This document shows, in pieces, positions 1-32,000 of a stretch of 32,000 nt of DNA. This DNA comes from Promethearchaeum syntrophicum (lineage in GTDB: Archaea > Asgardarchaeota > Lokiarchaeia > Sigyniarchaeales > Promethearchaeaceae). The translations under genes and the position numbers were made by a program. The notes below the pieces were generated by a model, which had not been told where the DNA came from, searched no databases, and saw nothing but the letters and a program-made list of their open reading frames with translations. The stretch covers positions 60,001-92,000 of the forward strand of contig NZ_CP042905.2 in assembly GCF_008000775.2 (NCBI RefSeq), written 5' to 3'. Each line of letters starts with the position of its first letter. Positions within the stretch are counted from its first letter, which is position 1.

Positions 1-68
1 TCGATTTTTCTACGGAATAATGAATGGGCTTCTCGTCCACAGACTTCACACTCTTTTAGCACTGGCAT
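1..68 (-). CDS. 5' end of a CDS that runs off the window edge; N-terminal Zn-ribbon, possibly an MBF1-type bridging factor
   Basis: A reverse-strand ATG at 68-66 opens a frame reading MPVLKECEVCGREAHSLFRRKI to position 1. A CxxC right after the start is typical of archaeal MBF1-like Zn-ribbon N-termini. Only 22 codons are visible. Confidence 0.3.
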   Translation of the reverse strand, partial: MPVLKECEVCGREAHSLFRRKI

Positions 69-190
69 AGTAATTCCACTTATCAAGAATTAAAAAGAAT
101 AAAAAAGTATTCTTCTCATATTTAAATATATTTTTTCCCAAAAAAATTCTGTTATTTGTAAAAAAAAAAATCCCATTTTCATCTAAGGGA

Positions 191-397
191 TTATCCACCA
201 GCTATCCTAGGCAATATTAAAATTTCATCATCTTTTTCCACAAAATCAGAAGGTTCTACTTTCTTACCATTGATTAAGACGACAAAATATCTTGATTCAA
301 GATTTAATTTAGTTAGTACATCATATACTTTCTGTGGATTTTTGACTCGATAAGTGGTCATGGATGACACTTCTTCGATTTTTTCGATATTCTGCAA
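191..397 (-). CDS. Small ubiquitin-like beta-grasp protein of the ThiS/MoaD/SAMP type, ending in Gly-Gly
   Basis: 68-aa ORF ending ...ILILPRIAGG followed by stop. The size and the C-terminal GG are the ThiS/MoaD/SAMP hallmark. The listed start is TTG; an ATG at 361 (MTTYRVKN...) is an alternative. Confidence 0.65.
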   Translation of the reverse strand: MQNIEKIEEVSSMTTYRVKNPQKVYDVLTKLNLESRYFVVLINGKKVEPSDFVEKDDEILILPRIAGG

Positions 398-508
398 AAT
401 TATTCACCCTCCCTGTTTTTTGTTTTCGATAAAGTAATCTTAAAACAATGATAAAAAGGTTACTAATTTGTAAAATAAGGTGTTAATAAAAAAACAAAAT
501 TCTAATAA

Positions 509-1201
509 TTATTTCTTCTTTTTTCTTTTTTGTTTTACTTTCTTCCCTTTTTCTTTTTCATTTGGAACGTTATTGTTGATAAATCTTTGTGTAATATCTT
601 TTTCCAAACAATTTTGAGAATACTCACTTAAAATTTGATTCAATAAACCAATTCCATCAAAATCATAGGTTTTAGCTAAAGAAAGATCATTTTCAAATAG
701 CTTATCAATAATTGTCAAAGCTTCAACGGGAATATTTAAGTTAAAATCCATAGAAAAATAATCTTCCGTTTGTATTGAATCCAAAATCTTTGCTAATTGT
801 GGAGAAAATCCAGCAAAATTTGGGATAATCCCTTTCTTCATCCCTTTTAAAAGATCAGAATTGCTGGTATTTATTTCATCTAAGTAAATACTGAATAATT
901 CCGTAATTTCTGATAAAATTGCATGACTAGTTGTCGGATCGAATCCTGTCGATATTAATAATAAATCTACTTGCCCGATATGATCAAAATCGACCGTTTC
1001 AAAATCCAATAATGAATTTCCTAAACTTATTGATTTTAATTCATTCATTTTAGAACTTTGAAGAAAGGAGTTAGAAAAGGATTTTAGCGCGGAGAAAAAT
1101 GAGAGTAATAAACTTTCATCTATATTTTTATTGCTATAGTCTTTGGAATAAATAGGTATTCCATACTTATCTGCAATAAGTACTGCATCTATATCTCCCA
1201 T
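509..1201 (-). CDS. Hypothetical protein with an N-terminal longin/roadblock-like domain and a polybasic C-terminal tail
   Basis: The N-terminus reads IDAVLIADKYGIPIYSKDY...LLLSFFSALKSFSNSF...LKSISLGNSLLDFETVD...VDLLLIS. This follows the strand-strand-helix-strand-strand pattern of longin/roadblock (MglB, AP-sigma-like) folds. The tail is EKEKGKKVKQKRKKKK. Confidence 0.4.
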   Translation of the reverse strand: MGDIDAVLIADKYGIPIYSKDYSNKNIDESLLLSFFSALKSFSNSFLQSSKMNELKSISLGNSLLDFETVDFDHIGQVDLLLISTGFDPTTSHAILSEITELFSIYLDEINTSNSDLLKGMKKGIIPNFAGFSPQLAKILDSIQTEDYFSMDFNLNIPVEALTIIDKLFENDLSLAKTYDFDGIGLLNQILSEYSQNCLEKDITQRFINNNVPNEKEKGKKVKQKRKKKK

Positions 1202-1266
1202 GATATCCCTTAATTCCTTCCCGTAAAAATAAATGAAAGTATAGAAAAATAAAGGTTAACATTATC

Positions 1267-2517
1267 TTAAAATATTGCTTTAACGTCTTTCAAAAATTCA
1301 GCAAGATGGGATTTTTTGATATGAGGCATTAATACAACTCTTAAGAGATTCCACTGTTTGAATACGCCTAATGCCCACCCTTTCTGTCGAAGTAGCGAAT
1401 TAAATCTATCTAAAGACATATTTGCTTTGGAAGACATCTGAATTCCTAAAACATTCATGGTTGGTTCAGTTGCGATTTTCAATTCAGGAATTTCCTCAAT
1501 TTGATCTTTAAGGTAATAAGTATTTTCTAAACTGTGTCTCACATTTTCTACGAACCCTTGTTTTCCCATAAACTGCATTAATCCCCAAAATGATATAGCT
1601 GAGGCTCCTGGGCGCGTTCCAAGAATATTATAAGATGGAAATGCTCCACCTGCGAGATAAGGTATTTCAAACTTGAAGGAATTTACATTCGAATCTTTAA
1701 CGAGTAATGATCCACTAGGATTAACCGACATTCCCATTTTGTGAGGATCCACTGTATAACTACAAATTTCTGGAACTTTTAGATTGTATGGAGGAAAATC
1801 ATAACCTAATTCTTCCATAAACGGAACAACCAATCCACCAAAGGCCGCATCTACGTGGAAATACTTATTATATTTCCCTGCTAACTTTCCAATTTTTTCA
1901 ATGGGATCAATCAATCCAAGTGCACTCGTTCCTAGTATTCCTACTAATGCTATTGTGTTATCATCAATTAACGATTCATAATGGTCGAAATCCAAATGAT
2001 AATTAGACAATAATTTAGCGCGCTTTACTTTTAATCCCATTAAAATTGCGGCTTTATCAAAACTATAATGCGCGGAATCGGGAATAACAATCGAGGGTTC
2101 TTTAATGTCTAAATTATTTTGTTTTGCCAAAAGCATTGCTATAATATTTGCTTCAGTACCACCAGAAGTAATATTTCCATCGACATATGGATCTCCCAAT
2201 AAATTTCCTAGCATCTCAATTACTTCTTTTTCTATTGCTGCGGTGCCAGGATTCAATCCGCGATCTCCAAGATTTCTATCTATAAATTTAGAATAAATAT
2301 AACGAGCAAAATCATGTGGGGGCGTTGTCATTGCTCCCAAAACTTTTCCGGATGAATAATCTAAATCAATTTTTAATCGGTCTTCTAATTCAGTTAAAAT
2401 TAATGATCTTGATTTTCCTTTGTGAAGTTTTGGAAAATTATTCTCTGAATATCCTATGAAACCTTCAATATTTTGTAGGATGTCGGTTAACGGTTTGCCT
2501 TTGTCACTTAGTTCCAT
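1267..2517 (-). CDS. mfnA: PLP-dependent group II amino-acid decarboxylase (MfnA-type tyrosine/aspartate decarboxylase), probably the beta-alanine source for CoA
   Basis: 416 aa. Carries SGGTEANI, a DAAFGG-type aspartate region and the DPHKMG PLP-lysine motif. Divergently adjacent to panB. Confidence 0.8.
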   Translation of the reverse strand: MELSDKGKPLTDILQNIEGFIGYSENNFPKLHKGKSRSLILTELEDRLKIDLDYSSGKVLGAMTTPPHDFARYIYSKFIDRNLGDRGLNPGTAAIEKEVIEMLGNLLGDPYVDGNITSGGTEANIIAMLLAKQNNLDIKEPSIVIPDSAHYSFDKAAILMGLKVKRAKLLSNYHLDFDHYESLIDDNTIALVGILGTSALGLIDPIEKIGKLAGKYNKYFHVDAAFGGLVVPFMEELGYDFPPYNLKVPEICSYTVDPHKMGMSVNPSGSLLVKDSNVNSFKFEIPYLAGGAFPSYNILGTRPGASAISFWGLMQFMGKQGFVENVRHSLENTYYLKDQIEEIPELKIATEPTMNVLGIQMSSKANMSLDRFNSLLRQKGWALGVFKQWNLLRVVLMPHIKKSHLAEFLKDVKAIF

Positions 2518-2665
2518 TGAATTTAATGCTCCAAATTTAGAAATTATCCGATTTCTAATTTTTTCTCGTGGAAAAATTGATTAAAACTCTTAGTTTGAAT
2601 TAGTATATACTGATCGAAACTACATGTTAAAATAAATTCTCCTTCAAAAGCAAATTGATAGGATA

Positions 2666-3610
2666 ATGTCTGAGAAGAAACAAAAAAAAATAACAGCTCA
2701 ATCGTTCATAACTATGAAAAAAAATGGTGAAAAAATAACAGTTTTGACATCTTACGATTATATCATGGCAAAAGCCCTAGATTCCGCAGGGATAGATGCT
2801 TTGTTAGTTGGAGATTCTATGGGAATGGTGATATATGGTCAAAATTCGACTCTTCCAGTCACTGTAGAAGATATTCTCAGACATACTCAAGCGGTTGCGC
2901 GCGGTACAAATCGTTCTATGGTTATCGCTGATATGCCGTTTATGAGTTTTTCAACACCAGACATTGCTTTGAAAAATGCGGGTAGATTTATCAAGGAAGG
3001 GAATGCCGACGCTGTTAAACTTGAAGGGGGAAGGGAAAGAGTAAAAAGCATTAAAATGATGATAGAATGTGGAATTCCTGTTATGGGACATTTAGGTTTA
3101 ACTCCCCAATATATTCATCAGCTTGGCGGATACAAACTTCAGGGCAAAAATGCTCATGCGGCAGAAAGATTGATTGAAGATGCATTACTTTTAGAAGAAG
3201 CGGGAGTATTTGCAATTGTTTTAGAAATGGTTCCATGGCAAGTTGCGAAAGAAATCAGTTCTCGGATTCAGATCCCCACAATTGGGATTGGAGCTGGGGC
3301 ATATTGTGATGGCCAAGTTCTCGTAGCTCAAGATATGATGGGATTTTCCGATAGAAAACCCTTTAAATTCGTAAAAAAATACGCTGATGTTTGGAATATA
3401 ATGGTAGATGCAGGAAAAAATTATATTAATGATATTAAAAATGGAGAGTTTCCTGCGCAGACCAATAGTTTTGAAATCCCAGAAGATGAATACCAGATGC
3501 TAAAGGATAGCATTGAACATAATCCCAAGCTCAAAAATACCGTTCATGAAGAAGGAAACATCCATAAAAAGGATAAAGAAACAGATATCGGATCGATTTA
3601 TTCCAATTAA
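2666..3610 (+). CDS. panB: 3-methyl-2-oxobutanoate hydroxymethyltransferase (ketopantoate hydroxymethyltransferase)
   Basis: Motifs LVGDSMGMV, ADMPFMSF, AVKLEGG, GHLGLTPQ and PTIGIGAG..CDGQVLV match PanB throughout. There is a C-terminal extension of about 45 aa. Confidence 0.92.
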   Translation: MSEKKQKKITAQSFITMKKNGEKITVLTSYDYIMAKALDSAGIDALLVGDSMGMVIYGQNSTLPVTVEDILRHTQAVARGTNRSMVIADMPFMSFSTPDIALKNAGRFIKEGNADAVKLEGGRERVKSIKMMIECGIPVMGHLGLTPQYIHQLGGYKLQGKNAHAAERLIEDALLLEEAGVFAIVLEMVPWQVAKEISSRIQIPTIGIGAGAYCDGQVLVAQDMMGFSDRKPFKFVKKYADVWNIMVDAGKNYINDIKNGEFPAQTNSFEIPEDEYQMLKDSIEHNPKLKNTVHEEGNIHKKDKETDIGSIYSN

Positions 3611-3675
3611 GATTGCAAAAACCCCAATTTTTTAAATCTCTTTTTATGATAGTCTTTGGAGATGATTTTTAATAT

Positions 3676-4566
3676 TTGAGTATTGAAAATATATATGTTG
3701 GCACTTGTGGATGGAGTTATGATGATTGGAAACAAGTTTTTTATCCCAATGCCCTAAAACAGCAAAATTTCTTAGAATTTTACTCAAATATATTCCGAAC
3801 TGTTGAAATTGATTCTAGTTTTTACCGAATTCCAAGTAAAAATACTGTTTTAAATTGGGCTAAAAATACTCCTATTGATTTTAGATTCAGTGCTAAACTT
3901 CCTCAAGAAATAACACATAAAGCAAAATTGGATTTGAATAAATCAGAAAAATTTTTGAAGTTATACTGGGATAATATTCTTCCTTTAGAAACAAGTGGAA
4001 AAATTATTGCACACCTAATACAATTACCTCCAAGTTTTACCTATGAAAAACATTGGGATAATTTGGAAAATTTCTTAAACCTATGGAACGAATTTCGAGA
4101 TATAAAAGAAAACAAACTTAGATGGTGTCCTGTGGTTGAATTTAGGCATAAATCATGGATGAAGGATAAAACTTTCAACCTATTAAAAGACACGAACACG
4201 GCTTATTGTGCAGTAATTGAACCAGAAATCCCTCCTCGTATGGATATTACTAGAAAAGATTTATTTTACTTAAGATTTCATGGATATGGAAAAAAACCTT
4301 GGTGGAATTATTCCTTTTCCGATAAAGAATTAGATCAATGGGCGGAGACTTTGAATGAGGTTTTTTCAAAAACCCCAAAAGCAGCGAAAGTAGTATATTT
4401 TAATAATCATTTTAGCGGTTATGCAGTTAAAAATGCCCAAGATTTAATGCCAAAAATTGGAGTAAAACCTGTTCAAAATTTAGAACTTATGCAAAAAAAG
4501 GTGACTCAAAAAGGAAATATTAATAAAGCCCGCCGATCCCTTGATAATTGGATAAATAAGAAGTAA
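3676..4566 (+). CDS. DUF72 (YecE/UPF0759) family protein
   Basis: The N-terminus VGTCGWSYDDWKQVFYP...FLEFYSNIFRTVEIDSSFYRIPS and the later YLRFHG motif are characteristic of DUF72. TTG start. The stop abuts the panE start. Confidence 0.8.
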   Translation: MSIENIYVGTCGWSYDDWKQVFYPNALKQQNFLEFYSNIFRTVEIDSSFYRIPSKNTVLNWAKNTPIDFRFSAKLPQEITHKAKLDLNKSEKFLKLYWDNILPLETSGKIIAHLIQLPPSFTYEKHWDNLENFLNLWNEFRDIKENKLRWCPVVEFRHKSWMKDKTFNLLKDTNTAYCAVIEPEIPPRMDITRKDLFYLRFHGYGKKPWWNYSFSDKELDQWAETLNEVFSKTPKAAKVVYFNNHFSGYAVKNAQDLMPKIGVKPVQNLELMQKKVTQKGNINKARRSLDNWINKK

Positions 4567-5541
4567 TTGATAAAAATGCGGATATTATTGATAGGCCCGG
4601 GCAGTATTGGGGTACTTTTTGGAGGAAAATTGGCCCTCGCAGGTAATAGAATTTTAATATATGCTCGCCCTCACTTTTCAACGATTTTGAAAGAACATCC
4701 ATTAAAATTAACAGATATCATCAATAAAGAACATGTGGTCCCGAATTTTGAAAAGGCACCTCCAATTCCAGAATTAATCAAATTAAGCCCACAAGAATTT
4801 CCAAAAATATGCTTAATTACCACTAAATCTTATGATTTAGAGAGCGTTTGCAGAGAATATCAGCCTGTTCTTAACAAAATTCCAATTATTGGATTAATTC
4901 AAAATGGAATTGGAAATGAAGAAATTATTGAGAATAACTATCCGAATTCAATAATTTTCCGTATAATCACATCCCATGGAGCAATGAGAGAAAATATTAG
5001 TCATATTATTCACACTGGTATAGGAAATACTTCAATTTGCCAAATTAAACCTCCATATGAAAACATCTCTGCCGAGAATAAACAGATTATAAAAGAATTT
5101 ACTGATAATCTTCAATATGCAGGTTTTGAATTAAAATTAAATAAAAATCCTTTGGAAGCTATTTGGAGAAAAGCCTTAACGAATATTGGTATAAATGCTA
5201 TAGGTGCTTTGACTCAACTAACTAATGGAGAACTATTAAAATCCGAATCTTTATTAAATTTAATTCGAAAAACGATAAATGAAGCAATATTAATTGCAAA
5301 TAAATTACAAATTCCCCTTGATCCCTCGTTTGATTATGTTCAAAACACACTTGAAGTTCTAAAAAATACAGCAACCAATAAGAACAGCATGTTACAAGAT
5401 GTGCTAAGAAAGAAAAAAACCGAAATTGAATTTTTAAATGAAAAGATAGTGAATTATGGAAAAAAAATGCATATTCCGACTCCAATAAATAAAACTCTAT
5501 CACAACTAATTCATGGATTAGAAAATTCTTATATTTTATGA
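4567..5541 (+). CDS. panE: 2-dehydropantoate 2-reductase (ketopantoate reductase)
   Basis: Rossmann N-terminus ILLIGPGSIGVLFGGKLALAG and C-terminal NSMLQDVLRKKKTEIEFLNEKIV..G....IPTPIN, typical of ApbA/PanE. The likely true start is the ATG at 4576 (MRILLIGPG). Confidence 0.82.
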   Translation: MIKMRILLIGPGSIGVLFGGKLALAGNRILIYARPHFSTILKEHPLKLTDIINKEHVVPNFEKAPPIPELIKLSPQEFPKICLITTKSYDLESVCREYQPVLNKIPIIGLIQNGIGNEEIIENNYPNSIIFRIITSHGAMRENISHIIHTGIGNTSICQIKPPYENISAENKQIIKEFTDNLQYAGFELKLNKNPLEAIWRKALTNIGINAIGALTQLTNGELLKSESLLNLIRKTINEAILIANKLQIPLDPSFDYVQNTLEVLKNTATNKNSMLQDVLRKKKTEIEFLNEKIVNYGKKMHIPTPINKTLSQLIHGLENSYIL

Positions 5542-6107
5542 TAATCTTTCTCATAAACAACCCAACTAGCTCGACGCCGCCGCACTTGAAAATCATGGTC
5601 GAGTTGGGCAACCAGAACGTGTTCAGGATCTCCATGAATATAACTTACATCAACAACAGGTTCGGATGCAGTTAATACTAGATCTTTGGGAACTGGCATC
5701 ATAATAGGAGTGTTCCCACAAATTTGACATTCAATTAGAATATATTTTGTCTCGGTTGTTTCTTTTTTTGTGAGTTCTTCTAATTGATTGCTATTTAATT
5801 TTATTTTAATTGCTTTTTTCATAGGGGGAGGGGGAATTGAAAGGTCAATCTCACTCATATCAAGTTTTGGTTTTTTTAATTTTGTAGATCCTGATATTGT
5901 CTTTAGATTTTTTGGGGATTTTGGAACTTTTGGAGGTGGGGGAGTAGCCTTTTGTGGATTTTTTAATCCGTTTTCAAAAGTTTCAAGAAGATATTTCCAA
6001 GTTTCTCTCCAATGAACAGGGCTATCGCTTTTTTGATTCAAATCATCCTTGATATCTTTCATTTTAACCCAAATTTCTAAAGGTATTGATATAGTTTTAT
6101 TTGCCAT
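5529..6107 (-). CDS. Hypothetical protein: Pro/Lys-rich linker and a C-terminal Cys-containing domain
   Basis: 192-aa ORF. It has a low-complexity PPPPKVPKSPK middle and a C-terminus reading ILIECQICGN...YIHGDPEHVLVAQLDHDFQVRRRR. No family recognised. Its 3' end overlaps panE convergently by 13 nt. Confidence 0.5.
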   Translation of the reverse strand: MANKTISIPLEIWVKMKDIKDDLNQKSDSPVHWRETWKYLLETFENGLKNPQKATPPPPKVPKSPKNLKTISGSTKLKKPKLDMSEIDLSIPPPPMKKAIKIKLNSNQLEELTKKETTETKYILIECQICGNTPIMMPVPKDLVLTASEPVVDVSYIHGDPEHVLVAQLDHDFQVRRRRASWVVYEKDYHKI

Positions 6108-6235
6108 TTTTTTCCCAAAATTGATGTGAATTTATTTTTACTGTTTTATTTAATTTGATTTATAATTATTTAAATTGATTTCTGCAAAAAAATTTATTTA
6201 TTGAGTAAATATTTGTCAATAGCGTAATAAAAAAA

Positions 6236-6754
6236 ATGCGACATCAAAAAAAAAGGTCTTTTCCAACCACATGTAAATTCTGCGGGGCATCAATATTATA
6301 TTGGGAAAGCACTGCAGGTCAGAAAGTTTTCTTTAATCTTCCAATTTATGGTAAACCTATATCTCATCGTTGTAAAAAAAGAAATAAGAAGAAATCAAAC
6401 GTTCTTGAGTCAAATAAAGATCATTTAGAAAAAAAAATTGAAAAGATCACCTTTCAATGCCCTGTTTGTAGTAAAATTTTAAACTCCGATACCGCTCTCA
6501 ATTCTCACATAAATAAATTAAGGAAACAAGATGATTATCATTCAGACTTTTTTGACTCTGCTATGGATTTATTAGTATGGAATGATTCTGAACAAAAAAA
6601 TCTCAACGATTTAGATATGAATCAGTATAAGACAAAACACTCATTTAGTGTTATGAGCGAGCGGTTTATACTAAAAACCAACAAGAATACAGAAGAAGAA
6701 GAGTATCAAAAATTTTTAAGGTTACAAAAATTAAAAAAAAATAAGGAAGAATAA
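6236..6754 (+). CDS. Zn-finger protein (CxxC...HxC treble-clef-like plus a C2H2-like finger) with a basic/acidic helical tail
   Basis: Contains CKFCG...HRC and FQCPVCSKILNSDTALNSHINKL (C-x2-C-x12-H). The stop lies 3 nt before the next gene's ATG. Confidence 0.6.
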   Translation: MRHQKKRSFPTTCKFCGASILYWESTAGQKVFFNLPIYGKPISHRCKKRNKKKSNVLESNKDHLEKKIEKITFQCPVCSKILNSDTALNSHINKLRKQDDYHSDFFDSAMDLLVWNDSEQKNLNDLDMNQYKTKHSFSVMSERFILKTNKNTEEEEYQKFLRLQKLKKNKEE

Positions 6755-6757
6755 TTT

Positions 6758-7384
6758 ATGCCAATAGAATTTGAAAAAATACTTGATGATTTGTTCGCAA
6801 AAGGCATCGTGATTGCGGCTGTTGTTTGCAGACGTAACGGAGAAATAGCCTATAGCTCATCGAACTGGAGTGTTGATCCAGGTGATCTTTCACAATGTAT
6901 TAAAAAGTGGCAATCTCGTGGGCAATTTACTCATTTACAAGATCGTAAATACGCATTACTTATGAATACACCAGAATACTTTAGTGGAATTAATTTCAAA
7001 GATAAAGATTTCTTGTTAGGAGCCGCTTCTCTGGATGAAAACGATCGTTATTACGTAATTGGGTATGCACCTCCAGGAGTTTCAGGAAGAAATGCATACG
7101 TCGATGTTGTACGGGCTGCAAATCAGATGAAAGAAGGGGTATATTTAGATGAAACTGCAAAATTGGGAAAATATGATGATACTCAAGTTGCAGCGGACGC
7201 AAGTGCTGCGGGTGGAATAGTGGATAACTCCTTAAAACAAGAAATTGATGGATTCTTAACTTGGATTCGAGATACAAATGGCTTATCCGGTTACATTCAA
7301 TATTATTTAGATCAAAATGATCCGGTTGTTTTAACAAAAATAGCCAAGGCATATAATGATTTTCGACGTATTTTTGGGTTTTAA
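6758..7384 (+). CDS. Profilin-like protein with a C-terminal extension of about 80 aa
   Basis: The first ~125 aa follow the profilin layout: N-terminal helix (IEFEKILDDLF), IAAVVCRRNGEIAYSSSNWSV, LQDRKYALLMNT, FLLGAAS, YYVIGYAPPGVSGRNAYVDVVRAANQMKEG. This resembles what I recall of Asgard profilins. Not verified by search. Confidence 0.55.
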   Translation: MPIEFEKILDDLFAKGIVIAAVVCRRNGEIAYSSSNWSVDPGDLSQCIKKWQSRGQFTHLQDRKYALLMNTPEYFSGINFKDKDFLLGAASLDENDRYYVIGYAPPGVSGRNAYVDVVRAANQMKEGVYLDETAKLGKYDDTQVAADASAAGGIVDNSLKQEIDGFLTWIRDTNGLSGYIQYYLDQNDPVVLTKIAKAYNDFRRIFGF

Positions 7385-7486
7385 GATCTTTTTTTTCACA
7401 TTTTGCACAATCTTTCTTTTTAATTTTAAAGATTTTTTAAAGTTCACAGATAATTAATTAATAGAAAAGGAGATTTTTGTGGGAAA

Positions 7487-8233
7487 ATGAAATTATTTAA
7501 AATTACTAAAGATGAAATTACTGAAACTAAAAATGTCAATCCTGAGGATATTGTTCTGGTATTAAATGAGGAAATGAAAAAACTTTACGTTTATAAAGGA
7601 GAAAAAAGCACTACTTATAATGAATTGAAATCGGATGCATTATTTGAAAGAATTACCAATCAATTTTTCAATCCAAAAATTTTCTTGATTAAATCCCTAG
7701 ATGTTACGAAACAAGATCATCTTGAAATTGTTCAAGCAAAGAATTTTATAATGAGCCATTTCCCTAATATTAAGAAATTTTGGGTAATGTATTACTTGAA
7801 AAATATATTCTTACTTCATCAAATCCGTAAAAATATAAAAGTTTTCAAAAGTTATGATAAATCTCGAATTTGGCGCTTAAGATTATCAAATACAACAAAT
7901 ATATGGTATTTGAGTATTATAAATACGATGACCTTATTAATTTTGGTTATTGGTTTACTTTGGAAGATAATTTCTTTGGGAAATACAAGTTTTATTAATT
8001 TAGATACTAATACAGTTGATCCTATAGGATGGGCATATTGGTTTGAGAATCTACAGTTGTTTTTTATTATCAGTGGGATCATTCTCATTATTTTACTGGT
8101 TGTAAATCTAATATTTGTTCTTTTTCCAATGAAATTTCCAATATCTCCTTCAAAAATTAAATTAATGACTTCAAATTTGAAAGAATCGGTTCCACATGAC
8201 GTAATTGATAATAAAGAATTGGAAAAGGATTAA
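7487..8233 (+). CDS. Gelsolin/cofilin-like N-terminal domain fused to a two-TM membrane anchor
   Basis: The N-terminal ~95 aa (KLFKITKDEITE...PEDIVLVLNEEMKKLYVYKGEKSTTYNELKSDALFERITNQF..PKIFLIKS) fit the gelsolin-repeat pattern. Hydrophobic helices IWYLSIINTMTLLILVIGLLWKII and LQLFFIISGIILIILLVVNLIFVLF follow. Confidence 0.4.
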   Translation: MKLFKITKDEITETKNVNPEDIVLVLNEEMKKLYVYKGEKSTTYNELKSDALFERITNQFFNPKIFLIKSLDVTKQDHLEIVQAKNFIMSHFPNIKKFWVMYYLKNIFLLHQIRKNIKVFKSYDKSRIWRLRLSNTTNIWYLSIINTMTLLILVIGLLWKIISLGNTSFINLDTNTVDPIGWAYWFENLQLFFIISGIILIILLVVNLIFVLFPMKFPISPSKIKLMTSNLKESVPHDVIDNKELEKD

Positions 8234-8352
8234 ATTTTTTTTTATTTTTAATTTTTTCTGAATTGGAAAACTTTTTTTTTTTCTGCGGACAAATTTTCTA
8301 CACAAATTGAATAATTGCGGAGATAATTTCTACAATAAATACGAATCAGTAA

Positions 8353-9363
8353 ATGCGGTCAAATTTTTTACAAAGTTTATATTGTCAAATGGTTCAAAAT
8401 CATTTATCAATGGAAGCTTCCAATAAAAAAAACTGTTTTTGTGAATCATTACATAATTGCCCAGAATGTAGATCTGAATCAATTTTTAAAGATTCCTTAA
8501 GAGGAGAATATATTTGTACAAATTGTGGATTAATTTTAGAATCAAATACAATTGATCACCGAGCAGAATGGAGAACATTTGATTCACGCGATTACGAAAA
8601 AAAATCACGTGTTGGAGCTCCTTTTACTTTGACAATACATGATAAAGGGCTTTCCACAATTATTGATTGGAGAGATAGAGATGGTTTAGGAAAAAAGTTA
8701 TCTCCTGTTAAGCGAGCTCAAGCTTATCGTTTACGGAAATGGCAAATTCGAATGCGAATTCACTCAGCTATAGATAGAAACTTATCTTTCGCTATGAGTG
8801 AGTTAGATAGATTAGCTTCACAATTAGGAATTCAAAAAACGCTGAAAGAAACATCTGCATTAATTTACAGAAAAACAATAAATAAAAATTTGATACGTGG
8901 GCGATCTATAGAAGCAATGATGGCTGCATCAATTTATGCTGCATGCAGATTAGCTCAAATTCCTAGGACTTTGGATGAATTTGCAAAAAATTCTCGAATT
9001 GAAAAAAAAGAATTAGGGAAATCATACAGATTAATTCTGCGCCAACTAAATTTAAAAATTACCTCGATAAATCCAAACCGTTTTGTCTCACGATTTGCTA
9101 ACGATCTAGAGATATCACAACAATCTCAACTTAAAGCTATTAAAATATTAAATGGTGCTCGAAGAATTGGGATAACTAGTGGTAAAGATCCATGTGGATT
9201 GGCTGCTGCATCAATTTATGTTGCAGTTTTAAGCAATGGAGAACGAAAAACACAAAAAGAAATTGCTCGAGTTGCTAATATAACTGAGGTTACGGTTAGA
9301 AATAGATATAAAGAATTAATAGGTAAATTGAATTTAAAAATTGAACCCTTAATTACTAATTAA
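8353..9363 (+). CDS. tfb: Transcription initiation factor IIB (TFB)
   Basis: Zn-ribbon CPECRSE...YICTNCGLIL, then IDHRAEWRTFD, then two cyclin-fold repeats (GRS.EAMMAASIYAACR and GKDPCGLAAASIYVA) and ITEVTVRNRYKEL. The true start is probably the ATG at 8410. Confidence 0.95.
   Translation: MRSNFLQSLYCQMVQNHLSMEASNKKNCFCESLHNCPECRSESIFKDSLRGEYICTNCGLILESNTIDHRAEWRTFDSRDYEKKSRVGAPFTLTIHDKGLSTIIDWRDRDGLGKKLSPVKRAQAYRLRKWQIRMRIHSAIDRNLSFAMSELDRLASQLGIQKTLKETSALIYRKTINKNLIRGRSIEAMMAASIYAACRLAQIPRTLDEFAKNSRIEKKELGKSYRLILRQLNLKITSINPNRFVSRFANDLEISQQSQLKAIKILNGARRIGITSGKDPCGLAAASIYVAVLSNGERKTQKEIARVANITEVTVRNRYKELIGKLNLKIEPLITN
8376..8383 (+). promoter_or_regulatory. Candidate TATA box for tfb, implying a leaderless mRNA that starts at the ATG at 8410
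   Basis: TTTATATT lies about 27 nt upstream of the in-frame ATG at 8410 (MEASNKK...). This is the usual archaeal TATA-to-start spacing. Confidence 0.35.
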
Positions 9364-9401
9364 TCTAAAAGCAAATAAAAATTCCGTTCGAATTAAAACC
9401 C

Positions 9402-9545
9402 TTAAATCGCTTTAACTTTTTTTATTACTGGTGGTCTCTTCTTATACAATATACGATGGCCACATGCAGGGCATTTTATTCCAGGTAATTGGTTTAAACT
9501 CTCTTGAGTTATTAATGTTTTACACTTTGCGCAAACATATTCCAT
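9402..9545 (-). CDS. rpoP: DNA-directed RNA polymerase subunit P (RpoP/Rpb12 homolog), 47 aa; below the ORF-track cutoff
   Basis: Manual reverse-strand translation gives MEYVCAKCKTLITQESLNQLPGIKCPACGHRILYKKRPPVIKKVKAI followed by stop. The YxCxxC...CPxCGxRILYK Zn-ribbon is the RpoP signature. Confidence 0.75.
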   Translation of the reverse strand: MEYVCAKCKTLITQESLNQLPGIKCPACGHRILYKKRPPVIKKVKAI

Positions 9546-9597
9546 AAAATATGAAGTATACCATTTTGTTTAAATTTTTCGCTTTAAAAAAGTTGAT

Positions 9598-10056
9598 TTA
9601 ATTAATGAGCAAAACTTTTGTAAAGAAATCAGGTTCTTTAATTATTTTGCTTAGAATTTTATTATATTCAAGAGTGGCTGAGTTCTCATTTTTTTTTGGA
9701 TCATAAGGCCACTCACCTAAGATGATAAAACCATTTGATTTATGGTTTGCAATTAAAATACCTTTTTTTTTGATTTTGTCATTACTTCCTGTAAATGTTA
9801 ATAAAAGTACATAAAATTGAATTATATCTTTTTTTGAGGCATTTCCAAGAGGTAGAATCTCTTTTATATTTGCAAAAGAATATACTTTCTTCTTTCGGGC
9901 TAATTCATTATATTCCAAAAGAAACGAAGGAAAAGCATCTAAATTATTTTGTTCTTGCGTAAATTTAAAAAACGTTAAGCTAATATTTTCAGAATTTTCG
10001 TCTGATACTCCTTGAAAATACACTTTATATATAGTGTTCTGCTCTGGAACTTTCAT
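9598..10056 (-). CDS. Hypothetical protein
   Basis: 152-aa ORF packed between rpoP and aIF1 on the same strand. No motif recognised. Confidence 0.45.
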   Translation of the reverse strand: MKVPEQNTIYKVYFQGVSDENSENISLTFFKFTQEQNNLDAFPSFLLEYNELARKKKVYSFANIKEILPLGNASKKDIIQFYVLLLTFTGSNDKIKKKGILIANHKSNGFIILGEWPYDPKKNENSATLEYNKILSKIIKEPDFFTKVLLIN

Positions 10057-10078
10057 AAAAAAACAACTCTTAGATTTT

Positions 10079-10441
10079 TTAAATAATTTCTATATTCTCA
10101 TCAGTATATCCAAGATTTAACAAAAATTTTTTTAATTTTCGCCTATGATCTCCTTGGATTTCAATGGTATTTCCTTTAACTGTTCCACCACTAGCACAAT
10201 AGCCTTTTGCCTGCTTACAGATCTTTTTAAGATTAGCTCCTGAAAAATTCGCGAAGTTAATCACACTCATTGCACGCCCCCACTTACGTTTATCAATAAA
10301 AATAGTAATAGTTTGCTCTTCTTGTTGAAGTGATTCACAGACACAGAGTTCTATGGGCAAACTACATTTGGGGCAGATTCCGATTAATTCTTTTTTAGCC
10401 AAGTAAAATTTCTTCTCCATAATTTTATACGTTTTTGTCAA
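10079..10441 (-). CDS. sui1: Translation initiation factor aIF1 (SUI1/eIF1 family)
   Basis: CPKCSLPIELCVCE Zn knuckle, then EEQTITIFIDKRKWGRAMSVI and GGTVKGNTIEIQGDHRRKLKKFL, the SUI1 core. The listed start is TTG; the ATG at 10420 is an alternative. Confidence 0.85.
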   Translation of the reverse strand: MTKTYKIMEKKFYLAKKELIGICPKCSLPIELCVCESLQQEEQTITIFIDKRKWGRAMSVINFANFSGANLKKICKQAKGYCASGGTVKGNTIEIQGDHRRKLKKFLLNLGYTDENIEII

Positions 10442-10550
10442 GGGACTTTCAATTTAGGTAATTGCCAATTCCTCTTCAATATTAATTATTTAAAGTTTAA
10501 AATTTTTAAAATTAGCTATATTTTTTAAAAAATCGTAGTAATTTAGAATT

Positions 10551-11816
10551 GTGAAAAAAATAATTCGTGGATCCACAATTAAAATAAATGATCCAATTCA
10601 CGGATTCATGGTCTTACCTGATTTTATAACGGAAATTGTCGATTCAAGGGAAATTCAACGGTTAATGAGGATTAGGCAACTTTCTGGTGCATCTCATGTG
10701 TATCCAGGAGCGAATCACACTCGTTTTGAGCATAGTTTAGGTGTAGCTTATTTAGCAAAAAGATTGTCAGAAAATTTACGAGATTTACAAGGAGTTGATA
10801 TCTCTGATGATGATATTAATGATTGCGTAGTTGCTGCATTGTGTCATGATATTGGACATGGTCCATTTTCTCATAATTTTGAGAGTCTTTTAATAAAACA
10901 CAACAATAAAGATCATGAAGATTACACTGAATGGTTAATCAAAAAATCAGAAATTGGAGAAAAAATAGAAGAATTCAGTTTTGATAAAAATTATATTTCA
11001 GATATTGCGACAGGTAAAATTATCGGAAAGGCAAACGAAAAGGGATATTTACTAAGTCAGATGATTACAAGTGCAGTTAATGTGGATTCAATGGATTATT
11101 TGATGAGAGATAATTATCATTGCGGAACTGAGAAAGCAACTGTAGATATTAATCGATTATTACTCTCTATGGATGAAATTGATGGTTTTTTAGGGGTTAA
11201 TATAAAGGCTCTAATTTCATTAGAAGGATTTTTATTATCTCGTATCAGTTCTTTCCGGACGATATACTTTCATAAAACTTGTAGATCAGTTCAAATGATG
11301 TTAGAAGAAGCAATGAAAAGTGTCGTTAATGAGATTGGATTTCTAAATTATTCAACTCCCGAAGATTTTCTTAAATGGGACGATTATGTCCTATGGACAG
11401 ATTTGATAAGAAATCCGATTTCTGCTATTTGGATGGAAAAAATTCAAAAAAGGGAATTACTAAAATCTTGTTTCGAATCCCAAATTCAAATATCAAATGA
11501 AAATATTGATGTTAGTGAGTTAAGGGAGAAAATATCTAGAAAAACGGGAATAAATGCTGCTGATATCTTTATTGATTTACCCAGTAGTCCAAATGTTCCA
11601 TATTCGCACACAGATCAAACACGACCGAATGAAATATATACATTTGAAAGGTTAGCAAATGGTAAAAAACAACCAGTACACCTAGAGGATCATTCAATTT
11701 TCTTCAATAATTTTAAAGGTTCTTTAAAAATTCTCAGAATATACACATGGCCGAAAAATCGGAAAAAAGTAGCTGATATTGCAAGTAGTCTATACGATAC
11801 GATATTGAAATACTAA
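10551..11816 (+). CDS. HD-domain phosphohydrolase, SAMHD1/dNTP-triphosphohydrolase-like (COG1078 type)
   Basis: RLMRIRQL..ASHVYPGANHTRFEHSLGVAYLA and ALCHDIGHGPFSH, with a later DSMDYLMRD motif. GTG start. Confidence 0.8.
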   Translation: MKKIIRGSTIKINDPIHGFMVLPDFITEIVDSREIQRLMRIRQLSGASHVYPGANHTRFEHSLGVAYLAKRLSENLRDLQGVDISDDDINDCVVAALCHDIGHGPFSHNFESLLIKHNNKDHEDYTEWLIKKSEIGEKIEEFSFDKNYISDIATGKIIGKANEKGYLLSQMITSAVNVDSMDYLMRDNYHCGTEKATVDINRLLLSMDEIDGFLGVNIKALISLEGFLLSRISSFRTIYFHKTCRSVQMMLEEAMKSVVNEIGFLNYSTPEDFLKWDDYVLWTDLIRNPISAIWMEKIQKRELLKSCFESQIQISNENIDVSELREKISRKTGINAADIFIDLPSSPNVPYSHTDQTRPNEIYTFERLANGKKQPVHLEDHSIFFNNFKGSLKILRIYTWPKNRKKVADIASSLYDTILKY

Positions 11817-11849
11817 AATTTTTTACTTTTCGAAGTTTTCTTTGAGTGA

Positions 11850-14003
11850 ATGTCAATGAATAAACTTGCTCCTCAAGGATTAAAAAAAAAAAAAAGAGGA
11901 ATGAAAGTACCCTATTTAGGAAGAATTAGCTTATTTTGGTGTGATGATTGTAATGTCCCCCTATTAGATGACAATCATTGCGATATTTGTAAGAAAAAAG
12001 GTCATAAACTACCTGTTTCTCCACCAGGAGATATTAGACCAGCCTTTGCAGATGATTATATAACATTATGGAAGTGCGTTGATAAGCAATATGGAGAAGG
12101 TGTGGGAGAAACACTTCTTCCTACTTCCAAAATAGTACTCATTAGTAGAATTGGAGGTCTGGATAGAACCGAAGAGGTTATTGTGGATGGAAAAATTTTA
12201 GGAATACTCCAATTTAATATTCTACTAAATGATTTTGAATTCTTACCTAAATTGGAGGGTGGAATCCTTATCTACAAAATTCAAGAAGCGCTCACACTAT
12301 CTCCGAAAAAACATATAAATCTGAATAACGATGGAATTCCCTTTGTATTAAATGGCAAATCTATTTTAGTTCCAGGGGTAGAGAGTTTTTCAGAGGATAT
12401 TAATAAAGGTGATCATTGTTTAATTATCGCTAAAGATAATCAATCAGGAAAATCTCAATGTATTGCAATCGGTTTAGCACGGGATAGCTCTAGTAATTTT
12501 CATGAAATGTTTAAAAATAAATACGGTGAATTGGCAAAAAATAAGACTTATATCAAACAACCCCCCATAATCGAGATCAAACATATAGAAATTGACATAA
12601 ATCAGAAAAAATATAATTCTGATGATGATTTTGAGCAAATTAATAAGTCGATTTTAATAAGTTTAAAAAACGCGTATAAAGCAAATTATCAATATTTACA
12701 AAGAAGAATAAAAAAGTCATTAAAATTCATCAGAAAAACTATAGCAGACATTAAAAAACCCGTTGCAGTGGCATATTCTGGAGGAAAAGATAGTCTAGGA
12801 GTTTTACTATTAGTTTGGAAAGTTTTGGGTCCAAATTTTAAAATATTTTTTGCTGATACAGGATTGGAACTCCCCGAAGTTTTAGATAATGTTCAACAGA
12901 TTGCCAAAGATCTTAAAATGGAATCAAATTTAATTATTGAAAGTGCTAATGATATTTTTTGGAAATTAATTGAATCATTTGGACCTCCGGGACGAGATTA
13001 CAGATTCTGTTGCCATTCTTTAAAAGCCCAAAACATCATGAAAATAATAAATACCATCTATGATGGCGAAAAGGTACTTGTTTTTCTTGGAGCTCGACAA
13101 TATGAATCATTAAATAGGATGAGATCGAAACTCGTTTATGTTAATTCGTTTATACCACTTCAAATCGCAGCAACCCCAATTAAATCTTGGAATGCTCTAA
13201 CTTTATGGTTGTACATTCTATTTGAACCAGTGAAAGATTTTGAAAGCGAGAATTTATTGGAAGTATCTATAACACCACTTTATTATGAGGGTCATGAACG
13301 TCTTGGTTGCTATTTATGCCCGGCAAGTAATCTTTCAAATTTCAAATTACTTAAAACTTCACATCCCAAATTATATGAACGATGGTTTTCCTTTCTGGAT
13401 ACATACGCTCAGAAACACAATTTACCAAAAGAATGGGTTCAATATGGACTATGGCGTTTTAAACAATATACTCCACAATGGAAGAATTTTGCAGATTCAT
13501 TAAATTTATCAATTGATTATAATTCCCCAGATTCATCTGCACCGCTAAGTTTGAATATTGCAAAAGGATTTTCTCAAAATATTGATGCAGATTTTTCAAT
13601 CAAAGGAAAATTTTCGCACACGCTTAAAATAGACGATTTTCTAAGGTTTTTACCTGCGTTAACTAATGATTTCCACTGGGATGAGTTCAATGGAATAATT
13701 GAAATTAATTCTAAATTTAAAAACATACCTTACGCACTAAAAATATTCATTGATGGTTCGTTTAATCTTAATAGTAAAGAAAAAGAGTTTGATTTTTATA
13801 AATTGACTGAATTATTAACGGGAACGGTTTCGCGATCTCTATATTGCAACAGTTGTAAAACTTGTATCAATGTCTGCACGCAAAATGCCATCAGATTAGA
13901 AATGGGAAAAATTCTCATAGATAATGATAAGTGCATTAACTGTTATGATTGTATCACCCATTGTCCCTTTTTTCAACTGGCAAAAAAAGCATTAAAAACG
14001 TGA
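11850..14003 (+). CDS. Multidomain protein: N-terminal Zn-ribbon, a PUA-like region, a PAPS-reductase/PP-loop ATP pyrophosphatase domain and a C-terminal 2x[4Fe-4S] ferredoxin-like domain
   Basis: CDDCNVP...CDICKKKG ribbon. PP-loop VAVAYSGGKDSLGV. Downstream CYLCP. C-terminal CNSCKTCINVC and CINCYDCITHCP clusters. Confidence 0.7.
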   Translation: MSMNKLAPQGLKKKKRGMKVPYLGRISLFWCDDCNVPLLDDNHCDICKKKGHKLPVSPPGDIRPAFADDYITLWKCVDKQYGEGVGETLLPTSKIVLISRIGGLDRTEEVIVDGKILGILQFNILLNDFEFLPKLEGGILIYKIQEALTLSPKKHINLNNDGIPFVLNGKSILVPGVESFSEDINKGDHCLIIAKDNQSGKSQCIAIGLARDSSSNFHEMFKNKYGELAKNKTYIKQPPIIEIKHIEIDINQKKYNSDDDFEQINKSILISLKNAYKANYQYLQRRIKKSLKFIRKTIADIKKPVAVAYSGGKDSLGVLLLVWKVLGPNFKIFFADTGLELPEVLDNVQQIAKDLKMESNLIIESANDIFWKLIESFGPPGRDYRFCCHSLKAQNIMKIINTIYDGEKVLVFLGARQYESLNRMRSKLVYVNSFIPLQIAATPIKSWNALTLWLYILFEPVKDFESENLLEVSITPLYYEGHERLGCYLCPASNLSNFKLLKTSHPKLYERWFSFLDTYAQKHNLPKEWVQYGLWRFKQYTPQWKNFADSLNLSIDYNSPDSSAPLSLNIAKGFSQNIDADFSIKGKFSHTLKIDDFLRFLPALTNDFHWDEFNGIIEINSKFKNIPYALKIFIDGSFNLNSKEKEFDFYKLTELLTGTVSRSLYCNSCKTCINVCTQNAIRLEMGKILIDNDKCINCYDCITHCPFFQLAKKALKT

Positions 14004-14160
14004 ATATTTAGAAATCAATTTTTTTTCACATAATCGAAGCAGAAAAATCTCTATTTCTCTCTAAAAGGAACAAGAAAAAAAAATAATATAGGGAGCAAAC
14101 GTTTTATTTTAGTGTACCGAAAAAAATAATCTTATTATAACGGAAATGTGAGAACTTAAA

Positions 14161-14688
14161 TTGTCAACTAACTGGATATTCAAAACAATCGTTGCCGGTG
14201 CCGGCGGTGTAGGGAAGACTGCCTTAATTGAACGATATGTCTCAGGTGCTTTTCTAGAAGACCACAAGATGACGATAGGGGCAGCTTTTTCTGTTAAAGA
14301 TGTAAAATTAGATACTGGAGAAAATGTGCGCATGCAACTCTGGGACTTTGCAGGAGAAGAAAGATTTCGGTTTTTACTCGGAGATTATTGTAAAGGGGCT
14401 TCCGGTGCTTTTATTTGTTTCGATATAACGGATTATTCAACATTTGAACAAATACCTGAATGGTTAAGGATTATTCGTCAAAATGCGGGTATGATTCCTA
14501 TTATATTAGTAGGAAATAAATATGATTTGGATAACCATGAATTAGAATTAGCCACAGCAGATGAATACGCTGAAAGTGCCAAATGTTTGATGAATGTGTT
14601 TTGTTCTGCAAAGTTGGACTTAAATGTAGAACCTATGTTTGCTGCAATGGCAAAATGGTTAATATATTATGCAAATTTAGCGGATTAA
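14161..14688 (+). CDS. Rab/Ras-like small GTPase
   Basis: G1 GAGGVGKT, switch I TIG, G3 WDFAGEERF (compare WDTAGQERF), G4 GNKYD, G5 CSAK. TTG start. There is no C-terminal Cys lipidation motif (it ends YYANLAD). Confidence 0.85.
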   Translation: MSTNWIFKTIVAGAGGVGKTALIERYVSGAFLEDHKMTIGAAFSVKDVKLDTGENVRMQLWDFAGEERFRFLLGDYCKGASGAFICFDITDYSTFEQIPEWLRIIRQNAGMIPIILVGNKYDLDNHELELATADEYAESAKCLMNVFCSAKLDLNVEPMFAAMAKWLIYYANLAD

Positions 14689-14700
14689 ATGATTTTTTAT

Positions 14701-15087
14701 TTAACTTGATTTTTCTATATCTTTGATTGCATTTTTTACAGCTTCTAACGCTAATTTCATAAGAATTTCTTGTTTTAATTCCTTCTCTTTTATAAAAACC
14801 ATCGAAATAACAGGAGATTTAAGCATTTTACTTGAAGTTTTTCCAATCATATTTGAGAGGAGAGGATTTCTTAGACCAAACAAATTAAAAGGTGAACTGG
14901 ATGCTTGACCAATTCCTGTTGGAGGTCCACTCAAAGTTACATTTCCGATACCAAATTCCTTTTGATCTGTTACTAATAACAAATAACTTTTATGTAAAGA
15001 AATGAATGATGCATATACGTAAAATTCACCATAATTGGCTTGTCCTTCTCCACAAACGTTTACTGCTGGCATATAATTTACCTTCAT
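14701..15087 (-). CDS. Hypothetical protein, possibly a PAC3/PSMG3-like proteasome assembly chaperone fold
   Basis: 128 aa. The pattern YASFISLHKSYLLLVTDQKEFGIGNVTL...LFGLRNPLLSNMIGK...VISMVFIKEKELKQEILMKLALEAVKNAI is reminiscent, from memory, of PSMG3-type chaperones. Weak call. Confidence 0.25.
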   Translation of the reverse strand: MKVNYMPAVNVCGEGQANYGEFYVYASFISLHKSYLLLVTDQKEFGIGNVTLSGPPTGIGQASSSPFNLFGLRNPLLSNMIGKTSSKMLKSPVISMVFIKEKELKQEILMKLALEAVKNAIKDIEKSS

Positions 15088-15225
15088 ATAATTTGATTTA
15101 ATTGGATTTTATTTCCAATATTTGAGGTCATTATTTGAATGATAAATTTAAAGCTTAATTGTTTTTCGAAATTGAATTCAAAGCATGAGCGAAATTTCAA
15201 ATAAGATCCTAGTTTTACTTCCTCA

Positions 15226-15477
15226 ATGCCCGAAATAAAAGGTAAAACTTGGAAAGATTCATTAAAAACTAGAAAATATGAAGAACATAAACATTGTATA
15301 GTATGCGGTAAAGCAGTTCCAACAACCCAAGATTTTTGTAGCCAAGAATGTAAAGATAGTTATAAAAAAGCAGATAAAGATAAAGGTAAGAAAAATACTA
15401 TTCAAATTGTTGTTATGGTTGTATTAGTTATTGTAATGATTTTTGTTGTTCCAAGATTAATGACCCCTACTGGCTAA
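15226..15477 (+). CDS. Small Zn-ribbon protein (DUF2116-like) with a C-terminal TM helix
   Basis: HKHCIVCGKAVPTTQDFCSQEC, then a lysine-rich linker, then IQIVVMVVLVIVMIFVV. Confidence 0.6.
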   Translation: MPEIKGKTWKDSLKTRKYEEHKHCIVCGKAVPTTQDFCSQECKDSYKKADKDKGKKNTIQIVVMVVLVIVMIFVVPRLMTPTG

Positions 15478-15502
15478 ATAACAAAAGCTTAATTGATCTG
15501 AA

Positions 15503-15844
15503 ATGGATTCAGTTAAAAAGAAGACTAAAAACTATTATTTAACACGAATTTTTGGTAATTCAGTGAATGTTAAAATTATTGAAATCCTCCTAAAAAATGC
15601 CATTTCAGAGCAAAAATTGGGGAAAATTCTTTGGTACAACTATTCAAATATAGCAGATCAAGCGAAAGTTTCGAAAAGTAGTGGAAAAAGGATCTTAGAT
15701 GATTTAATTGAGCAGGGTTTTGTTGAAGAAAAAAAAATTGAAACGCATGCCCAATTTCCACCAAGGTTAGTGCGATTGCAAAGTTATCATCCTGCAATTA
15801 ATGAATTGCTATTTTTTTATAAAAAAGCGCGCGGATTTTTATAG
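15503..15844 (+). CDS. Winged-helix DNA-binding protein (putative transcriptional regulator)
   Basis: 113 aa. NVKIIEILLKN...YSNIADQAKVSKSSGKRILDDLIEQGFVEEKK is a typical wHTH recognition helix plus wing. Confidence 0.55.
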   Translation: MDSVKKKTKNYYLTRIFGNSVNVKIIEILLKNAISEQKLGKILWYNYSNIADQAKVSKSSGKRILDDLIEQGFVEEKKIETHAQFPPRLVRLQSYHPAINELLFFYKKARGFL

Positions 15845-15892
15845 AGAGATTATTATTTCTTTTTCCTTGAGATTTTGCTATAATATAATAAA

Positions 15893-16025
15893 TGCAGGGA
15901 GTGCGATTCGAACGCACGTATCCCTGTGGAACCGGATCTTGAGTCCGGCGCCGTTAGTCCTCCGAAAAGAAATAAGCGCCTATAATGGTTCTTTTTAGGG
16001 GTTGACCAGGCTTGGCTATCCCTGC
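15893..16025 (-). tRNA. tRNA-Leu(CAA), class II, interrupted by a 48-nt intron in the D-loop
   Basis: The reverse strand has acceptor GCAGGGA/TCCCTGC plus discriminator A. D arm is GCC-AAGCCTGGTCAAC-[48 nt]-GGC. Anticodon arm is CCGGA-CTCAAGA-TCCGG (anticodon CAA). Long variable arm is TTCCACAGGGATAC. T arm is GTGCG-TTCGAAT-CGCAC. The mature length would be 85 nt. Confidence 0.85.
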
Positions 16026-16084
16026 ATAATAAAAATGAAATTAATATTCAAAAAAAAGTTCGATTATTTTTAGGTTTTGCGGAT

Positions 16085-16801
16085 TTAATGATTTCGTAAA
16101 ATTTTCGTTCCTATATTACTTTTAAAGGCTTTTTCAACCAATAATTTACGTAAAGTGTCAAAATCTTCTCCATTACTTAAACGAACTTGAATATGACTTC
16201 GCTTCAAAATTTGAAGTGACACTGCGTCAAAAATTCTGTATTCTCCAGCTGCTGATTGTGAATTCCCGGTTTCACCGTAAATCACCTTTTCTAAATCGAT
16301 AATTGAGATTTCATCAAATTTTTTGGCTTTTGGATTTTTATGGGGATCCTTATCGTAAATGCCGTCAACATCTGTTAGAATAATCACATCAGTCGCGTGT
16401 AAAGATTCTGCAATTTCAAAAGTTACAGATGTTGTGCTTTGGCCCGGAATAAAACCTCCCGCTACTAAAATTCGATCCCATAGAGAAAATGCTCTCACTT
16501 CTTTAAGGGAAGTAATAGGATCTGGGTAAGCTTGATCTTTTAGAGCGGTAATCAATAGTCGCGCATTAAGTCGGGAAACTTCAATTCCAAATGTATCACA
16601 AAGAGATTCATCAGCACCAAGAAGTCTAGCGGATTTAATGAAATTTCGAGCCAATTTTCCTCCACCAATAATAATTGCCGCGATATCTTCTGAATCCTTA
16701 ATAATTTCTGCAAATTGAACTATCTTTTCATGTAAGATATTATAATCATTATCGAAAAGGAGAGACCCTCCAATTTTTAAAACCATCTTTTTTTTTGACA
16801 T
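16085..16801 (-). CDS. pyrH: Uridylate (UMP) kinase, archaeal type
   Basis: The amino-acid-kinase fold motifs KIGGSLL, IIGGGKLAR, RLNARLLITAL, VAGGFIPGQSTTSV and ILTDVDGIYDKDP..NP.AKK align closely with archaeal PyrH as I recall it. Confidence 0.85.
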   Translation of the reverse strand: MSKKKMVLKIGGSLLFDNDYNILHEKIVQFAEIIKDSEDIAAIIIGGGKLARNFIKSARLLGADESLCDTFGIEVSRLNARLLITALKDQAYPDPITSLKEVRAFSLWDRILVAGGFIPGQSTTSVTFEIAESLHATDVIILTDVDGIYDKDPHKNPKAKKFDEISIIDLEKVIYGETGNSQSAAGEYRIFDAVSLQILKRSHIQVRLSNGEDFDTLRKLLVEKAFKSNIGTKILRNH

Positions 16802-16851
16802 AATTTTTTCCTCAGAATTAATTATTATTTATTCCTATTATTTTTAACAGC

Positions 16852-17820
16852 ATGGGAAATTTACACGAAGTTGAAGTCTGGGTTCCTCACAGAATTTCAG
16901 GGTTTTTCCAAATGATGAATCCAAAAGAGAAAGTCCCACAAAGTGATATTTCAAAAATTGGTTCTAGAGGAGGAGGACCTGCTTTAACTGCTTTTGGAAA
17001 GACGAAAATAACTATATTGCCTACAGATGAAGAAATTGGGGAGGATCTAATAAACAAATTTAAAGTATTTTTAAATGGAAAAGAAAACACCTCAAAAGCA
17101 AAAACTTCCTGTAGTGTTGTTAATCGTATGGCACATTTATTACCAAAAAATGCTAATTTCTTAATAGAACACCACTTTGATCTTCCATTAGGAGCAGGTT
17201 TTGGATCCAGTGGAGCAGGTGCGTTGGGAATAGCCTATGGGTTGAATGACCTTTTTAAAATAGGTTTAACACCTTTAGAAGCTGCAAAATATGCACATAT
17301 TGCTGAAGTGGAGAATAAAACAGGATTAGGAACTGTTGGAGGTCAATTTGTTGGAGGTCTAACTATTATGATCGAACCCGGATATCCTTTCCAATATAAA
17401 AAAATACCAATTCCAGAAAATATTGAAATTATAATAGGATCTTGGGGATCAATAAATACTAAGAGTATTTTAACAAATCCAAACTATAAACAGCTCATTC
17501 ATCAAGTGGGAAAAGAAGCTATTAAAAAAATGAATGAACAATTTTCCCTTGCAAATTATATGAAAGTATGTAAATTTTTTCTAGAAAAAACAGAATTATT
17601 AGAGCGATTAGAATTACCGATTTTAAAAAACCTTATTGAATCTTTGGAAAAATTACCAATAATTGGCGCAAGTATGACCCAATTAGGTAAATCTGTTTTC
17701 TGTGTATGTGATAAACAAATTTCACCGCAAGTTGTTAAGGTTTTTAATCAATATAATCCACTATCGGGCACTAAAATTGTAAAAATTTGCAATTACGGTC
17801 CTAAAATTAAAAAAAAATAA
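16852..17820 (+). CDS. GHMP-family kinase, probable archaeal pantoate kinase
   Basis: GHMP motif PLGAGFGSSGAGALG. The N-terminus VWVPHRISGFFQ and the ~320-aa size fit the COG1829 archaeal pantoate kinase. Other CoA-pathway genes are nearby. Confidence 0.65.
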   Translation: MGNLHEVEVWVPHRISGFFQMMNPKEKVPQSDISKIGSRGGGPALTAFGKTKITILPTDEEIGEDLINKFKVFLNGKENTSKAKTSCSVVNRMAHLLPKNANFLIEHHFDLPLGAGFGSSGAGALGIAYGLNDLFKIGLTPLEAAKYAHIAEVENKTGLGTVGGQFVGGLTIMIEPGYPFQYKKIPIPENIEIIIGSWGSINTKSILTNPNYKQLIHQVGKEAIKKMNEQFSLANYMKVCKFFLEKTELLERLELPILKNLIESLEKLPIIGASMTQLGKSVFCVCDKQISPQVVKVFNQYNPLSGTKIVKICNYGPKIKKK

Positions 17821-17837
17821 ATAATTTTGAAAATTTA

Positions 17838-19112
17838 CTATATTTTAAACCTGAGTATTGCGGCAATCCCGCCAAAAGTCGAAATAAGCATTGTTCCTTC
17901 CTCAGTTTCGGTTGATAATAATTCAATTTTCGTCCCTTGAATTTCTGCTAAATCACCCAATTCTTCAACCAAATCCAATTCTCCTTCTATTTGAATAAGG
18001 TTAGATTGACAAGAGGGACATGAGAGTGTATTTACGTGTTCATAGAATTCCCTAATTTTTTCGGTTGGAATCGTTTCATAATACTCAGTATTACATTTTC
18101 CACATTTTACATGAACACGAATAAGTTGAACCCCTTCAGATAAGAGCAATATATCAACTGCTCCCATTTCCAAAGCTTTTCGAACTTGTTTCTCTCCATA
18201 GGTTGCTAAATTGGTATCCTTTGAGATATTTTCCATAAAAATATTAAATACTTGTTTTTCTTGAATATAGCGTAAAGATTGGATTTTATCTTGTATTTTT
18301 ATTACAGTTTCTCTGATTCCTGCTTCACCAGAGTAACTAACGTCAATTAAATCGAGAACTTTATCTTTTAATCGATAATCTAACACTCCTTTCTTTACAA
18401 ACTTAGCTTTTGTCATACCTGCTCCGCTAACAAAAATCCCCTTAAGATCGTCAAATTCCATAAAAATAGAGTTAGCTGTTTCTCCAACACGTTTATAGAA
18501 ATTTTGAGCCCCTTCCTCGATAAGACGTTCCAATCTTCTCTGAGATTGCCCCCCAGCATGATGTTTACTATGAACACCCGATGTGAAAGTTTTAGAAATT
18601 TCTAAATGGGTTCCTCTTATCCATCCTATTGCTGCTTCTTTGTTTTCAATGTTGATTATCCCATATGCTCCTTTTTCTTGAACCATATCATATAATGGAT
18701 CAAGTAAAAATTCAGCAGCGCAATAATATTGGAAAGTTTTTAGTGGTTCAGGTGGTTCAATAATATATATTTCACTACTTTCAGTTCCCGGTTTATTGTC
18801 TTCCGGAACCTGTCCCGAATATATAATTAACCCATTTGGGGGGAATTCTTTAATATTTTTTAATTTTCCAAGTATAGCGGTAATGCTATCAATAACATTC
18901 TTCCTATTACCTTTAGATTTAATATTTGAGCTTTCTCCGATTTCTTTTTTTAAATAGGAAGTAACATCAGAGATTTTTTTAGTGGGAGGAATAGTTAAGG
19001 AAATGAGAGCTGTATGAAACCCTCTCTTATTTTTTAATATATCCAGGTATTTTTTTAGTAAATAACGTTTATAAGATGATTCTTCTTTTTCTTTTTTCTT
19101 AGATTCTGACAT
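17838..19112 (-). CDS. prf1: Peptide chain release factor aRF1
   Basis: NIKS motif (SSNIKSKG), YxCxxxF (YYCAAEF) and GGQ (HAGGQSQRR). The C-domain carries a CGKC...CPSC Zn-ribbon insertion. Confidence 0.95.
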   Translation of the reverse strand: MSESKKKEKEESSYKRYLLKKYLDILKNKRGFHTALISLTIPPTKKISDVTSYLKKEIGESSNIKSKGNRKNVIDSITAILGKLKNIKEFPPNGLIIYSGQVPEDNKPGTESSEIYIIEPPEPLKTFQYYCAAEFLLDPLYDMVQEKGAYGIINIENKEAAIGWIRGTHLEISKTFTSGVHSKHHAGGQSQRRLERLIEEGAQNFYKRVGETANSIFMEFDDLKGIFVSGAGMTKAKFVKKGVLDYRLKDKVLDLIDVSYSGEAGIRETVIKIQDKIQSLRYIQEKQVFNIFMENISKDTNLATYGEKQVRKALEMGAVDILLLSEGVQLIRVHVKCGKCNTEYYETIPTEKIREFYEHVNTLSCPSCQSNLIQIEGELDLVEELGDLAEIQGTKIELLSTETEEGTMLISTFGGIAAILRFKI

Positions 19113-19216
19113 AAAGATCTGCTCATTTTTCCGTTTGAATTTTCACTTTCAAAAGGATAACTATATAAATATTAAAACCACAATTTTTTTCAACTTTTTC
19201 ATTTTATTTCCCTTAG

Positions 19217-20026
19217 GTGCTAATTTTGAGCAAGAATAATAAAAATGATGGAACCCCAAATATTCCAAATGATCATCCAAGAGCTGAAAGTCTCCATTAT
19301 CGTCATACGCTTGTAGATCGAATGTTTGAAAAAGTGGTGACACCCTCTGGTTTATGTGCTCACGGACGTGGAGAAGCTTTTGATTATCTCTTAGGAGAGC
19401 AAACAATCCCTCCCTCAGAAAAAGCAATGGAAGCTGCAGTTGCTTATCTTTTACTTGCTAAACACCCCGTTTTCAGCATAAATGGAAATGTTGCGGCTTT
19501 GGTTCCAGAATCTATTGTTGAGTTGGCTGAAGTTTTAGAAGCAGATTTAGAGATAAATATTTTTTATCAAGCTCCAGGGAGAATTGAGGCAATTACTTCA
19601 ATTTTGAAAAAAGCAGGAGCAAAAAAAATATTAGGATTGGGAGATATCCCACCAACTTCTTTATCCAATATAAGTTCTAATAGAAGAATAGTTGATCCTC
19701 GTGGAATTTTTTCAGCTGATGTTGTCCTTGTTCCATTGGAAGATGGTGATAGAACTGAAGTTCTTATAGAAAATGATAAAAAAGTTATAGCTATAGATTT
19801 AAATCCACTGAGTCGAACTGCTCAAAAAGCGAATATCACCATTGTTGATAATATTATTAGATGTATCCCGAAAATGGTAAAAATTGCTCGAAGAATGAAA
19901 AACCTAGAATCTGAAAAGATTAAAGTGATCGTGAATAATTTTAATCAGAAAAAGAATCTTGATGACTGCTTGGAATATATAATTAATTTCCTACAGAATT
20001 TAATGGAGAACCCAGATTCAAAATGA
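19217..20026 (+). CDS. 4-phosphopantoate--beta-alanine ligase (archaeal phosphopantothenate synthetase, COG1701/DUF137)
   Basis: HPRAESLHYRHTLVD...GLCAHGRGEAFDYLLGEQT and the NGNVAAL motif match the family as I recall it. GTG start. The stop overlaps the next gene's ATG (ATGA). Confidence 0.75.
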   Translation: MLILSKNNKNDGTPNIPNDHPRAESLHYRHTLVDRMFEKVVTPSGLCAHGRGEAFDYLLGEQTIPPSEKAMEAAVAYLLLAKHPVFSINGNVAALVPESIVELAEVLEADLEINIFYQAPGRIEAITSILKKAGAKKILGLGDIPPTSLSNISSNRRIVDPRGIFSADVVLVPLEDGDRTEVLIENDKKVIAIDLNPLSRTAQKANITIVDNIIRCIPKMVKIARRMKNLESEKIKVIVNNFNQKKNLDDCLEYIINFLQNLMENPDSK

Positions 20027-20781
20027 ATTTAATGAAACCTCTTGATTTCTCATTGCGCTCTTGTTCATATGATGATATCCCTGCGGTGATGGATGTTAAT
20101 GAGACTACTCTCCCCGAGAACTATCCATTATTCTTTTATGAGCAAATTCTTGAAAAATATCCTAAAACCTTTATCTTGGCATATAATAAGGATGATCCTA
20201 AACAAATAATTGGGTATATAATGTGGCGGGTAGAGAGAGGACTCTCTTCTTTCGGACTTGATCATGTTAAAAAAGCCCACTTGGTTTCATTAGCGGTGCT
20301 TCAAAATCATAGACGAAAAGGCATTGCAAATGAACTCCTTTTAAGGAGTATGGATTTAATTCGTGAATTTAAAATTTCAGAATATGTTTTAGAAGTCCGT
20401 GTTTCAAATTCAGGAGCAGTAAGATTATACAAGGAATTACATGATTTCAAAAAAATAAGGATTATCGGTCATTATTATCGCGATGGTGAAGATGCTTTTT
20501 ATATGGCAGCAATAAATAAGGAAAAAGAAACTAAGAAAATATCTAATCACGATTTAAGTGGTATGACAGACAAAGAAATTAAGCAGCATTTTTTAGACAA
20601 AAATCAAGGATATCTACTATATAACTGCCCAAATTGTAATTCTCTTCAAATAAAAGCTTTAAAATACTCTCTTGCTGGAACGGTAGATCCCGACAATAAA
20701 GAAACTTTAGATTGCGCTGATTGTAATGAAAAACTGGCTTTATATGATATCTCTCAAGGAAAATACAATTCATTTAAATAA
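20023..20781 (+). CDS. GNAT N-alpha-acetyltransferase (Ard1/RimI-like) with a C-terminal Zn-ribbon extension
   Basis: LAVLQNHRRKGIANELL (the Q/RxxGxA acetyl-CoA site) and YVLEVRVSN..A..LY. The C-terminal ~75 aa carry CPNCNS...CADCNEK. Confidence 0.75.
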   Translation: MNLMKPLDFSLRSCSYDDIPAVMDVNETTLPENYPLFFYEQILEKYPKTFILAYNKDDPKQIIGYIMWRVERGLSSFGLDHVKKAHLVSLAVLQNHRRKGIANELLLRSMDLIREFKISEYVLEVRVSNSGAVRLYKELHDFKKIRIIGHYYRDGEDAFYMAAINKEKETKKISNHDLSGMTDKEIKQHFLDKNQGYLLYNCPNCNSLQIKALKYSLAGTVDPDNKETLDCADCNEKLALYDISQGKYNSFK

Positions 20782-20812
20782 GGAAAAAAAATTTTTATAG
20801 TAGAATATTCGT

Positions 20813-21865
20813 TTAATCTTCTTTTAGAGGTCTTGGTTCTTGATATTCAATTAAAATGTCTTTTAAATATTTCCGTAATTTCGAAATAATCTCATTTATT
20901 TGATTTTCAGCTAAAATACTCTTATCTAACGAACTTATGATTGAAAAATAATAATTAGCATAATATGGATTGCCAGATTTTTTCTCTTCCATAACACTTT
21001 TCATTTGCTCTTCTGAGATTTTTAAATCATCGTAAAGATGAAATTGGTAGCACAAATTCATAAACTCCCCATCAACACCCCGTATGCTTGTAACATCTAA
21101 ATTTTCATCTTCTAATTGGCCAAAAAACTCCAAATGACCGCTGATTATTTTATCTATTTTGTTTTCAAGTTCATAATCTTTACTTTTTGGATTAAATGTC
21201 TCCGAAATCACGAGACCCGTATGATCGAATAAAATTGCTTGAGCGATTTCAGTTTTATCCCGATATTCAATAATTTCATCTTGAATTTCATCATATCCGA
21301 TTAAATAACGCCTTAATCCGTTAGAGATCATATGGATAATGGTATACAAATTATATATACTTGTTAAATAAAACTGAAAATTATATTCTGGAAAAGTTTT
21401 TCTCAATAAACTCTTAACCATTGCCCTTCGGGCAATATATTCATCAGGATTTTCTTTAATAAATTCATAATCGGTTTTACTAAAACAGATATAAATAGGA
21501 AGATCTTTAGCATAACTTACTTTTTTTAATACTCCCAGAACTTCTTCTAAATATGAAATACTCTCACTAAAACGCATTTCATCCTGTATATCAATTAAAT
21601 ATATCAATAAATCAATACTCTCAAAATACATCTTGCGCTGGATATACATCTTGCGAAATTTACTTTGACCCCCCATATCAAAGAAATTTAATCGAAGGTC
21701 TAAAAAATCTCTTCTATAATAATCGATGCGTAAAGTTGGCTTTAAATTATGAATCTCGTCTTCATATCCATACATTCGTTTAAAGCTGACAAGCATGCTG
21801 GTTTTTCCAGCATTATCTAAACCACTTAATACTACTTTAATTGGTTTTTTCGTTTTATTGCTCAT
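20813..21865 (-). CDS. Arf/Sar-type small GTPase domain fused to a C-terminal roadblock/longin-like domain of about 165 aa
   Basis: G1 SGLDNAGKTS (Arf-family GLDxAGKT), G3 DMGGQ, and a degenerate G4 SKTD. The C-terminal half reads IAQAILFDHTGLVISETF...ISGHLEFFGQL...VTSIRGVDGEFMNLCYQF, which is roadblock-like. Confidence 0.65.
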   Translation of the reverse strand: MSNKTKKPIKVVLSGLDNAGKTSMLVSFKRMYGYEDEIHNLKPTLRIDYYRRDFLDLRLNFFDMGGQSKFRKMYIQRKMYFESIDLLIYLIDIQDEMRFSESISYLEEVLGVLKKVSYAKDLPIYICFSKTDYEFIKENPDEYIARRAMVKSLLRKTFPEYNFQFYLTSIYNLYTIIHMISNGLRRYLIGYDEIQDEIIEYRDKTEIAQAILFDHTGLVISETFNPKSKDYELENKIDKIISGHLEFFGQLEDENLDVTSIRGVDGEFMNLCYQFHLYDDLKISEEQMKSVMEEKKSGNPYYANYYFSIISSLDKSILAENQINEIISKLRKYLKDILIEYQEPRPLKED

Positions 21866-22609
21866 TCTTTATTTCCTTGAATAATTTAACTACGATATTT
21901 CTTTCTTTTACTAGTTTAGCTAACTTTCCTTGAATTTTTTGAATTCCTTGCTTTCTTGTGTTCTTGCATTCCTTATTTTACATAATAAAATTTATTTCTT
22001 GTTAAGTTCTTTTGGTTTTACAGTACTTGATCTTTAAGATTTTAAAATATATTATATTTAAATATTAAAAATTTGATTATATGATGAGAATTAGTTAATG
22101 GGAAGTTTAAAAAAAAATACTCCTAAAAAAATAATTCACGTAATTATTCACGAAAAATTTAAATCTATTGCTGCAAAATCAACCCTTTTCTCCCCCCGTT
22201 CTTCTCCCTTTTAAAGTTTCCTCCTTTATGTCGATTAAATTTAAATATCTTATACACCTTAATTTCTTGGGTTGAGTTATCACATCTTGTGATCTCGATC
22301 TCACCCGCGTACCTTAAACGAATTCTTTGACCGAAAAGTGCCTGAAGAATCACCGTTAAGATACGAAGTGCAATAAATCATCACCTTGAATTCACGCAAT
22401 ACATTTGCATCAATCTTTTCGGATTGAGAAAACAAGACTAACCGATGATCTTTAGCGCAATATGAAAATTAGTTCAAAATTGATTTTCATAATACACTTG
22501 ACCCATGGCAAAGTCTTGCTTTTATCGTATTAGAGTCTTTAGACCCTGTTTAGTTATTATGGAAAAAAACAGACCAGACTATTAGAACCGAATTACTATT
22601 CTCTTTGTG

Positions 22610-22639
22610 CTTTTAATTATTAACTTCAATAATTAAAAG
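22610..22639. repeat. Perfect 12-bp-stem hairpin (CTTTTAATTATT / AATAATTAAAAG, 6-nt loop) in the non-coding region upstream of the 23S rRNA
   Basis: Read directly. The arms at 22610-22621 and 22628-22639 are exact reverse complements. Confidence 0.6.
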
Positions 22640-22902
22640 TAAGAATTTTAATTTCGAGATAAAATGCAAATTGTACCAACATTGTCCATCCCATAATTAA
22701 ATTGATACATCTTATAAAATTTGTGTCAATGTATTGTGAGATAGACTAAAGTTTCAAATTTTTACTATACTATATATATCCAAACGTATGGATTATTTCT
22801 TCCAATATGCAATGTTCACGTGAAGAAAAGAATTTTGAAAATGTATGCTTGTTTTTCGTTATACAAATACCTAAAACATAACATAGTTAATTCGAAAAAT
22901 TT

Positions 22903-22966
22903 TAAATATTCTAATAATCAAACCTTAACCTTATCTTAGACATTTCGTCTCCGATAAGCTCTCAGG
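22903..22966 (+). other. 5' strand of the putative pre-23S processing helix
   Basis: 22903-22914 (TAAATATTCTAA) is perfectly complementary to 26223-26234. 22921-22930 and 22951-22965 are largely complementary to 26179-26207. Confidence 0.45.
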
Positions 22967-22987
22967 ACTCGTTCCTGATTAAGGTCC

Positions 22988-26085
<3,098 letters not shown>

Positions 26086-26178
26086 AATAGTCCGAGTGTT
26101 TGGGCTGGAAAAGGAACATGTGGGTCCTGGCTTTGAATCGGAATCATTGCAGAGCAGTCGAACGAGAGATCGTGCGAT

Positions 26179-26234
26179 CTGAGAGTATGCGGTGGTTAGG
26201 ATTTAGGAGTTGGGGTGAGATGTTAGAATATTTA
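26179..26234 (+). other. 3' strand of the putative pre-23S processing helix
   Basis: CTGAGAGTATGCGGTGGTTAGGATTT pairs with the 5' leader (CCGATAAGCTCTCAG, AACCTTAACC). TTAGAATATTTA pairs perfectly with 22903-22914. Confidence 0.45.
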
Positions 26235-26372
26235 GAGACAGACATCACATGAACGGAAACAGATTTGAAGAAATGGTAGGTTTGGAATAGGTAGGGGTAG
26301 TAAAAATGATATAAAAACGGAAAAATGTTGGTATAATTTGCAGGGCAGGGCTTTGTCGTGGGCTTTTAACTT
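26208..26372 (+). repeat. Direct repeat, copy A (about 165 nt), immediately 3' of the 23S processing helix and ending in an oligo-T run
   Basis: Aligns by eye with 30764-30917. The first 25 nt (AGTTGGGGTGAGATGTTAGAATATT) and the last 21 nt (TTTGTCGTGGGCTTTTAACTT) are identical. The middle is more diverged and has small indels. Confidence 0.85.
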
Positions 26373-26578
26373 TTTTCCCAATTTTCAAAAAATATTAATT
26401 CTTAATATCGGTATTTCCTATCTTAATTGATTCGATAATCCAGAGTTTATTATCCAACATGAAAAAAACTAAGGAGTAGAAAAAAAATCATCGACAATTT
26501 TTTCGTTGTTTTTCATTCGGTTACTAATACTAAAAAATAAAATTGTTTCCAAAAAAAGATATTTCTCGGTCAAAAAAA

Positions 26579-26593
26579 ATAAATTTGCAACTC
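26579..26593 (-). repeat. Inverted copy of the GAGTTGCAAATTTAT motif that heads the tandem array
   Basis: ATAAATTTGCAACTC is the exact reverse complement of 27611-27625. The two copies bracket the membrane-protein gene. Confidence 0.7.
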
Positions 26594-26783
26594 ACCATTG
26601 TTCATTTTGCTTGACTTGATTGGGAAAAATATAACGGTTCTCTTAATACTAAAAGATATTTCAACCACCAATAAACGATAACACAAACACTTAAACGATA
26701 ATACAACCACACCCCTATTTCTTAAGTGGTTGGCTTGTTGGTGAGAATCTAATTTCTTCAACATATATAATTGAAAAAAAAAA

Positions 26784-27290
26784 TTAGTAATATTGGGAAA
26801 TATGCCATTCTCTCTTTGCACCAAATCGATATAAGAAATATCCGATAAAGGGATAGATTGCAACAAAAAAAAGGGGGAAAATCGCATATACTAACCATAC
26901 TGGAAGTAAATATGGATTTATGGGTGCCCAAGGGGCAATAATTAGTAAATATCCTACAAACAAACAAATAGGGACAGTTATAACAAATCCAACAACACCC
27001 ACTAACATAATTTTATTCATTAAGATAATTGTGTTTATGCTTTTGATGTTTTGAAAACCGTGCATTAGGATTATTCCTAAGGGAGGAACAATGGTCATGA
27101 AAATTGCGAACCTCAAGCTCATTATGTTGAAGTAATATAGAACCCATATAAAAAGTGTATTAGTAATTATCGCCCCGAGATTTATCCAAACCCAATTTTT
27201 TTTGCAGGTTTCCCAAAAATTCTTAATAATTTCTTTAAAATTCTTTTCTTCTGAATCATCTTCTTCCGAAATTTTTTCCTTAATATTCAT
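26784..27290 (-). CDS. Small integral membrane protein (about 4 TM helices) with an acidic N-terminus
   Basis: 168 aa. After MNIKEKISEEDDSEEK there are four long hydrophobic stretches (for example WINLGAIITNTLFIWVLYYF and LVGVVGFVITVPICLFVGYLLII). No family recognised. Confidence 0.55.
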   Translation of the reverse strand: MNIKEKISEEDDSEEKNFKEIIKNFWETCKKNWVWINLGAIITNTLFIWVLYYFNIMSLRFAIFMTIVPPLGIILMHGFQNIKSINTIILMNKIMLVGVVGFVITVPICLFVGYLLIIAPWAPINPYLLPVWLVYAIFPLFFVAIYPFIGYFLYRFGAKREWHISQYY

Positions 27291-27610
27291 TCAATCATCT
27301 CTTTGCGAATATATTATTGAAAATTAACCCATCACATGCCAAGCAAGTAAAGTACTAATATCTAGATTGAATAAATCCATGTTAATAAAATAGATACAAT
27401 TCTGATTATATCTTTCTCTATCTCTTGAAATTCAATCCGAAACAATACTTTTTTGGGGTTTATTAATTTTTTTTGTGTTTATTTGAGAATTTTCTAGGTT
27501 TCAAATGACATCCCACTAACAGGGACTTCCATTAAAAATCGCAGATATAAAATGCGAGAAAAAAAATAAAAAATTTTTTTTACCCCCCCATATCGCCCAT
27601 ACAAAAAAGA

Positions 27611-28022
27611 GAGTTGCAAATTTATCTTTGTTTTAGCTCTTTTTTCGGACCTTTTTTAAGCATAGATCCACATATATCTTTGTTTCTGGACCTTTTTCAG
27701 ACAAAGTTGCAGAATTATCTTTGCTACTGGACCTTTTACCGGACCTTTTTCAGACAAAGTTGCAGAATTATCTTTGCTACTGGACCTTTTACCGGACCTT
27801 TTTCAGACAAAGTTGCAGAATTATCTTTGCTACTGGACCTTTTACCGGACCTTTTTCAGACAAAGTCGCAAATTTATCTTTGTTTGGGAGCATTTTGAAG
27901 CAAAGTTGCAGAATTATCTTAGCTAAAACATCATTAATGTCAAAAGTATCGATTGTTCCATCTTCGTTTAAATGACAAAAATCGCATTTTAGAGAAAAAC
28001 AAGAGTTGCAAAATTATCTTTT
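27611..28022 (+). repeat. Tandem repeat array: three perfect 53-bp units flanked by degenerate units, all built on GTTGCA(G/A)A(A/T)TTATCTT
   Basis: Units at 27706-27758, 27759-27811 and 27812-27864 are identical (GTTGCAGAATTATCTTTGCTACTGGACCTTTTACCGGACCTTTTTCAGACAAA). Motif copies also start at 27613, 27865, 27905 and 28005, with a degenerate unit at about 27666. Confidence 0.9.
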
Positions 28023-28165
28023 GGTATCTGTTACCATATGAAGATATGTGGTTTTTAAATGAAGTAGAAAAGGAGGTTTACAAGGAAAAAATAATATGTC
28101 CGATGAAGAAATGAGGATAGATTAGATCTTATAAAAAAAATTTTACTTTTTTTTTTACGACATTT

Positions 28166-30286
28166 TTATTTCATAATTTTGAGCCCATTTTTAAGCGAGA
28201 TGGAGAGCCTTTTATTGATTTTAGCGAGAATGGGATCGTTGGGGGGCAATTTTAGTTCGAGAATTTCTCTTTCACGGTGTCCTGCTTCCCATCCTAATCT
28301 TTCTTCTTCATCGCTGGTTAGGGATTTGAGATTGTCAGAATATTGCTGCGCGAGTTGGGAGGGGGATTTCCTATAATAGTTATAGAGTTCTTCTGGATTT
28401 CCATGTTGGTAATGTTCGATTAGATTTTTCCCTTTTGGGGTTAGATTGTCGATATTTAAAGCTTCTTCTTTAATTCCTTCCCAAACGGTGTAATCAAAGA
28501 TATTTTTTGGGATATTAGAGAGTGAGCGAAGGGGCAGACCCCAAATGGATAGGATTTGGAGTTTTTGTAATGATGCGATAAAATCAGGGATAATTTCGAA
28601 TTGATTTCCCCCTCCGATATCAATTTCCGTGAGATTCTTTAAGTTTTTCATGGATTCGGGCATGAATTGAAAATTATTGCCATAACACACGAGTCCTTCA
28701 ATGTTTGTTAGGCTTCCGAGCCACTTTGGGAGGATGGAGAGATTTGTATTTGTGAAAAGGAGACTTGTGAGATTTTTAAGATATTTGATGCTTGGGGGGA
28801 GTCGGTTGATCTTACATTCTTCTATATGAAGGGTTTCGAGCTTGGAAAATTTTTGAAATTTAATTTTTTTGATTTCGGATTCATTAAGTCGTGATAGATA
28901 GATTTCTTTAAGTTGTGTGAGTTTATTGATGGATGGCGGAATTTTCGTAGGAATAGGATTTATAATTGATATGGATGTCAAAGATGTGAGTGTGTCGATG
29001 TTTTCTGGGATAGGGAGCTTTGTTAAATTTAGTTGTGTGATTTGACCATGAGAGATTTTAATACTATTTGTGGTGCCTGCTTGTAATGAGAAGGATTTGT
29101 CATATTTTTCTTCAAGTTTTCTAATAAAATCTGCTTGATTTTTTAAGATAGGTTTATTTTTATATTTGGAGTATTGTTTTTGAATTTCTCTCTCTTTTTG
29201 AATTCTTCTTTCGATTGTATTAATAAATTTAATGATAAGATTTGGGGAAGCGCTTTTATGATATTGGTGGAAGTTTTTTTTAACATTGAAAGTACTAAAT
29301 TCAGCTAAATTTTGTAATTTTGAACGAAATAACTGGAGTTCTGATGTGCTGGCTTCCCACAATAATCGATTCCGATCTTCACCGGTTAGTGAGTTAAAAT
29401 CGTTAAGGAATTGTTTTGCGAGTTTTTGAGGGGATTTTTGGTAATATTGGAGTAATCCTTTAATGTCGCCGCTATTGAATAGTTTAGAACCTGTAGGAGA
29501 TAGAAAGAGATCTGAAGAGTCATTTTTATAGCTTTTTATGAATTCAGCGATAAATTTTTGAGGAATATTGGAGAGTGATCGGAGAGGGTTGTCGAAAAAA
29601 GATAGTTTTATTAAATTGGGGAATATAGAGATGAAATCTGGTATGGATTCAAACCTATTTTTAAAAATAACTAATTTCGAAAGATCAGTTAGATTTTTGA
29701 GAGTTTTCGGTAATGTGGAAATGGAACATTCAGAAATAGTAAGTTCATTAAGTGATAAAAGTTTTCCGAGTCTTTTTGGAATTGTTTTAATAGGGTTACC
29801 ATTAAGTGAGAGTTTTTTCAGATTTGGAATCTTTTCAATGTTCATCGGTAATTCGGAGAGACCACAATATGTGATATAAAGAATTTGAAGTTTCGAGAAG
29901 TGTTGGAATGGGAGATCGATTGATTTAAGTTTTATAGAATCAATATGAATCCTGATAAGGTTTGTGAGTTTGCTAAACGATGGCGGTAATTCGGAGATAT
30001 TTTGATTTTCAATGGTTAAATACTCAAGATTGGTCAAATTTCCGATGTTTTCGGGTAACTTATCGATTCTGTTAAAATTATTTTTTAAGTGTCCTCTAAT
30101 ACCTAGTGCAACAATGTTATAATCAACAACTCTATAACTCGCAGGTTTTCCTATGAGATGTTCAAGTTCGATAAGGACTTCTACATTGCTTTTAACCAAT
30201 GCTTGCCCGTTGTAGTTCATGAGTTCTTCGGATTGGTTTCGATGAATTTTAAGGACAGCGTTCTTTTCTTTGTTCTCCATTCTCAT
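28166..30286 (-). CDS. Leucine-rich-repeat protein with an internally duplicated architecture: two copies of an LRR block followed by a ~90-aa helical module
   Basis: 706 aa. Units of 22-24 aa of the form LxxLxxLxLxxNxLxxLPxxIxxL occur in two blocks. Each block is followed by PLRSLSNIP...YY(Q/R)KSP(Q/S)xLAxQ(F/Y)...SLT(G/S)(E/D)(D/E)xxRLxWEA. Confidence 0.85.
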   Translation of the reverse strand: MRMENKEKNAVLKIHRNQSEELMNYNGQALVKSNVEVLIELEHLIGKPASYRVVDYNIVALGIRGHLKNNFNRIDKLPENIGNLTNLEYLTIENQNISELPPSFSKLTNLIRIHIDSIKLKSIDLPFQHFSKLQILYITYCGLSELPMNIEKIPNLKKLSLNGNPIKTIPKRLGKLLSLNELTISECSISTLPKTLKNLTDLSKLVIFKNRFESIPDFISIFPNLIKLSFFDNPLRSLSNIPQKFIAEFIKSYKNDSSDLFLSPTGSKLFNSGDIKGLLQYYQKSPQKLAKQFLNDFNSLTGEDRNRLLWEASTSELQLFRSKLQNLAEFSTFNVKKNFHQYHKSASPNLIIKFINTIERRIQKEREIQKQYSKYKNKPILKNQADFIRKLEEKYDKSFSLQAGTTNSIKISHGQITQLNLTKLPIPENIDTLTSLTSISIINPIPTKIPPSINKLTQLKEIYLSRLNESEIKKIKFQKFSKLETLHIEECKINRLPPSIKYLKNLTSLLFTNTNLSILPKWLGSLTNIEGLVCYGNNFQFMPESMKNLKNLTEIDIGGGNQFEIIPDFIASLQKLQILSIWGLPLRSLSNIPKNIFDYTVWEGIKEEALNIDNLTPKGKNLIEHYQHGNPEELYNYYRKSPSQLAQQYSDNLKSLTSDEEERLGWEAGHREREILELKLPPNDPILAKINKRLSISLKNGLKIMK

Positions 30287-30326
30287 TTCACGAATTGGTA
30301 TGTATTTTTGGACCTTTTACTTTATC

Positions 30327-30335
30327 ATTATATAA
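30327..30335 (-). promoter_or_regulatory. Candidate TATA box of the 706-aa LRR gene
   Basis: The reverse strand reads TTATATAAT about 40-50 nt upstream of the ATG at 30286. The same TTATATAAT lies at the equivalent distance upstream of the second LRR gene. Confidence 0.4.
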
Positions 30336-30415
30336 TATATGGGATTCGGGTTAAAATATTTAACGGATCGACAATTTATCGTGTGAAAATTGTGCGTCCC
30401 AGTTAATCGGATGTT

Positions 30416-30442
30416 TTTACCTTAGGTAACTAAAAGTAAAAA
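30416..30442 (-). promoter_or_regulatory. Conserved 27-nt upstream element shared by both LRR genes (copy upstream of the 706-aa gene)
   Basis: TTTACCTTAGGTAACTAAAAGTAAAAA matches the reverse complement of 31004-31030 at 25 of 27 positions. Both copies sit 110-156 nt upstream of their gene in the same relative orientation. Confidence 0.6.
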
Positions 30443-30503
30443 AAGAACGAAAAAAATAAAAATATCGAAAAAATAAAAAAAATTATAGAAAAAAAAAGAC
30501 GGA

Positions 30504-30800
30504 TTATGGTGTATATTCGTGATTGCTGTTTCCTTGAACGAAATTAGTTCCATATTCAGAAATAAATATACTATTTACTGAAAAAAAGTTGCCACCGTTT
30601 TCATATTTAGATCCCAAGTGCCCGACCATTAGATAATGGAGCATTGCGTTTACAATGAAAACGCCTGAGAGTATCCTATGTGTCTCAATGTCATAAAGTT
30701 CCAAGTTGGATTCATAAGCGTTTTCGTAATAGTACCAGTATCCTTGTGTGTCGGCAACAAATAAGTTGGGGTGAGATGTTAGAATATTGACAGACATCAC
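30504..30800 (-). CDS. Questionable small ORF (98 aa) whose first ~12 codons lie inside direct-repeat copy B
   Basis: This is an ORF-track entry only. The sequence is Tyr/Asn-rich with no recognised motif, and the start codon is supplied by the repeat. Confidence 0.25.
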   Translation of the reverse strand: MMSVNILTSHPNLFVADTQGYWYYYENAYESNLELYDIETHRILSGVFIVNAMLHYLMVGHLGSKYENGGNFFSVNSIFISEYGTNFVQGNSNHEYTP

Positions 30801-30917
30801 ATGAACAGAAACAGATTTGAAGAAATTGTAGGTTTGATATAGATAGGGGTAGTAGAAAGATATTGAAGTAATGTTGGTACGGTTTGTAGAGCAAGGCTTT
30901 GTCGTGGGCTTTTAACT
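30764..30917 (+). repeat. Direct repeat, copy B (about 154 nt), between the two divergent LRR genes
   Basis: See copy A. It has the same sharp boundaries, and the sequence outside both ends is unrelated between the two copies. Confidence 0.85.
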
Positions 30918-31003
30918 TCTTTATTTAATTTAAATATTTATATTGTTAATTTGAGTAATATTTGTTAAATTTTAATTACAGTCTTTTTTCTCTCTACATT
31001 TAA

Positions 31004-31030
31004 TTTTTACTTTCAGTGACCTAAGGTAAA
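31004..31030 (+). promoter_or_regulatory. Conserved 27-nt upstream element (copy upstream of the second LRR gene)
   Basis: TTTTTACTTTCAGTGACCTAAGGTAAA. A further shared block lies downstream: ATAAATCGCCGATTCGTTAAAT here, against ATAAATTGTCGATCCGTTAAAT on the reverse strand upstream of the first gene. Confidence 0.6.
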
Positions 31031-31093
31031 TCTTTTTGATCGCCAAATTTTTTAGCAATAAATCGCCGATTCGTTAAATTTAATTACTCAAAC

Positions 31094-31103
31094 TTTATAT
31101 AAT
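31094..31103 (+). promoter_or_regulatory. Candidate TATA box of the second LRR gene
   Basis: TTTATATAAT lies about 40 nt upstream of the ATG at 31140. Confidence 0.4.
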
Positions 31104-31139
31104 ATACGGAGACAAAAATTAGTAAATGGGATTCAAGGA

Positions 31140-32000
31140 ATGAAAAAACGCACTAAAAAATCTTCTGTAAAAACAACTAGACATCAAAGAAATCCCGTAA
31201 AATACCCAGGTATAGTAATAAAAAATGGACATTTGACGATTCTCCCCGAGAATATCAAAAATCTGAAATTTCTCGAAATTATGAATTTAAGTAATAAACG
31301 GTTAACATCACTCCCAGAAAATATCGGAGATCTAAGATCTCTAAAAAATTTAGATTTATCAGATAATCAGTTAACAAAACTCCCGGAAAGCATCGGAAAT
31401 CTAACATCTCTAAAAATTTTAGATTTATCAGATAACCAGATAACAAAACTCCCGGAAAGCATCGGAAATCTAACATCTCTAAAAATTTTAGATTTATCAG
31501 ATAACCAGATAACAAAACTCCCAGAAAGCATTGGAAATTTGAAATCACTTGAAAAGTTGAATTTACGAGGTTTTCAGATACCGACACTTCCGTATGAGAT
31601 TGAAAATCTGAAAATATCCGAAATGATAAATTTAAGACACAAATGGTTAATATCGCTCCCAGAAAGCATCGGAAATCTAACATCTCTAAAAAATTTAGAT
31701 TTATCTTATAATCAATTAACCAAACTCCCAGAAAGCATCGGAAACCTGAAATCACTTGAAAAGTTGAATTTATATGCTAATCGAATAAAAACACTACCGG
31801 AAAGTATTGGAAATCTATCTTCTCTAAGAGATTTAAATTTATCACTCTTATTTTTTAATTCACTACCGAAAAGCTTAGGAAATTTGAAATTACTCGAAAA
31901 TTTGGAATTATCATCTAATGTATTACCTTTTCTTCCAGAGGAGATCGGAAATCTAACATCTTTACAAAGTTTAGATTTAACATCTAATCAGTTAACAACC
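31140..32000 (+). CDS. Leucine-rich-repeat protein, 5' part (continues past the window end); absent from the ORF track
   Basis: Manual translation from the ATG at 31140 gives MKKRTKKSSVKTTRHQRNPVKYPGIVIKNGHLTILPENIKNLKFLEIMNLSNKRLTSLPENIGDLRSLKNLDLSDNQLTKLPESIGNLTSLKILDLSDNQITKLPESIGNL... There are at least 11 consecutive 23-aa LRR units, open to position 32000. Confidence 0.85.
   Translation, partial: MKKRTKKSSVKTTRHQRNPVKYPGIVIKNGHLTILPENIKNLKFLEIMNLSNKRLTSLPENIGDLRSLKNLDLSDNQLTKLPESIGNLTSLKILDLSDNQITKLPESIGNLTSLKILDLSDNQITKLPESIGNLKSLEKLNLRGFQIPTLPYEIENLKISEMINLRHKWLISLPESIGNLTSLKNLDLSYNQLTKLPESIGNLKSLEKLNLYANRIKTLPESIGNLSSLRDLNLSLLFFNSLPKSLGNLKLLENLELSSNVLPFLPEEIGNLTSLQSLDLTSNQLTT
31381..31518 (+). 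repeat. Perfect tandem duplication of one 69-nt (23-codon) LRR unit
   Basis: 31381-31449 and 31450-31518 are identical (TCCCGGAAAGCATCGGAAATCTAACATCTCTAAAAATTTTAGATTTATCAGATAACCAGATAACAAAAC). Confidence 0.9.

Follow-up and report, generated by a model that had tools for sequence, protein, structure and literature searches.

A conserved four-component gene cluster, found so far on Lokiarchaeia-type (Promethearchaeia) contigs, lies in the window, the 32,000-nucleotide stretch of Promethearchaeum syntrophicum MK-D1 that we analysed. Its parts are a protein with two zinc sites (gene 1), a divergent profilin with an additional C-terminal domain (gene 2), a protein in which a probably gelsolin-like head precedes a predicted transmembrane (TM) hairpin (gene 3), and a divergently transcribed zinc protein, hereafter the X protein (Table 1). 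Genes 1-3 are identical to the public calls QEE14767-14769 (DSAG12_00583-00585), and all four cluster genes are annotated as "hypothetical" in MK-D1. An earlier, sequence-only reading of this stretch had proposed a module of three same-strand genes lying back to back. The coordinates of these genes were confirmed, but the module has four parts instead of three, because 5529-6107(-) corresponds to the detached C-terminal part of gene 3. Quite possibly, although we hold this view tentatively, the four products form a complex anchored in the membrane whose function, as we infer, is to bind or regulate actin.

Table 1. Features of the cluster and its conserved neighbour, with positions in the window.
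Feature	Positions	Strand	Length or residues	Remarks
X protein, DSAG12_00582	5529-6107	-	192 aa	divergently transcribed fourth cluster part
Domain X of DSAG12_00582	5532-5750	-	aa ~120-192	C-x2-C-x27-H-x4-H
Conserved short linear motif of DSAG12_00582, EIDLSIPPPPMKK	5814-5852	-		acidic stretch, then L-x-(I/V)-P-x-x-P-(M/L)-(K/R)-K
Gene 1, DSAG12_00583	6236-6754	+	172 aa	two-site zinc protein, basic C-terminal tail
Zinc site 1 of DSAG12_00583	6272-6373	+		C13-x2-C16 ... H44-x-C46
Zinc site 2 of DSAG12_00583	6458-6541	+		C75-x2-C78-x12-H91-x10-H102; C2H2-like, long His-His spacing
Gene 2, DSAG12_00584	6758-7384	+	208 aa	profilin domain, linker, C-terminal domain
Profilin domain of DSAG12_00584	6758-7132	+	aa 1-125	
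Linker of DSAG12_00584	7133-7225	+	aa 126-156	low-complexity Ala/Gly/Asp
C-terminal three-helix domain of DSAG12_00584	7226-7384	+	aa 157-208	includes stop codon
T8 run	7389-7396	+		5 nt past gene 2 stop; read from sequence
Gene 3, DSAG12_00585	7487-8233	+	248 aa	probable gelsolin-like head, predicted TM hairpin
N-terminal, probably gelsolin/cofilin-like domain of DSAG12_00585	7487-7771	+	aa 1-95	predicted cytoplasmic
Basic juxtamembrane helical segment of DSAG12_00585	7772-7897	+	aa 96-137	contains conserved FKNYExSxxWRxxLSNxTN
Predicted transmembrane hairpin of DSAG12_00585	7901-8122	+	TM1 ~aa 139-162; TM2 ~aa 187-212	uncharged loop 163-186
Post-TM motif FPMKFPISP and short tail of DSAG12_00585	8123-8233	+		longer homologues continue here into linker and X domain
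TFB, DSAG12_00586	8353-9363	+		NCBIfam TFIIB E 1e-133; conserved neighbour, outside the claimed module

All four genes are transcribed in culture, with per-gene RPKM values in S-Table 3 of Imachi et al. 2020 of 280 for DSAG12_00582, 209 for DSAG12_00583, 342 for DSAG12_00584 and 167 for DSAG12_00585. Genes 1 and 2 are separated by 3 nt (6755-6757) and genes 2 and 3 by 102 nt, a gap in which the T8 run is followed by A/T-rich sequence and, ahead of the ATG of gene 3, a GGAG. The T8 run is a possible archaeal oligo-T terminator, which argues against a single transcript. The common control suggested in the sequence-only reading is thus at most a possibility: tight coupling is confined to genes 1 and 2, and a separate promoter may serve gene 3.

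The product of gene 2 had been described as profilin-like, and both sequence and structure comparisons bore this out. A phmmer search against the PDB retrieved Odin profilin (5zza_P, E 2.3e-7) and Thor profilin (7pbh, E 2.9e-5), a match at the level of the family. The Pfam profile PF00235 aligned over positions 4-123 of 127 with an E-value of 0.003 (18 bits, cutoff 25), and a precomputed match to it is present in five orthologues. The AlphaFold2 (AF2) model, with a pLDDT of 76-90 across the profilin domain, shows the predicted profilin fold (helix 5-14, seven strands and helix 110-122), for which Foldseek found 5zza_P as the closest structure (E 2.7e-10, target TM 0.83, r.m.s.d. 2.0 Å), with Loki profilins 1 and 2 next and eukaryotic profilins after them. 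Judged by these sequence and model comparisons, DSAG12_00584 is a genuine, divergent profilin homologue. It has the same fold and topology as the Asgard profilins (Odin 5ZZA, Loki profilin-1/-2 5YEE/5ZZB; Akil & Robinson 2018), and with Odin profilin it has 27% identity over 118 aligned residues and the invariant NW motif in common.

Unlike these Asgard profilins, DSAG12_00584 is fixed in a gene cluster and adds a disordered linker of ~30 residues and a conserved 52-residue three-helix domain, whereas the extensions described in the searchable profilin literature are N-terminal only (PMC8410842). The linker has a pLDDT below 50 at aa 130-155 and varies in length and sequence in the family alignment. 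The C-terminal domain has the consensus LKQEIDGFLxWIxDxxGLSGYIQYYLDQND...YNDFRxIFGF, with nine invariant columns in its alignment and predicted helices at 157-171, 176-186 and 189-206 in the AF2 model. Pfam and PDB searches gave no credible relative of this domain. It occurs in every cluster-located profilin and is missing from the paralogues P0073 and P0074, which are located elsewhere. Only DSAG12_01906 is named among the eukaryotic signature proteins of MK-D1, in which DSAG12_00584 is not listed, and the searchable literature contains nothing on the cluster locus tags, on a 'profilin-3' or on a C-terminal extension of profilin. B35_Pro2 of Lokiarchaeum ossiferum was considered as an orthologue of gene 2 and rejected as a plain profilin of 14.5 kDa.

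The claim that gene 3 begins with a gelsolin repeat fared less well, being upheld by profile matches that are concordant but individually weak. A gene-3 family profile searched against the PDB found Thor ProGel (7c2f_B) with an E-value of 7e-4, and 21 of its 28 matches belong to the gelsolin superfamily. The family member P0122 alone matched villin (E 1.1e-3) and gelsolin (6.5e-3); villin, gelsolin and adseverin spanned E 1e-3 to 3e-2, and the gelsolin superfamily contributed 22 of 26 matches. The N-terminal domain of P0122 is near-identical in P0126, a full fused family member inside the cluster. Whether the query was the profile, P0122 alone or P0125 alone, gelsolin-family proteins came out on top in the same alignment register, and the gelsolin signal grew as the profile became more diverse. 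Likewise, hhalign against gelsolin core fragments gave Prob 93% and P 3e-7, compared with 0.4% for a profilin control, a score inflated by partial circularity because the gelsolin fragments were partly chosen from the profile's own matches. Pfam Gelsolin was the most recurrent sub-threshold match (5 of 29 family members, best E 0.018), with all scores of the family below the gathering threshold; the DSAG12_00585 head itself reached E 0.11 and 12.8 bits (cutoff 21). The AF2 model does not confirm the fold: it has a pLDDT of 54, and its best Foldseek match in the PDB (E 0.64) is not a gelsolin, although such a model is too poor to count as a negative. At aa 8-16 it predicts a helix in place of a strand of the gelsolin fold.

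Gelsolins are separated from cofilins by a DWG motif, in which the Asp hydrogen-bonds the Trp and the Gly is obligatory (bioRxiv 10.1101/768580). At the aligned columns, the 29 members have D (18 of 29), Y (20), W (6) or F (3), and G (24 of 29), and DSAG12_00585 has N27, Y36 and G38, that is, N-Y-G for the D-W-G of gelsolins. The family pattern at the DWG positions is therefore D-(Y/W)-G. In the alignment with ProGel, the best-conserved part of the head coincides with the residues of the long helix, and it is this helix that contacts actin in gelsolin domains. Profile, transitive and profile-profile comparisons all point to remote homology with gelsolin, and the N-terminal domain of DSAG12_00585 is probably gelsolin/cofilin-like. 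Several other candidates were discarded. Signal peptidase subunit 3 (SPCS3), the top PDB match of the first narrow profile (E 0.008), was a chance match that disappeared with the diverse profile; P0121 and P0124, retrieved by the library search, are fn3 and MBG repeat proteins and were false positives caused by repeat summation; and DUF2207_C, the sole weak Pfam match on full-length gene-3 homologues, was a TM artefact.

Hydropathy and charge distribution agree with the two TM helices that had been read at the C-terminus of gene 3. The 19-residue Kyte-Doolittle mean exceeds 1.6 in both segments, with peaks of 2.2 and 3.2, and the AF2 model predicts long helices at 127-165 and 179-212. The juxtamembrane segment contains 11 K/R against 1 D/E and the hairpin loop 0 K/R, so that by the positive-inside rule both termini would be cytoplasmic (N-in/C-in). 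R114, S126, W129, S134 and N135 are near-invariant in the juxtamembrane segment, and after the hairpin F213, P214, F217, P218 and P221 show little or no variation.

Fused gene-3 homologues are 377-445 aa long and consist of the head, two TM segments, a linker of ~130 aa and an X domain. The DSAG12_00582 protein, with a Lys/Pro-rich low-complexity N-terminal part and the C-terminal zinc domain X, corresponds to the last two of these elements. By tblastn, its sequence is found as the C-terminus of the gene-3 homologue in lineages L003, L005, L006, L012, L013, L014, L017 and L019, and as a gene of its own, divergently oriented, in the window, L008, L010 and L001; domain X also exists as a stand-alone protein of 76-86 aa in L005, L013 and L014. 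These placements demonstrate a fusion/fission relation, in which DSAG12_00582 corresponds to the gene-3 C-terminal tail in detached form. The tail is fused in most relatives. We propose that the fused form is ancestral and the split in MK-D1 secondary. C15, C18, H46, H51, D58, R64 and R67 are invariant in the domain X alignment, the zinc ligands being followed by an invariant D and R-x2-R (LDxDFxVRRRR). The linker is otherwise poorly conserved (~10% P, 15-20% K), with the exception of the IPxxPxKK motif, which 13 of the 14 sequences with an X domain carry 41-49 residues ahead of the CxxC. Pfam and PDB searches gave no credible relative of domain X, and homology with DSAG12_00583 was rejected, the alignment being confined to the CxxC knuckle (Prob 18%).

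DSAG12_00583 had been taken for a two-finger zinc protein. It does have two zinc sites, all eight ligands of which are invariant across 13 homologues. It does not conform to a classical C2H2 finger (C-x2-4-C-x12-H-x3-5-H together with a Pfam-level match): the spacing of site 2 is C-x2-C-x12-H-x10-H, and the Pfam matches are sub-threshold C2H2 only (zf-C2H2_4, E 2e-4, 22.3 bits with a cutoff of 27; matches over aa 73-94). Because the ligands of site 2 are invariant, it is likely a zinc site, though not a canonical finger.

The gene order is conserved in relatives down to 27% gene 3 identity and survives local rearrangements. The profilin gene with the C-terminal domain is directly upstream of the gene for the gelsolin-like TM protein (Gel-TM) in 10 of 12 lineages. 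This pair persists with a different upstream flank in L005 and L013, and also in L006 and L019, where TFB is inverted and lies on the opposite side; TFB adjoins the cluster in most lineages. In L012 the zinc-finger gene is inverted and the cluster internally reshuffled, with all four parts still together. A DSAG12_00583 homologue lies inside the cluster in 8 of 11 assessable lineages and is absent there in L006, L014 and L017. L014 and L017 have a Gel-TM-X gene without an adjoining profilin; in L017 the Gel-TM-X gene is paired with a divergently oriented gene for a 333-aa Arf/Rag-like GTPase. The wider neighbourhood (PanB, DUF72, ApbA ... TFB, RpoP, SUI1, HD) is collinear in the window, L001, L003 and L012, which means that some of the conservation simply reflects common descent. 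Scans of genomes and metagenomes for further loci returned 5 and 6 loci, numbers that follow from the use of a single narrow peptide pattern as query. In the searchable literature we found neither the four-gene cluster nor a gelsolin-like protein anchored by TM helices, nor any profilin that has the three-helix C-terminal domain, in line with the novelty that the sequence-only reading had supposed. The novelty does not extend to the proximity of profilin and gelsolin, which is not unique to the MK-D1 locus: in L. ossiferum, an identifier table places the gene for a 2-domain gelsolin (GNAMCCOK_02589) two genes away from a profilin gene (GNAMCCOK_02587).

Among the Asgard mini-gelsolins ProGel, 1DGelX and 2DGel (Akil et al. 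2020, PMC7444086), ProGel is the best PDB relative of the gene-3 family. With a single head and a non-gelsolin extension, the family matches the plan of 1DGelX and the L. ossiferum GelX proteins, 'GH domain, extensive linker, X domain' (PMC7444086, bioRxiv 10.1101/2025.11.30.690169), an architecture seen in the fused homologues; in MK-D1 the linker and X are encoded by 5529-6107(-). The 1DGelX head is 35-47% identical to ProGel, whereas the gene-3 family is only 11% identical in the hhalign alignment, and this far lower similarity argues against simple orthology. Two further features differ. A two-helix membrane anchor is predicted in the gene-3 family and none is reported for 1DGelX/GelX (the word 'transmembrane' is absent from the main text of PMC7444086), and the X of the gene-3 family is a C2H2 zinc domain, whereas the Thor domain X is a predicted coiled coil. 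This distinction from 1DGelX/GelX (KXH72031.1 / UYP44381.1) is drawn from published descriptions instead of sequences, and both may belong to the same family. In human cells, GFP-1DGelX concentrated at ER and nuclear-envelope-like regions (PMC7444086).

By analogy only, the fused protein and its profilin resemble formin FH1, Ena/VASP and WASP-family systems, in which an actin-end-binding module and a flexible Pro-rich segment are combined in one polypeptide at the membrane with a dedicated profilin. The (M/L)KK end of the linker motif is reminiscent of the WH2 consensus LKKT/V. Unlike those proteins, the gene-3 family has no FH2, EVH1 or WH2 homology, its tail contains one short IPxxP motif in place of poly-Pro tracts, and its predicted anchoring is by TM helices and not by lipid or GTPase binding. 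The eukaryotic gelsolin/villin proteins at membranes (PIP2-regulated gelsolin, supervillin) also bring a gelsolin-type domain to the actin-membrane interface. These are peripheral proteins of 3 to 6 domains regulated by Ca2+ and PIP2, whereas DSAG12_00585 would be a single divergent domain joined to an integral membrane hairpin.

Actin binding, capping or severing by the cluster proteins is something that we purely infer. In the mechanism that we favour, the helical hairpin of DSAG12_00585 would sit in the cytoplasmic membrane with both ends in the cytoplasm. Its head would bind Lokiactin, either as a monomer or at the barbed end or side of a filament, through the conserved long helix LYERIxNRFLNPNI, and would hold actin at the membrane. 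The ancestral gene 3 product would have continued into a Lys/Pro-rich linker of ~130 residues with one acidic-LxIPxxPxKK motif and a terminal zinc domain X, and this tail, DSAG12_00582 in MK-D1, may recruit partners. DSAG12_00584 would bind actin monomers and dock to the tail motif, the X domain or DSAG12_00583, using its private C-terminal three-helix domain or a poly-proline site. Profilin-actin could then be concentrated beside a membrane-fixed actin-binding head, by a logic like that of FH1- or VASP-type proteins. The idea of FH1-like docking is weakened by a report that polyproline is not bound by those Loki and Odin profilins that have been tested (PMC8410842). The most ambitious version, a first archaeal membrane-actin coupling machine in which the gelsolin-like head holds a filament end or monomer, the tail recruits actin-loaded profilin and polymerisation is directed at the membrane, seems to us improbable.

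Other explanations turn on the same observations. The beta-beta-alpha pattern of the gene 3 head (hydrophobic strand, xYxWxG, helix) is short, and it could have matched gelsolins by chance. All individual E-values lie between 7e-4 and 0.1, the Pfam scores are sub-threshold, the model has its helix at aa 8-16 and no structural neighbour, and fn3 and MBG repeat proteins were false positives of the first profile. Repeat summation accounts for the latter, however, and independent queries (the family profile, P0122 and P0125) converged on the gelsolin family in one register, with a negligible score for the profilin control. Furthermore, the links of ProGel to other gelsolins are equally weak (E 2e-3 to 0.1), and we regard a chance match as very unlikely. 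It is also conceivable that the folds are correct and the proteins no longer act on actin, forming instead a membrane complex for signalling, trafficking or a small-GTPase-linked process with the domains as generic protein-binding modules. The GTPase in place of profilin beside the L017 gene would fit such a role, as would matches of the DSAG12_00584 model to Roadblock/LC7/MglB-type folds (Foldseek E 5e-4 to 1e-2), the drift of the family from canonical gelsolins (Y for W in most members, N-Y-G in DSAG12_00585) and the weak binding of Thor ProGel itself to rabbit actin (Kd about 337 µM; PMC7444086). Yet the profilin matches are far above those to Roadblock, the sequence match is to actin-binding Asgard profilins, and the most conserved stretch of the head falls on the ProGel long helix. 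That profilin and gelsolin-like genes have stayed neighbours in 10 of 12 lineages would be difficult to account for if the two proteins had no ligand in common. A change to a function away from actin is rather unlikely in our judgement.

The gene order might, on the other hand, be synteny inherited within one archaeal class beside housekeeping genes (TFB, RpoP, SUI1), without functional coupling, and the zinc protein an unrelated nucleic-acid-binding factor. Collinearity of the wider neighbourhood, the T8 run between genes 2 and 3, the zinc protein missing from the cluster in three lineages, and its weak similarity to dsRNA-binding and C2H2 fingers together with its basic tail are all compatible with this. 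Against it, the core pair outlasts the change of flank, the TFB inversion and the reshuffling described above, genes 1 and 2 are only 3 nt apart, and profilin paralogues without the C-terminal domain are located elsewhere. The alternation of X between a fused and a neighbouring gene is direct evidence of linkage between gene 3 and X. We consider mere synteny unlikely, and retain a membrane-anchored complex acting on actin as our tentative interpretation.

We know of no protein that links Lokiactin to the membrane. Dynamic protrusions filled with actin are present in cultured Asgard archaea (PMC9834061; bioRxiv 10.1101/2025.11.30.690169), and in the published Lokiactin co-immunoprecipitation the authors say that membrane proteins were probably under-represented. 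The cluster provides testable, expressed candidates for an archaeal actin-membrane link in the type strain MK-D1, namely a putatively gelsolin-like protein with a predicted TM anchor, a private profilin paralogue that carries a new domain, and two predicted zinc-binding partners. If these proteins bind actin, membrane-directed actin regulation would predate eukaryotes, and defined proteins would be at hand for biochemistry, AF-multimer modelling and localisation. Should the coupling machine be real, the FH1/VASP/WASP logic of eukaryotes would have a functional counterpart in archaea, perhaps even a forerunner, and the protrusions of Lokiarchaeia a candidate driver. Even without actin binding, the cluster adds new conserved elements to two eukaryotic-signature folds, namely the C-terminal domain of the profilin, zinc domain X and the conserved linker motif.

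The three same-strand ORFs that the sequence-only reading had placed at 6236-8233 are present there and match public gene calls. By exact look-up, these ORFs and a divergent neighbour correspond to DSAG12_00582-00585 (QEE14766-14769), and the protein encoded by gene 3 matches DSAG12_00585 of Promethearchaeum (Prometheoarchaeum) syntrophicum MK-D1 with 100% identity. We call DSAG12_00583 the zinc-finger gene (gene 1), DSAG12_00584 profilin-CTD (gene 2, with a C-terminal three-helix domain, CTD), DSAG12_00585 Gel-TM (gene 3), and DSAG12_00582 the X protein, whose C-terminal zinc domain (aa ~120-192) is the X domain. All four are labelled 'hypothetical protein' by NCBI and 'uncharacterized protein' in UniRef. 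S-Table 3 of Imachi et al. 2020 lists DSAG12_00582/00583/00584/00585 as hypothetical and unflagged as eukaryotic signature proteins, with RPKM values of 280/209/342/167, and its sole 'profilin-like' gene is DSAG12_01906. Genes 1 and 2 are likely co-transcribed because the gap between them is 3 nt and a purine-rich stretch precedes the ATG of gene 2. The gap between genes 2 and 3 is 102 nt, and co-transcription of gene 3 with genes 1 and 2 is doubtful because of the T8 run in this gap. A second T-rich stretch follows the gene 3 stop at about 8237-8260. Both are possible candidates for archaeal oligo-T terminators; if they are real, gene 3 would be transcribed separately. Past the TFB gene, the minus strand carries RpoP, a 152-aa ORF and SUI1.

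Positions of the features in the window, in the gene 2 product and in compared loci of related archaea (L numbers)
Feature	Sequence	Position	Strand	Remarks
X protein DSAG12_00582	window	5529-6107	-	divergent 192-aa ORF, outside the span of the sequence-only reading
Gene 1	window	6236-6754	+	172-aa ORF
Gene 2	window	6758-7384	+	208-aa ORF
Linker	gene 2 product	aa about 126-156		disordered, Ala/Gly/Asp, pLDDT below 50
CTD	gene 2 product			52 residues, three helices, C-terminal to linker
T8 run	window	7389-7396		5 nt past gene 2 stop
Gene 3	window	7487-8233	+	248-aa ORF
TFB	window	8353-9363	+	3' of gene 3
230-aa protein	window	509-1201	-	first longin domain of FUZ/MON1/HPS1, weak, E 1.4e-4, sub-threshold, eukaryote-like
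Ras-family small GTPase	window	14161-14688	+	E 5e-41, eukaryote-like
Gtr1/RagA- and Arf-like GTPase	window	20813-21865	-	350 aa, E 2.5e-20, eukaryote-like
Archaeal 23S rRNA gene	window	22982-26107	+	complete
165-aa ORF	window	25561-26058	-	within 23S rRNA gene
Leucine-rich-repeat protein	window	28166-30286	-	706 aa, strong positive GC skew, 0.32-0.40
Arf/Rag-like GTPase gene	L017	29-1030	-	faces Gel-TM-X gene; no profilin upstream
Stand-alone X-domain gene	L005	4722-4955		76-86 aa class
Stand-alone X-domain gene	L013	4651-4911		76-86 aa class
Stand-alone X-domain gene	L014	4217-4447	-	76-86 aa class

The profilin assignment of gene 2 holds. Pfam Profilin aligned with it end to end at a sub-threshold score (E 0.003; 18 bits, cutoff 25), and phmmer against PDB sequences retrieved Odin profilin (5zza_P, E 2.3e-7) and Thor profilin (7pbh, E 2.9e-5). 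The AF2 model, built with 33 homologues, has pLDDT values of 76-90 across aa 1-120 and the order of elements of a profilin. Foldseek against the PDB placed Odin profilin at the top (E 2.7e-10, target TM 0.83, rmsd 2.0 Å), followed by Loki profilin-1/-2 and then by Acanthamoeba, plant, yeast and human profilins; Roadblock/LC7 proteins first appeared at E 5e-4. By sequence and model, the gene 2 product is a profilin with an extra domain. In the family alignment, few parts of the protein are better conserved than the CTD, and searches of this domain against Pfam and the PDB returned no relatives. The extensions described in the available parts of the Asgard profilin literature are N-terminal only (PMC8410842).

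The gelsolin-like N-terminus claimed for gene 3 could be recovered at the profile level but not in curated families or by structure. Single-sequence searches gave no gelsolin-type or other match, Pfam on 16 close homologues returned nothing except a TM artefact, and Foldseek found no match for a poor AF2 model (mean pLDDT 54) based on 16 mostly close sequences. A profile of the N-terminal domain (head, aa 1-95) run against 1.84 billion representative proteins gave 33 matches, 31 of them genuine, indicating a small family; the other two, P0121 and P0124, are repeat proteins and were ruled out as artefacts. We built a diverse alignment (A4) from 29 sequences of this set, and its first PDB match was Thor ProGel (7c2f_B, E 7e-4), followed by adseverin, gelsolin, Loki 2DGel and Thor 2DGel3. 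The gelsolin superfamily accounted for 21 of the 28 PDB matches in a single register of strand, strand and long helix. Signal peptidase subunit 3, matched by an earlier profile, was a chance hit that disappeared with A4. As a scale for these E-values, ProGel itself matches other gelsolins at E 2e-3 to 0.1. One family member, P0122, searched singly, matched villin (E 1.1e-3), gelsolins (6.5e-3) and adseverin, with 22 of 26 PDB matches from the superfamily, and its N-terminal domain is nearly identical to that of P0126, a full-length fused member within the conserved cluster. With hhalign, A4 aligned to five gelsolin core fragments with Prob 93% and P 3e-7, a comparison that is partly circular because the fragments came from the PDB matches of A4 and ProGel, and to the profilin family, as a control, with 0.4%. 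In the columns aligned to the gelsolin 'DWG' motif (as defined in bioRxiv 10.1101/768580), the 29 head sequences have D in 18, Y/W/F in 20/6/3 and G in 24, and gene 3 of MK-D1 reads N-Y-G. Pfam Gelsolin was the commonest sub-threshold family among head members (5/29, best E 0.018), and it reached the window's own head at E 0.11 over aa 15-63, again sub-threshold. The profile evidence makes it probable that the head is homologous to gelsolin/cofilin-type domains, with a match below the level of curated families.

The membrane anchor was predicted from hydropathy, as had been proposed: the 19-residue Kyte-Doolittle mean rises above 1.6 in two segments (about aa 139-162 and 187-212), and the N-terminus bears no signal-like segment. 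The 42 residues ahead of TM1 contain 11 K/R and 1 D/E, the inter-TM loop lacks K/R, and three Lys stand after TM2, so that both termini are predicted to be cytoplasmic by the positive-inside rule. A 253-aa relative, P0125, on a JGI contig of 1726 bp, has a more gelsolin-like head (LYIWEG), again with ProGel as best PDB match (E 0.13). Its C-terminal region differs from that of gene 3, being hydrophobic and apparently multi-pass, which suggests that gelsolin-like heads may be anchored in the membrane in more than one way.

Among the distant members of the gene 3 family, most have 377-445 aa, and these longer proteins revealed that the module comprises four parts rather than the three genes originally recognised. 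They consist of the head, the TM hairpin, an invariant FP(M/L)(K/R)FPI, a linker of about 105-170 residues (about 10% Pro, 15-20% Lys) and an X domain of roughly 70 residues with an invariant C-x2-C-x27-H-x4-H plus D and R-x2-R. MK-D1 has the tail detached from gene 3 and encoded by DSAG12_00582, whose C-terminal 70 residues can be aligned to the ends of the fused proteins. The split form also occurs in Promethearchaeum spp. (L008, L009), HM1_B6_4 (L010) and Candidatus Harpocratesius repetitus (L001/L011), and the fused form in L003, L005, L006, L012, L013, L014, L017 and L019. Stand-alone X-domain genes in L005, L013 and L014 lie in or beside the cluster, additional to the copy fused to Gel-TM. 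This fusion/fission pattern argues that DSAG12_00582 is functionally tied to gene 3. The linker is poorly kept except for a stretch of acidic residues and then L-x-(I/V)-P-x-x-P-(M/L)-(K/R)-K, found in 13 of 14 sequences 41-49 residues ahead of the CxxC; in DSAG12_00582 this motif spans aa 86-98 and reads EIDLSIPPPPMKK. The X domain had no relatives in Pfam or the PDB, and homology to the zinc-finger protein was rejected after comparison. The two-finger character proposed for gene 1 is supported by its ligands: C13, C16, H44 and C46 of site 1 and C75, C78, H91 and H102 of site 2 are kept in 13 homologues, so two zinc sites are likely. Site 2 is C2H2-like with an unusual H-x10-H spacing, and Pfam matches were sub-threshold only. 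With its basic tail and a slight resemblance to RNA-binding fingers, the gene 1 product may have a nucleic-acid role.

Gene order was compared across 12 lineages by gene contexts and tblastn (gene 3 identity 27-90%). Profilin-CTD lies directly upstream of Gel-TM in 10 of them, in two with a small X-domain gene in between, and of 11 assessable lineages, 8 have the zinc-finger gene within the cluster. The argument from synteny is weakened because several genomes keep the surrounding region collinear as well. The core is kept, nevertheless, despite a different upstream flank (tRNA synthetase, ASD, NTPase; L005, L013), despite inversion of TFB to the opposite side (L006, L019/L020), and despite internal reshuffling that leaves all four parts together (L012); profilin paralogues lacking the CTD occur in unrelated contexts (L004). 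Of the two exceptions, L014 has only X-domain genes nearby, and in L017 the upstream place is taken by a divergent 333-aa protein that combines an Arf/Rag-like GTPase N-terminus (GLDNAGKS ... DMGGQ ... SKAD) with a long extension at its C-terminus. Lokiactin co-IP from L. ossiferum enriched an Arf GTPase (bioRxiv 10.1101/2025.11.30.690169). TFB adjoins the cluster in most lineages, inverted cases included. A second TFB of MK-D1, DSAG12_01671, adjoins the two-domain gelsolin DSAG12_01672 outside the window (Imachi S-Table 3); chance, a segmental duplication of old date or a regulatory link could each explain these adjacencies. Elsewhere in the window, the GC-rich block at 23-26 kb corresponds to the 23S rRNA gene, and the ORF inside it is presumably spurious. 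No tRNA or further Rfam family reached threshold, so no 16S or 5S gene stands beside it here.

In the mechanism we infer, the head of Gel-TM would be displayed at the membrane on its cytoplasmic side. The most conserved stretch of the head, LYERIxNRFLNPNI, aligns to the long-helix region of ProGel; the long helix of gelsolin domains inserts between actin subdomains 1 and 3. Whether fused or detached, the tail would serve as a flexible arm that carries the zinc domain and a single docking motif. Actin monomers would be bound by the dedicated profilin, whose private CTD would attach it either to the arm or to the zinc-finger protein. Such a cluster might resemble FH1- or VASP-type profilin-actin delivery at membranes by analogy. 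A version with proline docking is disfavoured because the Loki and Odin profilins tested to date do not bind polyproline (PMC8410842).

In vitro, regulation of actin is well documented for Asgard profilins and for the mini-gelsolins ProGel, 1DGelX and 2DGel (PMC7444086, PMC9433394, PMC8410842). The 1DGelX/GelX plan of GH domain, long linker and X domain (PMC7444086; bioRxiv 10.1101/2025.11.30.690169) and the localisation of GFP-1DGelX to ER and nuclear-envelope-like regions in human cells (PMC7444086) are suggestive. By description, however, the 1DGelX head is 35-47% identical to ProGel, its X is a predicted coiled coil, and no TM is reported. The view that profilin and gelsolin genes had not been described as neighbours stands in part: we found no paper on the MK-D1 cluster in the searchable literature, but the two lie close together in L. 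ossiferum. There, profilin B35_Pro2 (GNAMCCOK_02587, 14.5 kDa) and gelsolin B35_2DGel2 (GNAMCCOK_02589, 29.9 kDa) have a single gene between them and are both enriched in the Lokiactin co-IP, and gene 02588 was barely detected in the proteome (bioRxiv 10.1101/2025.11.30.690169, Table S3). Profilin-gelsolin proximity may therefore be a recurrent theme, visible in this case from the table identifiers and unmentioned in the available text. The searchable literature contains no mention of the MK-D1 locus tags, a TM-anchored gelsolin-like protein or the profilin architecture of gene 2. The proposed membrane-tethered actin-regulation module is partly supported: the genes, the profilin, the predicted TM helices and the gene order stand, the gelsolin head stands at the profile level, and an action on actin is putative. 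New profilin and gelsolin-like architectures are locked in a conserved four-part cluster with a putative actin function. The cluster deserves experimental follow-up because, for an Asgard archaeon in culture, it names expressed genes whose products are candidates for coupling actin to the membrane.

Follow-up and report, generated by a model that had tools for sequence, protein, structure and literature searches.

A C-terminal three-helix module on a profilin of Promethearchaeum syntrophicum recurs across one order of Asgard archaea

Profilins from Odin and Loki archaea bind actin monomers. The Asgard profilins with solved structures, namely Odin profilin (5ZZA chain P), Loki profilin-1 and -2 (5YED, 5YEE and 5ZZB) and a profilin extended at its N-terminus (7PBH), are single-domain proteins of ~120–145 aa. 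Although Asgard archaea possess actin, profilins and gelsolins, neither a machinery for nucleation or elongation nor a means of localising profilin-actin is known in them (PMC9433394). Published extensions of Asgard profilins, in Heimdall and Thor, are N-terminal and disordered, and their deletion alters polyproline and PIP2 binding (PMC8410842). Furthermore, the two-domain gelsolins of Loki/MK-D1 join an actin regulator, through a linker of ~70 aa, to a small lineage-specific terminal domain (PMC9433394).

Here we describe a tailed profilin encoded in the closed genome of Promethearchaeum syntrophicum (4.32 Mb, G+C ~30%), within a stretch of 32,000 nucleotides (NZ_CP042905.2, positions 60,001–92,000), hereafter the window. 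Its core has the same fold as the solved Asgard profilins and detectable sequence homology to them, including common motifs (NW…, KYS/A.L and G..GA), at an identity of only 20–27%, and the tailed protein differs in adding a short motif, a disordered linker and a 53-aa module. Whereas the Heimdall and Thor extensions are N-terminal and disordered (PMC8410842), this one ends in a folded C-terminal domain. The layout is that of the Loki/MK-D1 gelsolins, except that their terminal domain is Zn-binding (PMC9433394) and that of the tailed profilin a three-helix module. Domain shuffling is typical of Asgard signature proteins, hence an appended domain is unsurprising in kind.

It was already known that an ortholog, B35_Pro1 of L. 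ossiferum, is listed as a profilin, its tail going unmentioned in the main text of that preprint (bioRxiv 10.1101/2025.11.30.690169). New here are a free-standing gene for the module, its phyletic range, the selection acting on it, its strict C-terminal placement, the recognition of B35_Pro1 as the ortholog together with its proteomic and co-IP values, and a conserved neighbourhood with fusions. Both the new domain family and an apparently unannotated 50-aa gene have been missed by current databases, and they offer an experimental approach to the way in which actin assembly is localised in Asgard archaea.

A profilin core with a conserved extension

The initial annotation of this gene had placed the end of a profilin-like core near VRAANQMKEG, followed by an extension of about 80 aa made up of an Ala/Asp-rich linker (QVAADASAAGG) and a predicted helical segment. 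These strings lie at aa 118–127, 143–153 and, for the last (EIDG…IFGF), 162–208, and the description held throughout. The alignments to PF00235 and to 5zza_P both run to aa 125, the ORF and domain boundaries bear out the extension, which 47 full-length homologues keep, and AF2 predicts disorder over aa 137–155 and then three helices. The protein consists of a profilin core, a flexible linker and a three-helix module (Table 1), an anatomy in which we have very high confidence.

Table 1. Coordinates of the tailed profilin gene, its parts, its neighbours and two related genes of the same genome. Positions without a prefix are those of the window.
Feature	Position	Strand	Basis or remark
Tailed profilin gene (P0001)	6758..7384	+	ORF list and translation; 208 aa, ATG to stop
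Profilin domain, aa 1–126	6758..7135	+	PF00235, PDB matches, AF2, Foldseek
Short conserved motif after the core, aa 127–139	7136..7174	+	Alignments A1 and A2
Variable low-complexity Ala/Gly/Ser/Asp linker, aa 140–155	7175..7222	+	pLDDT, length variation, dN/dS
Three-helix C-terminal module, aa 156–208, ends …FGF	7223..7381	+	AF2, profile search, dN/dS
Zinc-finger gene, 172 aa	6236..6754	+	Upstream neighbour, separated from the profilin gene by 3 nt
248-aa protein with hydrophobic helices	7487..8233	+	Downstream neighbour
Pro-rich protein with C-terminal CxxC…H…H domain, 192 aa	5529..6107	-	Neighbour; alignment A5
Free-standing 53-aa module, ends FGF	G000:C1:3111598-3111735 = L013:1498-1659	-	Same genome
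Tail-less single-domain profilin (L001), 140 aa	G000:C1:1470875-1471297 = L001:1456-1878	+	Same genome

Residues 1–126 are a genuine profilin domain. PF00235 aligns to aa 6–125 (profile positions 4–123 of 127) with an E-value of 0.003 and a score of 18 bits, short of the gathering threshold of 25 bits, and five homologues of the tailed profilin have a precomputed match to it. The Pfam profilin model is weak on Asgard sequences; as the score is sub-threshold, the homology rests on PDB and fold matches. A phmmer search of the PDB returned the Odin profilin 5zza_P (E 2.3e-7 over aa 2–125) and 7pbh_A (E 2.9e-5). In the full-length AF2 model, built on 47 homologues, the core has a pLDDT of 80–90, with aa 1–122 forming a helix, seven strands and a C-terminal helix, in keeping with the profilin fold, in which helices at both termini flank an antiparallel central beta-sheet. 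When this model was searched with Foldseek, the top 18 matches were all profilins, archaeal and eukaryotic (E 1.6e-10 to 3e-4), led by 5zza_P (E 1.6e-10, target-normalised TM 0.82, rmsd 2.1 Å over 118 columns) and including Loki profilin-1 and -2 as well as those of Acanthamoeba, yeast, plant and human. Every match spans only ~110–135 columns, hence the tail lies outside the profilin fold. As the matches are to profilins and cover the core alone, a single non-profilin fold spanning the whole protein can be set aside.

The same genome encodes a tail-less, single-domain profilin, which exceeds the Pfam cut-off in a genome search (L001, Table 1). It is only 21% identical to the tailed core, and the tailed profilin is therefore considered an old paralogue.

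A protein search recovered 55 homologues of the tailed profilin (E down to 1e-130), mostly of 200–216 aa and all from Loki-type Asgard sources. Directly after the core, the short motif is predicted as coil with falling confidence, and its residues Y129, G137 and K138 are conserved in at least 90% of sequences (alignments A1 and A2). AF2 pLDDT is below 50 across aa 137–155, and the linker, in which Ala, Gly and Ser abound, measures 12–27 aa among homologues. Mean top-residue frequency among the 47 full-length homologues is 0.76 for the core (aa 1–126), 0.43 for the linker (aa 140–155) and 0.78 for the tail (aa 156–208). The ratio dN/dS, calculated by the Nei–Gojobori method for the window gene against two close relatives, is 0.02–0.03 in the tail and 0.04–0.10 in the core, with the linker at about 0.3, some ten times the value of the parts on either side. 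Purifying selection on the tail is at least as strong as on the core.

The L. ossiferum ortholog (L004, UYP46361.1; 207 aa, 22.83 kDa) is 70% identical, agrees in length, tail and gene neighbourhood, and is publicly annotated as a ‘hypothetical protein’. It corresponds to ‘B35_Pro1’ in Supplementary Table 3 of a recent preprint, where it is listed as a profilin (bioRxiv 10.1101/2025.11.30.690169).

A frameshift, an assembly error or read-through could in principle have joined a profilin gene to an unrelated ORF. The architecture is, however, the same in the 55 database homologues and is kept in about 150 genomes; across the order, the 153 genomes with a match have open frames of ~205–243 aa around the best match, without an internal stop among the matches listed, and three closed genomes are among those with the uninterrupted tailed architecture. 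FGF stands directly before the stop in all eight related loci translated that far. Moreover, the 22.8-kDa ortholog has been detected by proteomics. Since the architecture is conserved and the tail is under strong purifying selection, such an artefact is excluded, with almost no chance left to it.

Fold, carriers and distribution of the module

The tail is predicted to form an independent unit of three helices (aa 157–171, 176–186 and 189–206). The initial annotation had recognised no obvious family for it, and none emerged from the databases: Pfam gave no match for the tail alone nor for 29 diverse modules scanned singly (E up to 10), NCBIfam gave none for the tail, PDB sequences had nothing significant against the tail profiles A3 and A4, and a Foldseek search with the tail-only model returned 0 matches in PDB and 0 in BFVD. 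A SARAH-type dimerisation domain was considered and rejected, the only match being the SARAH domain of RASSF5 (2ymy_A) with a non-significant E-value of 0.79 over 22 residues. An HbYX-type C-terminal docking motif was likewise discarded, as most modules end in F-G/N-hydrophobic and not in hydrophobic-Tyr-X. The module is unreported in the literature searched on extended Asgard profilins and gelsolins, which leaves room for an earlier mention of the extension.

The tail profile A3 was searched against 1.84 billion representative proteins and yielded 58 matches, 55 of which were judged true after the removal of three repeat proteins. In ~45 of 54 cases no more than two residues separate the module from the C-terminus, and it ends in hydrophobic-Phe-(Gly/Asn)-hydrophobic; a Tyr (Y199 in the tailed profilin) is invariant. 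Profilin is by far its commonest carrier, with a full core in at least 18 of the 55 representative clusters. Three or more divergent profilin subfamilies end in the module, and several of these tailed paralogues may go back to a single ancestor that already had the tail, without repeated fusion events. A further four carriers belong to the Ras family of GTPases (PF00071, best E 1e-34), and one is an LRR protein (P0089). Two metagenomic proteins combine several of these elements: P0084 contains a Ras-like GTPase, the module, a gelsolin repeat and then the start of a profilin, and P0072 a coiled coil, the module, a polyproline tract, a profilin and a Zn-ribbon. Both serve as Rosetta-stone proteins that connect small GTPases with actin regulators in Lokiarchaeia.

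Nine carriers of at most 70 aa consist of the module alone, giving a free-standing form of 50–66 aa, and matches of 71–135 aa in the same search may be truncated genes. The stand-alone domain looked for in other genomes thus exists as copies of ~50 aa. In the window's genome the module occurs exactly twice, as the profilin tail and as a free-standing ORF of 53 aa (Table 1), whose gene is probably uncalled, as its exact sequence is absent from a collection of 15 billion proteins. Orthologous free-standing copies occur in L. ossiferum (L049) and in four genomes of family f3 (L052–L058), where they lie between DnaJ-CxxCxGxG-like and DEAD-box helicase genes. This context is not common to the window's genome and is hence uninformative as a functional clue. 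L. ossiferum likewise encodes the module no more than twice, once as the profilin tail and once by itself, and its gelsolins therefore lack it. As it recurs in different domain contexts and alone, the module is an autonomous mobile unit.

To define its range, we searched 400 genomes of the Asgard phylum, 153 of them from the window's order (families f1–f4). The module was present in 152 of these 153, usually in 2–3 copies, and in none of the seven genomes from other families of the class or of the ~240 from the rest of the phylum. It constitutes a new domain family confined to one Asgard order.

A putative docking role for the module

Our preferred reading, to which we give an even chance of being right, is that the module is a portable protein–protein docking handle, deciding where, or with whom, profilin works. 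A globular domain, a long floppy linker and a small terminal domain together resemble a typical tethered targeting or docking layout. Judging from its sequence homology, the core would bind monomeric actin, presumably Lokiactin, as characterised Asgard profilins do. On its flexible leash of 12–27 residues, the module would leave the activity of the profilin domain unaltered and instead set its site or partner. Its target might be a receptor common to the carriers or else further copies of the module, the free-standing 50-aa version included. Profilin(-actin), some of the Ras-like GTPases and the remaining carriers would thereby be gathered at one site, with the free-standing copy as partner or competitor. 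Because profilin is the commonest carrier, the role of the module could also be profilin- or actin-specific, and not general docking.

The initial annotation had suggested either recruitment or autoregulation by the appended domain. In the latter case the tail would fold back on its own core and mask or tune the actin- or lipid-binding surface. A precedent exists in Heimdall and Thor profilins, whose N-terminal extensions influence the binding of ligands (PMC8410842). The length of the leash would let the tail reach every face of the core, and a conserved motif (aa 127–139) stands between core and linker. However, the tail is modelled with less confidence in the full-length protein (pLDDT 70–80) than alone (pLDDT 81), and overall pTM is only 0.55, hence there is no sign of fixed tail–core packing. 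A lid specific to the profilin core would also fail to explain a module on Ras GTPases, on an LRR protein or by itself. Recruitment fits better on both counts, and we regard intramolecular autoregulation as quite unlikely. Recruitment through the module may conceivably stand in for the polyproline-ligand logic of eukaryotes; to our knowledge, the characterised Loki profilins do not bind polyproline.

The villin headpiece (PF02209) is a small, aromatic, three-helix F-actin-binding unit located at the extreme C-terminus of actin-binding proteins, behind a flexible linker. The module is alike in layout, although by analogy only, as the taxonomic range differs and the module's carriers include GTPases. 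If the tail bound Lokiactin filaments in a headpiece-like manner, profilin and the rest of the carriers would be tethered to these filaments, and most carriers are indeed actin regulators (profilins and one gelsolin-containing fusion). Against this, neither PF02209 nor any other Pfam family was reported for any of the 29 modules (E up to 10), Foldseek found no PDB structure for the tail, and the module is also attached to GTPases and an LRR protein.

Published data on the L. ossiferum ortholog weigh weakly in the same direction. B35_Pro1 is present in the proteome at a mean log2 intensity of ~19.5, versus 17.4 for the 14.5-kDa Pro2, yet its enrichment in a Lokiactin co-IP was non-significant (log2FC ~0.31, p ~0.17), which does not demonstrate absence; the tail-less Pro2 was significantly enriched (bioRxiv 10.1101/2025.11.30.690169). 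The main text of that preprint covers Pro2 only and mentions neither Pro1 nor its tail. The non-enrichment of Pro1 would fit a tailed protein engaged elsewhere, and headpiece-like binding of filaments appears unlikely.

The GTPase carriers also raise the question of a membrane or lipid anchor, with an aromatic tail inserting peripherally in the manner of the hypervariable region and lipid anchor of eukaryotic GTPases. In three of the Ras-family proteins (P0068, P0071 and P0076) the module follows a linker of ~100 residues rich in Lys, Ser and Pro, the position of the eukaryotic anchor. Furthermore, the tail is 17% aromatic, and the product of a neighbouring gene has two hydrophobic helices. 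The module is, however, slightly acidic (net charge -1, pI 4.9), is predicted to be a compact bundle and not a single amphipathic helix, and matches no lipid-binding family, leaving a membrane anchor very unlikely.

The module is order-wide and portable, and is found on profilins and small GTPases in the group of both cultivated Loki-type archaea, Promethearchaeum and L. ossiferum. As a defined unit that can be cloned, it gives a practical means of identifying the missing partners.

Conserved gene neighbourhood

Orthologs of the tailed profilin fall to 30–36% identity across the order while their neighbours are retained, namely the upstream zinc-finger gene, TFB and the Pro-rich/CxxC…H…H protein. 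The N-terminal part of the zinc-finger protein contains CxxC…HxC, and the protein matches zf-C2H2_4 weakly and below threshold (PF13894; E 1.9e-4; 22.3 bits, cut-off 27). Its gene is single-copy, occurs in 132 of the 153 genomes of the order and in one outside it, a phyletic pattern near that of the module, and adjoins that of the tailed profilin at almost all of the related loci inspected. A relationship to the Zn-ribbons of the module-bearing fusions was considered, but BLASTP gave E-values of only 0.2–0.3 and an HMM of 28 zinc-finger orthologs found no match among module-bearing proteins, hence only the adjacency stands.

The downstream gene, which adjoins the profilin gene in family f1 and at part of the f3 loci, encodes a two-TM protein with an N-terminal globular part and two hydrophobic helices, and its product has no sequence match in Pfam or PDB. 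In the Pro-rich protein on the opposite strand, PPPP stretches occur twice, the motif ‘IPxxPxKK’ is conserved, and the C-terminal CxxC…H…H domain spans ~75 aa. This domain is fused to the two-TM protein in two loci (L041 and L039), one paralogue in L041 has four APPPPKLPGSVS repeats, and the source genome holds four weaker copies of the domain (L061–L064). That the gene for a polyproline protein adjoins a profilin gene is a noteworthy pairing.

A more specific form of the docking reading, which we consider doubtful, is that the module is the Lokiarchaeial counterpart of eukaryotic profilin recruitment and delivers profilin-actin and Ras-like GTPases to a membrane-proximal assembly site. Such a site might be built by the products of the neighbouring genes, the two-TM protein and the Pro-rich CCHH-domain protein. 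Were this true, the cultivated archaea closest to eukaryotes would localise actin polymerisation in a manner peculiar to their lineage.

A scan for sigma-70 promoters and terminators gave counts not above those of shuffled sequences, the sigma-70 model being ill-suited to archaea. Elsewhere in the window, between positions 23000 and 26000, G+C rises from ~30% to 46–51%, a pattern typical of rRNA operons where the genome is AT-rich.

Follow-up and report, generated by a model that had tools for sequence, protein, structure and literature searches.

Cultured Lokiarchaeia possess actin-filled protrusions and are able to crawl (PMC9834061; bioRxiv 10.1101/2025.11.30.690169), and their Lokiactin filaments run both along the cell periphery and inside the protrusions (PMC9834061). 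The gelsolin-type proteins listed by Akil 2020 comprise ProGel, 1DGelX and 2DGel (PMC7444086). All characterised Asgard actin regulators are soluble; for the gelsolins this had also been stated in a first-pass annotation of the locus described here, in agreement with the literature, and the word 'transmembrane' occurs in neither of the two papers concerned (Akil 2020, PMC7444086; Akil 2022, PMC9433394). A protein connecting Lokiactin to the membrane is named in none of PMC9834061, bioRxiv 10.1101/2025.11.30.690169, PMC7444086 and PMC9433394, and the authors of the crawling study indicated that their actin co-immunoprecipitation was biased against membrane proteins (bioRxiv 10.1101/2025.11.30.690169).

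The window analysed here, a stretch of 32,000 nucleotides from Promethearchaeum syntrophicum (contig NZ_CP042905.2, positions 60,001 to 92,000), encodes a protein, GH-TM, in which a gelsolin-homology (GH) domain is followed by two predicted membrane-spanning helices. The gelsolin-type domain, the two-helix anchor and the adjoining profilin gene together make GH-TM a testable candidate for an Asgard actin–membrane link. The gelsolin-type fold is the one through which known gelsolins bind actin. The locus contains the following features:

5529..6107, minus strand: gene for a 192-aa soluble protein, apparently the split-off C-terminal half of an ancestral or alternative long form of GH-TM
5961-6107, minus strand: ribbon-helix-helix-like N-terminus of the 192-aa protein, residues 1-49
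5778-5960, minus strand: Pro/Lys-rich linker with the motif D-L-S-I-P-P-P-P-M-K-K
5541-5777, minus strand: Cys/His ('CCHH') domain, ~75 aa
6236..6754, plus strand: gene for a zinc-ribbon/C2H2 protein, 172 aa, 3 bp upstream of the profilin gene
6758..7384, plus strand: gene for a profilin paralogue, 208 aa (phmmer against the PDB)
6758-7132, plus strand: profilin domain, residues 1-125
7133-7381, plus strand: conserved C-terminal extension of the profilin paralogue, ~80 aa
7385..7486, plus strand: intergenic region between the profilin and GH-TM genes, with T8 (7389-7396), AATTTTAAA (7422-7430) and GGAG (7469-7472)
7487..8233, plus strand: GH-TM gene, 248 aa, ATG start, stop codon 8231-8233 (open reading frame listing)
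7487..7762, plus strand: GH domain, residues 1-92 (family profile, AF2, Foldseek, column conservation)
7772..7900, plus strand: basic/aromatic juxtamembrane segment, residues 96-138, with 11 K/R and 1 D/E
7901..7975, plus strand: predicted transmembrane helix 1, residues 139-163, mean Kyte-Doolittle 1.86 over 25 residues
7976..8050, plus strand: inter-helix loop, residues 164-188, 0 K/R and 3 D/E, predicted outside
8051..8125, plus strand: predicted transmembrane helix 2, residues 189-213, mean Kyte-Doolittle 2.95
8126..8230, plus strand: predicted cytoplasmic tail, residues 214-248

The GH-TM frame is a real gene under purifying selection, with a dN/dS of ~0.17 (range 0.16-0.19, against three relatives), and it is conserved in Promethearchaeaceae and in other Promethearchaeota MAGs. 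Close relatives numbered 21, and a search of 1.84 billion representative proteins brought the genuine relatives to 35. The second homologue search took a divergent long-form member as query, the search with a 39-sequence alignment giving at least 20 matches, and scans of genomes and metagenomes, with a single peptide pattern each, gave 6 loci. The gene is unannotated in Promethearchaeum, and the few relatives that bear a name are all labelled 'hypothetical protein'. Having no Pfam match, the family is missed by routine annotation and is probably absent from current lists of Asgard actin-binding proteins.

The first-pass annotation had read residues 1-95 as fitting the gelsolin-repeat pattern, quoting the peptide LVLNEEMKKLYVYKGEKSTTYNELKSDALFERI, which we located at residues 24-56, and had placed two hydrophobic helices at ~140-215. 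The former reading was borne out by the family profile against the PDB, the AF2 topology and Foldseek, and the range given for the helices is correct. Their hydropathy and charge asymmetry are conserved in 34/34 full-length relatives. The same three lines of evidence support the assignment of residues ~1-92 to a single gelsolin-homology domain. Full-length GH-TM gave no gelsolin match in Pfam or in a phmmer search of the PDB, and residues 1-94 alone matched PF00626 (Gelsolin repeat) with E=0.1 and 12.9 bits, below the gathering score of 21 bits. Across the family, PF00626 matched more members than any other Pfam entry did, 4 of 33 with a best E of 0.018. With a profile built from 33 members, hmmsearch of 177,635 PDB sequences retrieved Thorarchaeota ProGel (7c2f_B) with E=6.4e-4, and 26 of the 28 matches at E≤10 were gelsolin-family proteins, including gelsolin, villin, adseverin, CapG and Asgard 2DGel. 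The gelsolin resemblance is not significant with the single sequence but is significant with the family profile and with the structure model. An hhalign comparison of the family profile with human gelsolin G1 gave a probability of 0.1, a value that carries no information since the template consisted of one sequence. No second GH domain was found by Pfam or PDB searches in residues 96-248 or in the C-termini of long-form relatives.

The AF2 model of residues 1-100 (pLDDT 79.5, pTM 0.71) places strands at residues 2-6, 11-13, 22-27 and 32-37, a long helix at 50-60, a strand at 64-68 and a short helix at 79-90, which is the gelsolin order of elements: four strands, long helix, strand, short helix. 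The best 50 Foldseek matches of this model in the PDB were all actin-binding gelsolins, the best being ProGel (E=1.1e-5, TM 0.58/0.64); the TM-scores are moderate (0.5-0.64), and the domain is 17% identical to ProGel. The full-length protein, modelled with 16 close sequences, reached a pLDDT of 54.6, and for this reason the model was kept out of the structure search.

Conserved positions in the GH domain include D21, Y34, Y36-x-G38, D/N45, E46, the LYERIxNxF stretch (52-60), D77 and K85. Conservation is highest in the long helix (L52, Y53, E54, R55, I56, N58, F60), and not all of these residues can be buried. This is the helix by which gelsolins contact actin. The WxG ('DWG') site at the end of strand D reads Y36-K37-G38 in GH-TM, i.e., YxG; of the 33 sequences, 23 have Y, 8 have W and 2 have F at its first position, and G38 is kept in 26. 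The window protein thus carries an aromatic-x-G at the expected WxG place, without the canonical W. The type-II Ca2+ ligands of gelsolin domains are an Asp opening strand C and an acidic residue opening the long helix. In the sequence alignment, D21 (27/33) falls on the canonical aspartate, the Asp in gelsolin 'sED-CFIL'. The column of the second ligand, which is Asp in 19/33 and Asn in the window's clade, falls on the Glu in 'FERLKA' of gelsolin G2, a residue which we take to be E209.

Beyond the GH domain, two membrane-spanning helices are predicted from hydropathy and charge asymmetry. The 19-residue Kyte-Doolittle means peak at 2.2 (~139-165) and 3.2 (~189-213), and the mean hydropathy amounts to 1.3-2.4 for helix 1 in 34/34 full-length relatives and to 2.2-3.1 for helix 2 in all relatives. 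Each helix contains an invariant asparagine, Asn146 (nt 7922-7924; family alignment A4) in helix 1 and Asn207 (nt 8105-8107) in helix 2. In 34/34 full-length relatives the flank preceding the helices contains 8-15 K/R and the loop, 5-29 residues long, 0-2 K/R, so both termini of GH-TM are predicted to be cytoplasmic. The juxtamembrane segment, also predicted to be cytoplasmic, ranks with the most conserved stretches of the family (R114, F120, K121, S126, W129, R130, S134, N135). Its residues 106-126 show a moderate hydrophobic moment (0.34-0.50), and it possibly lies at the membrane interface. The conserved motif FPMKFPISP begins at residue 213 (nt 8123-8149) and runs into the tail; in long-form relatives the chain runs on past the tail into a linker and a Cys/His domain.

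We favour, with confidence a little better than even, the reading in which GH-TM is an integral membrane protein with cytoplasmic ends, whose hairpin holds an actin-binding GH domain at the membrane. The hairpin would keep the GH domain on the cytoplasmic side of the cell membrane. There the domain would bind Lokiactin via its long helix, in the manner of ProGel, gelsolin and cofilin, and its target would be either a filament, contacted at the side or the end, or a monomer. GH-TM would then tether or locally regulate filaments at the membrane, around the cell body as well as in the protrusions. That each helix has an invariant Asn suggests hairpin packing or oligomerisation, which would result in multivalent, bundling-type tethering. 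That the GH domain binds actin and that GH-TM acts as a direct actin–membrane linker is what we infer from the features above, and the profilin gene next door counts in favour. The Asn in the second Ca2+ column of this clade, the moderate TM-scores with 17% identity to ProGel, and the signs of separate transcription described below count against.

The GH fold also occurs without actin binding in Sec23/24, as was noted for Sec23a (PMC7444086). By analogy, the fold in GH-TM might have been repurposed as a protein-interaction or regulatory module that does not bind actin, with the profilin adjacency being merely inherited gene order; we find this unlikely, while granting it an appreciable share of the probability. 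It would fit the Pfam score under the cut-off, the YxG in place of WxG, and the juxtamembrane segment and FPMKFPISP motif being better conserved than the GH domain. The structural comparison argues against it, as no Sec23/24 protein appears among the best 50 Foldseek matches, and ProGel, which has been crystallised on actin, is the best match by both sequence and structure. The long helix being the best conserved element of the domain also speaks for actin binding, as does the resemblance of the layout of GH domain, linker and C-terminal Zn-type domain to that of Loki2DGel, which regulates actin.

The gene neighbourhood bears on the repurposed fold from both sides. The paralogue encoded upstream of GH-TM matches Loki profilin-1 in the PDB (phmmer, 5zza_P, E=2.3e-7 over residues 2-125) and the profilin 7pbh_A (E=2.9e-5); in Pfam its PF00235 match (E=0.0032, 18 bits) falls below the 25-bit cut-off. 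It lies directly upstream of GH-TM and on the same strand in 17/18 informative loci, and is retained down to 25% GH-TM identity, which speaks against the repurposed fold. On the other hand, the L019 lineage has no profilin neighbour, and the whole ~12-kb neighbourhood is syntenic throughout, with TFB directly downstream of GH-TM and with SUI1, HD hydrolase and PAPS reductase genes. The profilin adjacency may therefore partly reflect a general conservation of gene order that extends to TFB and translation genes. The T8 tract lies just past the profilin stop codon, and AATTTTAAA, invariant in five Promethearchaeum loci, is a candidate TATA element; with promoter and terminator roles assumed for them, the two elements suggest that the profilin and GH-TM genes are transcribed separately. 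In the proteomics tables for L. ossiferum, B35_Pro1 (22.8 kDa) agrees in mass with the extended profilin and is a candidate orthologue on that basis. B35_Pro2 and B35_2DGel2 are different, smaller proteins.

Two further genes complete a conserved cluster in the order CCHH-domain protein, zinc-finger protein, extended profilin paralogue, GH-TM. The 172-aa zinc-finger protein matches zf-C2H2_4 below the cut-off (E=1.9e-4) and has orthologues at every locus extending far enough upstream of the profilin gene. The 192-aa protein is connected with GH-TM itself. Many GH-TM relatives carry an extra Pro/Lys-rich linker and a small Cys/His domain at their C-terminus, and an HMM of these long-form C-termini matches the 192-aa frame with E=4.5e-36, the frame being 67% identical to the C-terminus of P0061. 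Judging from these comparisons, GH-TM is the short version of a longer protein, the C-terminal half of which is a separate gene (5529..6107, minus strand). A separate minus-strand gene is likewise present in L004, L007, L009 and L010, and the linker-CCHH module, whether fused or split, is always ≤ ~2 kb away. The short form of P0022 was dropped as independent evidence of gene fission, as its contig carries several frameshift-split genes. For the CCHH domain and for the whole 192-aa frame, searches of Pfam, NCBIfam and the PDB gave nothing convincing, the top match being Zn_ribbon_Brz (E=0.0084, in 4/21 members). Other Lokiarchaeia have linker and CCHH domain as the C-terminal part of GH-TM itself, which makes it very probable that the 192-aa protein and GH-TM work jointly.

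The cluster also brings up the possibility that the module, rather than tethering passively, assembles actin actively at the membrane. Filament ends would be capped or nucleated there by the anchored GH domain, and the linker motif, which resembles polyproline or LKKT/WH2, would deliver profilin-actin through the dedicated profilin paralogue, in analogy to formin FH1 and Ena/VASP, so that protrusions grow. We hold this improbable. It draws on the short motif [D/E]-L-x-I-P-x-x-P-x-K-K, conserved within an otherwise variable linker, and on a dedicated profilin paralogue that is 60-70% identical across loci at which GH-TM is 35-46% identical, its extra C-terminal domain being highly conserved. 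The proposal is entirely inferential, and in the window's clade the linker resides on a separate soluble protein, so that delivery would need a further interaction. Loki profilins, moreover, are said to lack polyproline binding, as Akil and Robinson reportedly found in 2018, and this too counts against it. Among other Asgard proteins, 2DGels use WH2-like motifs (PMC9433394) and Survery 2021, by its title, reports polyproline binding by a Heimdallarchaeal profilin, both of which would suit an assembly factor; ProGel-type domains regulate weakly in vitro (PMC7444086), which would not. In its fullest version, to which we assign a low probability, the four-gene cluster would encode a Lokiarchaeial machine that is embedded in the membrane and both assembles and anchors actin, functionally a prokaryotic counterpart of membrane-proximal polymerases of the formin or Ena/VASP type. 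Its anchored GH domain would hold filament ends or sides while the Pro/Lys motif and the dedicated profilin feed monomers. Such a machine would account for the extension and stabilisation of the cell protrusions by Lokiactin.

It is very improbable that the hydrophobic segments do not span the membrane (forming, e.g., the core of a soluble oligomer) or that the frame is not a real gene: hydropathy and charge are the sole basis of the topology and confidence in the full-length AF2 model is low, but two 25-residue stretches with a mean Kyte-Doolittle of up to 3.1 and the positive-inside asymmetry in 34/34 relatives speak for the membrane, and the dN/dS and the conservation across Promethearchaeaceae and other Promethearchaeota MAGs for a gene.

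The comparison of the membrane-anchored GH-TM with known systems begins within its own phylum. Loki2DGel / MKD1-2DGel (PDB 7WHG, PMC9433394) regulates actin, and its layout of GH domain(s), long linker and small C-terminal metal-binding-type domain is common to the long-form GH-TM relatives. The MKD1-2DGel linker is Pro-rich, and the C-terminal Zn domain of 2DGel also exists as a stand-alone protein (PMC9433394). In contrast to GH-TM, with its one GH domain, 2DGels lack a membrane anchor and carry two GH domains with a WH2-like motif between them. The 2DGel Zn domain follows a (CxxC)2 pattern whereas the CCHH domain follows CxxC...H-x4-H, and the CCHH profile (A6) gave no match at E≤10 to the 335-residue 7whg_G chain; the overall layout of the proteins is similar. 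Thor 1DGelX / B35_GelX, compared by description, resembles GH-TM in having one GH domain followed by non-gelsolin sequence, and in human cells GFP-1DGelX accumulated in ER- and nuclear-envelope-like regions (PMC7444086). However, the X domain is described as coiled-coil or disordered, 1DGelX was purified and assayed as a soluble protein, and its GH domain is 35% identical to ProGel as compared with ~17% for GH-TM.

The eukaryotic gelsolin superfamily (gelsolin, villin, CapG, adseverin, supervillin) shares the GH fold with GH-TM, and the gelsolin type-II Ca2+ Asp aligns with a conserved Asp of GH-TM. Its members have 3-6 repeats, in contrast to the one GH domain of GH-TM. Several are peripherally associated with membranes, through PIP2 binding or, for supervillin, membrane association, and to our knowledge none is an integral membrane protein. 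If the proposed role is confirmed, an integral-membrane gelsolin would be a solution that eukaryotes are not known to use, and an actin-binding fold would have been anchored directly in the membrane before eukaryotes arose.

The closest described protein is ProGel (PDB 7C2F, PMC7444086), which, like GH-TM, has a single gelsolin/cofilin-type domain of ~90 residues with an equal order of strands and helices. The two differ at the WxG site (IYLWRG in ProGel, YxG in GH-TM), and their identity is ~17%. GH-TM is not a ProGel-only protein, as ~155 residues with two predicted transmembrane helices extend beyond its GH domain in 34/34 full-length relatives. What is a free soluble domain in ProGel is joined in GH-TM to a conserved juxtamembrane segment and a putative two-helix membrane anchor.

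The open reading frame at 7487..8233 on the forward strand, which begins with ATG and encodes 248 aa, is a real gene and lies exactly where the first-pass annotation had placed a gelsolin-like domain fused to two transmembrane helices. The protein is referred to here as GH-TM, for its gelsolin-homology (GH) domain and predicted membrane anchor. Its dN/dS against three Promethearchaeum relatives is 0.16–0.19, and the G+C content of the window is around 31%. A collection of 5.8 billion proteins contains 21 close relatives; the two with an organism-bearing name come from 'Promethearchaeota archaeon' MAGs, and the loci closest to that of the window are named Promethearchaeum sp. Scanned exhaustively with HMMER, 1.84 billion representative proteins yielded 37 matches; two of them, an LRR/TIR protein and a DUF5522 protein, are repeat-rich and were discounted as spurious.

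Full-length GH-TM has no match in Pfam, nor in the PDB by phmmer, and the isolated GH domain scored 12.9 bits against PF00626 (E = 0.1), under the cut-off of 21. A profile of 33 aligned N-terminal domains, searched against all PDB sequences, found Thorarchaeota ProGel first (7c2f_B, E = 6.4e-4), and 26 of the 28 PDB matches listed at E ≤ 10 are gelsolin, villin, adseverin, CapG or Asgard 2DGel. The AlphaFold2 model of residues 1–100, computed from an input alignment of 25 sequences (pLDDT 79.5, pTM 0.71), places strands at 2–6, 11–13, 22–27 and 32–37, a helix at 50–60, a strand at 64–68 and a helix at 79–90, which, as modelled, is the gelsolin order. When this model was compared with the PDB by Foldseek, gelsolin-family chains filled all top 50 places, among which there were no Sec23/24 or cofilin entries; the best match was actin-bound ProGel (E = 1.1e-5, TM 0.58/0.64). 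The family-level profile, the model and the structure search thus point to an N-terminal gelsolin domain despite the null single-sequence searches, in support of the original proposal, and GH-TM belongs to the gelsolin-homology superfamily by profile and predicted fold. D21, kept in 27 of the 33 domains, falls in the column of the Asp that binds Ca2+ in gelsolin domains, and Y34 followed by Y/W36-x-G38 occupies the gelsolin WxG site. The best conserved element is the long helix LYERIxNxF, in which F60 is invariant; this helix opens with an acidic pair at positions 45–46, the first of which is Asn, not Asp, in the window's clade.

The two hydrophobic segments noticed in the first pass also held up, with 19-residue Kyte–Doolittle peaks of 2.2 (residues ~139–165) and 3.2 (~189–213). 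Both stretches are kept in all 34 full-length relatives (25-residue means 1.3–2.4 and 2.2–3.1), where the flank preceding them carries 8–15 K/R (11 K/R against one D/E in the window protein) and the inter-helix loop, 5–29 residues long, carries 0–2. Under the positive-inside rule, this charge pattern predicts a cytoplasmic GH domain and C-terminal tail and an outward-facing loop, which, at only five residues in some members, would connect the helices rather than form a domain. One Asn is invariant in each helix (N146, N207). Polar residues within transmembrane helices are tied to tight packing or oligomerisation, and the two Asn residues suggest one or the other here. Conservation of the juxtamembrane segment (96–138), and of the FPMKFPISP motif that follows helix 2, equals or exceeds that of the GH domain; the AlphaFold2 run on the full-length protein was poor (pLDDT 54.6).

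Many GH-TM relatives are longer (380–445 aa) and continue after the hairpin with a variable Pro/Lys-rich linker, bearing the conserved motif [D/E]-L-x-I-P-x-x-P-x-K-K, and a domain of ~75 residues with a near-invariant C-x2-C ... H-x4-H pattern and the motif QLDHDFxVRRRR. For this C-terminal (CCHH) domain Pfam, NCBIfam and the PDB offer nothing convincing; an HMM built from it matches a separate ORF of the window (E = 4.5e-36). That ORF and additional copies in related loci are as follows:

5529..6107, minus strand: 192-aa ORF with a ribbon-helix-helix-like N-terminus, a Pro/Lys linker containing DLSIPPPPMKK, and a Cys/His domain
L003 4722..4955 and L012 5704..5934: extra stand-alone copies of the Cys/His domain, 76–77 aa, between the profilin and long-form GH-TM genes

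The 192-aa ORF, which has no Pfam or NCBIfam match, corresponds to the C-terminal half of the long GH-TM forms, split off as a gene of its own; its identity to the C-terminus of one of them, P0061, is 67%. A divergent intergenic region of 128 bp separates it from a zinc-finger gene at 6236. A separate minus-strand CCHH gene also lies between ketopantoate reductase and zinc-finger genes in L004, L007, L009 and L010 (the last from Candidatus Harpocratesius repetitus, family Promethearchaeaceae), and the stand-alone protein has gained its conserved ribbon-helix-helix-like N-terminus. In L001, L002, L003, L012 and L019 the linker–CCHH module is fused to GH-TM; with their extra stand-alone copies, the clusters of L003 and L012 have the Cys/His domain twice. 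That the two are fused in some genomes and separate neighbours in others strongly indicates that GH-TM and the CCHH protein work together. In the C-terminal-domain alignment, three relatives (P0024, P0059, P0062) have lost both the CxxC pair and the first conserved His while keeping the second His, a joint loss consistent with a shared putative metal site. One apparent gene fission, in which the short form P0022 of L005 is followed by an overlapping 147-aa ORF with the Cys/His domain, was rejected, as splits also affect the HD and PAPS-reductase genes of that contig; all of them look like frameshift errors of long-read assembly:

L005, contig ctg89913l, 6001..7181, 9080..10380 and 10885..12560: split genes

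The gene directly upstream of GH-TM encodes a profilin paralogue:

6758..7384, plus strand: profilin paralogue, with PDB similarity over residues 2–125 (Loki profilin-1 5zza_P, E = 2.3e-7; another profilin, 7pbh_A, E = 2.9e-5)
L019 29..1030, minus strand: Arf/Rag-like GTPase, 333 aa, with a long C-terminal extension, upstream of GH-TM

Its C-terminal extension of ~80 aa (consensus ...IDPALKQEIDGFLQWIxDPNGLxGYIxYYLxxND...AYNDFRRxFGF) has no family match and varies less between loci than the profilin domain does. The profilin gene lies on the same strand directly upstream of GH-TM in 17 of the 18 loci reaching far enough, including that of the most divergent member (25% GH-TM identity); the sole exception is L019, where the GTPase gene takes its place. 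The whole neighbourhood is syntenic, with a zinc-ribbon/C2H2 gene before profilin in every locus reaching that far, TFB directly downstream of GH-TM, SUI1, HD hydrolase and PUA-PAPS reductase. Given this synteny, and a 102-bp profilin–GH-TM spacer in which a T8 tract occurs along with a conserved AATTTTAAA element, co-transcription is not implied, and the adjacency may partly be inherited gene order. In mass, the paralogue (~23 kDa) matches L. ossiferum B35_Pro1, listed at 22.8 kDa. In Supplementary Table 3 of bioRxiv 10.1101/2025.11.30.690169, the L. ossiferum genes B35_Pro2 (GNAMCCOK_02587) and B35_2DGel2 (GNAMCCOK_02589) are two tags apart, so Lokiarchaeia may have a second profilin–gelsolin gene pairing.

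Elsewhere the window encodes four genes of eukaryote-signature type, an rRNA gene and two small ORFs:

509..1201, minus strand: longin-like protein (Fuz_longin_1, E = 1.4e-4, under cut-off)
14161..14688, plus strand: Ras-family GTPase (E = 5e-41)
20813..21865, minus strand: Gtr1/RagA-like GTPase (E = 2.5e-20)
28166..30286, minus strand: leucine-rich-repeat protein, 706 aa, in a strongly GC-skewed stretch (skew 0.32–0.40)
22982..26107, plus strand: complete archaeal 23S rRNA gene (2507 bits; match of 3126 nt against a 2987-nt model)
9402..9545, minus strand: 47-aa zinc-ribbon ORF, at the position where the relatives' ORF matches Zn_ribbon_RPAB4
9598..10056, minus strand: 152-aa ORF with no family match, adjoining the zinc-ribbon ORF

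At Rfam gathering thresholds the 32-kb window has no 16S or 5S gene, and the ~2 kb upstream of the 23S gene hold protein-coding ORFs, so the rRNA genes appear unlinked. Among seven related loci examined by gene list, an unannotated ORF of ~150 aa adjoins SUI1 on the same strand in all, and a zinc-ribbon ORF of ~48 aa occurs in five.

On balance, we lean towards a GH-TM that binds Lokiactin and thereby, on the inner membrane face, tethers filaments or regulates them locally. By analogy with ProGel, which binds filament sides and bundles filaments (PMC7444086), the GH domain would bind through its long helix, and such a domain, membrane-anchored and possibly oligomeric, would be a side-binding tether, consistent with Lokiactin filaments that follow the cell periphery and the protrusions (PMC9834061). 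Five GH proteins (26–40 kDa for the four with masses) were enriched in an L. ossiferum Lokiactin co-IP in which, the authors warn, membrane proteins are under-represented (bioRxiv 10.1101/2025.11.30.690169). That the gelsolin fold of GH-TM is put to a non-actin use seems unlikely. An active formin/VASP-like role in filament assembly, in which the dedicated profilin would act together with the motif of the linker, is more doubtful still, and it is barely conceivable that GH-TM is no membrane protein.

Three Asgard gelsolin architectures have been published: ProGel, 1DGelX and 2DGel. The word 'transmembrane' is absent from Akil 2020 (PMC7444086) and Akil 2022 (PMC9433394), and no description of a transmembrane or membrane-anchored Asgard gelsolin was found in the literature searched, where the GH-TM architecture is thus undescribed. 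Loki2DGel and MKD1-2DGel, like long-form GH-TM, combine GH domain(s), a linker and a small C-terminal domain, which in the 2DGels is a Zn domain that also occurs alone (PMC9433394). However, their Zn domain is of (CxxC)2 type, unlike the CCHH domain, whose profile does not match 7whg_G; the likeness to the 2DGels is therefore one of design, and this comparison shows no homology.

Follow-up and report, generated by a model that had tools for sequence, protein, structure and literature searches.

Small GTPases of the Rag type that carry a C-terminal roadblock domain have been described from Asgard archaea as the 'GR' (GTPase-roadblock) class, many members of which are annotated as Arf (Tran et al. 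2024, PMC10933270), and the same class was published by Liu et al. 2020 (bioRxiv 10.1101/2020.10.19.343400). GR proteins of strain MK-D1 have an insert in switch II and are predicted by AF2 to dimerise via their roadblock domains; the roadblock-fused GTPases of this strain were classed as Rag-like, with MglA-like GTPases forming a separate, smaller group, and one Rag-like gene pair lies in an operon, its products being predicted to heterodimerise (PMC10933270). Two paralogues from Promethearchaeum syntrophicum MK-D1 have been solved, LokiRagO (PDB 8yl2, titled 'RagA-like small GTPase from Asgard Lokiarchaeota') and LokiRagM (PDB 8zla and 9m28). One is titled a homotetramer and the other a monomer; PDB titles are the source here, and a search of the available literature for 8YL2, 8ZLA, 9M28 and LokiRagO/LokiRagM found no paper. 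The two sequences match rows WP_147663357.1 and WP_147662243.1, in noisy OCR, of the Tran et al. 2024 supplement, and peptides of the protein described below gave no match in the alignment of MK-D1 sequences (noisy OCR) in that supplement.

The window (the whole stretch of 32,000 nucleotides that was analysed) contains, on the minus strand, an ORF (20813–21865) that very probably encodes an Asgard-archaeal Rag-like small GTPase of this 'GR' architecture, for which a mechanism is proposed below. It represents a further orthogroup within the published class, while the architecture itself was already known. The initial annotation had called the combination of Arf-like G1/G3 motifs with a Rag-type architecture unusual, which was overstated in view of the published 'GR' class and the crystal structures 8yl2, 8zla and 9m28. 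The encoded protein resembles LokiRagO and LokiRagM, from the same phylum, in its order of domains, G then roadblock, and is homologous to them over the full length; it shares with them a lengthened switch II, an xKxD-type G4 and a T(S/T)IY-type G5. It differs from both in the first residue of G4 (Ser here, His in LokiRagO/LokiRagM) and in its roadblock domain, where a helical insertion of 31 residues separates beta4 from beta5. The P-loop is GLDNAGKT here, GLDNSGKT in 8yl2 and GLNYAGKT in 8zla, and the N-terminal extension of 8yl2 is missing here, the match starting at residue 42 of the 8yl2 chain.

The gene and its conservation

The reading frame runs from an ATG at 21865 to 20813 and is complete in the ORF listing, with 350 aa followed by a stop codon (20813–20815) that is counted in the end coordinate. 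All coordinates below likewise refer to the minus strand. The 350-aa protein has 161 homologues at E <= 1e-3, the closest being 82–86% identical over the full length, and an alignment-based scan of GTDB species-representative genomes gave 382 related loci, whose record titles overwhelmingly name Promethearchaeota or another Asgard lineage; when GTDB genomes were scanned for exact peptides of the protein, no relative was confirmed. The N-terminal start (MSN..KK.IKVV) is kept in the closest homologues. The gene lies in a conserved locus next to the 23S rRNA gene, and its entire neighbourhood is kept at two other loci (L002, 83% identity; L005, 46% identity). The homologues, the GTDB loci, the conserved start and the conserved neighbourhood together identify the ORF as a genuine gene and not a chance ORF.

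No conserved partner gene lies beside it, and no paralogous GTPase or roadblock gene adjoins it, in the window or in the syntenic loci; nor was any roadblock, LAMTOR-like or kinase gene found among the genes linked to it. As the gene stands alone, any partner would be encoded elsewhere, or the protein would form homo-oligomers.

Overall fold and the roadblock domain

In the full-length AlphaFold model (pLDDT 89.5, pTM 0.86) the roadblock domain follows the G domain directly and is packed against it as in RagA and Gtr1. In Foldseek searches the best structural match was LokiRagO (8yl2; E 1.5e-20, TM 0.82), and the matches included RagA (6s6a_A; E 2.9e-18, TM 0.76) and Gtr1 (4arz_A; TM 0.75). 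About 335 columns were aligned on RagA/Gtr1 (target-normalised TM 0.72–0.78), and about as many on 8yl2, compared with about 180 columns on Arf/Arl chains. Superposition of the two-domain model on RagA and Gtr1 at these scores points to a predicted inter-domain geometry that is that of Rag proteins, and the earlier proposal that a GTPase followed by a roadblock domain corresponds to the Rag/Gtr organisation was borne out, both domains superposing on RagA, Gtr1 and 8yl2. In the structural alignment with 8yl2 identity is only about 24%, and the protein therefore belongs to a different orthogroup from 8yl2. With 8zla/9m28 the inter-domain arrangement differs (TM 0.42–0.46, rmsd 17–18 Å).

The C-terminal roadblock domain and tail comprise residues 188–350 (20816–21304), as delimited from DSSP of both models and Foldseek. 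The domain itself (residues ~188–340) is predicted to run in the order alpha1, beta1-beta2, alpha2, beta3-beta4, inserted helix, beta5, alpha3, and the last ~10 residues are disordered in the model. The roadblock-like strand IAQAILFDHTGLVISE corresponds to residues 207–222. The helical insertion between beta4 and beta5 (residues 276–304; 20954–21040) contains a helix at 285–296 in the model, and the segment 275–305, of 31 residues here, varies from 8 to 44 residues across 57 homologues.

When the C-terminal half was modelled alone (pLDDT 84.8, pTM 0.81), all 40 Foldseek matches at E <= 1e-3 were MglB chains, RagA/Gtr1 chains or a Thorarchaeota roadblock protein, and further listed matches included dynein LC7/roadblock, a crystal chain of the RagA C-terminal domain and the Asgard paralogue 9m28. 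The isolated model thus matched roadblock-fold proteins alone, in agreement with the initial annotation of a roadblock-like C-terminal domain. At the level of sequence, Pfam gave neither Robl_LC7 nor any other meaningful match on the C-terminal half, one weak Robl_LC7 match (E 0.073) appeared among the C-terminal halves of 25 homologues, and a phmmer search of the PDB with residues 97–350 returned nothing. A profile of the C-terminal half searched against the PDB gave the RagA C-terminal domain and a Robl_LC7 protein as its best matches, at marginal E-values (0.035–0.05). As the C-terminal half gave no significant sequence family match, the assignment of residues ~188–340 to the roadblock fold rests on predicted structure.

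The highest-ranking Foldseek matches of the isolated C-terminal domain are MglB chains (6hjm, 3t1r and 1j3w; target-normalised TM 0.70–0.78; 9–11% identity), and the Asgard stand-alone roadblock proteins 7f8m and 7f8f (Roadblock-LC7, PF03259) have the same fold, although these relatives are free-standing and the present domain is fused to a GTPase and contains the inserted helix. In structures of Rag proteins this domain is positioned away from the nucleotide pocket and is not known to act as a GAP. MglB, itself of roadblock fold, serves as the GAP of a small GTPase (PMC9481161). On this basis the protein could be a polarity module of the MglA-MglB kind in a single chain, whose roadblock domain would be the GAP of its own G domain, either in cis or between the subunits of a dimer, as bacterial MglB is for MglA. 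However, RagA/Gtr1 chains fit the isolated domain about as well (E 3.7e-5 versus 3.1e-5 for MglB), so the MglB matches would reflect the generic roadblock fold, and the whole two-domain model superposes on RagA/Gtr1. No MglA chain is present among the best 60 matches of the family profile to the PDB or among the 50 listed full-length Foldseek matches, so that the G domain is not MglA-like, and the MglA-like GTPases of MK-D1 belong to their own group (PMC10933270). A polarity module of this type is therefore improbable, and the resemblance to a fused MglA-MglB pair suggested earlier was not sustained, the G domain not being of the MglA kind.

Composition of the G domain

The small-GTPase domain of the Rag-like protein is complete and spans residues 1–187 (21305–21865), as judged from DSSP of the model and Pfam matches, and residue conservation within it was counted in 57 homologues. 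G1 (P-loop; GLDNAGKT, residues 15–22, 21800–21823) and G3 (Walker B; DMGGQ, residues 63–67, 21665–21679, aligned to DCGGQ of RagA) were both read in the translation where the initial annotation had reported an Arf-family P-loop and a DxGGQ motif. G15, N18 and K21 of the P-loop, T44, G66, K130 and D132 are invariant (57/57), as is P43 of switch I, which together with T44 lies in G2 (LKPTL, residues 41–45, 21731–21745); D63 and Q67 are each found in 56/57, and Q67 is the candidate catalytic Gln. The switch I Thr coordinates Mg2+ in small GTPases generally, and T44 would do so here.

G3 is followed by a lengthened switch II (SKFRKMYIQRKMYF, residues 68–81, 21623–21664; from alignments with Arl3 and RagA), opposite which Arl3 has a 3-residue gap at QRK and RagA has only 2 extra residues; the spacing from Q67 to D92 is constant (26–27 residues in the 57 homologues). 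G4 is SKTD (residues 129–132, 21470–21481), a Rag-type xKxD variant of NKxD that aligns to HKMD of RagA, with position 129 occupied by S in 43 homologues, H in 12, T in 1 and N in 1. It had been regarded as degenerate, a description that does not fit a motif whose Lys (K130) and Asp (D132) never vary in these homologues and whose first residue is nearly always Ser or His; RagA itself has HKMD. G5 (TSIY, residues 168–171, 21353–21364) aligns to TSIW of RagA and is well kept (T in 46, S in 51, I in 49 and Y in 46 of 57). The N-terminus is short and Lys-rich (MSNKTKKPIK), beta1 starting at residue 7 by DSSP of the model; the median number of residues ahead of the K10 column is only 8 in the 57 homologues, and Gly2 occurs in 5/57. 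A C-terminal lipidation motif is absent from the protein.

The placement between Arf and Rag was assessed by competition of HMM scores and from published trees. For the single sequence, Pfam scores were close (Gtr1_RagA, 73.4 bits, 2.5e-20; Arf, 71.1 bits, 1e-19), with the Gtr1_RagA match (cut-off 22 bits) covering residues 10–230 (profile 1–219 of 232) and the Arf match ending at residue 112 (profile 10–110 of 174). When the sequence was split, residues 1–96 scored 61.4 bits for Arf and 43.1 bits for Gtr1_RagA, while the sole match of residues 97–224 was Gtr1_RagA (19.4 bits, E 7.7e-4), with no Arf. NCBIfam gave the generic small_GTP domain alone, below its cut-off. Sequence similarity forms a mosaic: G1–G3, including the P-loop and the switch I/interswitch sequence, score better against Arf/Arl, and Gtr1/RagA is the only match for G4, G5, the long switch II and the linker.

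In phmmer searches of the PDB with the single sequence, the Asgard paralogues were found at 1.8e-22 (8yl2) and 2.4e-19 (8zla), and the best matches outside Asgard were Arl3 and Arl2, Arl3 (1e-12) being ahead of RagA (8e-9). The family profile was led by 8yl2 (198.8 bits, E 1.4e-57, profile 7–318) and 8zla (154 bits, 5.3e-44), followed by RagA (99.6 bits, the alignment reaching the roadblock domain), Gtr1 (92), Arl3 (86) and RagC (71), and its best 60 matches to the PDB include no prokaryotic GTPase. This agrees, as do the Pfam matches to Gtr1_RagA and Arf, with the prediction that the G domain would be Arf/Rag-like rather than ordinary prokaryotic. BLASTP against human RagA aligned 236 residues at 25% identity (E 1e-10), pairing SKTD with HKMD, TSIY with TSIW and LFDHTGLVIS with LFERATFLVIS. 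Compared with the 337 bits that human RagA reaches on the Gtr1_RagA model, the score of the protein makes it at best a distant member of the Rag/Gtr family.

The Arf-leaning N-terminal portion also raises the question whether the protein is a genuine member of the Arf family to which an accessory domain is attached at the C-terminus; an N-terminal amphipathic helix would then be exposed in a GTP-dependent manner and insert into membranes, as in Arf, Arl and Sar. The features in common with Arf/Arl/Sar (PF00025; Arl2, Arl3) are a P-loop identical to that of Arl3 in the printed alignment, the DxGGQ motif, the Arf bit scores of the whole sequence and of residues 1–96, and the phmmer ranking of Arl3 above RagA; several homologues, moreover, bear the source name 'ADP-ribosylation factor-like protein'. 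The 'Arfl' label reportedly comes from Klinger et al. 2016 (MBE). In a published phylogeny, however, the Arf clade does not contain the Asgard 'Arfl' proteins, whose position is close to the Rag and Rup2 clades (PMC11914678). The end of the Arf match at residue 112 leaves G4, G5 and the later G domain without Arf similarity, G4 is not NKxD and G5 pairs with that of RagA, switch II is long as in RagA (3 residues more than in Arf/Arl/Sar), and the best full-length structural matches are Rag/Gtr chains; unlike Arf/Arl/Sar, the protein also has a roadblock domain. With about 6–9 residues before beta1 there is no N-terminal helix; an Arf-type amphipathic helix is not predicted in the model, and residue 2 is Ser and not Gly, so that no myristoylation site is present. 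An Arf-family identity is, on this evidence, very improbable.

Proposed function and relation to eukaryotic GTPases

The Rag-like protein shares with eukaryotic Rag/Gtr GTPases (RagA/B, RagC/D, Gtr1/Gtr2; PF04670) the order of G domain then roadblock domain without a C-terminal lipidation motif, a non-Asn xKxD G4, a TSI(W/Y) G5, a long switch II and a Gtr1_RagA match over the G domain and linker. It differs from RagA in its Arl-type P-loop (GLDNAGKT here, GKSGSGKT in RagA), and from the eukaryotic proteins as a group in the extra helix of its roadblock domain and in that no sign was seen here of a partner for an A-type/C-type heterodimer, of a Ragulator/EGO scaffold or of TORC1. Eukaryotic Rag proteins of the A/B type pair obligately with those of the C/D type, via their roadblock domains. 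We know of no report of a TOR kinase in archaea. That the protein is a direct functional orthologue of RagA/B or RagC/D, an obligate heterodimer on a Ragulator/EGO-like scaffold that relays a nutrient signal to a TOR-like kinase, is scarcely credible: the two-domain architecture and fold are the same, roadblock/longin and LAMTOR1-like proteins are numerous in Asgard genomes (bioRxiv 10.1101/2020.10.19.343400) and the MK-D1 operon pair is predicted to heterodimerise (PMC10933270), but human RagA reaches 337 bits with the Gtr1_RagA model where this protein has 73, the two are 25% identical, the genes next to this one in the window and in the syntenic loci include neither a paralogous GTPase nor a roadblock gene, the solved paralogues are not titled heterodimers, and the conserved LAMTOR1-like/DENN operon carries a Rab-like and not a Rag-like GTPase (Liu et al., bioRxiv 10.1101/2020.10.19.343400).

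As a Rag-like GTPase of the 'GR' type, the protein would act as a GTP/GDP switch, with guanine specificity conferred by D132 and K130, Mg2+ and the gamma-phosphate sensed via T44, and catalysis via Q67. The protein probably hydrolyses GTP only slowly by itself and with the help of a GAP, by analogy with the MK-D1 paralogues, for which Tran et al. 2024 (PMC10933270) drew this conclusion because they lack the MglA-type switch I arginine. Through its roadblock domain the protein may associate with itself or bind other roadblock/longin proteins, of which such genomes have many; a Rag-like dimer cannot be assumed, since the solved paralogues are titled homotetramer and monomer. A complex for signalling, or one associated with membranes, might in that case assemble or come apart according to the nucleotide state. 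Any recruitment to membranes would proceed via partners, the protein having neither a lipidation signal nor an Arf-type amphipathic helix.

The orthogroup could also be viewed as the survivor of a transitional stage between the Arf/Arl and Rag lineages, a reading made possible by the combination of an Arl2/3-identical P-loop, Arf-leaning G1–G3, Rag-type G4, G5 and switch II, a roadblock domain and near-equal scores (71 and 73 bits), though we consider it unlikely. If it were true, both eukaryotic families would derive from one roadblock-fused Asgard GTPase, Arf having lost the roadblock domain and acquired the N-terminal helix. With its similarity to Arf and to Rag so unusually even, the sequence could in any case be a useful taxon for relating the two families.

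The current picture of these proteins is unchanged, as the architecture, the Arf-like annotation, the switch II insert and the crystal structures of paralogues were already public. To the known Asgard class the gene adds one well-conserved, syntenically anchored orthogroup. Roadblock-fused Rag-like GTPases are among the eukaryotic signature proteins from which it is argued that part of the eukaryotic GTPase/roadblock/longin regulatory toolkit is older than eukaryogenesis.

Rag-like GTPase gene and its G domain

The Rag-like GTPase orf (20813–21865, minus strand) encodes 350 aa from an ATG start and, because the window is AT-rich (G+C ~29–33% outside the rRNA gene), an orf of 1 kb is improbable by chance. 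All motifs listed in the initial annotation were present in the translation: GLDNAGKT (15–22), DMGGQ (63–67), SKTD (129–132) and IAQAILFDHTGLVISE (207–222). Database searches identified 161 homologues (E ≤ 1e-3), the nearest with 82–86% identity over the full length, while 382 related loci in GTDB species-representative genomes were, by their titles, overwhelmingly from Promethearchaeota and other Asgard archaea (Thor-, Hod- and Hermodarchaeota), the nearest genomic relatives being two ‘Promethearchaeum sp.’ MAGs (82–83% identity). One locus (L071; DATKTW010000161.1, 5,220–5,861), from a bin labelled ‘Candidatus Nanopelagicaceae bacterium’, carries a Rag-like GTPase gene with 37% identity across residues 6–222. 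As nearly all other titled matches are Asgard archaea, this contig is probably mis-binned rather than a source of a bacterial homologue.

In the G domain (residues ~1–187), an alignment of 57 homologues shows G15, N18, K21, P43, T44, G65, G66, K130 and D132 as invariant, and D63 and Q67 are each kept in all but one sequence (56/57). The G4 motif SKTD, previously described as degenerate, in fact follows an xKxD pattern in which Lys and Asp never vary; relative to NKxD it differs at the first residue alone, which is Ser in 43 homologues, His in 12 and Asn in one. RagA has HKMD at the aligned position. In other small GTPases this Asp reads the guanine base and, since it is retained, normal guanine specificity is expected. 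PDB titles for crystals of Asgard Rag-like paralogues, giving GTP in 8yl2 (LokiRagO) and 9m28 (LokiRagM) and GDP in 8zla (LokiRagM), are consistent with this. G5 (TSIY) aligns with TSIW of RagA, and switch II, which exceeds that of Arl3 by three residues, aligns with the long switch II of RagA. The protein begins with a short basic segment (MSNKTKKPIK) and β1 starts at residue 7 of the model, so that there is no Arf-type amphipathic helix; neither Gly2 nor a C-terminal Cys is present. Within the coding region (20816–21865, minus strand), calculated pI differs markedly between the G domain (residues 1–187; 9.3) and the roadblock domain (residues 188–350; 4.5).

The mosaic of Arf and Rag similarity noted initially proved real. 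Pfam scored the whole protein at 73.4 bits for Gtr1_RagA (residues 10–230) and 71.1 bits for Arf (residues 4–112 only); when split, residues 1–96 favored Arf (61.4 vs 43.1 bits), and residues 97–224 matched Gtr1_RagA (19.4 bits) with no match to Arf. A family profile searched against the PDB overturned the single-sequence order, placing RagA (99.6 bits) and Gtr1 (92 bits) above Arl3 (86 bits), and the proposed separation from prokaryotic GTPases held, with none among its best 60 matches. For calibration, human RagA scores 337 bits for Gtr1_RagA and 34 for Arf, paralogue 8yl2 scores 94 and 67, and the window protein 73 and 71, its orthogroup having the most even balance of the three proteins measured. 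By these scores, Asgard Rag-like proteins as a group lie between the eukaryotic Arf and Rag families. A relic intermediate between the two lineages seems an improbable reading of this evenly balanced orthogroup. In published trees, Asgard ‘Arf-like (Arfl)’ proteins fall outside the Arf clade, close to Rag and Rup2 (PMC11914678).

Roadblock domain and overall architecture

The C-terminal half (residues ~188–340) had been read as a roadblock-like domain, on which sequence by itself is nearly silent. Pfam gave no match for it in the window protein, and Robl_LC7 matched weakly (E 0.073) in one of 25 scanned homologues. A profile from 25 C-terminal halves gave marginal PDB matches (E 0.035–0.05), the best being the RagA C-terminal domain (6ehr_F, 5x6v_F) and an archaeal Robl_LC7 protein (7f8f_A), with LLFDhTGLvI of the profile aligned to LLFERATFLVI of RagA. 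AlphaFold models of the full-length protein (pLDDT 89.5, pTM 0.86) and of the C-terminal half by itself (pLDDT 84.8, pTM 0.81) both have the order α-β-β-α-β-β-(α)-β-α. All Foldseek matches listed for the isolated domain are roadblock-fold proteins: MglB (target-normalised TM 0.70–0.78), RagA and Gtr1 chains, the RagA C-terminal-domain crystal chain 6ehr_F, Thorarchaeota roadblock 7f8m, dynein LC7/roadblock chains and Asgard paralogue 9m28. At the level of predicted structure, this settles the C-terminal half as a roadblock domain. It differs from the canonical fold by an extra helix between β4 and β5 (residues ~276–304), in a segment of 31 residues here and of 8–44 among the 57 homologues.

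The best Foldseek match of the full model was 8yl2 (E 1.5e-20, TM 0.82), titled ‘Homo Tetrameric RagA-like small GTPase from Asgard Lokiarchaeota (LokiRagO)’, with human RagA (6s6a_A; E 2.9e-18, TM 0.76) and Gtr1 of Schizosaccharomyces pombe (8fw5_D) and Saccharomyces cerevisiae (4arz_A, 3r7w) also among the best. As 8yl2, RagA and Gtr1 each align over both domains (~330–340 columns), the predicted inter-domain geometry is Rag-like; Arf and Arl chains align over no more than ~180 columns. The monomeric paralogue 8zla/9m28 has a different inter-domain geometry from the model (rmsd 17–18 Å).

Genomic neighbourhood

The Rag-like gene is monocistronic, with a convergent GNAT acetyltransferase gene downstream (20023–20781, plus strand) and a divergent 23S rRNA gene upstream (22982–26107, plus strand) across a 1.1 kb spacer. 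Farther neighbours are genes for a phosphopantothenate synthetase, aRF1, a GHMP kinase and an amino-acid-kinase-family protein. This block and its adjacency to 23S rRNA are kept in related loci L002 (Rag-like protein 83% identical) and L005 (only 46%); 23S rRNA lies at 1–2,095 in L001, 1,791–4,911 in L002 and 84–3,266 in L005, so the adjacency holds at 82–83% and even at 46% identity of the Rag-like protein. Neither 16S nor 5S rRNA was detected in the window (32 kb), and the 23S gene thus appears to be unlinked; its 3,126-nt match to a 2,987-position model points to insertions or expansion segments. None of the neighbours suggests a functional partner, and neither a second GTPase gene nor a roadblock or longin gene is linked to the Rag-like gene, in contrast to an MK-D1 operon pair of Rag-like genes predicted to heterodimerise (Tran et al., PMC10933270).

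The GNAT gene start overlaps the phosphopantothenate synthetase stop by 4 bases, and its product is extended at the C-terminus by a segment with two CxxC pairs (CPNC…CADC), kept in L005 (5,242–6,012), that looks like a zinc ribbon. In aRF1 (17838–19112, minus strand), 143 residues of domain 3 match a Pfam profile of 106 positions, and the domain contains CxxC…CxxC (CGKC…CPSC), also kept in L005 (6,917–8,236), suggesting a zinc-ribbon insertion. Pantothenate/coenzyme A synthesis-type genes, assigned by Pfam families, are scattered (1267–5541, 16852–17820, 19217–20026) and comprise a PLP-dependent decarboxylase, ketopantoate hydroxymethyltransferase, ketopantoate reductase, phosphopantothenate synthetase and a GHMP-family kinase, from context presumably pantoate kinase. 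Elsewhere are a second, single-domain small GTPase (14161–14688, plus strand; 175 aa; Ras/Rab-like, Pfam Ras 5.4e-41, Roc 2.4e-28), a typical member of the expanded set of GTPases in Asgard genomes, a 706-aa protein consisting almost entirely of leucine-rich repeats (28166–30286, minus strand; LRR_14 7.5e-34, LRR_4, LRR_8), and a 230-aa orf (509–1201, minus strand) that may encode a longin-domain protein, with a weak match (E 1.4e-4; 22.5 bits, below the 26.1 cut-off) to Fuz_longin_1, the first longin domain of FUZ/MON1/HPS1.

Position within the Rag-like class and proposed function

The GTPase-roadblock reading of the initial annotation is supported, while its significance was overstated: the protein belongs to the ‘GR’ class (G domain then roadblock) of Rag-like GTPases already reported for MK-D1 (PMC10933270), and three paralogue crystal structures have been released. 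It is none of these paralogues (~24% identity to 8yl2 in structural alignment), and its peptides were not found in the noisy OCR text of the published MK-D1 alignment. It represents an uncharacterised orthogroup of a known class, in which G4 starts with Ser, the P-loop is identical to that of Arl and the roadblock domain carries the inserted helix.

The cellular role of MK-D1 Rag-like GTPases is stated as unknown (PMC10933270). Our analysis shows that a guanine-nucleotide switch domain, conserved and catalytically complete, is fused to a roadblock domain, the predicted arrangement being Rag-like. Cycling between GTP and GDP would change both switch I and the lengthened switch II; intrinsic hydrolysis would probably be slow and GAP-assisted, as MK-D1 RB-GTPases lack the MglA-type switch I arginine (Tran et al., PMC10933270). 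Oligomeric state cannot be assumed, since PDB titles describe one paralogue as a homotetramer and one as a monomer. By analogy with Rag/Gtr, MglB and LAMTOR proteins, the roadblock domain may provide a surface for dimerisation or scaffold binding.

Follow-up and report, generated by a model that had tools for sequence, protein, structure and literature searches.

The direct repeat downstream of the 23S rRNA gene of Promethearchaeum syntrophicum belongs to a family of exactly five copies of the distal 23S trailer, all on the strand of the 23S gene and at most 23 kb downstream of it, and the copies may best be explained as relics of illegitimate and unequal recombination that mark junctions in a hotspot of gene turnover, an explanation to which we would give about an even chance. 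The host is an Asgard archaeon with a closed 4.3-Mb chromosome (31% GC, referred to as G000) that contains a single 23S gene. Within the window, i.e. the 32,000-nt stretch analyzed here, an initial annotation had noticed two copies, A and B, and had proposed that an insertion or segmental duplication copied the rRNA trailer. A duplication of trailer-derived DNA is indeed present, but A and B have the appearance of old recombination by-products and not of a scar left by a single 4.5-kb insertion.

Copies of the trailer and the 23S processing stem

The features on which this view is based are the following (window positions unless genome positions are given; all on the plus strand):

22901-22966: 23S leader, 5' strand of the long processing stem, cofolded with the trailer; outer helix 22901-22929
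22982-26107: single 23S rRNA gene, archaeal type (Rfam RF02540, 2507 bits)
26176-26207: trailer, 3' strand of the inner stem (alignments; blastn of genome 86176-86385 against 105854-106060)
26208-26372: copy A, genome start 86208 (alignment and genome-wide search)
26208-26236: 5' extension of A, 3' strand of the outer processing helix, also present in B and C
26237-26385: core of A, G/T-rich tail with three T-runs followed by ~10 conserved nt
30764-30917: copy B, genome start 90764 (alignment and genome-wide search)
30764-30788: 5' extension of B, identical to the helix strand of A, without leader partner
30789-30924: core of B (nhmmer, 164 bits), in the clade of solo copies with D as nearest relative
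genome start 105887: copy C (blastn and nhmmer of the genome)
genome start 108188: copy E (blastn and nhmmer of the genome)
genome start 109299: copy D (blastn and nhmmer of the genome)

Copies A and B start 4,556 nt apart, as described initially, and align over 165 nt with 84% identity (E 3.7e-45 in the whole-genome search). The alignment also bears out that their termini are identical (25 nt at the start and ~29 nt at the end), that their middles have diverged (two indels of 4 and 6 nt and ~20 substitutions) and that the sequences flanking them are unrelated. Both copies terminate in T-runs (TTTTAACTTTTTT), which had been noticed for A, and the T-runs ending the core of A are presumed to be an archaeal terminator. 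The notion of a bracketing pair was accurate insofar as both copies are real but has to be extended by C, E and D. No further copies were found in 4.32 Mb by nhmmer with filters off, and a generic dispersed repeat is excluded by this genome-wide count of five local and co-oriented copies. In the five-copy alignment, a core of ~130 nt that starts at 26237 in A, at the end of the outer processing helix, is common to all copies; it is the tail of the 23S trailer, unstructured and rich in G and T, with oligo-T runs at its end. Identity among the copies is 77-87% with the 3' 75 nt as the best-conserved part, and every copy has kept the terminator end and lost its 5' side to a differing extent. A micro-ORF or a minus-strand ORF within the element was rejected, because stops in A and D and 1-nt indels in C and E break the frames and leave no ORF conserved across the copies. 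The element is also not a divergent 5S or other known RNA, since the true 5S gene is located at 2.82 Mb and Rfam gave no match.

The 23S gene, which scored 2507 bits with the archaeal and 1798 bits with the bacterial Rfam model, is the only LSU match in the genome, with 16S and 5S genes located elsewhere and unlinked. A second 23S gene upstream of copy C was considered but rejected on account of this single match and of the leader, for which no repetition was found elsewhere in the genome. Positions 22901-22929 of the leader pair with about 26208-26236 of the trailer to form the outer helix, in which ~26 of 29 leader positions are paired and three leader bases are unpaired. In the sister species (G001), one C-G pair is replaced by U-A in a compensatory change and one U.G pair by C-G, and this covariation supports the predicted leader-trailer pairing. 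Copy A had been thought to begin where the processing helix ends; it instead starts inside the helix, whose outer 3' strand makes up its first 29 nt and has also been retained by B and C. Because the leader strand is not duplicated, the solo copies cannot form the helix. For the inner stem, the MFE model gave alternative pairings and a canonical bulge-helix-bulge motif could not be placed.

The origin of the repeat in the 23S trailer is evident from those copies that extend furthest in the 5' direction. The inner-stem strand is also kept by copy C (genome 105854-105890) and by copy c91_1 of a further congener (G002), and copy c85_1 of G001 has retained the last ~115 nt of the 23S gene together with the whole trailer. 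The 5' ends are nested and the 3' end is common, with C and c91_1 reaching to the inner stem, A, B and C to the outer helix and c85_1 into the 23S gene. At the 3' side, the copies share a boundary that varies by only a few nt and lies shortly after the last T-run, also in c85_1, which is recent, and homology among the copies runs ~5-10 nt past this T-run.

The interval between A and B and the surrounding island

Between and beyond the two copies, the window contains the following features:

26784-27290, minus strand: gene for a multi-pass membrane protein of 168 aa (from its translation)
27611-28022: 53-bp tandem array (repeat families D2-D4) in the species-specific left half of the A-B interval
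28166-30286, minus strand: gene for an LRR protein of 706 aa (Pfam LRR_14, LRR_4 and LRR_8)
30507-30762, minus strand: remnant of a giant gene, last ~105 codons (tblastn 49% over 106 aa, E 2e-25)
31140-32000, plus strand: second LRR gene, a divergent paralogue (Pfam)

These features do not bear out the idea that the 4.5-kb segment is a single insert. Its right 2.6 kb, containing the LRR gene and a small ORF, has a syntenic counterpart downstream of the 23S gene in G001, where an orthologue of the 706-aa LRR protein (G001_C41 20407-22440, 50.6% amino acid identity) is found in conserved order and orientation. The small ORF had been regarded as doubtful and is indeed not an intact gene, but the remnant of a giant gene that encodes more than 3,998 aa in G001. 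The DNA of the remnant matches G001_C41 22854-22933 at 82.5%, homology ends at the edge of copy B, and the 5' edge of B is an illegitimate junction within the remnant. Homology to the giant-gene protein that extends 25 nt into B was treated as a chance match, because DNA identity is ~54% in this stretch and the stretch is identical to A. The GC and tetranucleotide content of the A-B segment is ordinary. No match to the 53-bp array was found in G001, and neither Pfam nor PHROG contained a match for the 168-aa membrane protein. A pseudogenised paralogue of the latter is located directly upstream of copy E (genome 107706-108191, 74% identical, with an in-frame stop), and a homologue with 73% amino acid identity upstream of a G002 copy (G002_C91). 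The modules upstream of the two LRR genes are in inverted orientation to each other, visible as inverted repeat I1 (30416-30462 and 30984-31030).

The island to which the copies belong is ~26 kb long and consists of accessory, defence and toxin-antitoxin genes; it extends from the 23S gene to conserved DNA at ~112.5 kb and differs in content in G001 and G002, both outer flanks being syntenic. The DNA between the copies contains PRTase_III-A-like, SoFic, ATPase-Mrr nuclease, GNAT and TPR genes and a DUF6290 pair. Genes between the copies lie in both orientations; the copies themselves are strictly co-oriented in three genomes and are separated by several ~1-kb intervals holding one gene. Copy D adjoins a 140-nt duplicate of part of a racemase gene, and copies in G002 flank a block that is found at 3.39 Mb in G000. 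Three clades were resolved in the tree of the copies. With 96/98 support, one of them joins B, C, D and E to solo copies from G001 and G002, which places the duplications before the species split. Copy A groups with copies of the 23S-trailer type and B is nearest to D within the solo-copy clade of three species, which leaves an origin of A and B in one insertion unsupported. Background DNA identity between G000 and G001 is 82-86%, intergenic DNA included; identity among the copies does not exceed this value and neutral decay suffices to explain it.

The initial annotation had suggested to look in relatives for the presence or absence of the segment and had named an arrangement shared by all of them, in combination with uniform composition, as evidence against its reading. 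In three fragmented congeners and two short metagenome contigs, neither an empty site nor a single-copy variant was found; the arrangement differs between relatives, but composition is normal. When public collections were searched with a 35-nt degenerate pattern, matches were obtained only in the same congeners and two short metagenome contigs, and exact-protein look-ups for strain variants yielded only short contigs from one run (DRR199588). Solo trailer copies are absent from the closed genomes of two other genera (G012 and G013), and the idea of a general family trait was discarded. Contig G002_C126 was considered as 23S contig of G002, but contains merely a ~60-nt 23S-like fragment. This foreign-type fragment of a 23S 3' end sits within a 2.2-kb insert, and another one, at 4111015-4111061 of G000, borders a CARF/helicase/PLD/UDG cluster. 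Searches with Pfam on the island ORFs and with profiles on the genome did not detect an integrase or resolvase in or near the island; the closest PF00589 matches are at 2.5-2.6 Mb and PF00239 has zero matches in the genome. In the literature, we found nothing on trailer repeats or integration at rRNA flanks in Asgard archaea.

Proposed recombination relics and alternative explanations

The copies constitute a genus-specific family, low in copy number, whose members are paralogues of the distal 23S rRNA trailer; a copy comprises the outer processing-helix strand, the unstructured G/T-rich tail and the oligo-T terminator, or some of these parts. In the explanation as relics, repeated duplication at the level of DNA, probably by recombination, would have generated them from the 3' flank of the single 23S gene. 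The copies, all in 23S orientation, now punctuate the ~26-kb island and mark points at which gene order is broken between species. The copies presumably have no sequence-specific function of their own; they are likely to act as substrates for homologous recombination in the hotspot and, at most, as portable oligo-T terminators. Several observations count against mere relics. A 3' boundary common to duplications of clearly differing age is not predicted by random segmental duplication and hints at a mechanistic determinant, for example the end of a transcript or a site of breakage or recombination. Co-orientation and one-gene intervals look more orderly than the outcome of random rearrangement, and two solo copies without a pairing partner match A at 25/25 and 24/25 positions of the outer-helix strand.

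An alternative offered initially was a small RNA gene present twice. Such an RNA would have to be unstructured, G/U-rich and ~110-130 nt long, acting by base-pairing or protein binding, with the product of A being the tail of the 23S precursor that is left after stem processing, and the other copies being transcribed from A/T-rich boxes of their own. Oligo-T ends on the same strand, A/T-rich TATA-like sequence just upstream of the core in every copy, the conservation of the 3' 75 nt and a placement relative to neighbouring genes that is inconsistent, as for an independent unit, would fit this idea, as would the strong strand asymmetry (GC skew of +0.5 to +0.62, at about the 99th percentile or above among 130-nt windows, with +0.5 for the core of A). 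However, TATA-like strings are expected by chance at 31% GC, conservation does not exceed the neutral background and the 23S-adjacent copy of G001 has lost ~27 nt of the core. On the plus strand, all copies had positive MFE z-scores (+0.7 to +2.2, +1.7 for the core of A) and are less foldable than shuffled sequences; on the minus strand, z-scores were near zero or positive and the copies no more foldable than shuffles. The RNAalifold consensus reached only -5.5 kcal/mol with five and -4.8 with ten copies, with 0 compensatory pairs, no Rfam match was obtained over 26000-31200 even at E <= 10, and no C/D-box or H/ACA motifs were seen by eye in the element. By these predictions, the element appears to lack both the covariation and the curated-model match of a structured non-coding RNA, and we regard a family of unstructured small RNAs as quite unlikely. 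Highly improbable are retro-copies, for which 3' fragments of the 23S precursor or trailer would have been reverse-transcribed from the terminator end and inserted. They would account for the common 3' end at the presumed transcript end and the variable 5' ends, reaching into the 23S gene in G001, and the genome contains one RVT_1-type reverse transcriptase ORF (2.87 Mb), but unlike dispersed retro-copies the copies are co-oriented and within 23 kb of the source gene, their homology extends beyond the last T-run, and neither A-tails nor target duplications were seen in the alignments. An element of the MITE or IS type was rejected, as inverted termini are absent and the only five copies are local and co-oriented.

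Alternatively, the copies could be att-like sites of islands or cassettes that integrated serially at the 3' end or trailer of the 23S gene by means of a trans-acting recombinase. Each integration would bring the 3' part of the target, thereby restoring stem and terminator and pushing the older copy downstream, and the array would be a record of successive integrations. Islands that target tRNA genes likewise restore the 3' part of their target and displace the older copy. In favor of this scenario, the 3' boundary is fixed at the end of a functional transcription unit and the 5' boundaries vary, co-oriented copies pile up beside a stable-RNA gene, and the accessory DNA between them is species-variable with several one-gene intervals. 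Moreover, solo copies form a clade of their own in three species, as the lineage of an element-borne site would, and the foreign-type 23S 3'-end fragments in G000 and G002_C126 adjoin accessory genes elsewhere. We nevertheless consider integration unlikely: the fully sequenced 26-kb island lacks a tyrosine or serine recombinase, neighbouring repeats have no identical crossover core in common, the left flank of B is a truncated resident gene rather than the end of an element, and the LRR gene of the A-B interval is syntenic in G001. Composition is native, genes between the copies run in both directions and no empty site was found.

If the copies are only recombination relics, they are useful for annotation, in that they explain the doubtful ORF and correct the limits of the 23S processing stem, and they mark a ~26-kb hotspot of turnover and defence beside the sole 23S gene of an Asgard archaeon from a cultured lineage. 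If they are instead active as recombination sites or as small RNAs, they would represent the first element of such a kind derived from an rRNA trailer in archaea and would provide a handle on the gain and loss of accessory genes in Asgard archaea.

Comparison with known systems

The islands at tRNA and tmRNA 3' ends, flanked by attL and attR, resemble the family in having co-oriented partial 3' copies with a shared 3' boundary downstream of the gene, separated by accessory, defence and toxin-antitoxin genes that vary between relatives. Here, repeats of the 3' part of the target are present, but the target would be the 23S trailer, the island is free of an integrase, the repeats are 77-87% identical instead of forming a near-identical pair, the edge of at least one copy was formed by an illegitimate junction within a resident gene and no empty site was found. 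Integron arrays with attI and attC are similar in that short repeats of ~130 nt follow a fixed anchor in one orientation, often with one gene per interval, whereas the copies described here have no intI-like gene and no inverted symmetry or hairpin potential, enclose genes in both orientations and originate from an rRNA trailer. With considerable reservation, since we hold it to be rather improbable, the trailer element might be the recombination site of an undescribed, integron-like platform for gene capture in Asgard archaea. At co-oriented sites of ~130 nt, anchored at the 3' end of the 23S transcription unit, such a platform would gain, exchange and lose short cassettes that often consist of one gene (membrane protein, TPR, GNAT, toxin-antitoxin and Fic defence genes). 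It would do so without an integron integrase or hairpin sites, either by an enzyme encoded elsewhere or in events following breaks at the rRNA terminator.

Lost copies of rRNA genes or duplications of local segments would likewise leave remains with a retained 3' end and variable 5' truncation, and the 2-3 copies of 23S in other genera of the family fit this likeness. However, four solo copies in 23 kb would require many tandem 23S units, no fragments of the 23S body are left in G000, and the closed genomes of the two other genera are devoid of solo trailer copies. From the archaeal rRNA processing stems, i.e. leader-trailer helices cut by the splicing endonuclease, the family differs in that the repeated core lies outside the stem and the solo copies have no leader partner, whereas copy A, in its first 29 nt, and the 32 nt preceding it correspond to the 3' strand of such a stem around the 23S gene, with support from covariation.

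Repeats of the 23S rRNA trailer

A whole-genome search of Promethearchaeum syntrophicum (G000; single contig of 4,324,194 bp, 31% GC, the window being G000:C1:60001-92000) recovered copy A (26208-26372) and copy B (30764-30917) as direct repeats with 84% identity over 165 nt (E 3.7e-45). The initial annotation had described identical termini, diverged middles, unrelated outer flanks and a closing T-run, and this description holds: the first 25 and last approximately 29 nt are identical, the middles differ by indels of 4 nt and 6 nt and about 20 substitutions, the DNA outside the copies is unrelated and both copies close with T-runs. Blastn and nhmmer profile searches with filters off detected exactly five copies in G000, all on the plus strand, and no further copy (next best match E > 4).

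The 23S rRNA gene and the five copies of its trailer in G000
Window 22982-26107: 23S rRNA gene (2507 bits with the archaeal LSU model, 1798 with the bacterial model)
Genome 86208, + strand: copy A
Genome 90764, + strand: copy B
Genome 105887, + strand: copy C
Genome 108188, + strand: copy E
Genome 109299, + strand: copy D

This 23S gene is the only LSU gene of G000; the 16S gene lies on the opposite strand at 151434-152928 and the 5S gene at 2.82 Mb. In the leader-trailer cofold, an outer helix is formed by leader 22901-22929 and trailer 26209-26236, with approximately 26 of 29 leader positions paired, and the leader and 23S-adjacent trailer of the congener G001 show compensatory differences from G000 at paired positions (one C-G to U-A, one U.G to C-G). 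Since copy A opens with the trailer side of this helix (29 nt), the earlier placement of the start of copy A at the end of the processing helix was off by 29 nt; the helix ends where the core of the family begins. The 5' ends of the copies are nested: all five contain the core (about 130 nt), which runs from ACATCACATGAAC through the T-runs and about 10 nt beyond them, a further 25-30 nt are common to A, B and C, and beyond that 37 nt more are common to A and C. This additional stretch (26176-26207 in A) supplies the 3' side of the inner stem. As the leader strand is present a single time in G000, stem formation by the solo copies is impossible. The plus strand of the core is G/T-rich (GC skew +0.5 to +0.62, at about the 99th percentile of 130-nt windows or above). 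Every candidate ORF in the element is broken across the copies by stops and 1-nt indels.

In a maximum-likelihood tree of 13 copies, G001 c41_1, c85_1 and c85_2 formed one group (100/100), copy A and two metagenome copies a second, and B, C, D, E, G001 c41_2 and c91_1 and c3_1 of the congener G002 a clade of solo copies (96/98), in which the partner of B was D (87/82) and not A.

The interval between copies A and B

The right 2.6 kb of the interval (genome 88151-90762) aligns to DNA downstream of the 23S gene in G001 and holds an LRR gene and the last approximately 105 codons of a giant gene. The small ORF at 30504-30800, earlier regarded as doubtful, is this remnant of the giant gene (49% over 106 aa, E 2e-25). 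As the match to the giant gene breaks off at genome 90762, one base ahead of copy B, we infer that the 5' edge of B is an illegitimate junction in former coding DNA. In G001, nothing at the corresponding place matches the left 1.8 kb, which comprises the membrane protein gene and the 53-bp array. The composition of the interval is unremarkable (GC 32.1%; tetranucleotide distance 0.192, about the 90th percentile of 4.4-kb windows), as are GC and tetranucleotide composition of the whole island. Together, the right-part synteny, the junction at B, the missing left part in G001 and the ordinary composition contradict the proposal that the interval was inserted as one discrete 4.5-kb unit.

Two further features were observed here. 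A 47-nt inverted repeat (window 30416-30462 and 30984-31030, 77% complementary) lies in the upstream modules of two divergent LRR paralogues, with only the giant-gene remnant and copy B between its arms. A 105-aa ORF (26570-26887, minus strand) shares its sequence in part with the 3' end of the membrane protein gene; as neither Pfam nor PHROG gave a match, it is probably spurious.

A variable island downstream of the 23S gene

Genes of the island in G000
Two LRR genes
Zinc-finger protein and ATPase-Mrr nuclease pair
PRTase-CE protein (PADLOC model PRTase_III-A, E 3e-48)
HD protein
LVIVD propeller protein
DUF6290 protein and, after it, a 163-aa protein
Fic protein (PADLOC models SoFic and PDC-S04)

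Recombinases of the tyrosine or serine type were found neither in the island nor near it, and one reverse transcriptase is encoded in G000 at 2.87 Mb. The genes for the antitoxin-like DUF6290 protein and the 163-aa protein (genome 108437-109289; L007 16437-17289) fill the entire 1-kb E-D interval and likely form a toxin-antitoxin pair. The window's gene for a 168-aa membrane protein has a paralogue immediately upstream of copy E (G000:C1:107706-108191; L007 15634-16170), in which an in-frame stop lies near the N-terminus; a G002 homologue is likewise located just upstream of a copy, with partial copies on both sides. The 140 nt right after copy D (109429-109568) repeat an interior stretch of the Asp/Glu racemase gene (110869-111009) with 81% identity, which leaves the Fic gene flanked by partial racemase sequences in direct orientation. 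The G002 gene between its copy and the racemase gene is of Fic type as well, but a different one (42% aa) that points the other way.

Among 41 genomes searched (the window's own and 40 relatives), the element was confined to the same genus, from which genomes are deposited as Promethearchaeum sp. MAGs; in two closed genomes from other genera, the trailers of the 23S genes lack the element and have not multiplied into solo copies. On G001 contig C41, which is syntenic with G000 74-86 kb, a full 23S gene (13533-16653) precedes copy c41_1, a TPR/zinc-ribbon gene and copy c41_2; further on lie two small genes, the LRR orthologue (50.6% aa identity to the window's gene) and a giant ORF exceeding 3,998 aa. 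Contig C85 shows inverted synteny with G000 112.5-128.7 kb. Beside this conserved flank the order is partial copy, GNAT gene, copy c85_2, 289-aa gene, copy c85_1. The last of these takes in approximately 115 nt of the 23S 3' end and matches the genuine 23S end and trailer at about 95% identity. In G002, two copies flank a block with homologues at 3.39 Mb in G000. Because the arrangements differ between the three genomes, the region from the 23S gene to about 112.5 kb is, as read from these alignments, an island of variable content, with co-oriented copies interspersed through it in each species.

Related fragments were observed elsewhere. In G013, from another genus of the family, a solo fragment (G013:C1:2600048-2600098; L012 1470-1560) with 84% identity to the Promethearchaeum-type trailer stem strand is intergenic, beside CoA-transferase genes and far from the 23S genes. 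One 23S gene of G013 (L019:1-3040) ends at 1508 and, after a 286-nt spacer, a 16S gene starts at 1795 on the same strand, an order opposite to the usual one; no 16S follows the second 23S gene (L025). A 47-nt 23S 3'-end fragment in G000 (G000:C1:4111015-4111061; L043 ~8015-8061), closer to the 23S of G013 and G012 (a third genus) than to that of G000 itself, borders a CARF/SF1 helicase/PLD nuclease cluster, where it comes directly after a UDG-like gene. G002 contig C126 (L036, reverse complement ~600-2790) has a 2.2-kb insert absent at the orthologous G000 2062230-2062309, flanked on both sides by an unrelated direct repeat of 141 nt (97% identity) and containing a RelE-like fragment, a foreign-type 23S 3'-end fragment of about 60 nt and a membrane protein ORF.

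Origin and possible function of the copies

The reading that we hold most likely, with about even confidence, is that the repeats arose long ago as paralogues of the 23S trailer at the DNA level, that they mark junctions in a hotspot of gene turnover and that they may serve as recombination substrates. Retro-copying would fit the pattern of copy ends, but clashes with the clustering of the copies and appears very improbable. That the core encodes a putative small RNA is doubtful as well, as it lacks structural support: the core contains no compensatory pairs (RNAalifold -5.5 kcal/mol for five copies, -4.8 for ten), its minus strand gave no RNAalifold structure, single-sequence MFE z-scores were +0.7 to +2.2 on the plus strand (less stable than shuffles) and -0.4 to +2.0 on the minus strand, and no Rfam family matched the copies even at E <= 10. 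Identity between copies (77-87%) is no higher than in ordinary G000/G001 DNA (82-86%, intergenic DNA included), so that conservation alone is no argument for function.

Several regularities of these trailer paralogues are not well explained by random rearrangement. The 3' homology limit of every copy, old or recent, lies within a few nt past the last T-run, whereas the 5' ends spread over about 350 nt; the copies are co-oriented in all three genomes (G000, G001, G002); several inter-copy intervals, about 1-2 kb in length, hold just one gene or one gene pair; and short 23S 3'-end fragments resembling the 23S of another genus adjoin accessory genes elsewhere in G000 and G002. The common 3' limit, co-orientation, single-gene intervals and foreign-type fragments keep alive the reading that the copies act as sites comparable to att sites or to those of gene cassettes, which we regard as rather unlikely overall, and a more novel form of such a system as somewhat less likely again.

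Follow-up and report, generated by a model that had tools for sequence, protein, structure and literature searches.

A Repeat Array of Promethearchaeum syntrophicum as the Probable Right End of a Non-Autonomous, Tn7-Like Transposon

Structure of the Repeat Array

The window, as we call the whole analyzed stretch of DNA, comprises 32,000 nucleotides (contig NZ_CP042905.2, positions 60,001 to 92,000) of the closed, 4.32-Mb genome of Promethearchaeum syntrophicum, which has a G+C content of 31%. Among its genes are those of aRF1, an archaeal phosphopantothenate/pantothenate synthetase (Pfam PPS_PS), GTPases of the Gtr1/RagA type, and many LRR proteins. The repeat array studied here lies between the 23S rRNA gene and one of the LRR genes. 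It forms the right end of a 1,505-bp element, copy A, which extends from 26525 to 28029 and whose parts are compiled in Table 1.

Table 1. Parts of copy A and neighboring features, in window positions.
Feature	Position	Strand	Remarks
23S rRNA gene	22982-26107		
5-bp target duplication GTTAC, left	26520-26524	.	just outside the limit of homology among copies A, B and C
Left tip with terminal site L1 (TAATACTAAAAAATAAAATTG...)	26525-26550	+	imperfect inverted repeat of the right tip
Site L2, inverted array core	26574-26593	-	one mismatch at 26576-26591; present in copies B and C
Cargo segment, copy A only	26594-27519	-	copies B and C have about 100 bp here instead
Gene of a 168-aa membrane protein	26784-27290	-	in the cargo segment; without Pfam match
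Conserved internal segment, 84 bp	27520-27603	+	C-run and TATA-like stretch; common to the copies
Sites R6 (27613-27630) and R5 (27665-27682, degenerate)	27613-27682	+	arranged and spaced (52 bp) as in copies B and D
Site R4 in 53-bp unit, three identical units	27706-27864	+	TRF score 369
Sites R3 (27865-27882) and R2 (27905-27922)	27865-27922	+	40-bp spacing as in all other copies
Unique 82-bp spacer between R2 and R1	27923-28004	+	with R1, the best-conserved part in other genomes
Terminal site R1 (28005-28022) and 7-bp right tip	28005-28029	+	tip GGTATCT; consensus GGTATTA
5-bp target duplication GTTAC, right	28030-28034	.	same 5-mer, directly after the right tip
Convergent LRR gene, 706 aa	28166-30286	-	Pfam LRR_14, LRR_4, LRR_8; 3' end faces the right tip; probable target landmark

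The initial annotation had read the array as a set of helically phased 53-bp tandem units in non-coding DNA, built on one core motif and arranged for cooperative protein binding, and had proposed iterons, a partition site or an origin-like element. Inspection of the sequence confirmed three identical units (27706-27758, 27759-27811 and 27812-27864), which are bordered on either side by degenerate ones; TRF reports a period of 53 bp with 3.7 copies and 97% matches. The core GTTGCA(R)A(W)TTATCTT occurs without mismatch at 27613, 27706, 27759, 27812, 27905 and 28005, and the number of matches expected in shuffled sequence is 0.00. The site listed at 27865 is placed correctly but carries one mismatch (GTCGCA), and the inverted core of site L2 had been absent from the list. 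The doubled GGACCTTTT sub-repeat was likewise found (period-12 rows of the repeat search), as was the recurrence of GGACCTTTTAC at 30310-30320. This exact match is located 24 bp upstream of the start of the LRR gene and 2.3 kb from the array, and it is probably due to chance, because outside the element family there are only two copies genome-wide as opposed to about three that we estimate to be expected by chance.

That the array is non-coding also holds: The ORFs that run through it on the plus strand (94 and 84 aa) are without Pfam match, and a minus-strand reading with a CxxC...CxxC pattern was rejected because a stop precedes it and its cysteines are not conserved in the other copies. There was no support for a structured ncRNA: The folding z-scores were -0.27 and -0.48, and no Rfam family matched below E = 0.16. 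A CRISPR array, which had been named as an alternative, was rejected: The stretches between the cores measure 18-35 bp and are conserved from locus to locus, and three of the units are wholly identical.

Along the whole right end of copy A, the sites are spaced by 52, 41, 53, 53, 53, 40 and 100 bp, which corresponds to about 5, 3.9, 5, 5, 5, 3.8 and 9.5 helical turns. Consequently, the sites do not all lie on one face of the helix, and the helical phasing that had been claimed applies to the 53-bp units alone but not to the end as a whole. In copies B and D, which are described below, the right end has a fixed layout of six 18-bp sites at distances of 52, 41, 53, 40 and 100 bp, and in copies B, C and D the 53-bp unit stands single at the position of R4; copy A has eight sites instead of six via triplication of this unit. 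Because the other copies keep the 52/41/53/40/100 layout with one 53-bp unit, the perfect array, as judged from the sequences of the copies, is a recent triplication of one unit within this layout and not the basic design. The triplication may have come about by slippage or unequal exchange, and the 53-bp phasing is a local accident.

A Family of Elements with Common Borders

A genome-wide search for the core, as the annotation had advised, yielded about 30 matches compared with one for a reversed control, and the matches are clustered at four loci, namely at 87.6 kb (this window), 1,928 kb, 2,712 kb and 2,923 kb. Likeness between the loci runs from the array to the left, through the conserved internal segment, to a left end that holds the inverted core: In alignments that include 27520-27603, copy A is 84% identical to copy B and 82% to copy C, and copies E and F align in part. 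Altogether, the genome contains six copies or part-copies, which fall into two subfamilies. The left end has two 18-bp sites that are inverted relative to those of the right end, so that all sites point to the tips. Moreover, the homology of nine copies from four genomes ends at identical bases on both sides. The left boundary reads 5'-TAATAC(T/C)AAAA and the right one TTTTGGTATTA-3'. Together they make up an inverted repeat that is imperfect and about 26 bp long; the consensus tips of the nine copies are TAATAC(C/T)...GGTATTA, and a terminal site lies 7 bp from each tip. By our own count, the left tip of copy A matches the reverse complement of the consensus right tip at about 21 of 26 bases, and over 39 bp it shares 97% identity with the left tips at genome positions 1928196 and 2713227.

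Directly outside these borders, 5-bp duplications flank four of the six genome copies: GTTAC in copy A, AAAAT in copy B (577 bp, genome 1928196-1928772), AGAGA in copy E (genome 1130995-1130354) and TTTTT in copy F (genome 2712068-2711499). Copies C and D are nested or rearranged and have no clean 5-bp duplication. Copy C is complete with the array part duplicated in tandem, and copy D joins a left half of subfamily 2 to a right half of subfamily 1 inside an older array. At this base composition, we calculate that one 5-mer would match at fixed boundaries with a probability of about 0.002, and five such matches were observed, one of them in a relative (contig G002:C17). Copies E and F, which are 92-95% identical to each other, represent subfamily 2; its tips are related, and it has a core of its own, GTGGTTGTGTTATCTTTT, at both the internal sites and the tip region, as would be expected if a family-specific protein reads the sites.

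Copy A stands out by its cargo segment, which has 926 bp compared with about 100 bp in the other copies. The presence of a membrane protein gene in it looks like gene capture by a transposon. The multi-pass protein has a 61%-identical paralogue encoded at genome 107,667-108,167, 20 kb away and outside any element.

The dispersal of the copies bears directly on the origin, iteron and partition identities suggested initially, that is, on the idea of chromosomal iterons that serve replication, partition or cooperative DNA binding of some other kind. The directly oriented 18-bp repeats with their short CAAAG/CTTTG arms and the 53-bp units of nearly five helical turns are in line with such an array, and plasmid iterons and archaeal origin recognition boxes are likewise direct repeats of a protein-binding type in AT-rich, non-coding DNA. 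Such systems differ, however, from the present one, which has no initiator gene nearby and no DNA-unwinding-element layout flanked by inverted boxes: Orc1/Cdc6 is not adjacent to any copy, the nearest copy being about 79 kb off, the phasing is not uniform with its 53-bp regularity confined to copy A, and the six copies are dispersed, truncated and nested, with target duplications on their flanks. The cumulative GC skew of this genome has no clear pattern of an origin or terminus and is uninformative at the copies. We consider a chromosomal iteron array highly improbable, and an origin or partition site was rejected in favor of the end of a mobile element; a cooperative protein-binding array in non-coding DNA is still the best general description. 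The genome has three Orc1/Cdc6 genes, at 1165, 165744 and 2633112, and the assembly starts at one of them. For annotation, this means one false origin or partition candidate less, and the reading as transposon ends would account for four iteron-like repeat fields in the genome.

Insertion Behind LRR Genes

In four of the six copies, a convergent LRR-family gene has its 3' end 39-140 bp away from the right tip, an arrangement that a random oriented site would show with a probability of 6.8e-4 per site. The right tip of copy A lies 140 bp from the end of an LRR C-terminal domain, and the C-terminal 85 aa or so of this neighboring LRR protein are conserved at 24 places in the genome. In two relatives, the corresponding distances are 12 bp and 15 bp. 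Copy B is not behind an LRR-family gene. This distribution points to targeted insertion behind LRR gene ends. A precise att-type mechanism is not implied, since the distance from tip to gene end varies, as does that from the tip to the conserved RLGWE codons (205-271 nt). The alternative in the initial annotation of a selfish satellite with no positional association is thus half right: The DNA is selfish, but it is associated with the 3' ends of LRR genes.

The location of four copies behind paralogous LRR genes could also have arisen without transposition, if LRR genes were duplicated or gene-converted along with the DNA at their 3' ends. The degrees of divergence, however, are hard to reconcile with common descent of elements and genes, because the elements are far more alike (80-95% identity) than the genes, whose proteins are 25-45% identical and whose DNA cannot be aligned. 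Moreover, the spacers between genes and elements are non-homologous, copy B does not lie behind an LRR gene of this kind, and the sharp borders are accompanied by 5-bp duplications in five copies including the one in the relative. We regard an origin by LRR gene duplication as very improbable.

Relatives and the Probable Link to Tn7

A scan of the species genomes gave matches limited to four MAG contigs; the MAGs of the same genus are labelled Promethearchaeum sp. Two metagenome scans yielded nothing apart from one chance match within a bacterial gene, and IMG/VR yielded no match; a short 16-mer query gave at least 118 matches there, which are presumably due to chance. The relatives mostly have the right-end module of 65-115 bp alone, and the 82-bp spacer together with R1 shows 90% identity in the same-genus MAG G003 and 78-88% in G011, which belongs to another genus.

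These solo modules raise the question of domestication, in which the copies would have been retained because the right-end module serves the host, for example as an outward promoter antisense to the LRR genes or as a terminator of the latter. A TTTAAAT box about 25 bp before R1 is a putative outward promoter, and the R1 module of about 65 bp, better conserved than any other part and found by itself in other genomes (78-90% identity), is mostly directed at the ends of LRR genes. Some solo modules, however, adjoin unrelated genes, and do so in both relative directions; the tips and sites are decaying in several copies, and neither the RNA structure z-scores given above nor the Rfam search speaks for a structured RNA. 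Domestication appears decidedly unlikely to us.

The copy in the same-genus MAG contig G002:C17 is of a fuller kind. It has 786 bp, the same tips and the 5-bp duplication TAATC, and its interior holds an ORF for a TnsA-like endonuclease that is directed inward from the right end (PF08722, corresponding to the N-terminal domain of TnsA; E 5.6e-9, 36.9 bits relative to a cut-off of 26.5). The tnsA gene of Tn7 has the same position and direction. The G002:C17 copy has the ends alone in common with the copies of this genome, which is the usual relation of a fuller element to its deletion derivatives. The closest full-length relative of its ORF is the N-terminus of an 897-aa fused TnsA-TnsB in contig G008:C74 (56% identity), where the fusion is followed by a TniB/TnsC ATPase and then by a C2H2 zinc-finger protein. 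Contig G011:C347 has part of a fused TnsAB 460 bp inside a right-end module; this fragment reads towards the tip and not inward.

From these sequences, we assign a probability of about 0.68 to the reading that the array makes up the right end of a DNA transposon which is non-autonomous and was most likely derived by deletion from a member of the Tn7 family. The element works like a member of this family and probably descends from one; we do not file it as a proven member, because its tips, the ends of the relatives, and the lack of both an intact partner and a TnsB-type gene do not fit. The intact Tn7-like elements that could be read in relatives have canonical tips of the type ...CCCACA and ...GTTCACA, and their sites, which are contiguous and 21-22 bp long, are unrelated to those of the family. 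Those of G003:C338, G011:C360 and G008:C74 were rejected as partners since their tips are unrelated to those of the family, and an apparent tip match in G008:C74 lies inside the Dam methylase gene and is due to chance. An intact element with both the family tips and a transposase gene was found neither in this genome nor in relatives nor in the public collections searched. This genome has no match to rve, the Mu-transposase C-terminal domain, TnsAB or the IS630-type DDE_3, and tblastn with 150 TnsB-like proteins revealed no TnsB remnant in it. A resident IS was rejected as the mobilizing partner: Two IS copies with CATGATTTTTCAAG tips are unrelated. Because the genome has no matching transposase gene, we infer that the copies in it are now immobile.

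The same observations could be accommodated by a non-autonomous transposon of a non-Tn7 family, mobilized by another DDE or a different transposase, with the TnsA and TnsB remnants of relatives as chance neighbors in DNA rich in transposons. In favor of this, the tips differ from TGT/ACA and are unrelated to the Tn7-like ends known from relatives, the genomes searched contain no intact partner, and a 5-bp target duplication occurs in other transposon families too. What argues against a non-Tn7 origin is that the TnsA-like ORF fills a copy with family tips and a 5-bp duplication, in the position and direction known from Tn7, and that right-end-first insertion behind the 3' ends of genes is typical of Tn7 targeting. 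Overall, we regard a non-Tn7 family as unlikely and favor, by inference, descent from Tn7.

The source of the closest TnsA-TnsB is itself of interest. In G008:C74, positions 317-5832 (locus L109) constitute an intact-looking Tn7-like element with the 897-aa TnsAB, the TniB-like ATPase and a 316-aa protein with many C2H2 fingers. It sits directly behind a shortened gene for a Dam-type methylase, a position reminiscent of the methylase attachment site in the reconstituted Heimdallarchaeal element (Thesier et al. 2025, bioRxiv 10.1101/2025.07.27.667033).

Proposed Mechanism and Likeness to Known Systems

By analogy with Tn7, Mu and Tn5053, the 18-bp cores are candidate binding sites for a TnsB-type transposase, which would assemble on both ends and insert the element with a 5-bp duplication, while a target selector would place the right end just past the 3' end of an LRR gene. 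With the Tn7 family, the elements share the 5-bp target duplication, asymmetric ends with several direct sites of about 20 bp and a terminal site a few bases from the tip, a tnsA-type gene by the right end that reads inward (in the copy of G002:C17), a specific orientation of insertion in which the right end is the one nearest to the 3' end of a conserved gene, and the stacking of several elements at one site (locus C/F). They differ in their tips, which are TAA...TTA in contrast to TGT...ACA (rarely TGA) in Tn7, and in the number and spacing of the right-end sites: Six sites at distances of 40-100 bp take the place of three or four close ones, and with an extent of about 300 bp they are more numerous and more widely spread than at known Tn7 or Mu ends. 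Furthermore, the target is a set of about 24 paralogous LRR genes at variable distance and not one housekeeping gene, and there is neither a transposase gene in this genome nor a known intact partner.

Several unevenly spaced sites per end and a 5-bp duplication are also characteristic of the ends of Mu and Tn5053/Tn402, which contain the sites of MuA and TniA; in Mu, for example, L1 is far from L2 and L3. The ends of those elements, however, finish in CA, the elements encode MuA/MuB or TniA/TniB, which are absent here, and they do not target gene ends. Archaeal MITEs and non-autonomous IS derivatives resemble the present family in being short, nearly gene-less and multi-copy, with inverted tips, duplications, nesting and decay, but their inverted repeats are typically simple, with no long array of internal sites on one side, and copy A carries a cargo gene.

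A further-reaching and tentative reading, which we consider possible but doubtful, is that of an Asgard-specific Tn7 branch with TAA/TTA tips, long and wide arrays, and homing to the 3' ends of LRR-family genes. The target selector of such a branch might be a C2H2 zinc-finger protein like that of the closest full-length relative, and its fossil ends might now provide outward promoters or recombination points that shape the fast-evolving LRR family.

The mobile DNA of Asgard archaea is poorly charted. Here, the one long-cultured species, with its closed genome, has datable fossils of Tn7-like elements. Their tips are unusual, and they prefer the ends of genes from the LRR family, which is both expanded and variable in these archaea. 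Provided that this targeting is true, it would represent a Tn7-type selector aimed at a multi-gene family and could help to explain how the variable gene blocks of these genomes are assembled. Tn7-like elements in Asgard archaea were reported as late as 2025, and archaeal and Asgard examples with fused tnsAB, 5-bp duplications and gene-end targeting are known (bioRxiv 10.1101/2025.07.27.667033); LRR targets, miniature (MITE-like) derivatives and this species are not mentioned in that report.

Flanks of the Insertion Sites

A search of relatives gave no clean empty site: For copy A, MAG G001 has different DNA between the trailer of the 23S rRNA gene and the LRR gene, and for copy B, the flanks are missing from the same-genus genomes. 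Copy B lies within inverted 70-nt arms that consist of CGGAAATAAA-type repeats (genome 1928114-1928195 and 1928996-1929065; locus L040, 9625-9694 and 10497-10566). No other place in the genome has these outer arms, and they do not belong to the element family. A second, solo right-end module is situated between copy B and the right arm.

Near the insertion points of copies C, D and F, as well as downstream of two LRR genes, we observed the motif GTCTCA followed by a T run (or AAATTTTTT), with flank positions at about 2712330, 2713250, 2712075, 2711465 and 2923495 of the genome. Its role may be that of a common terminator or of a favored target.

On the other side of the window's array, a MAG of the same genus has about 290 bp of conserved DNA following the 23S rRNA gene: Window positions 22982-26400 were compared with 841-1414 and 3026-3156 of contig G001:C41 (locus L074), which has a second partial copy of the 23S-trailing DNA 1.6 kb further on. 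The DNA past window position 26400 is not shared with this contig; accordingly, the variable block begins directly after the rRNA trailer. At 31303-31844, the window contains another tandem repeat, with a period of 69 bp (7.9 copies, 72% matches), which is the 23-residue LRR coding repeat of the next gene.
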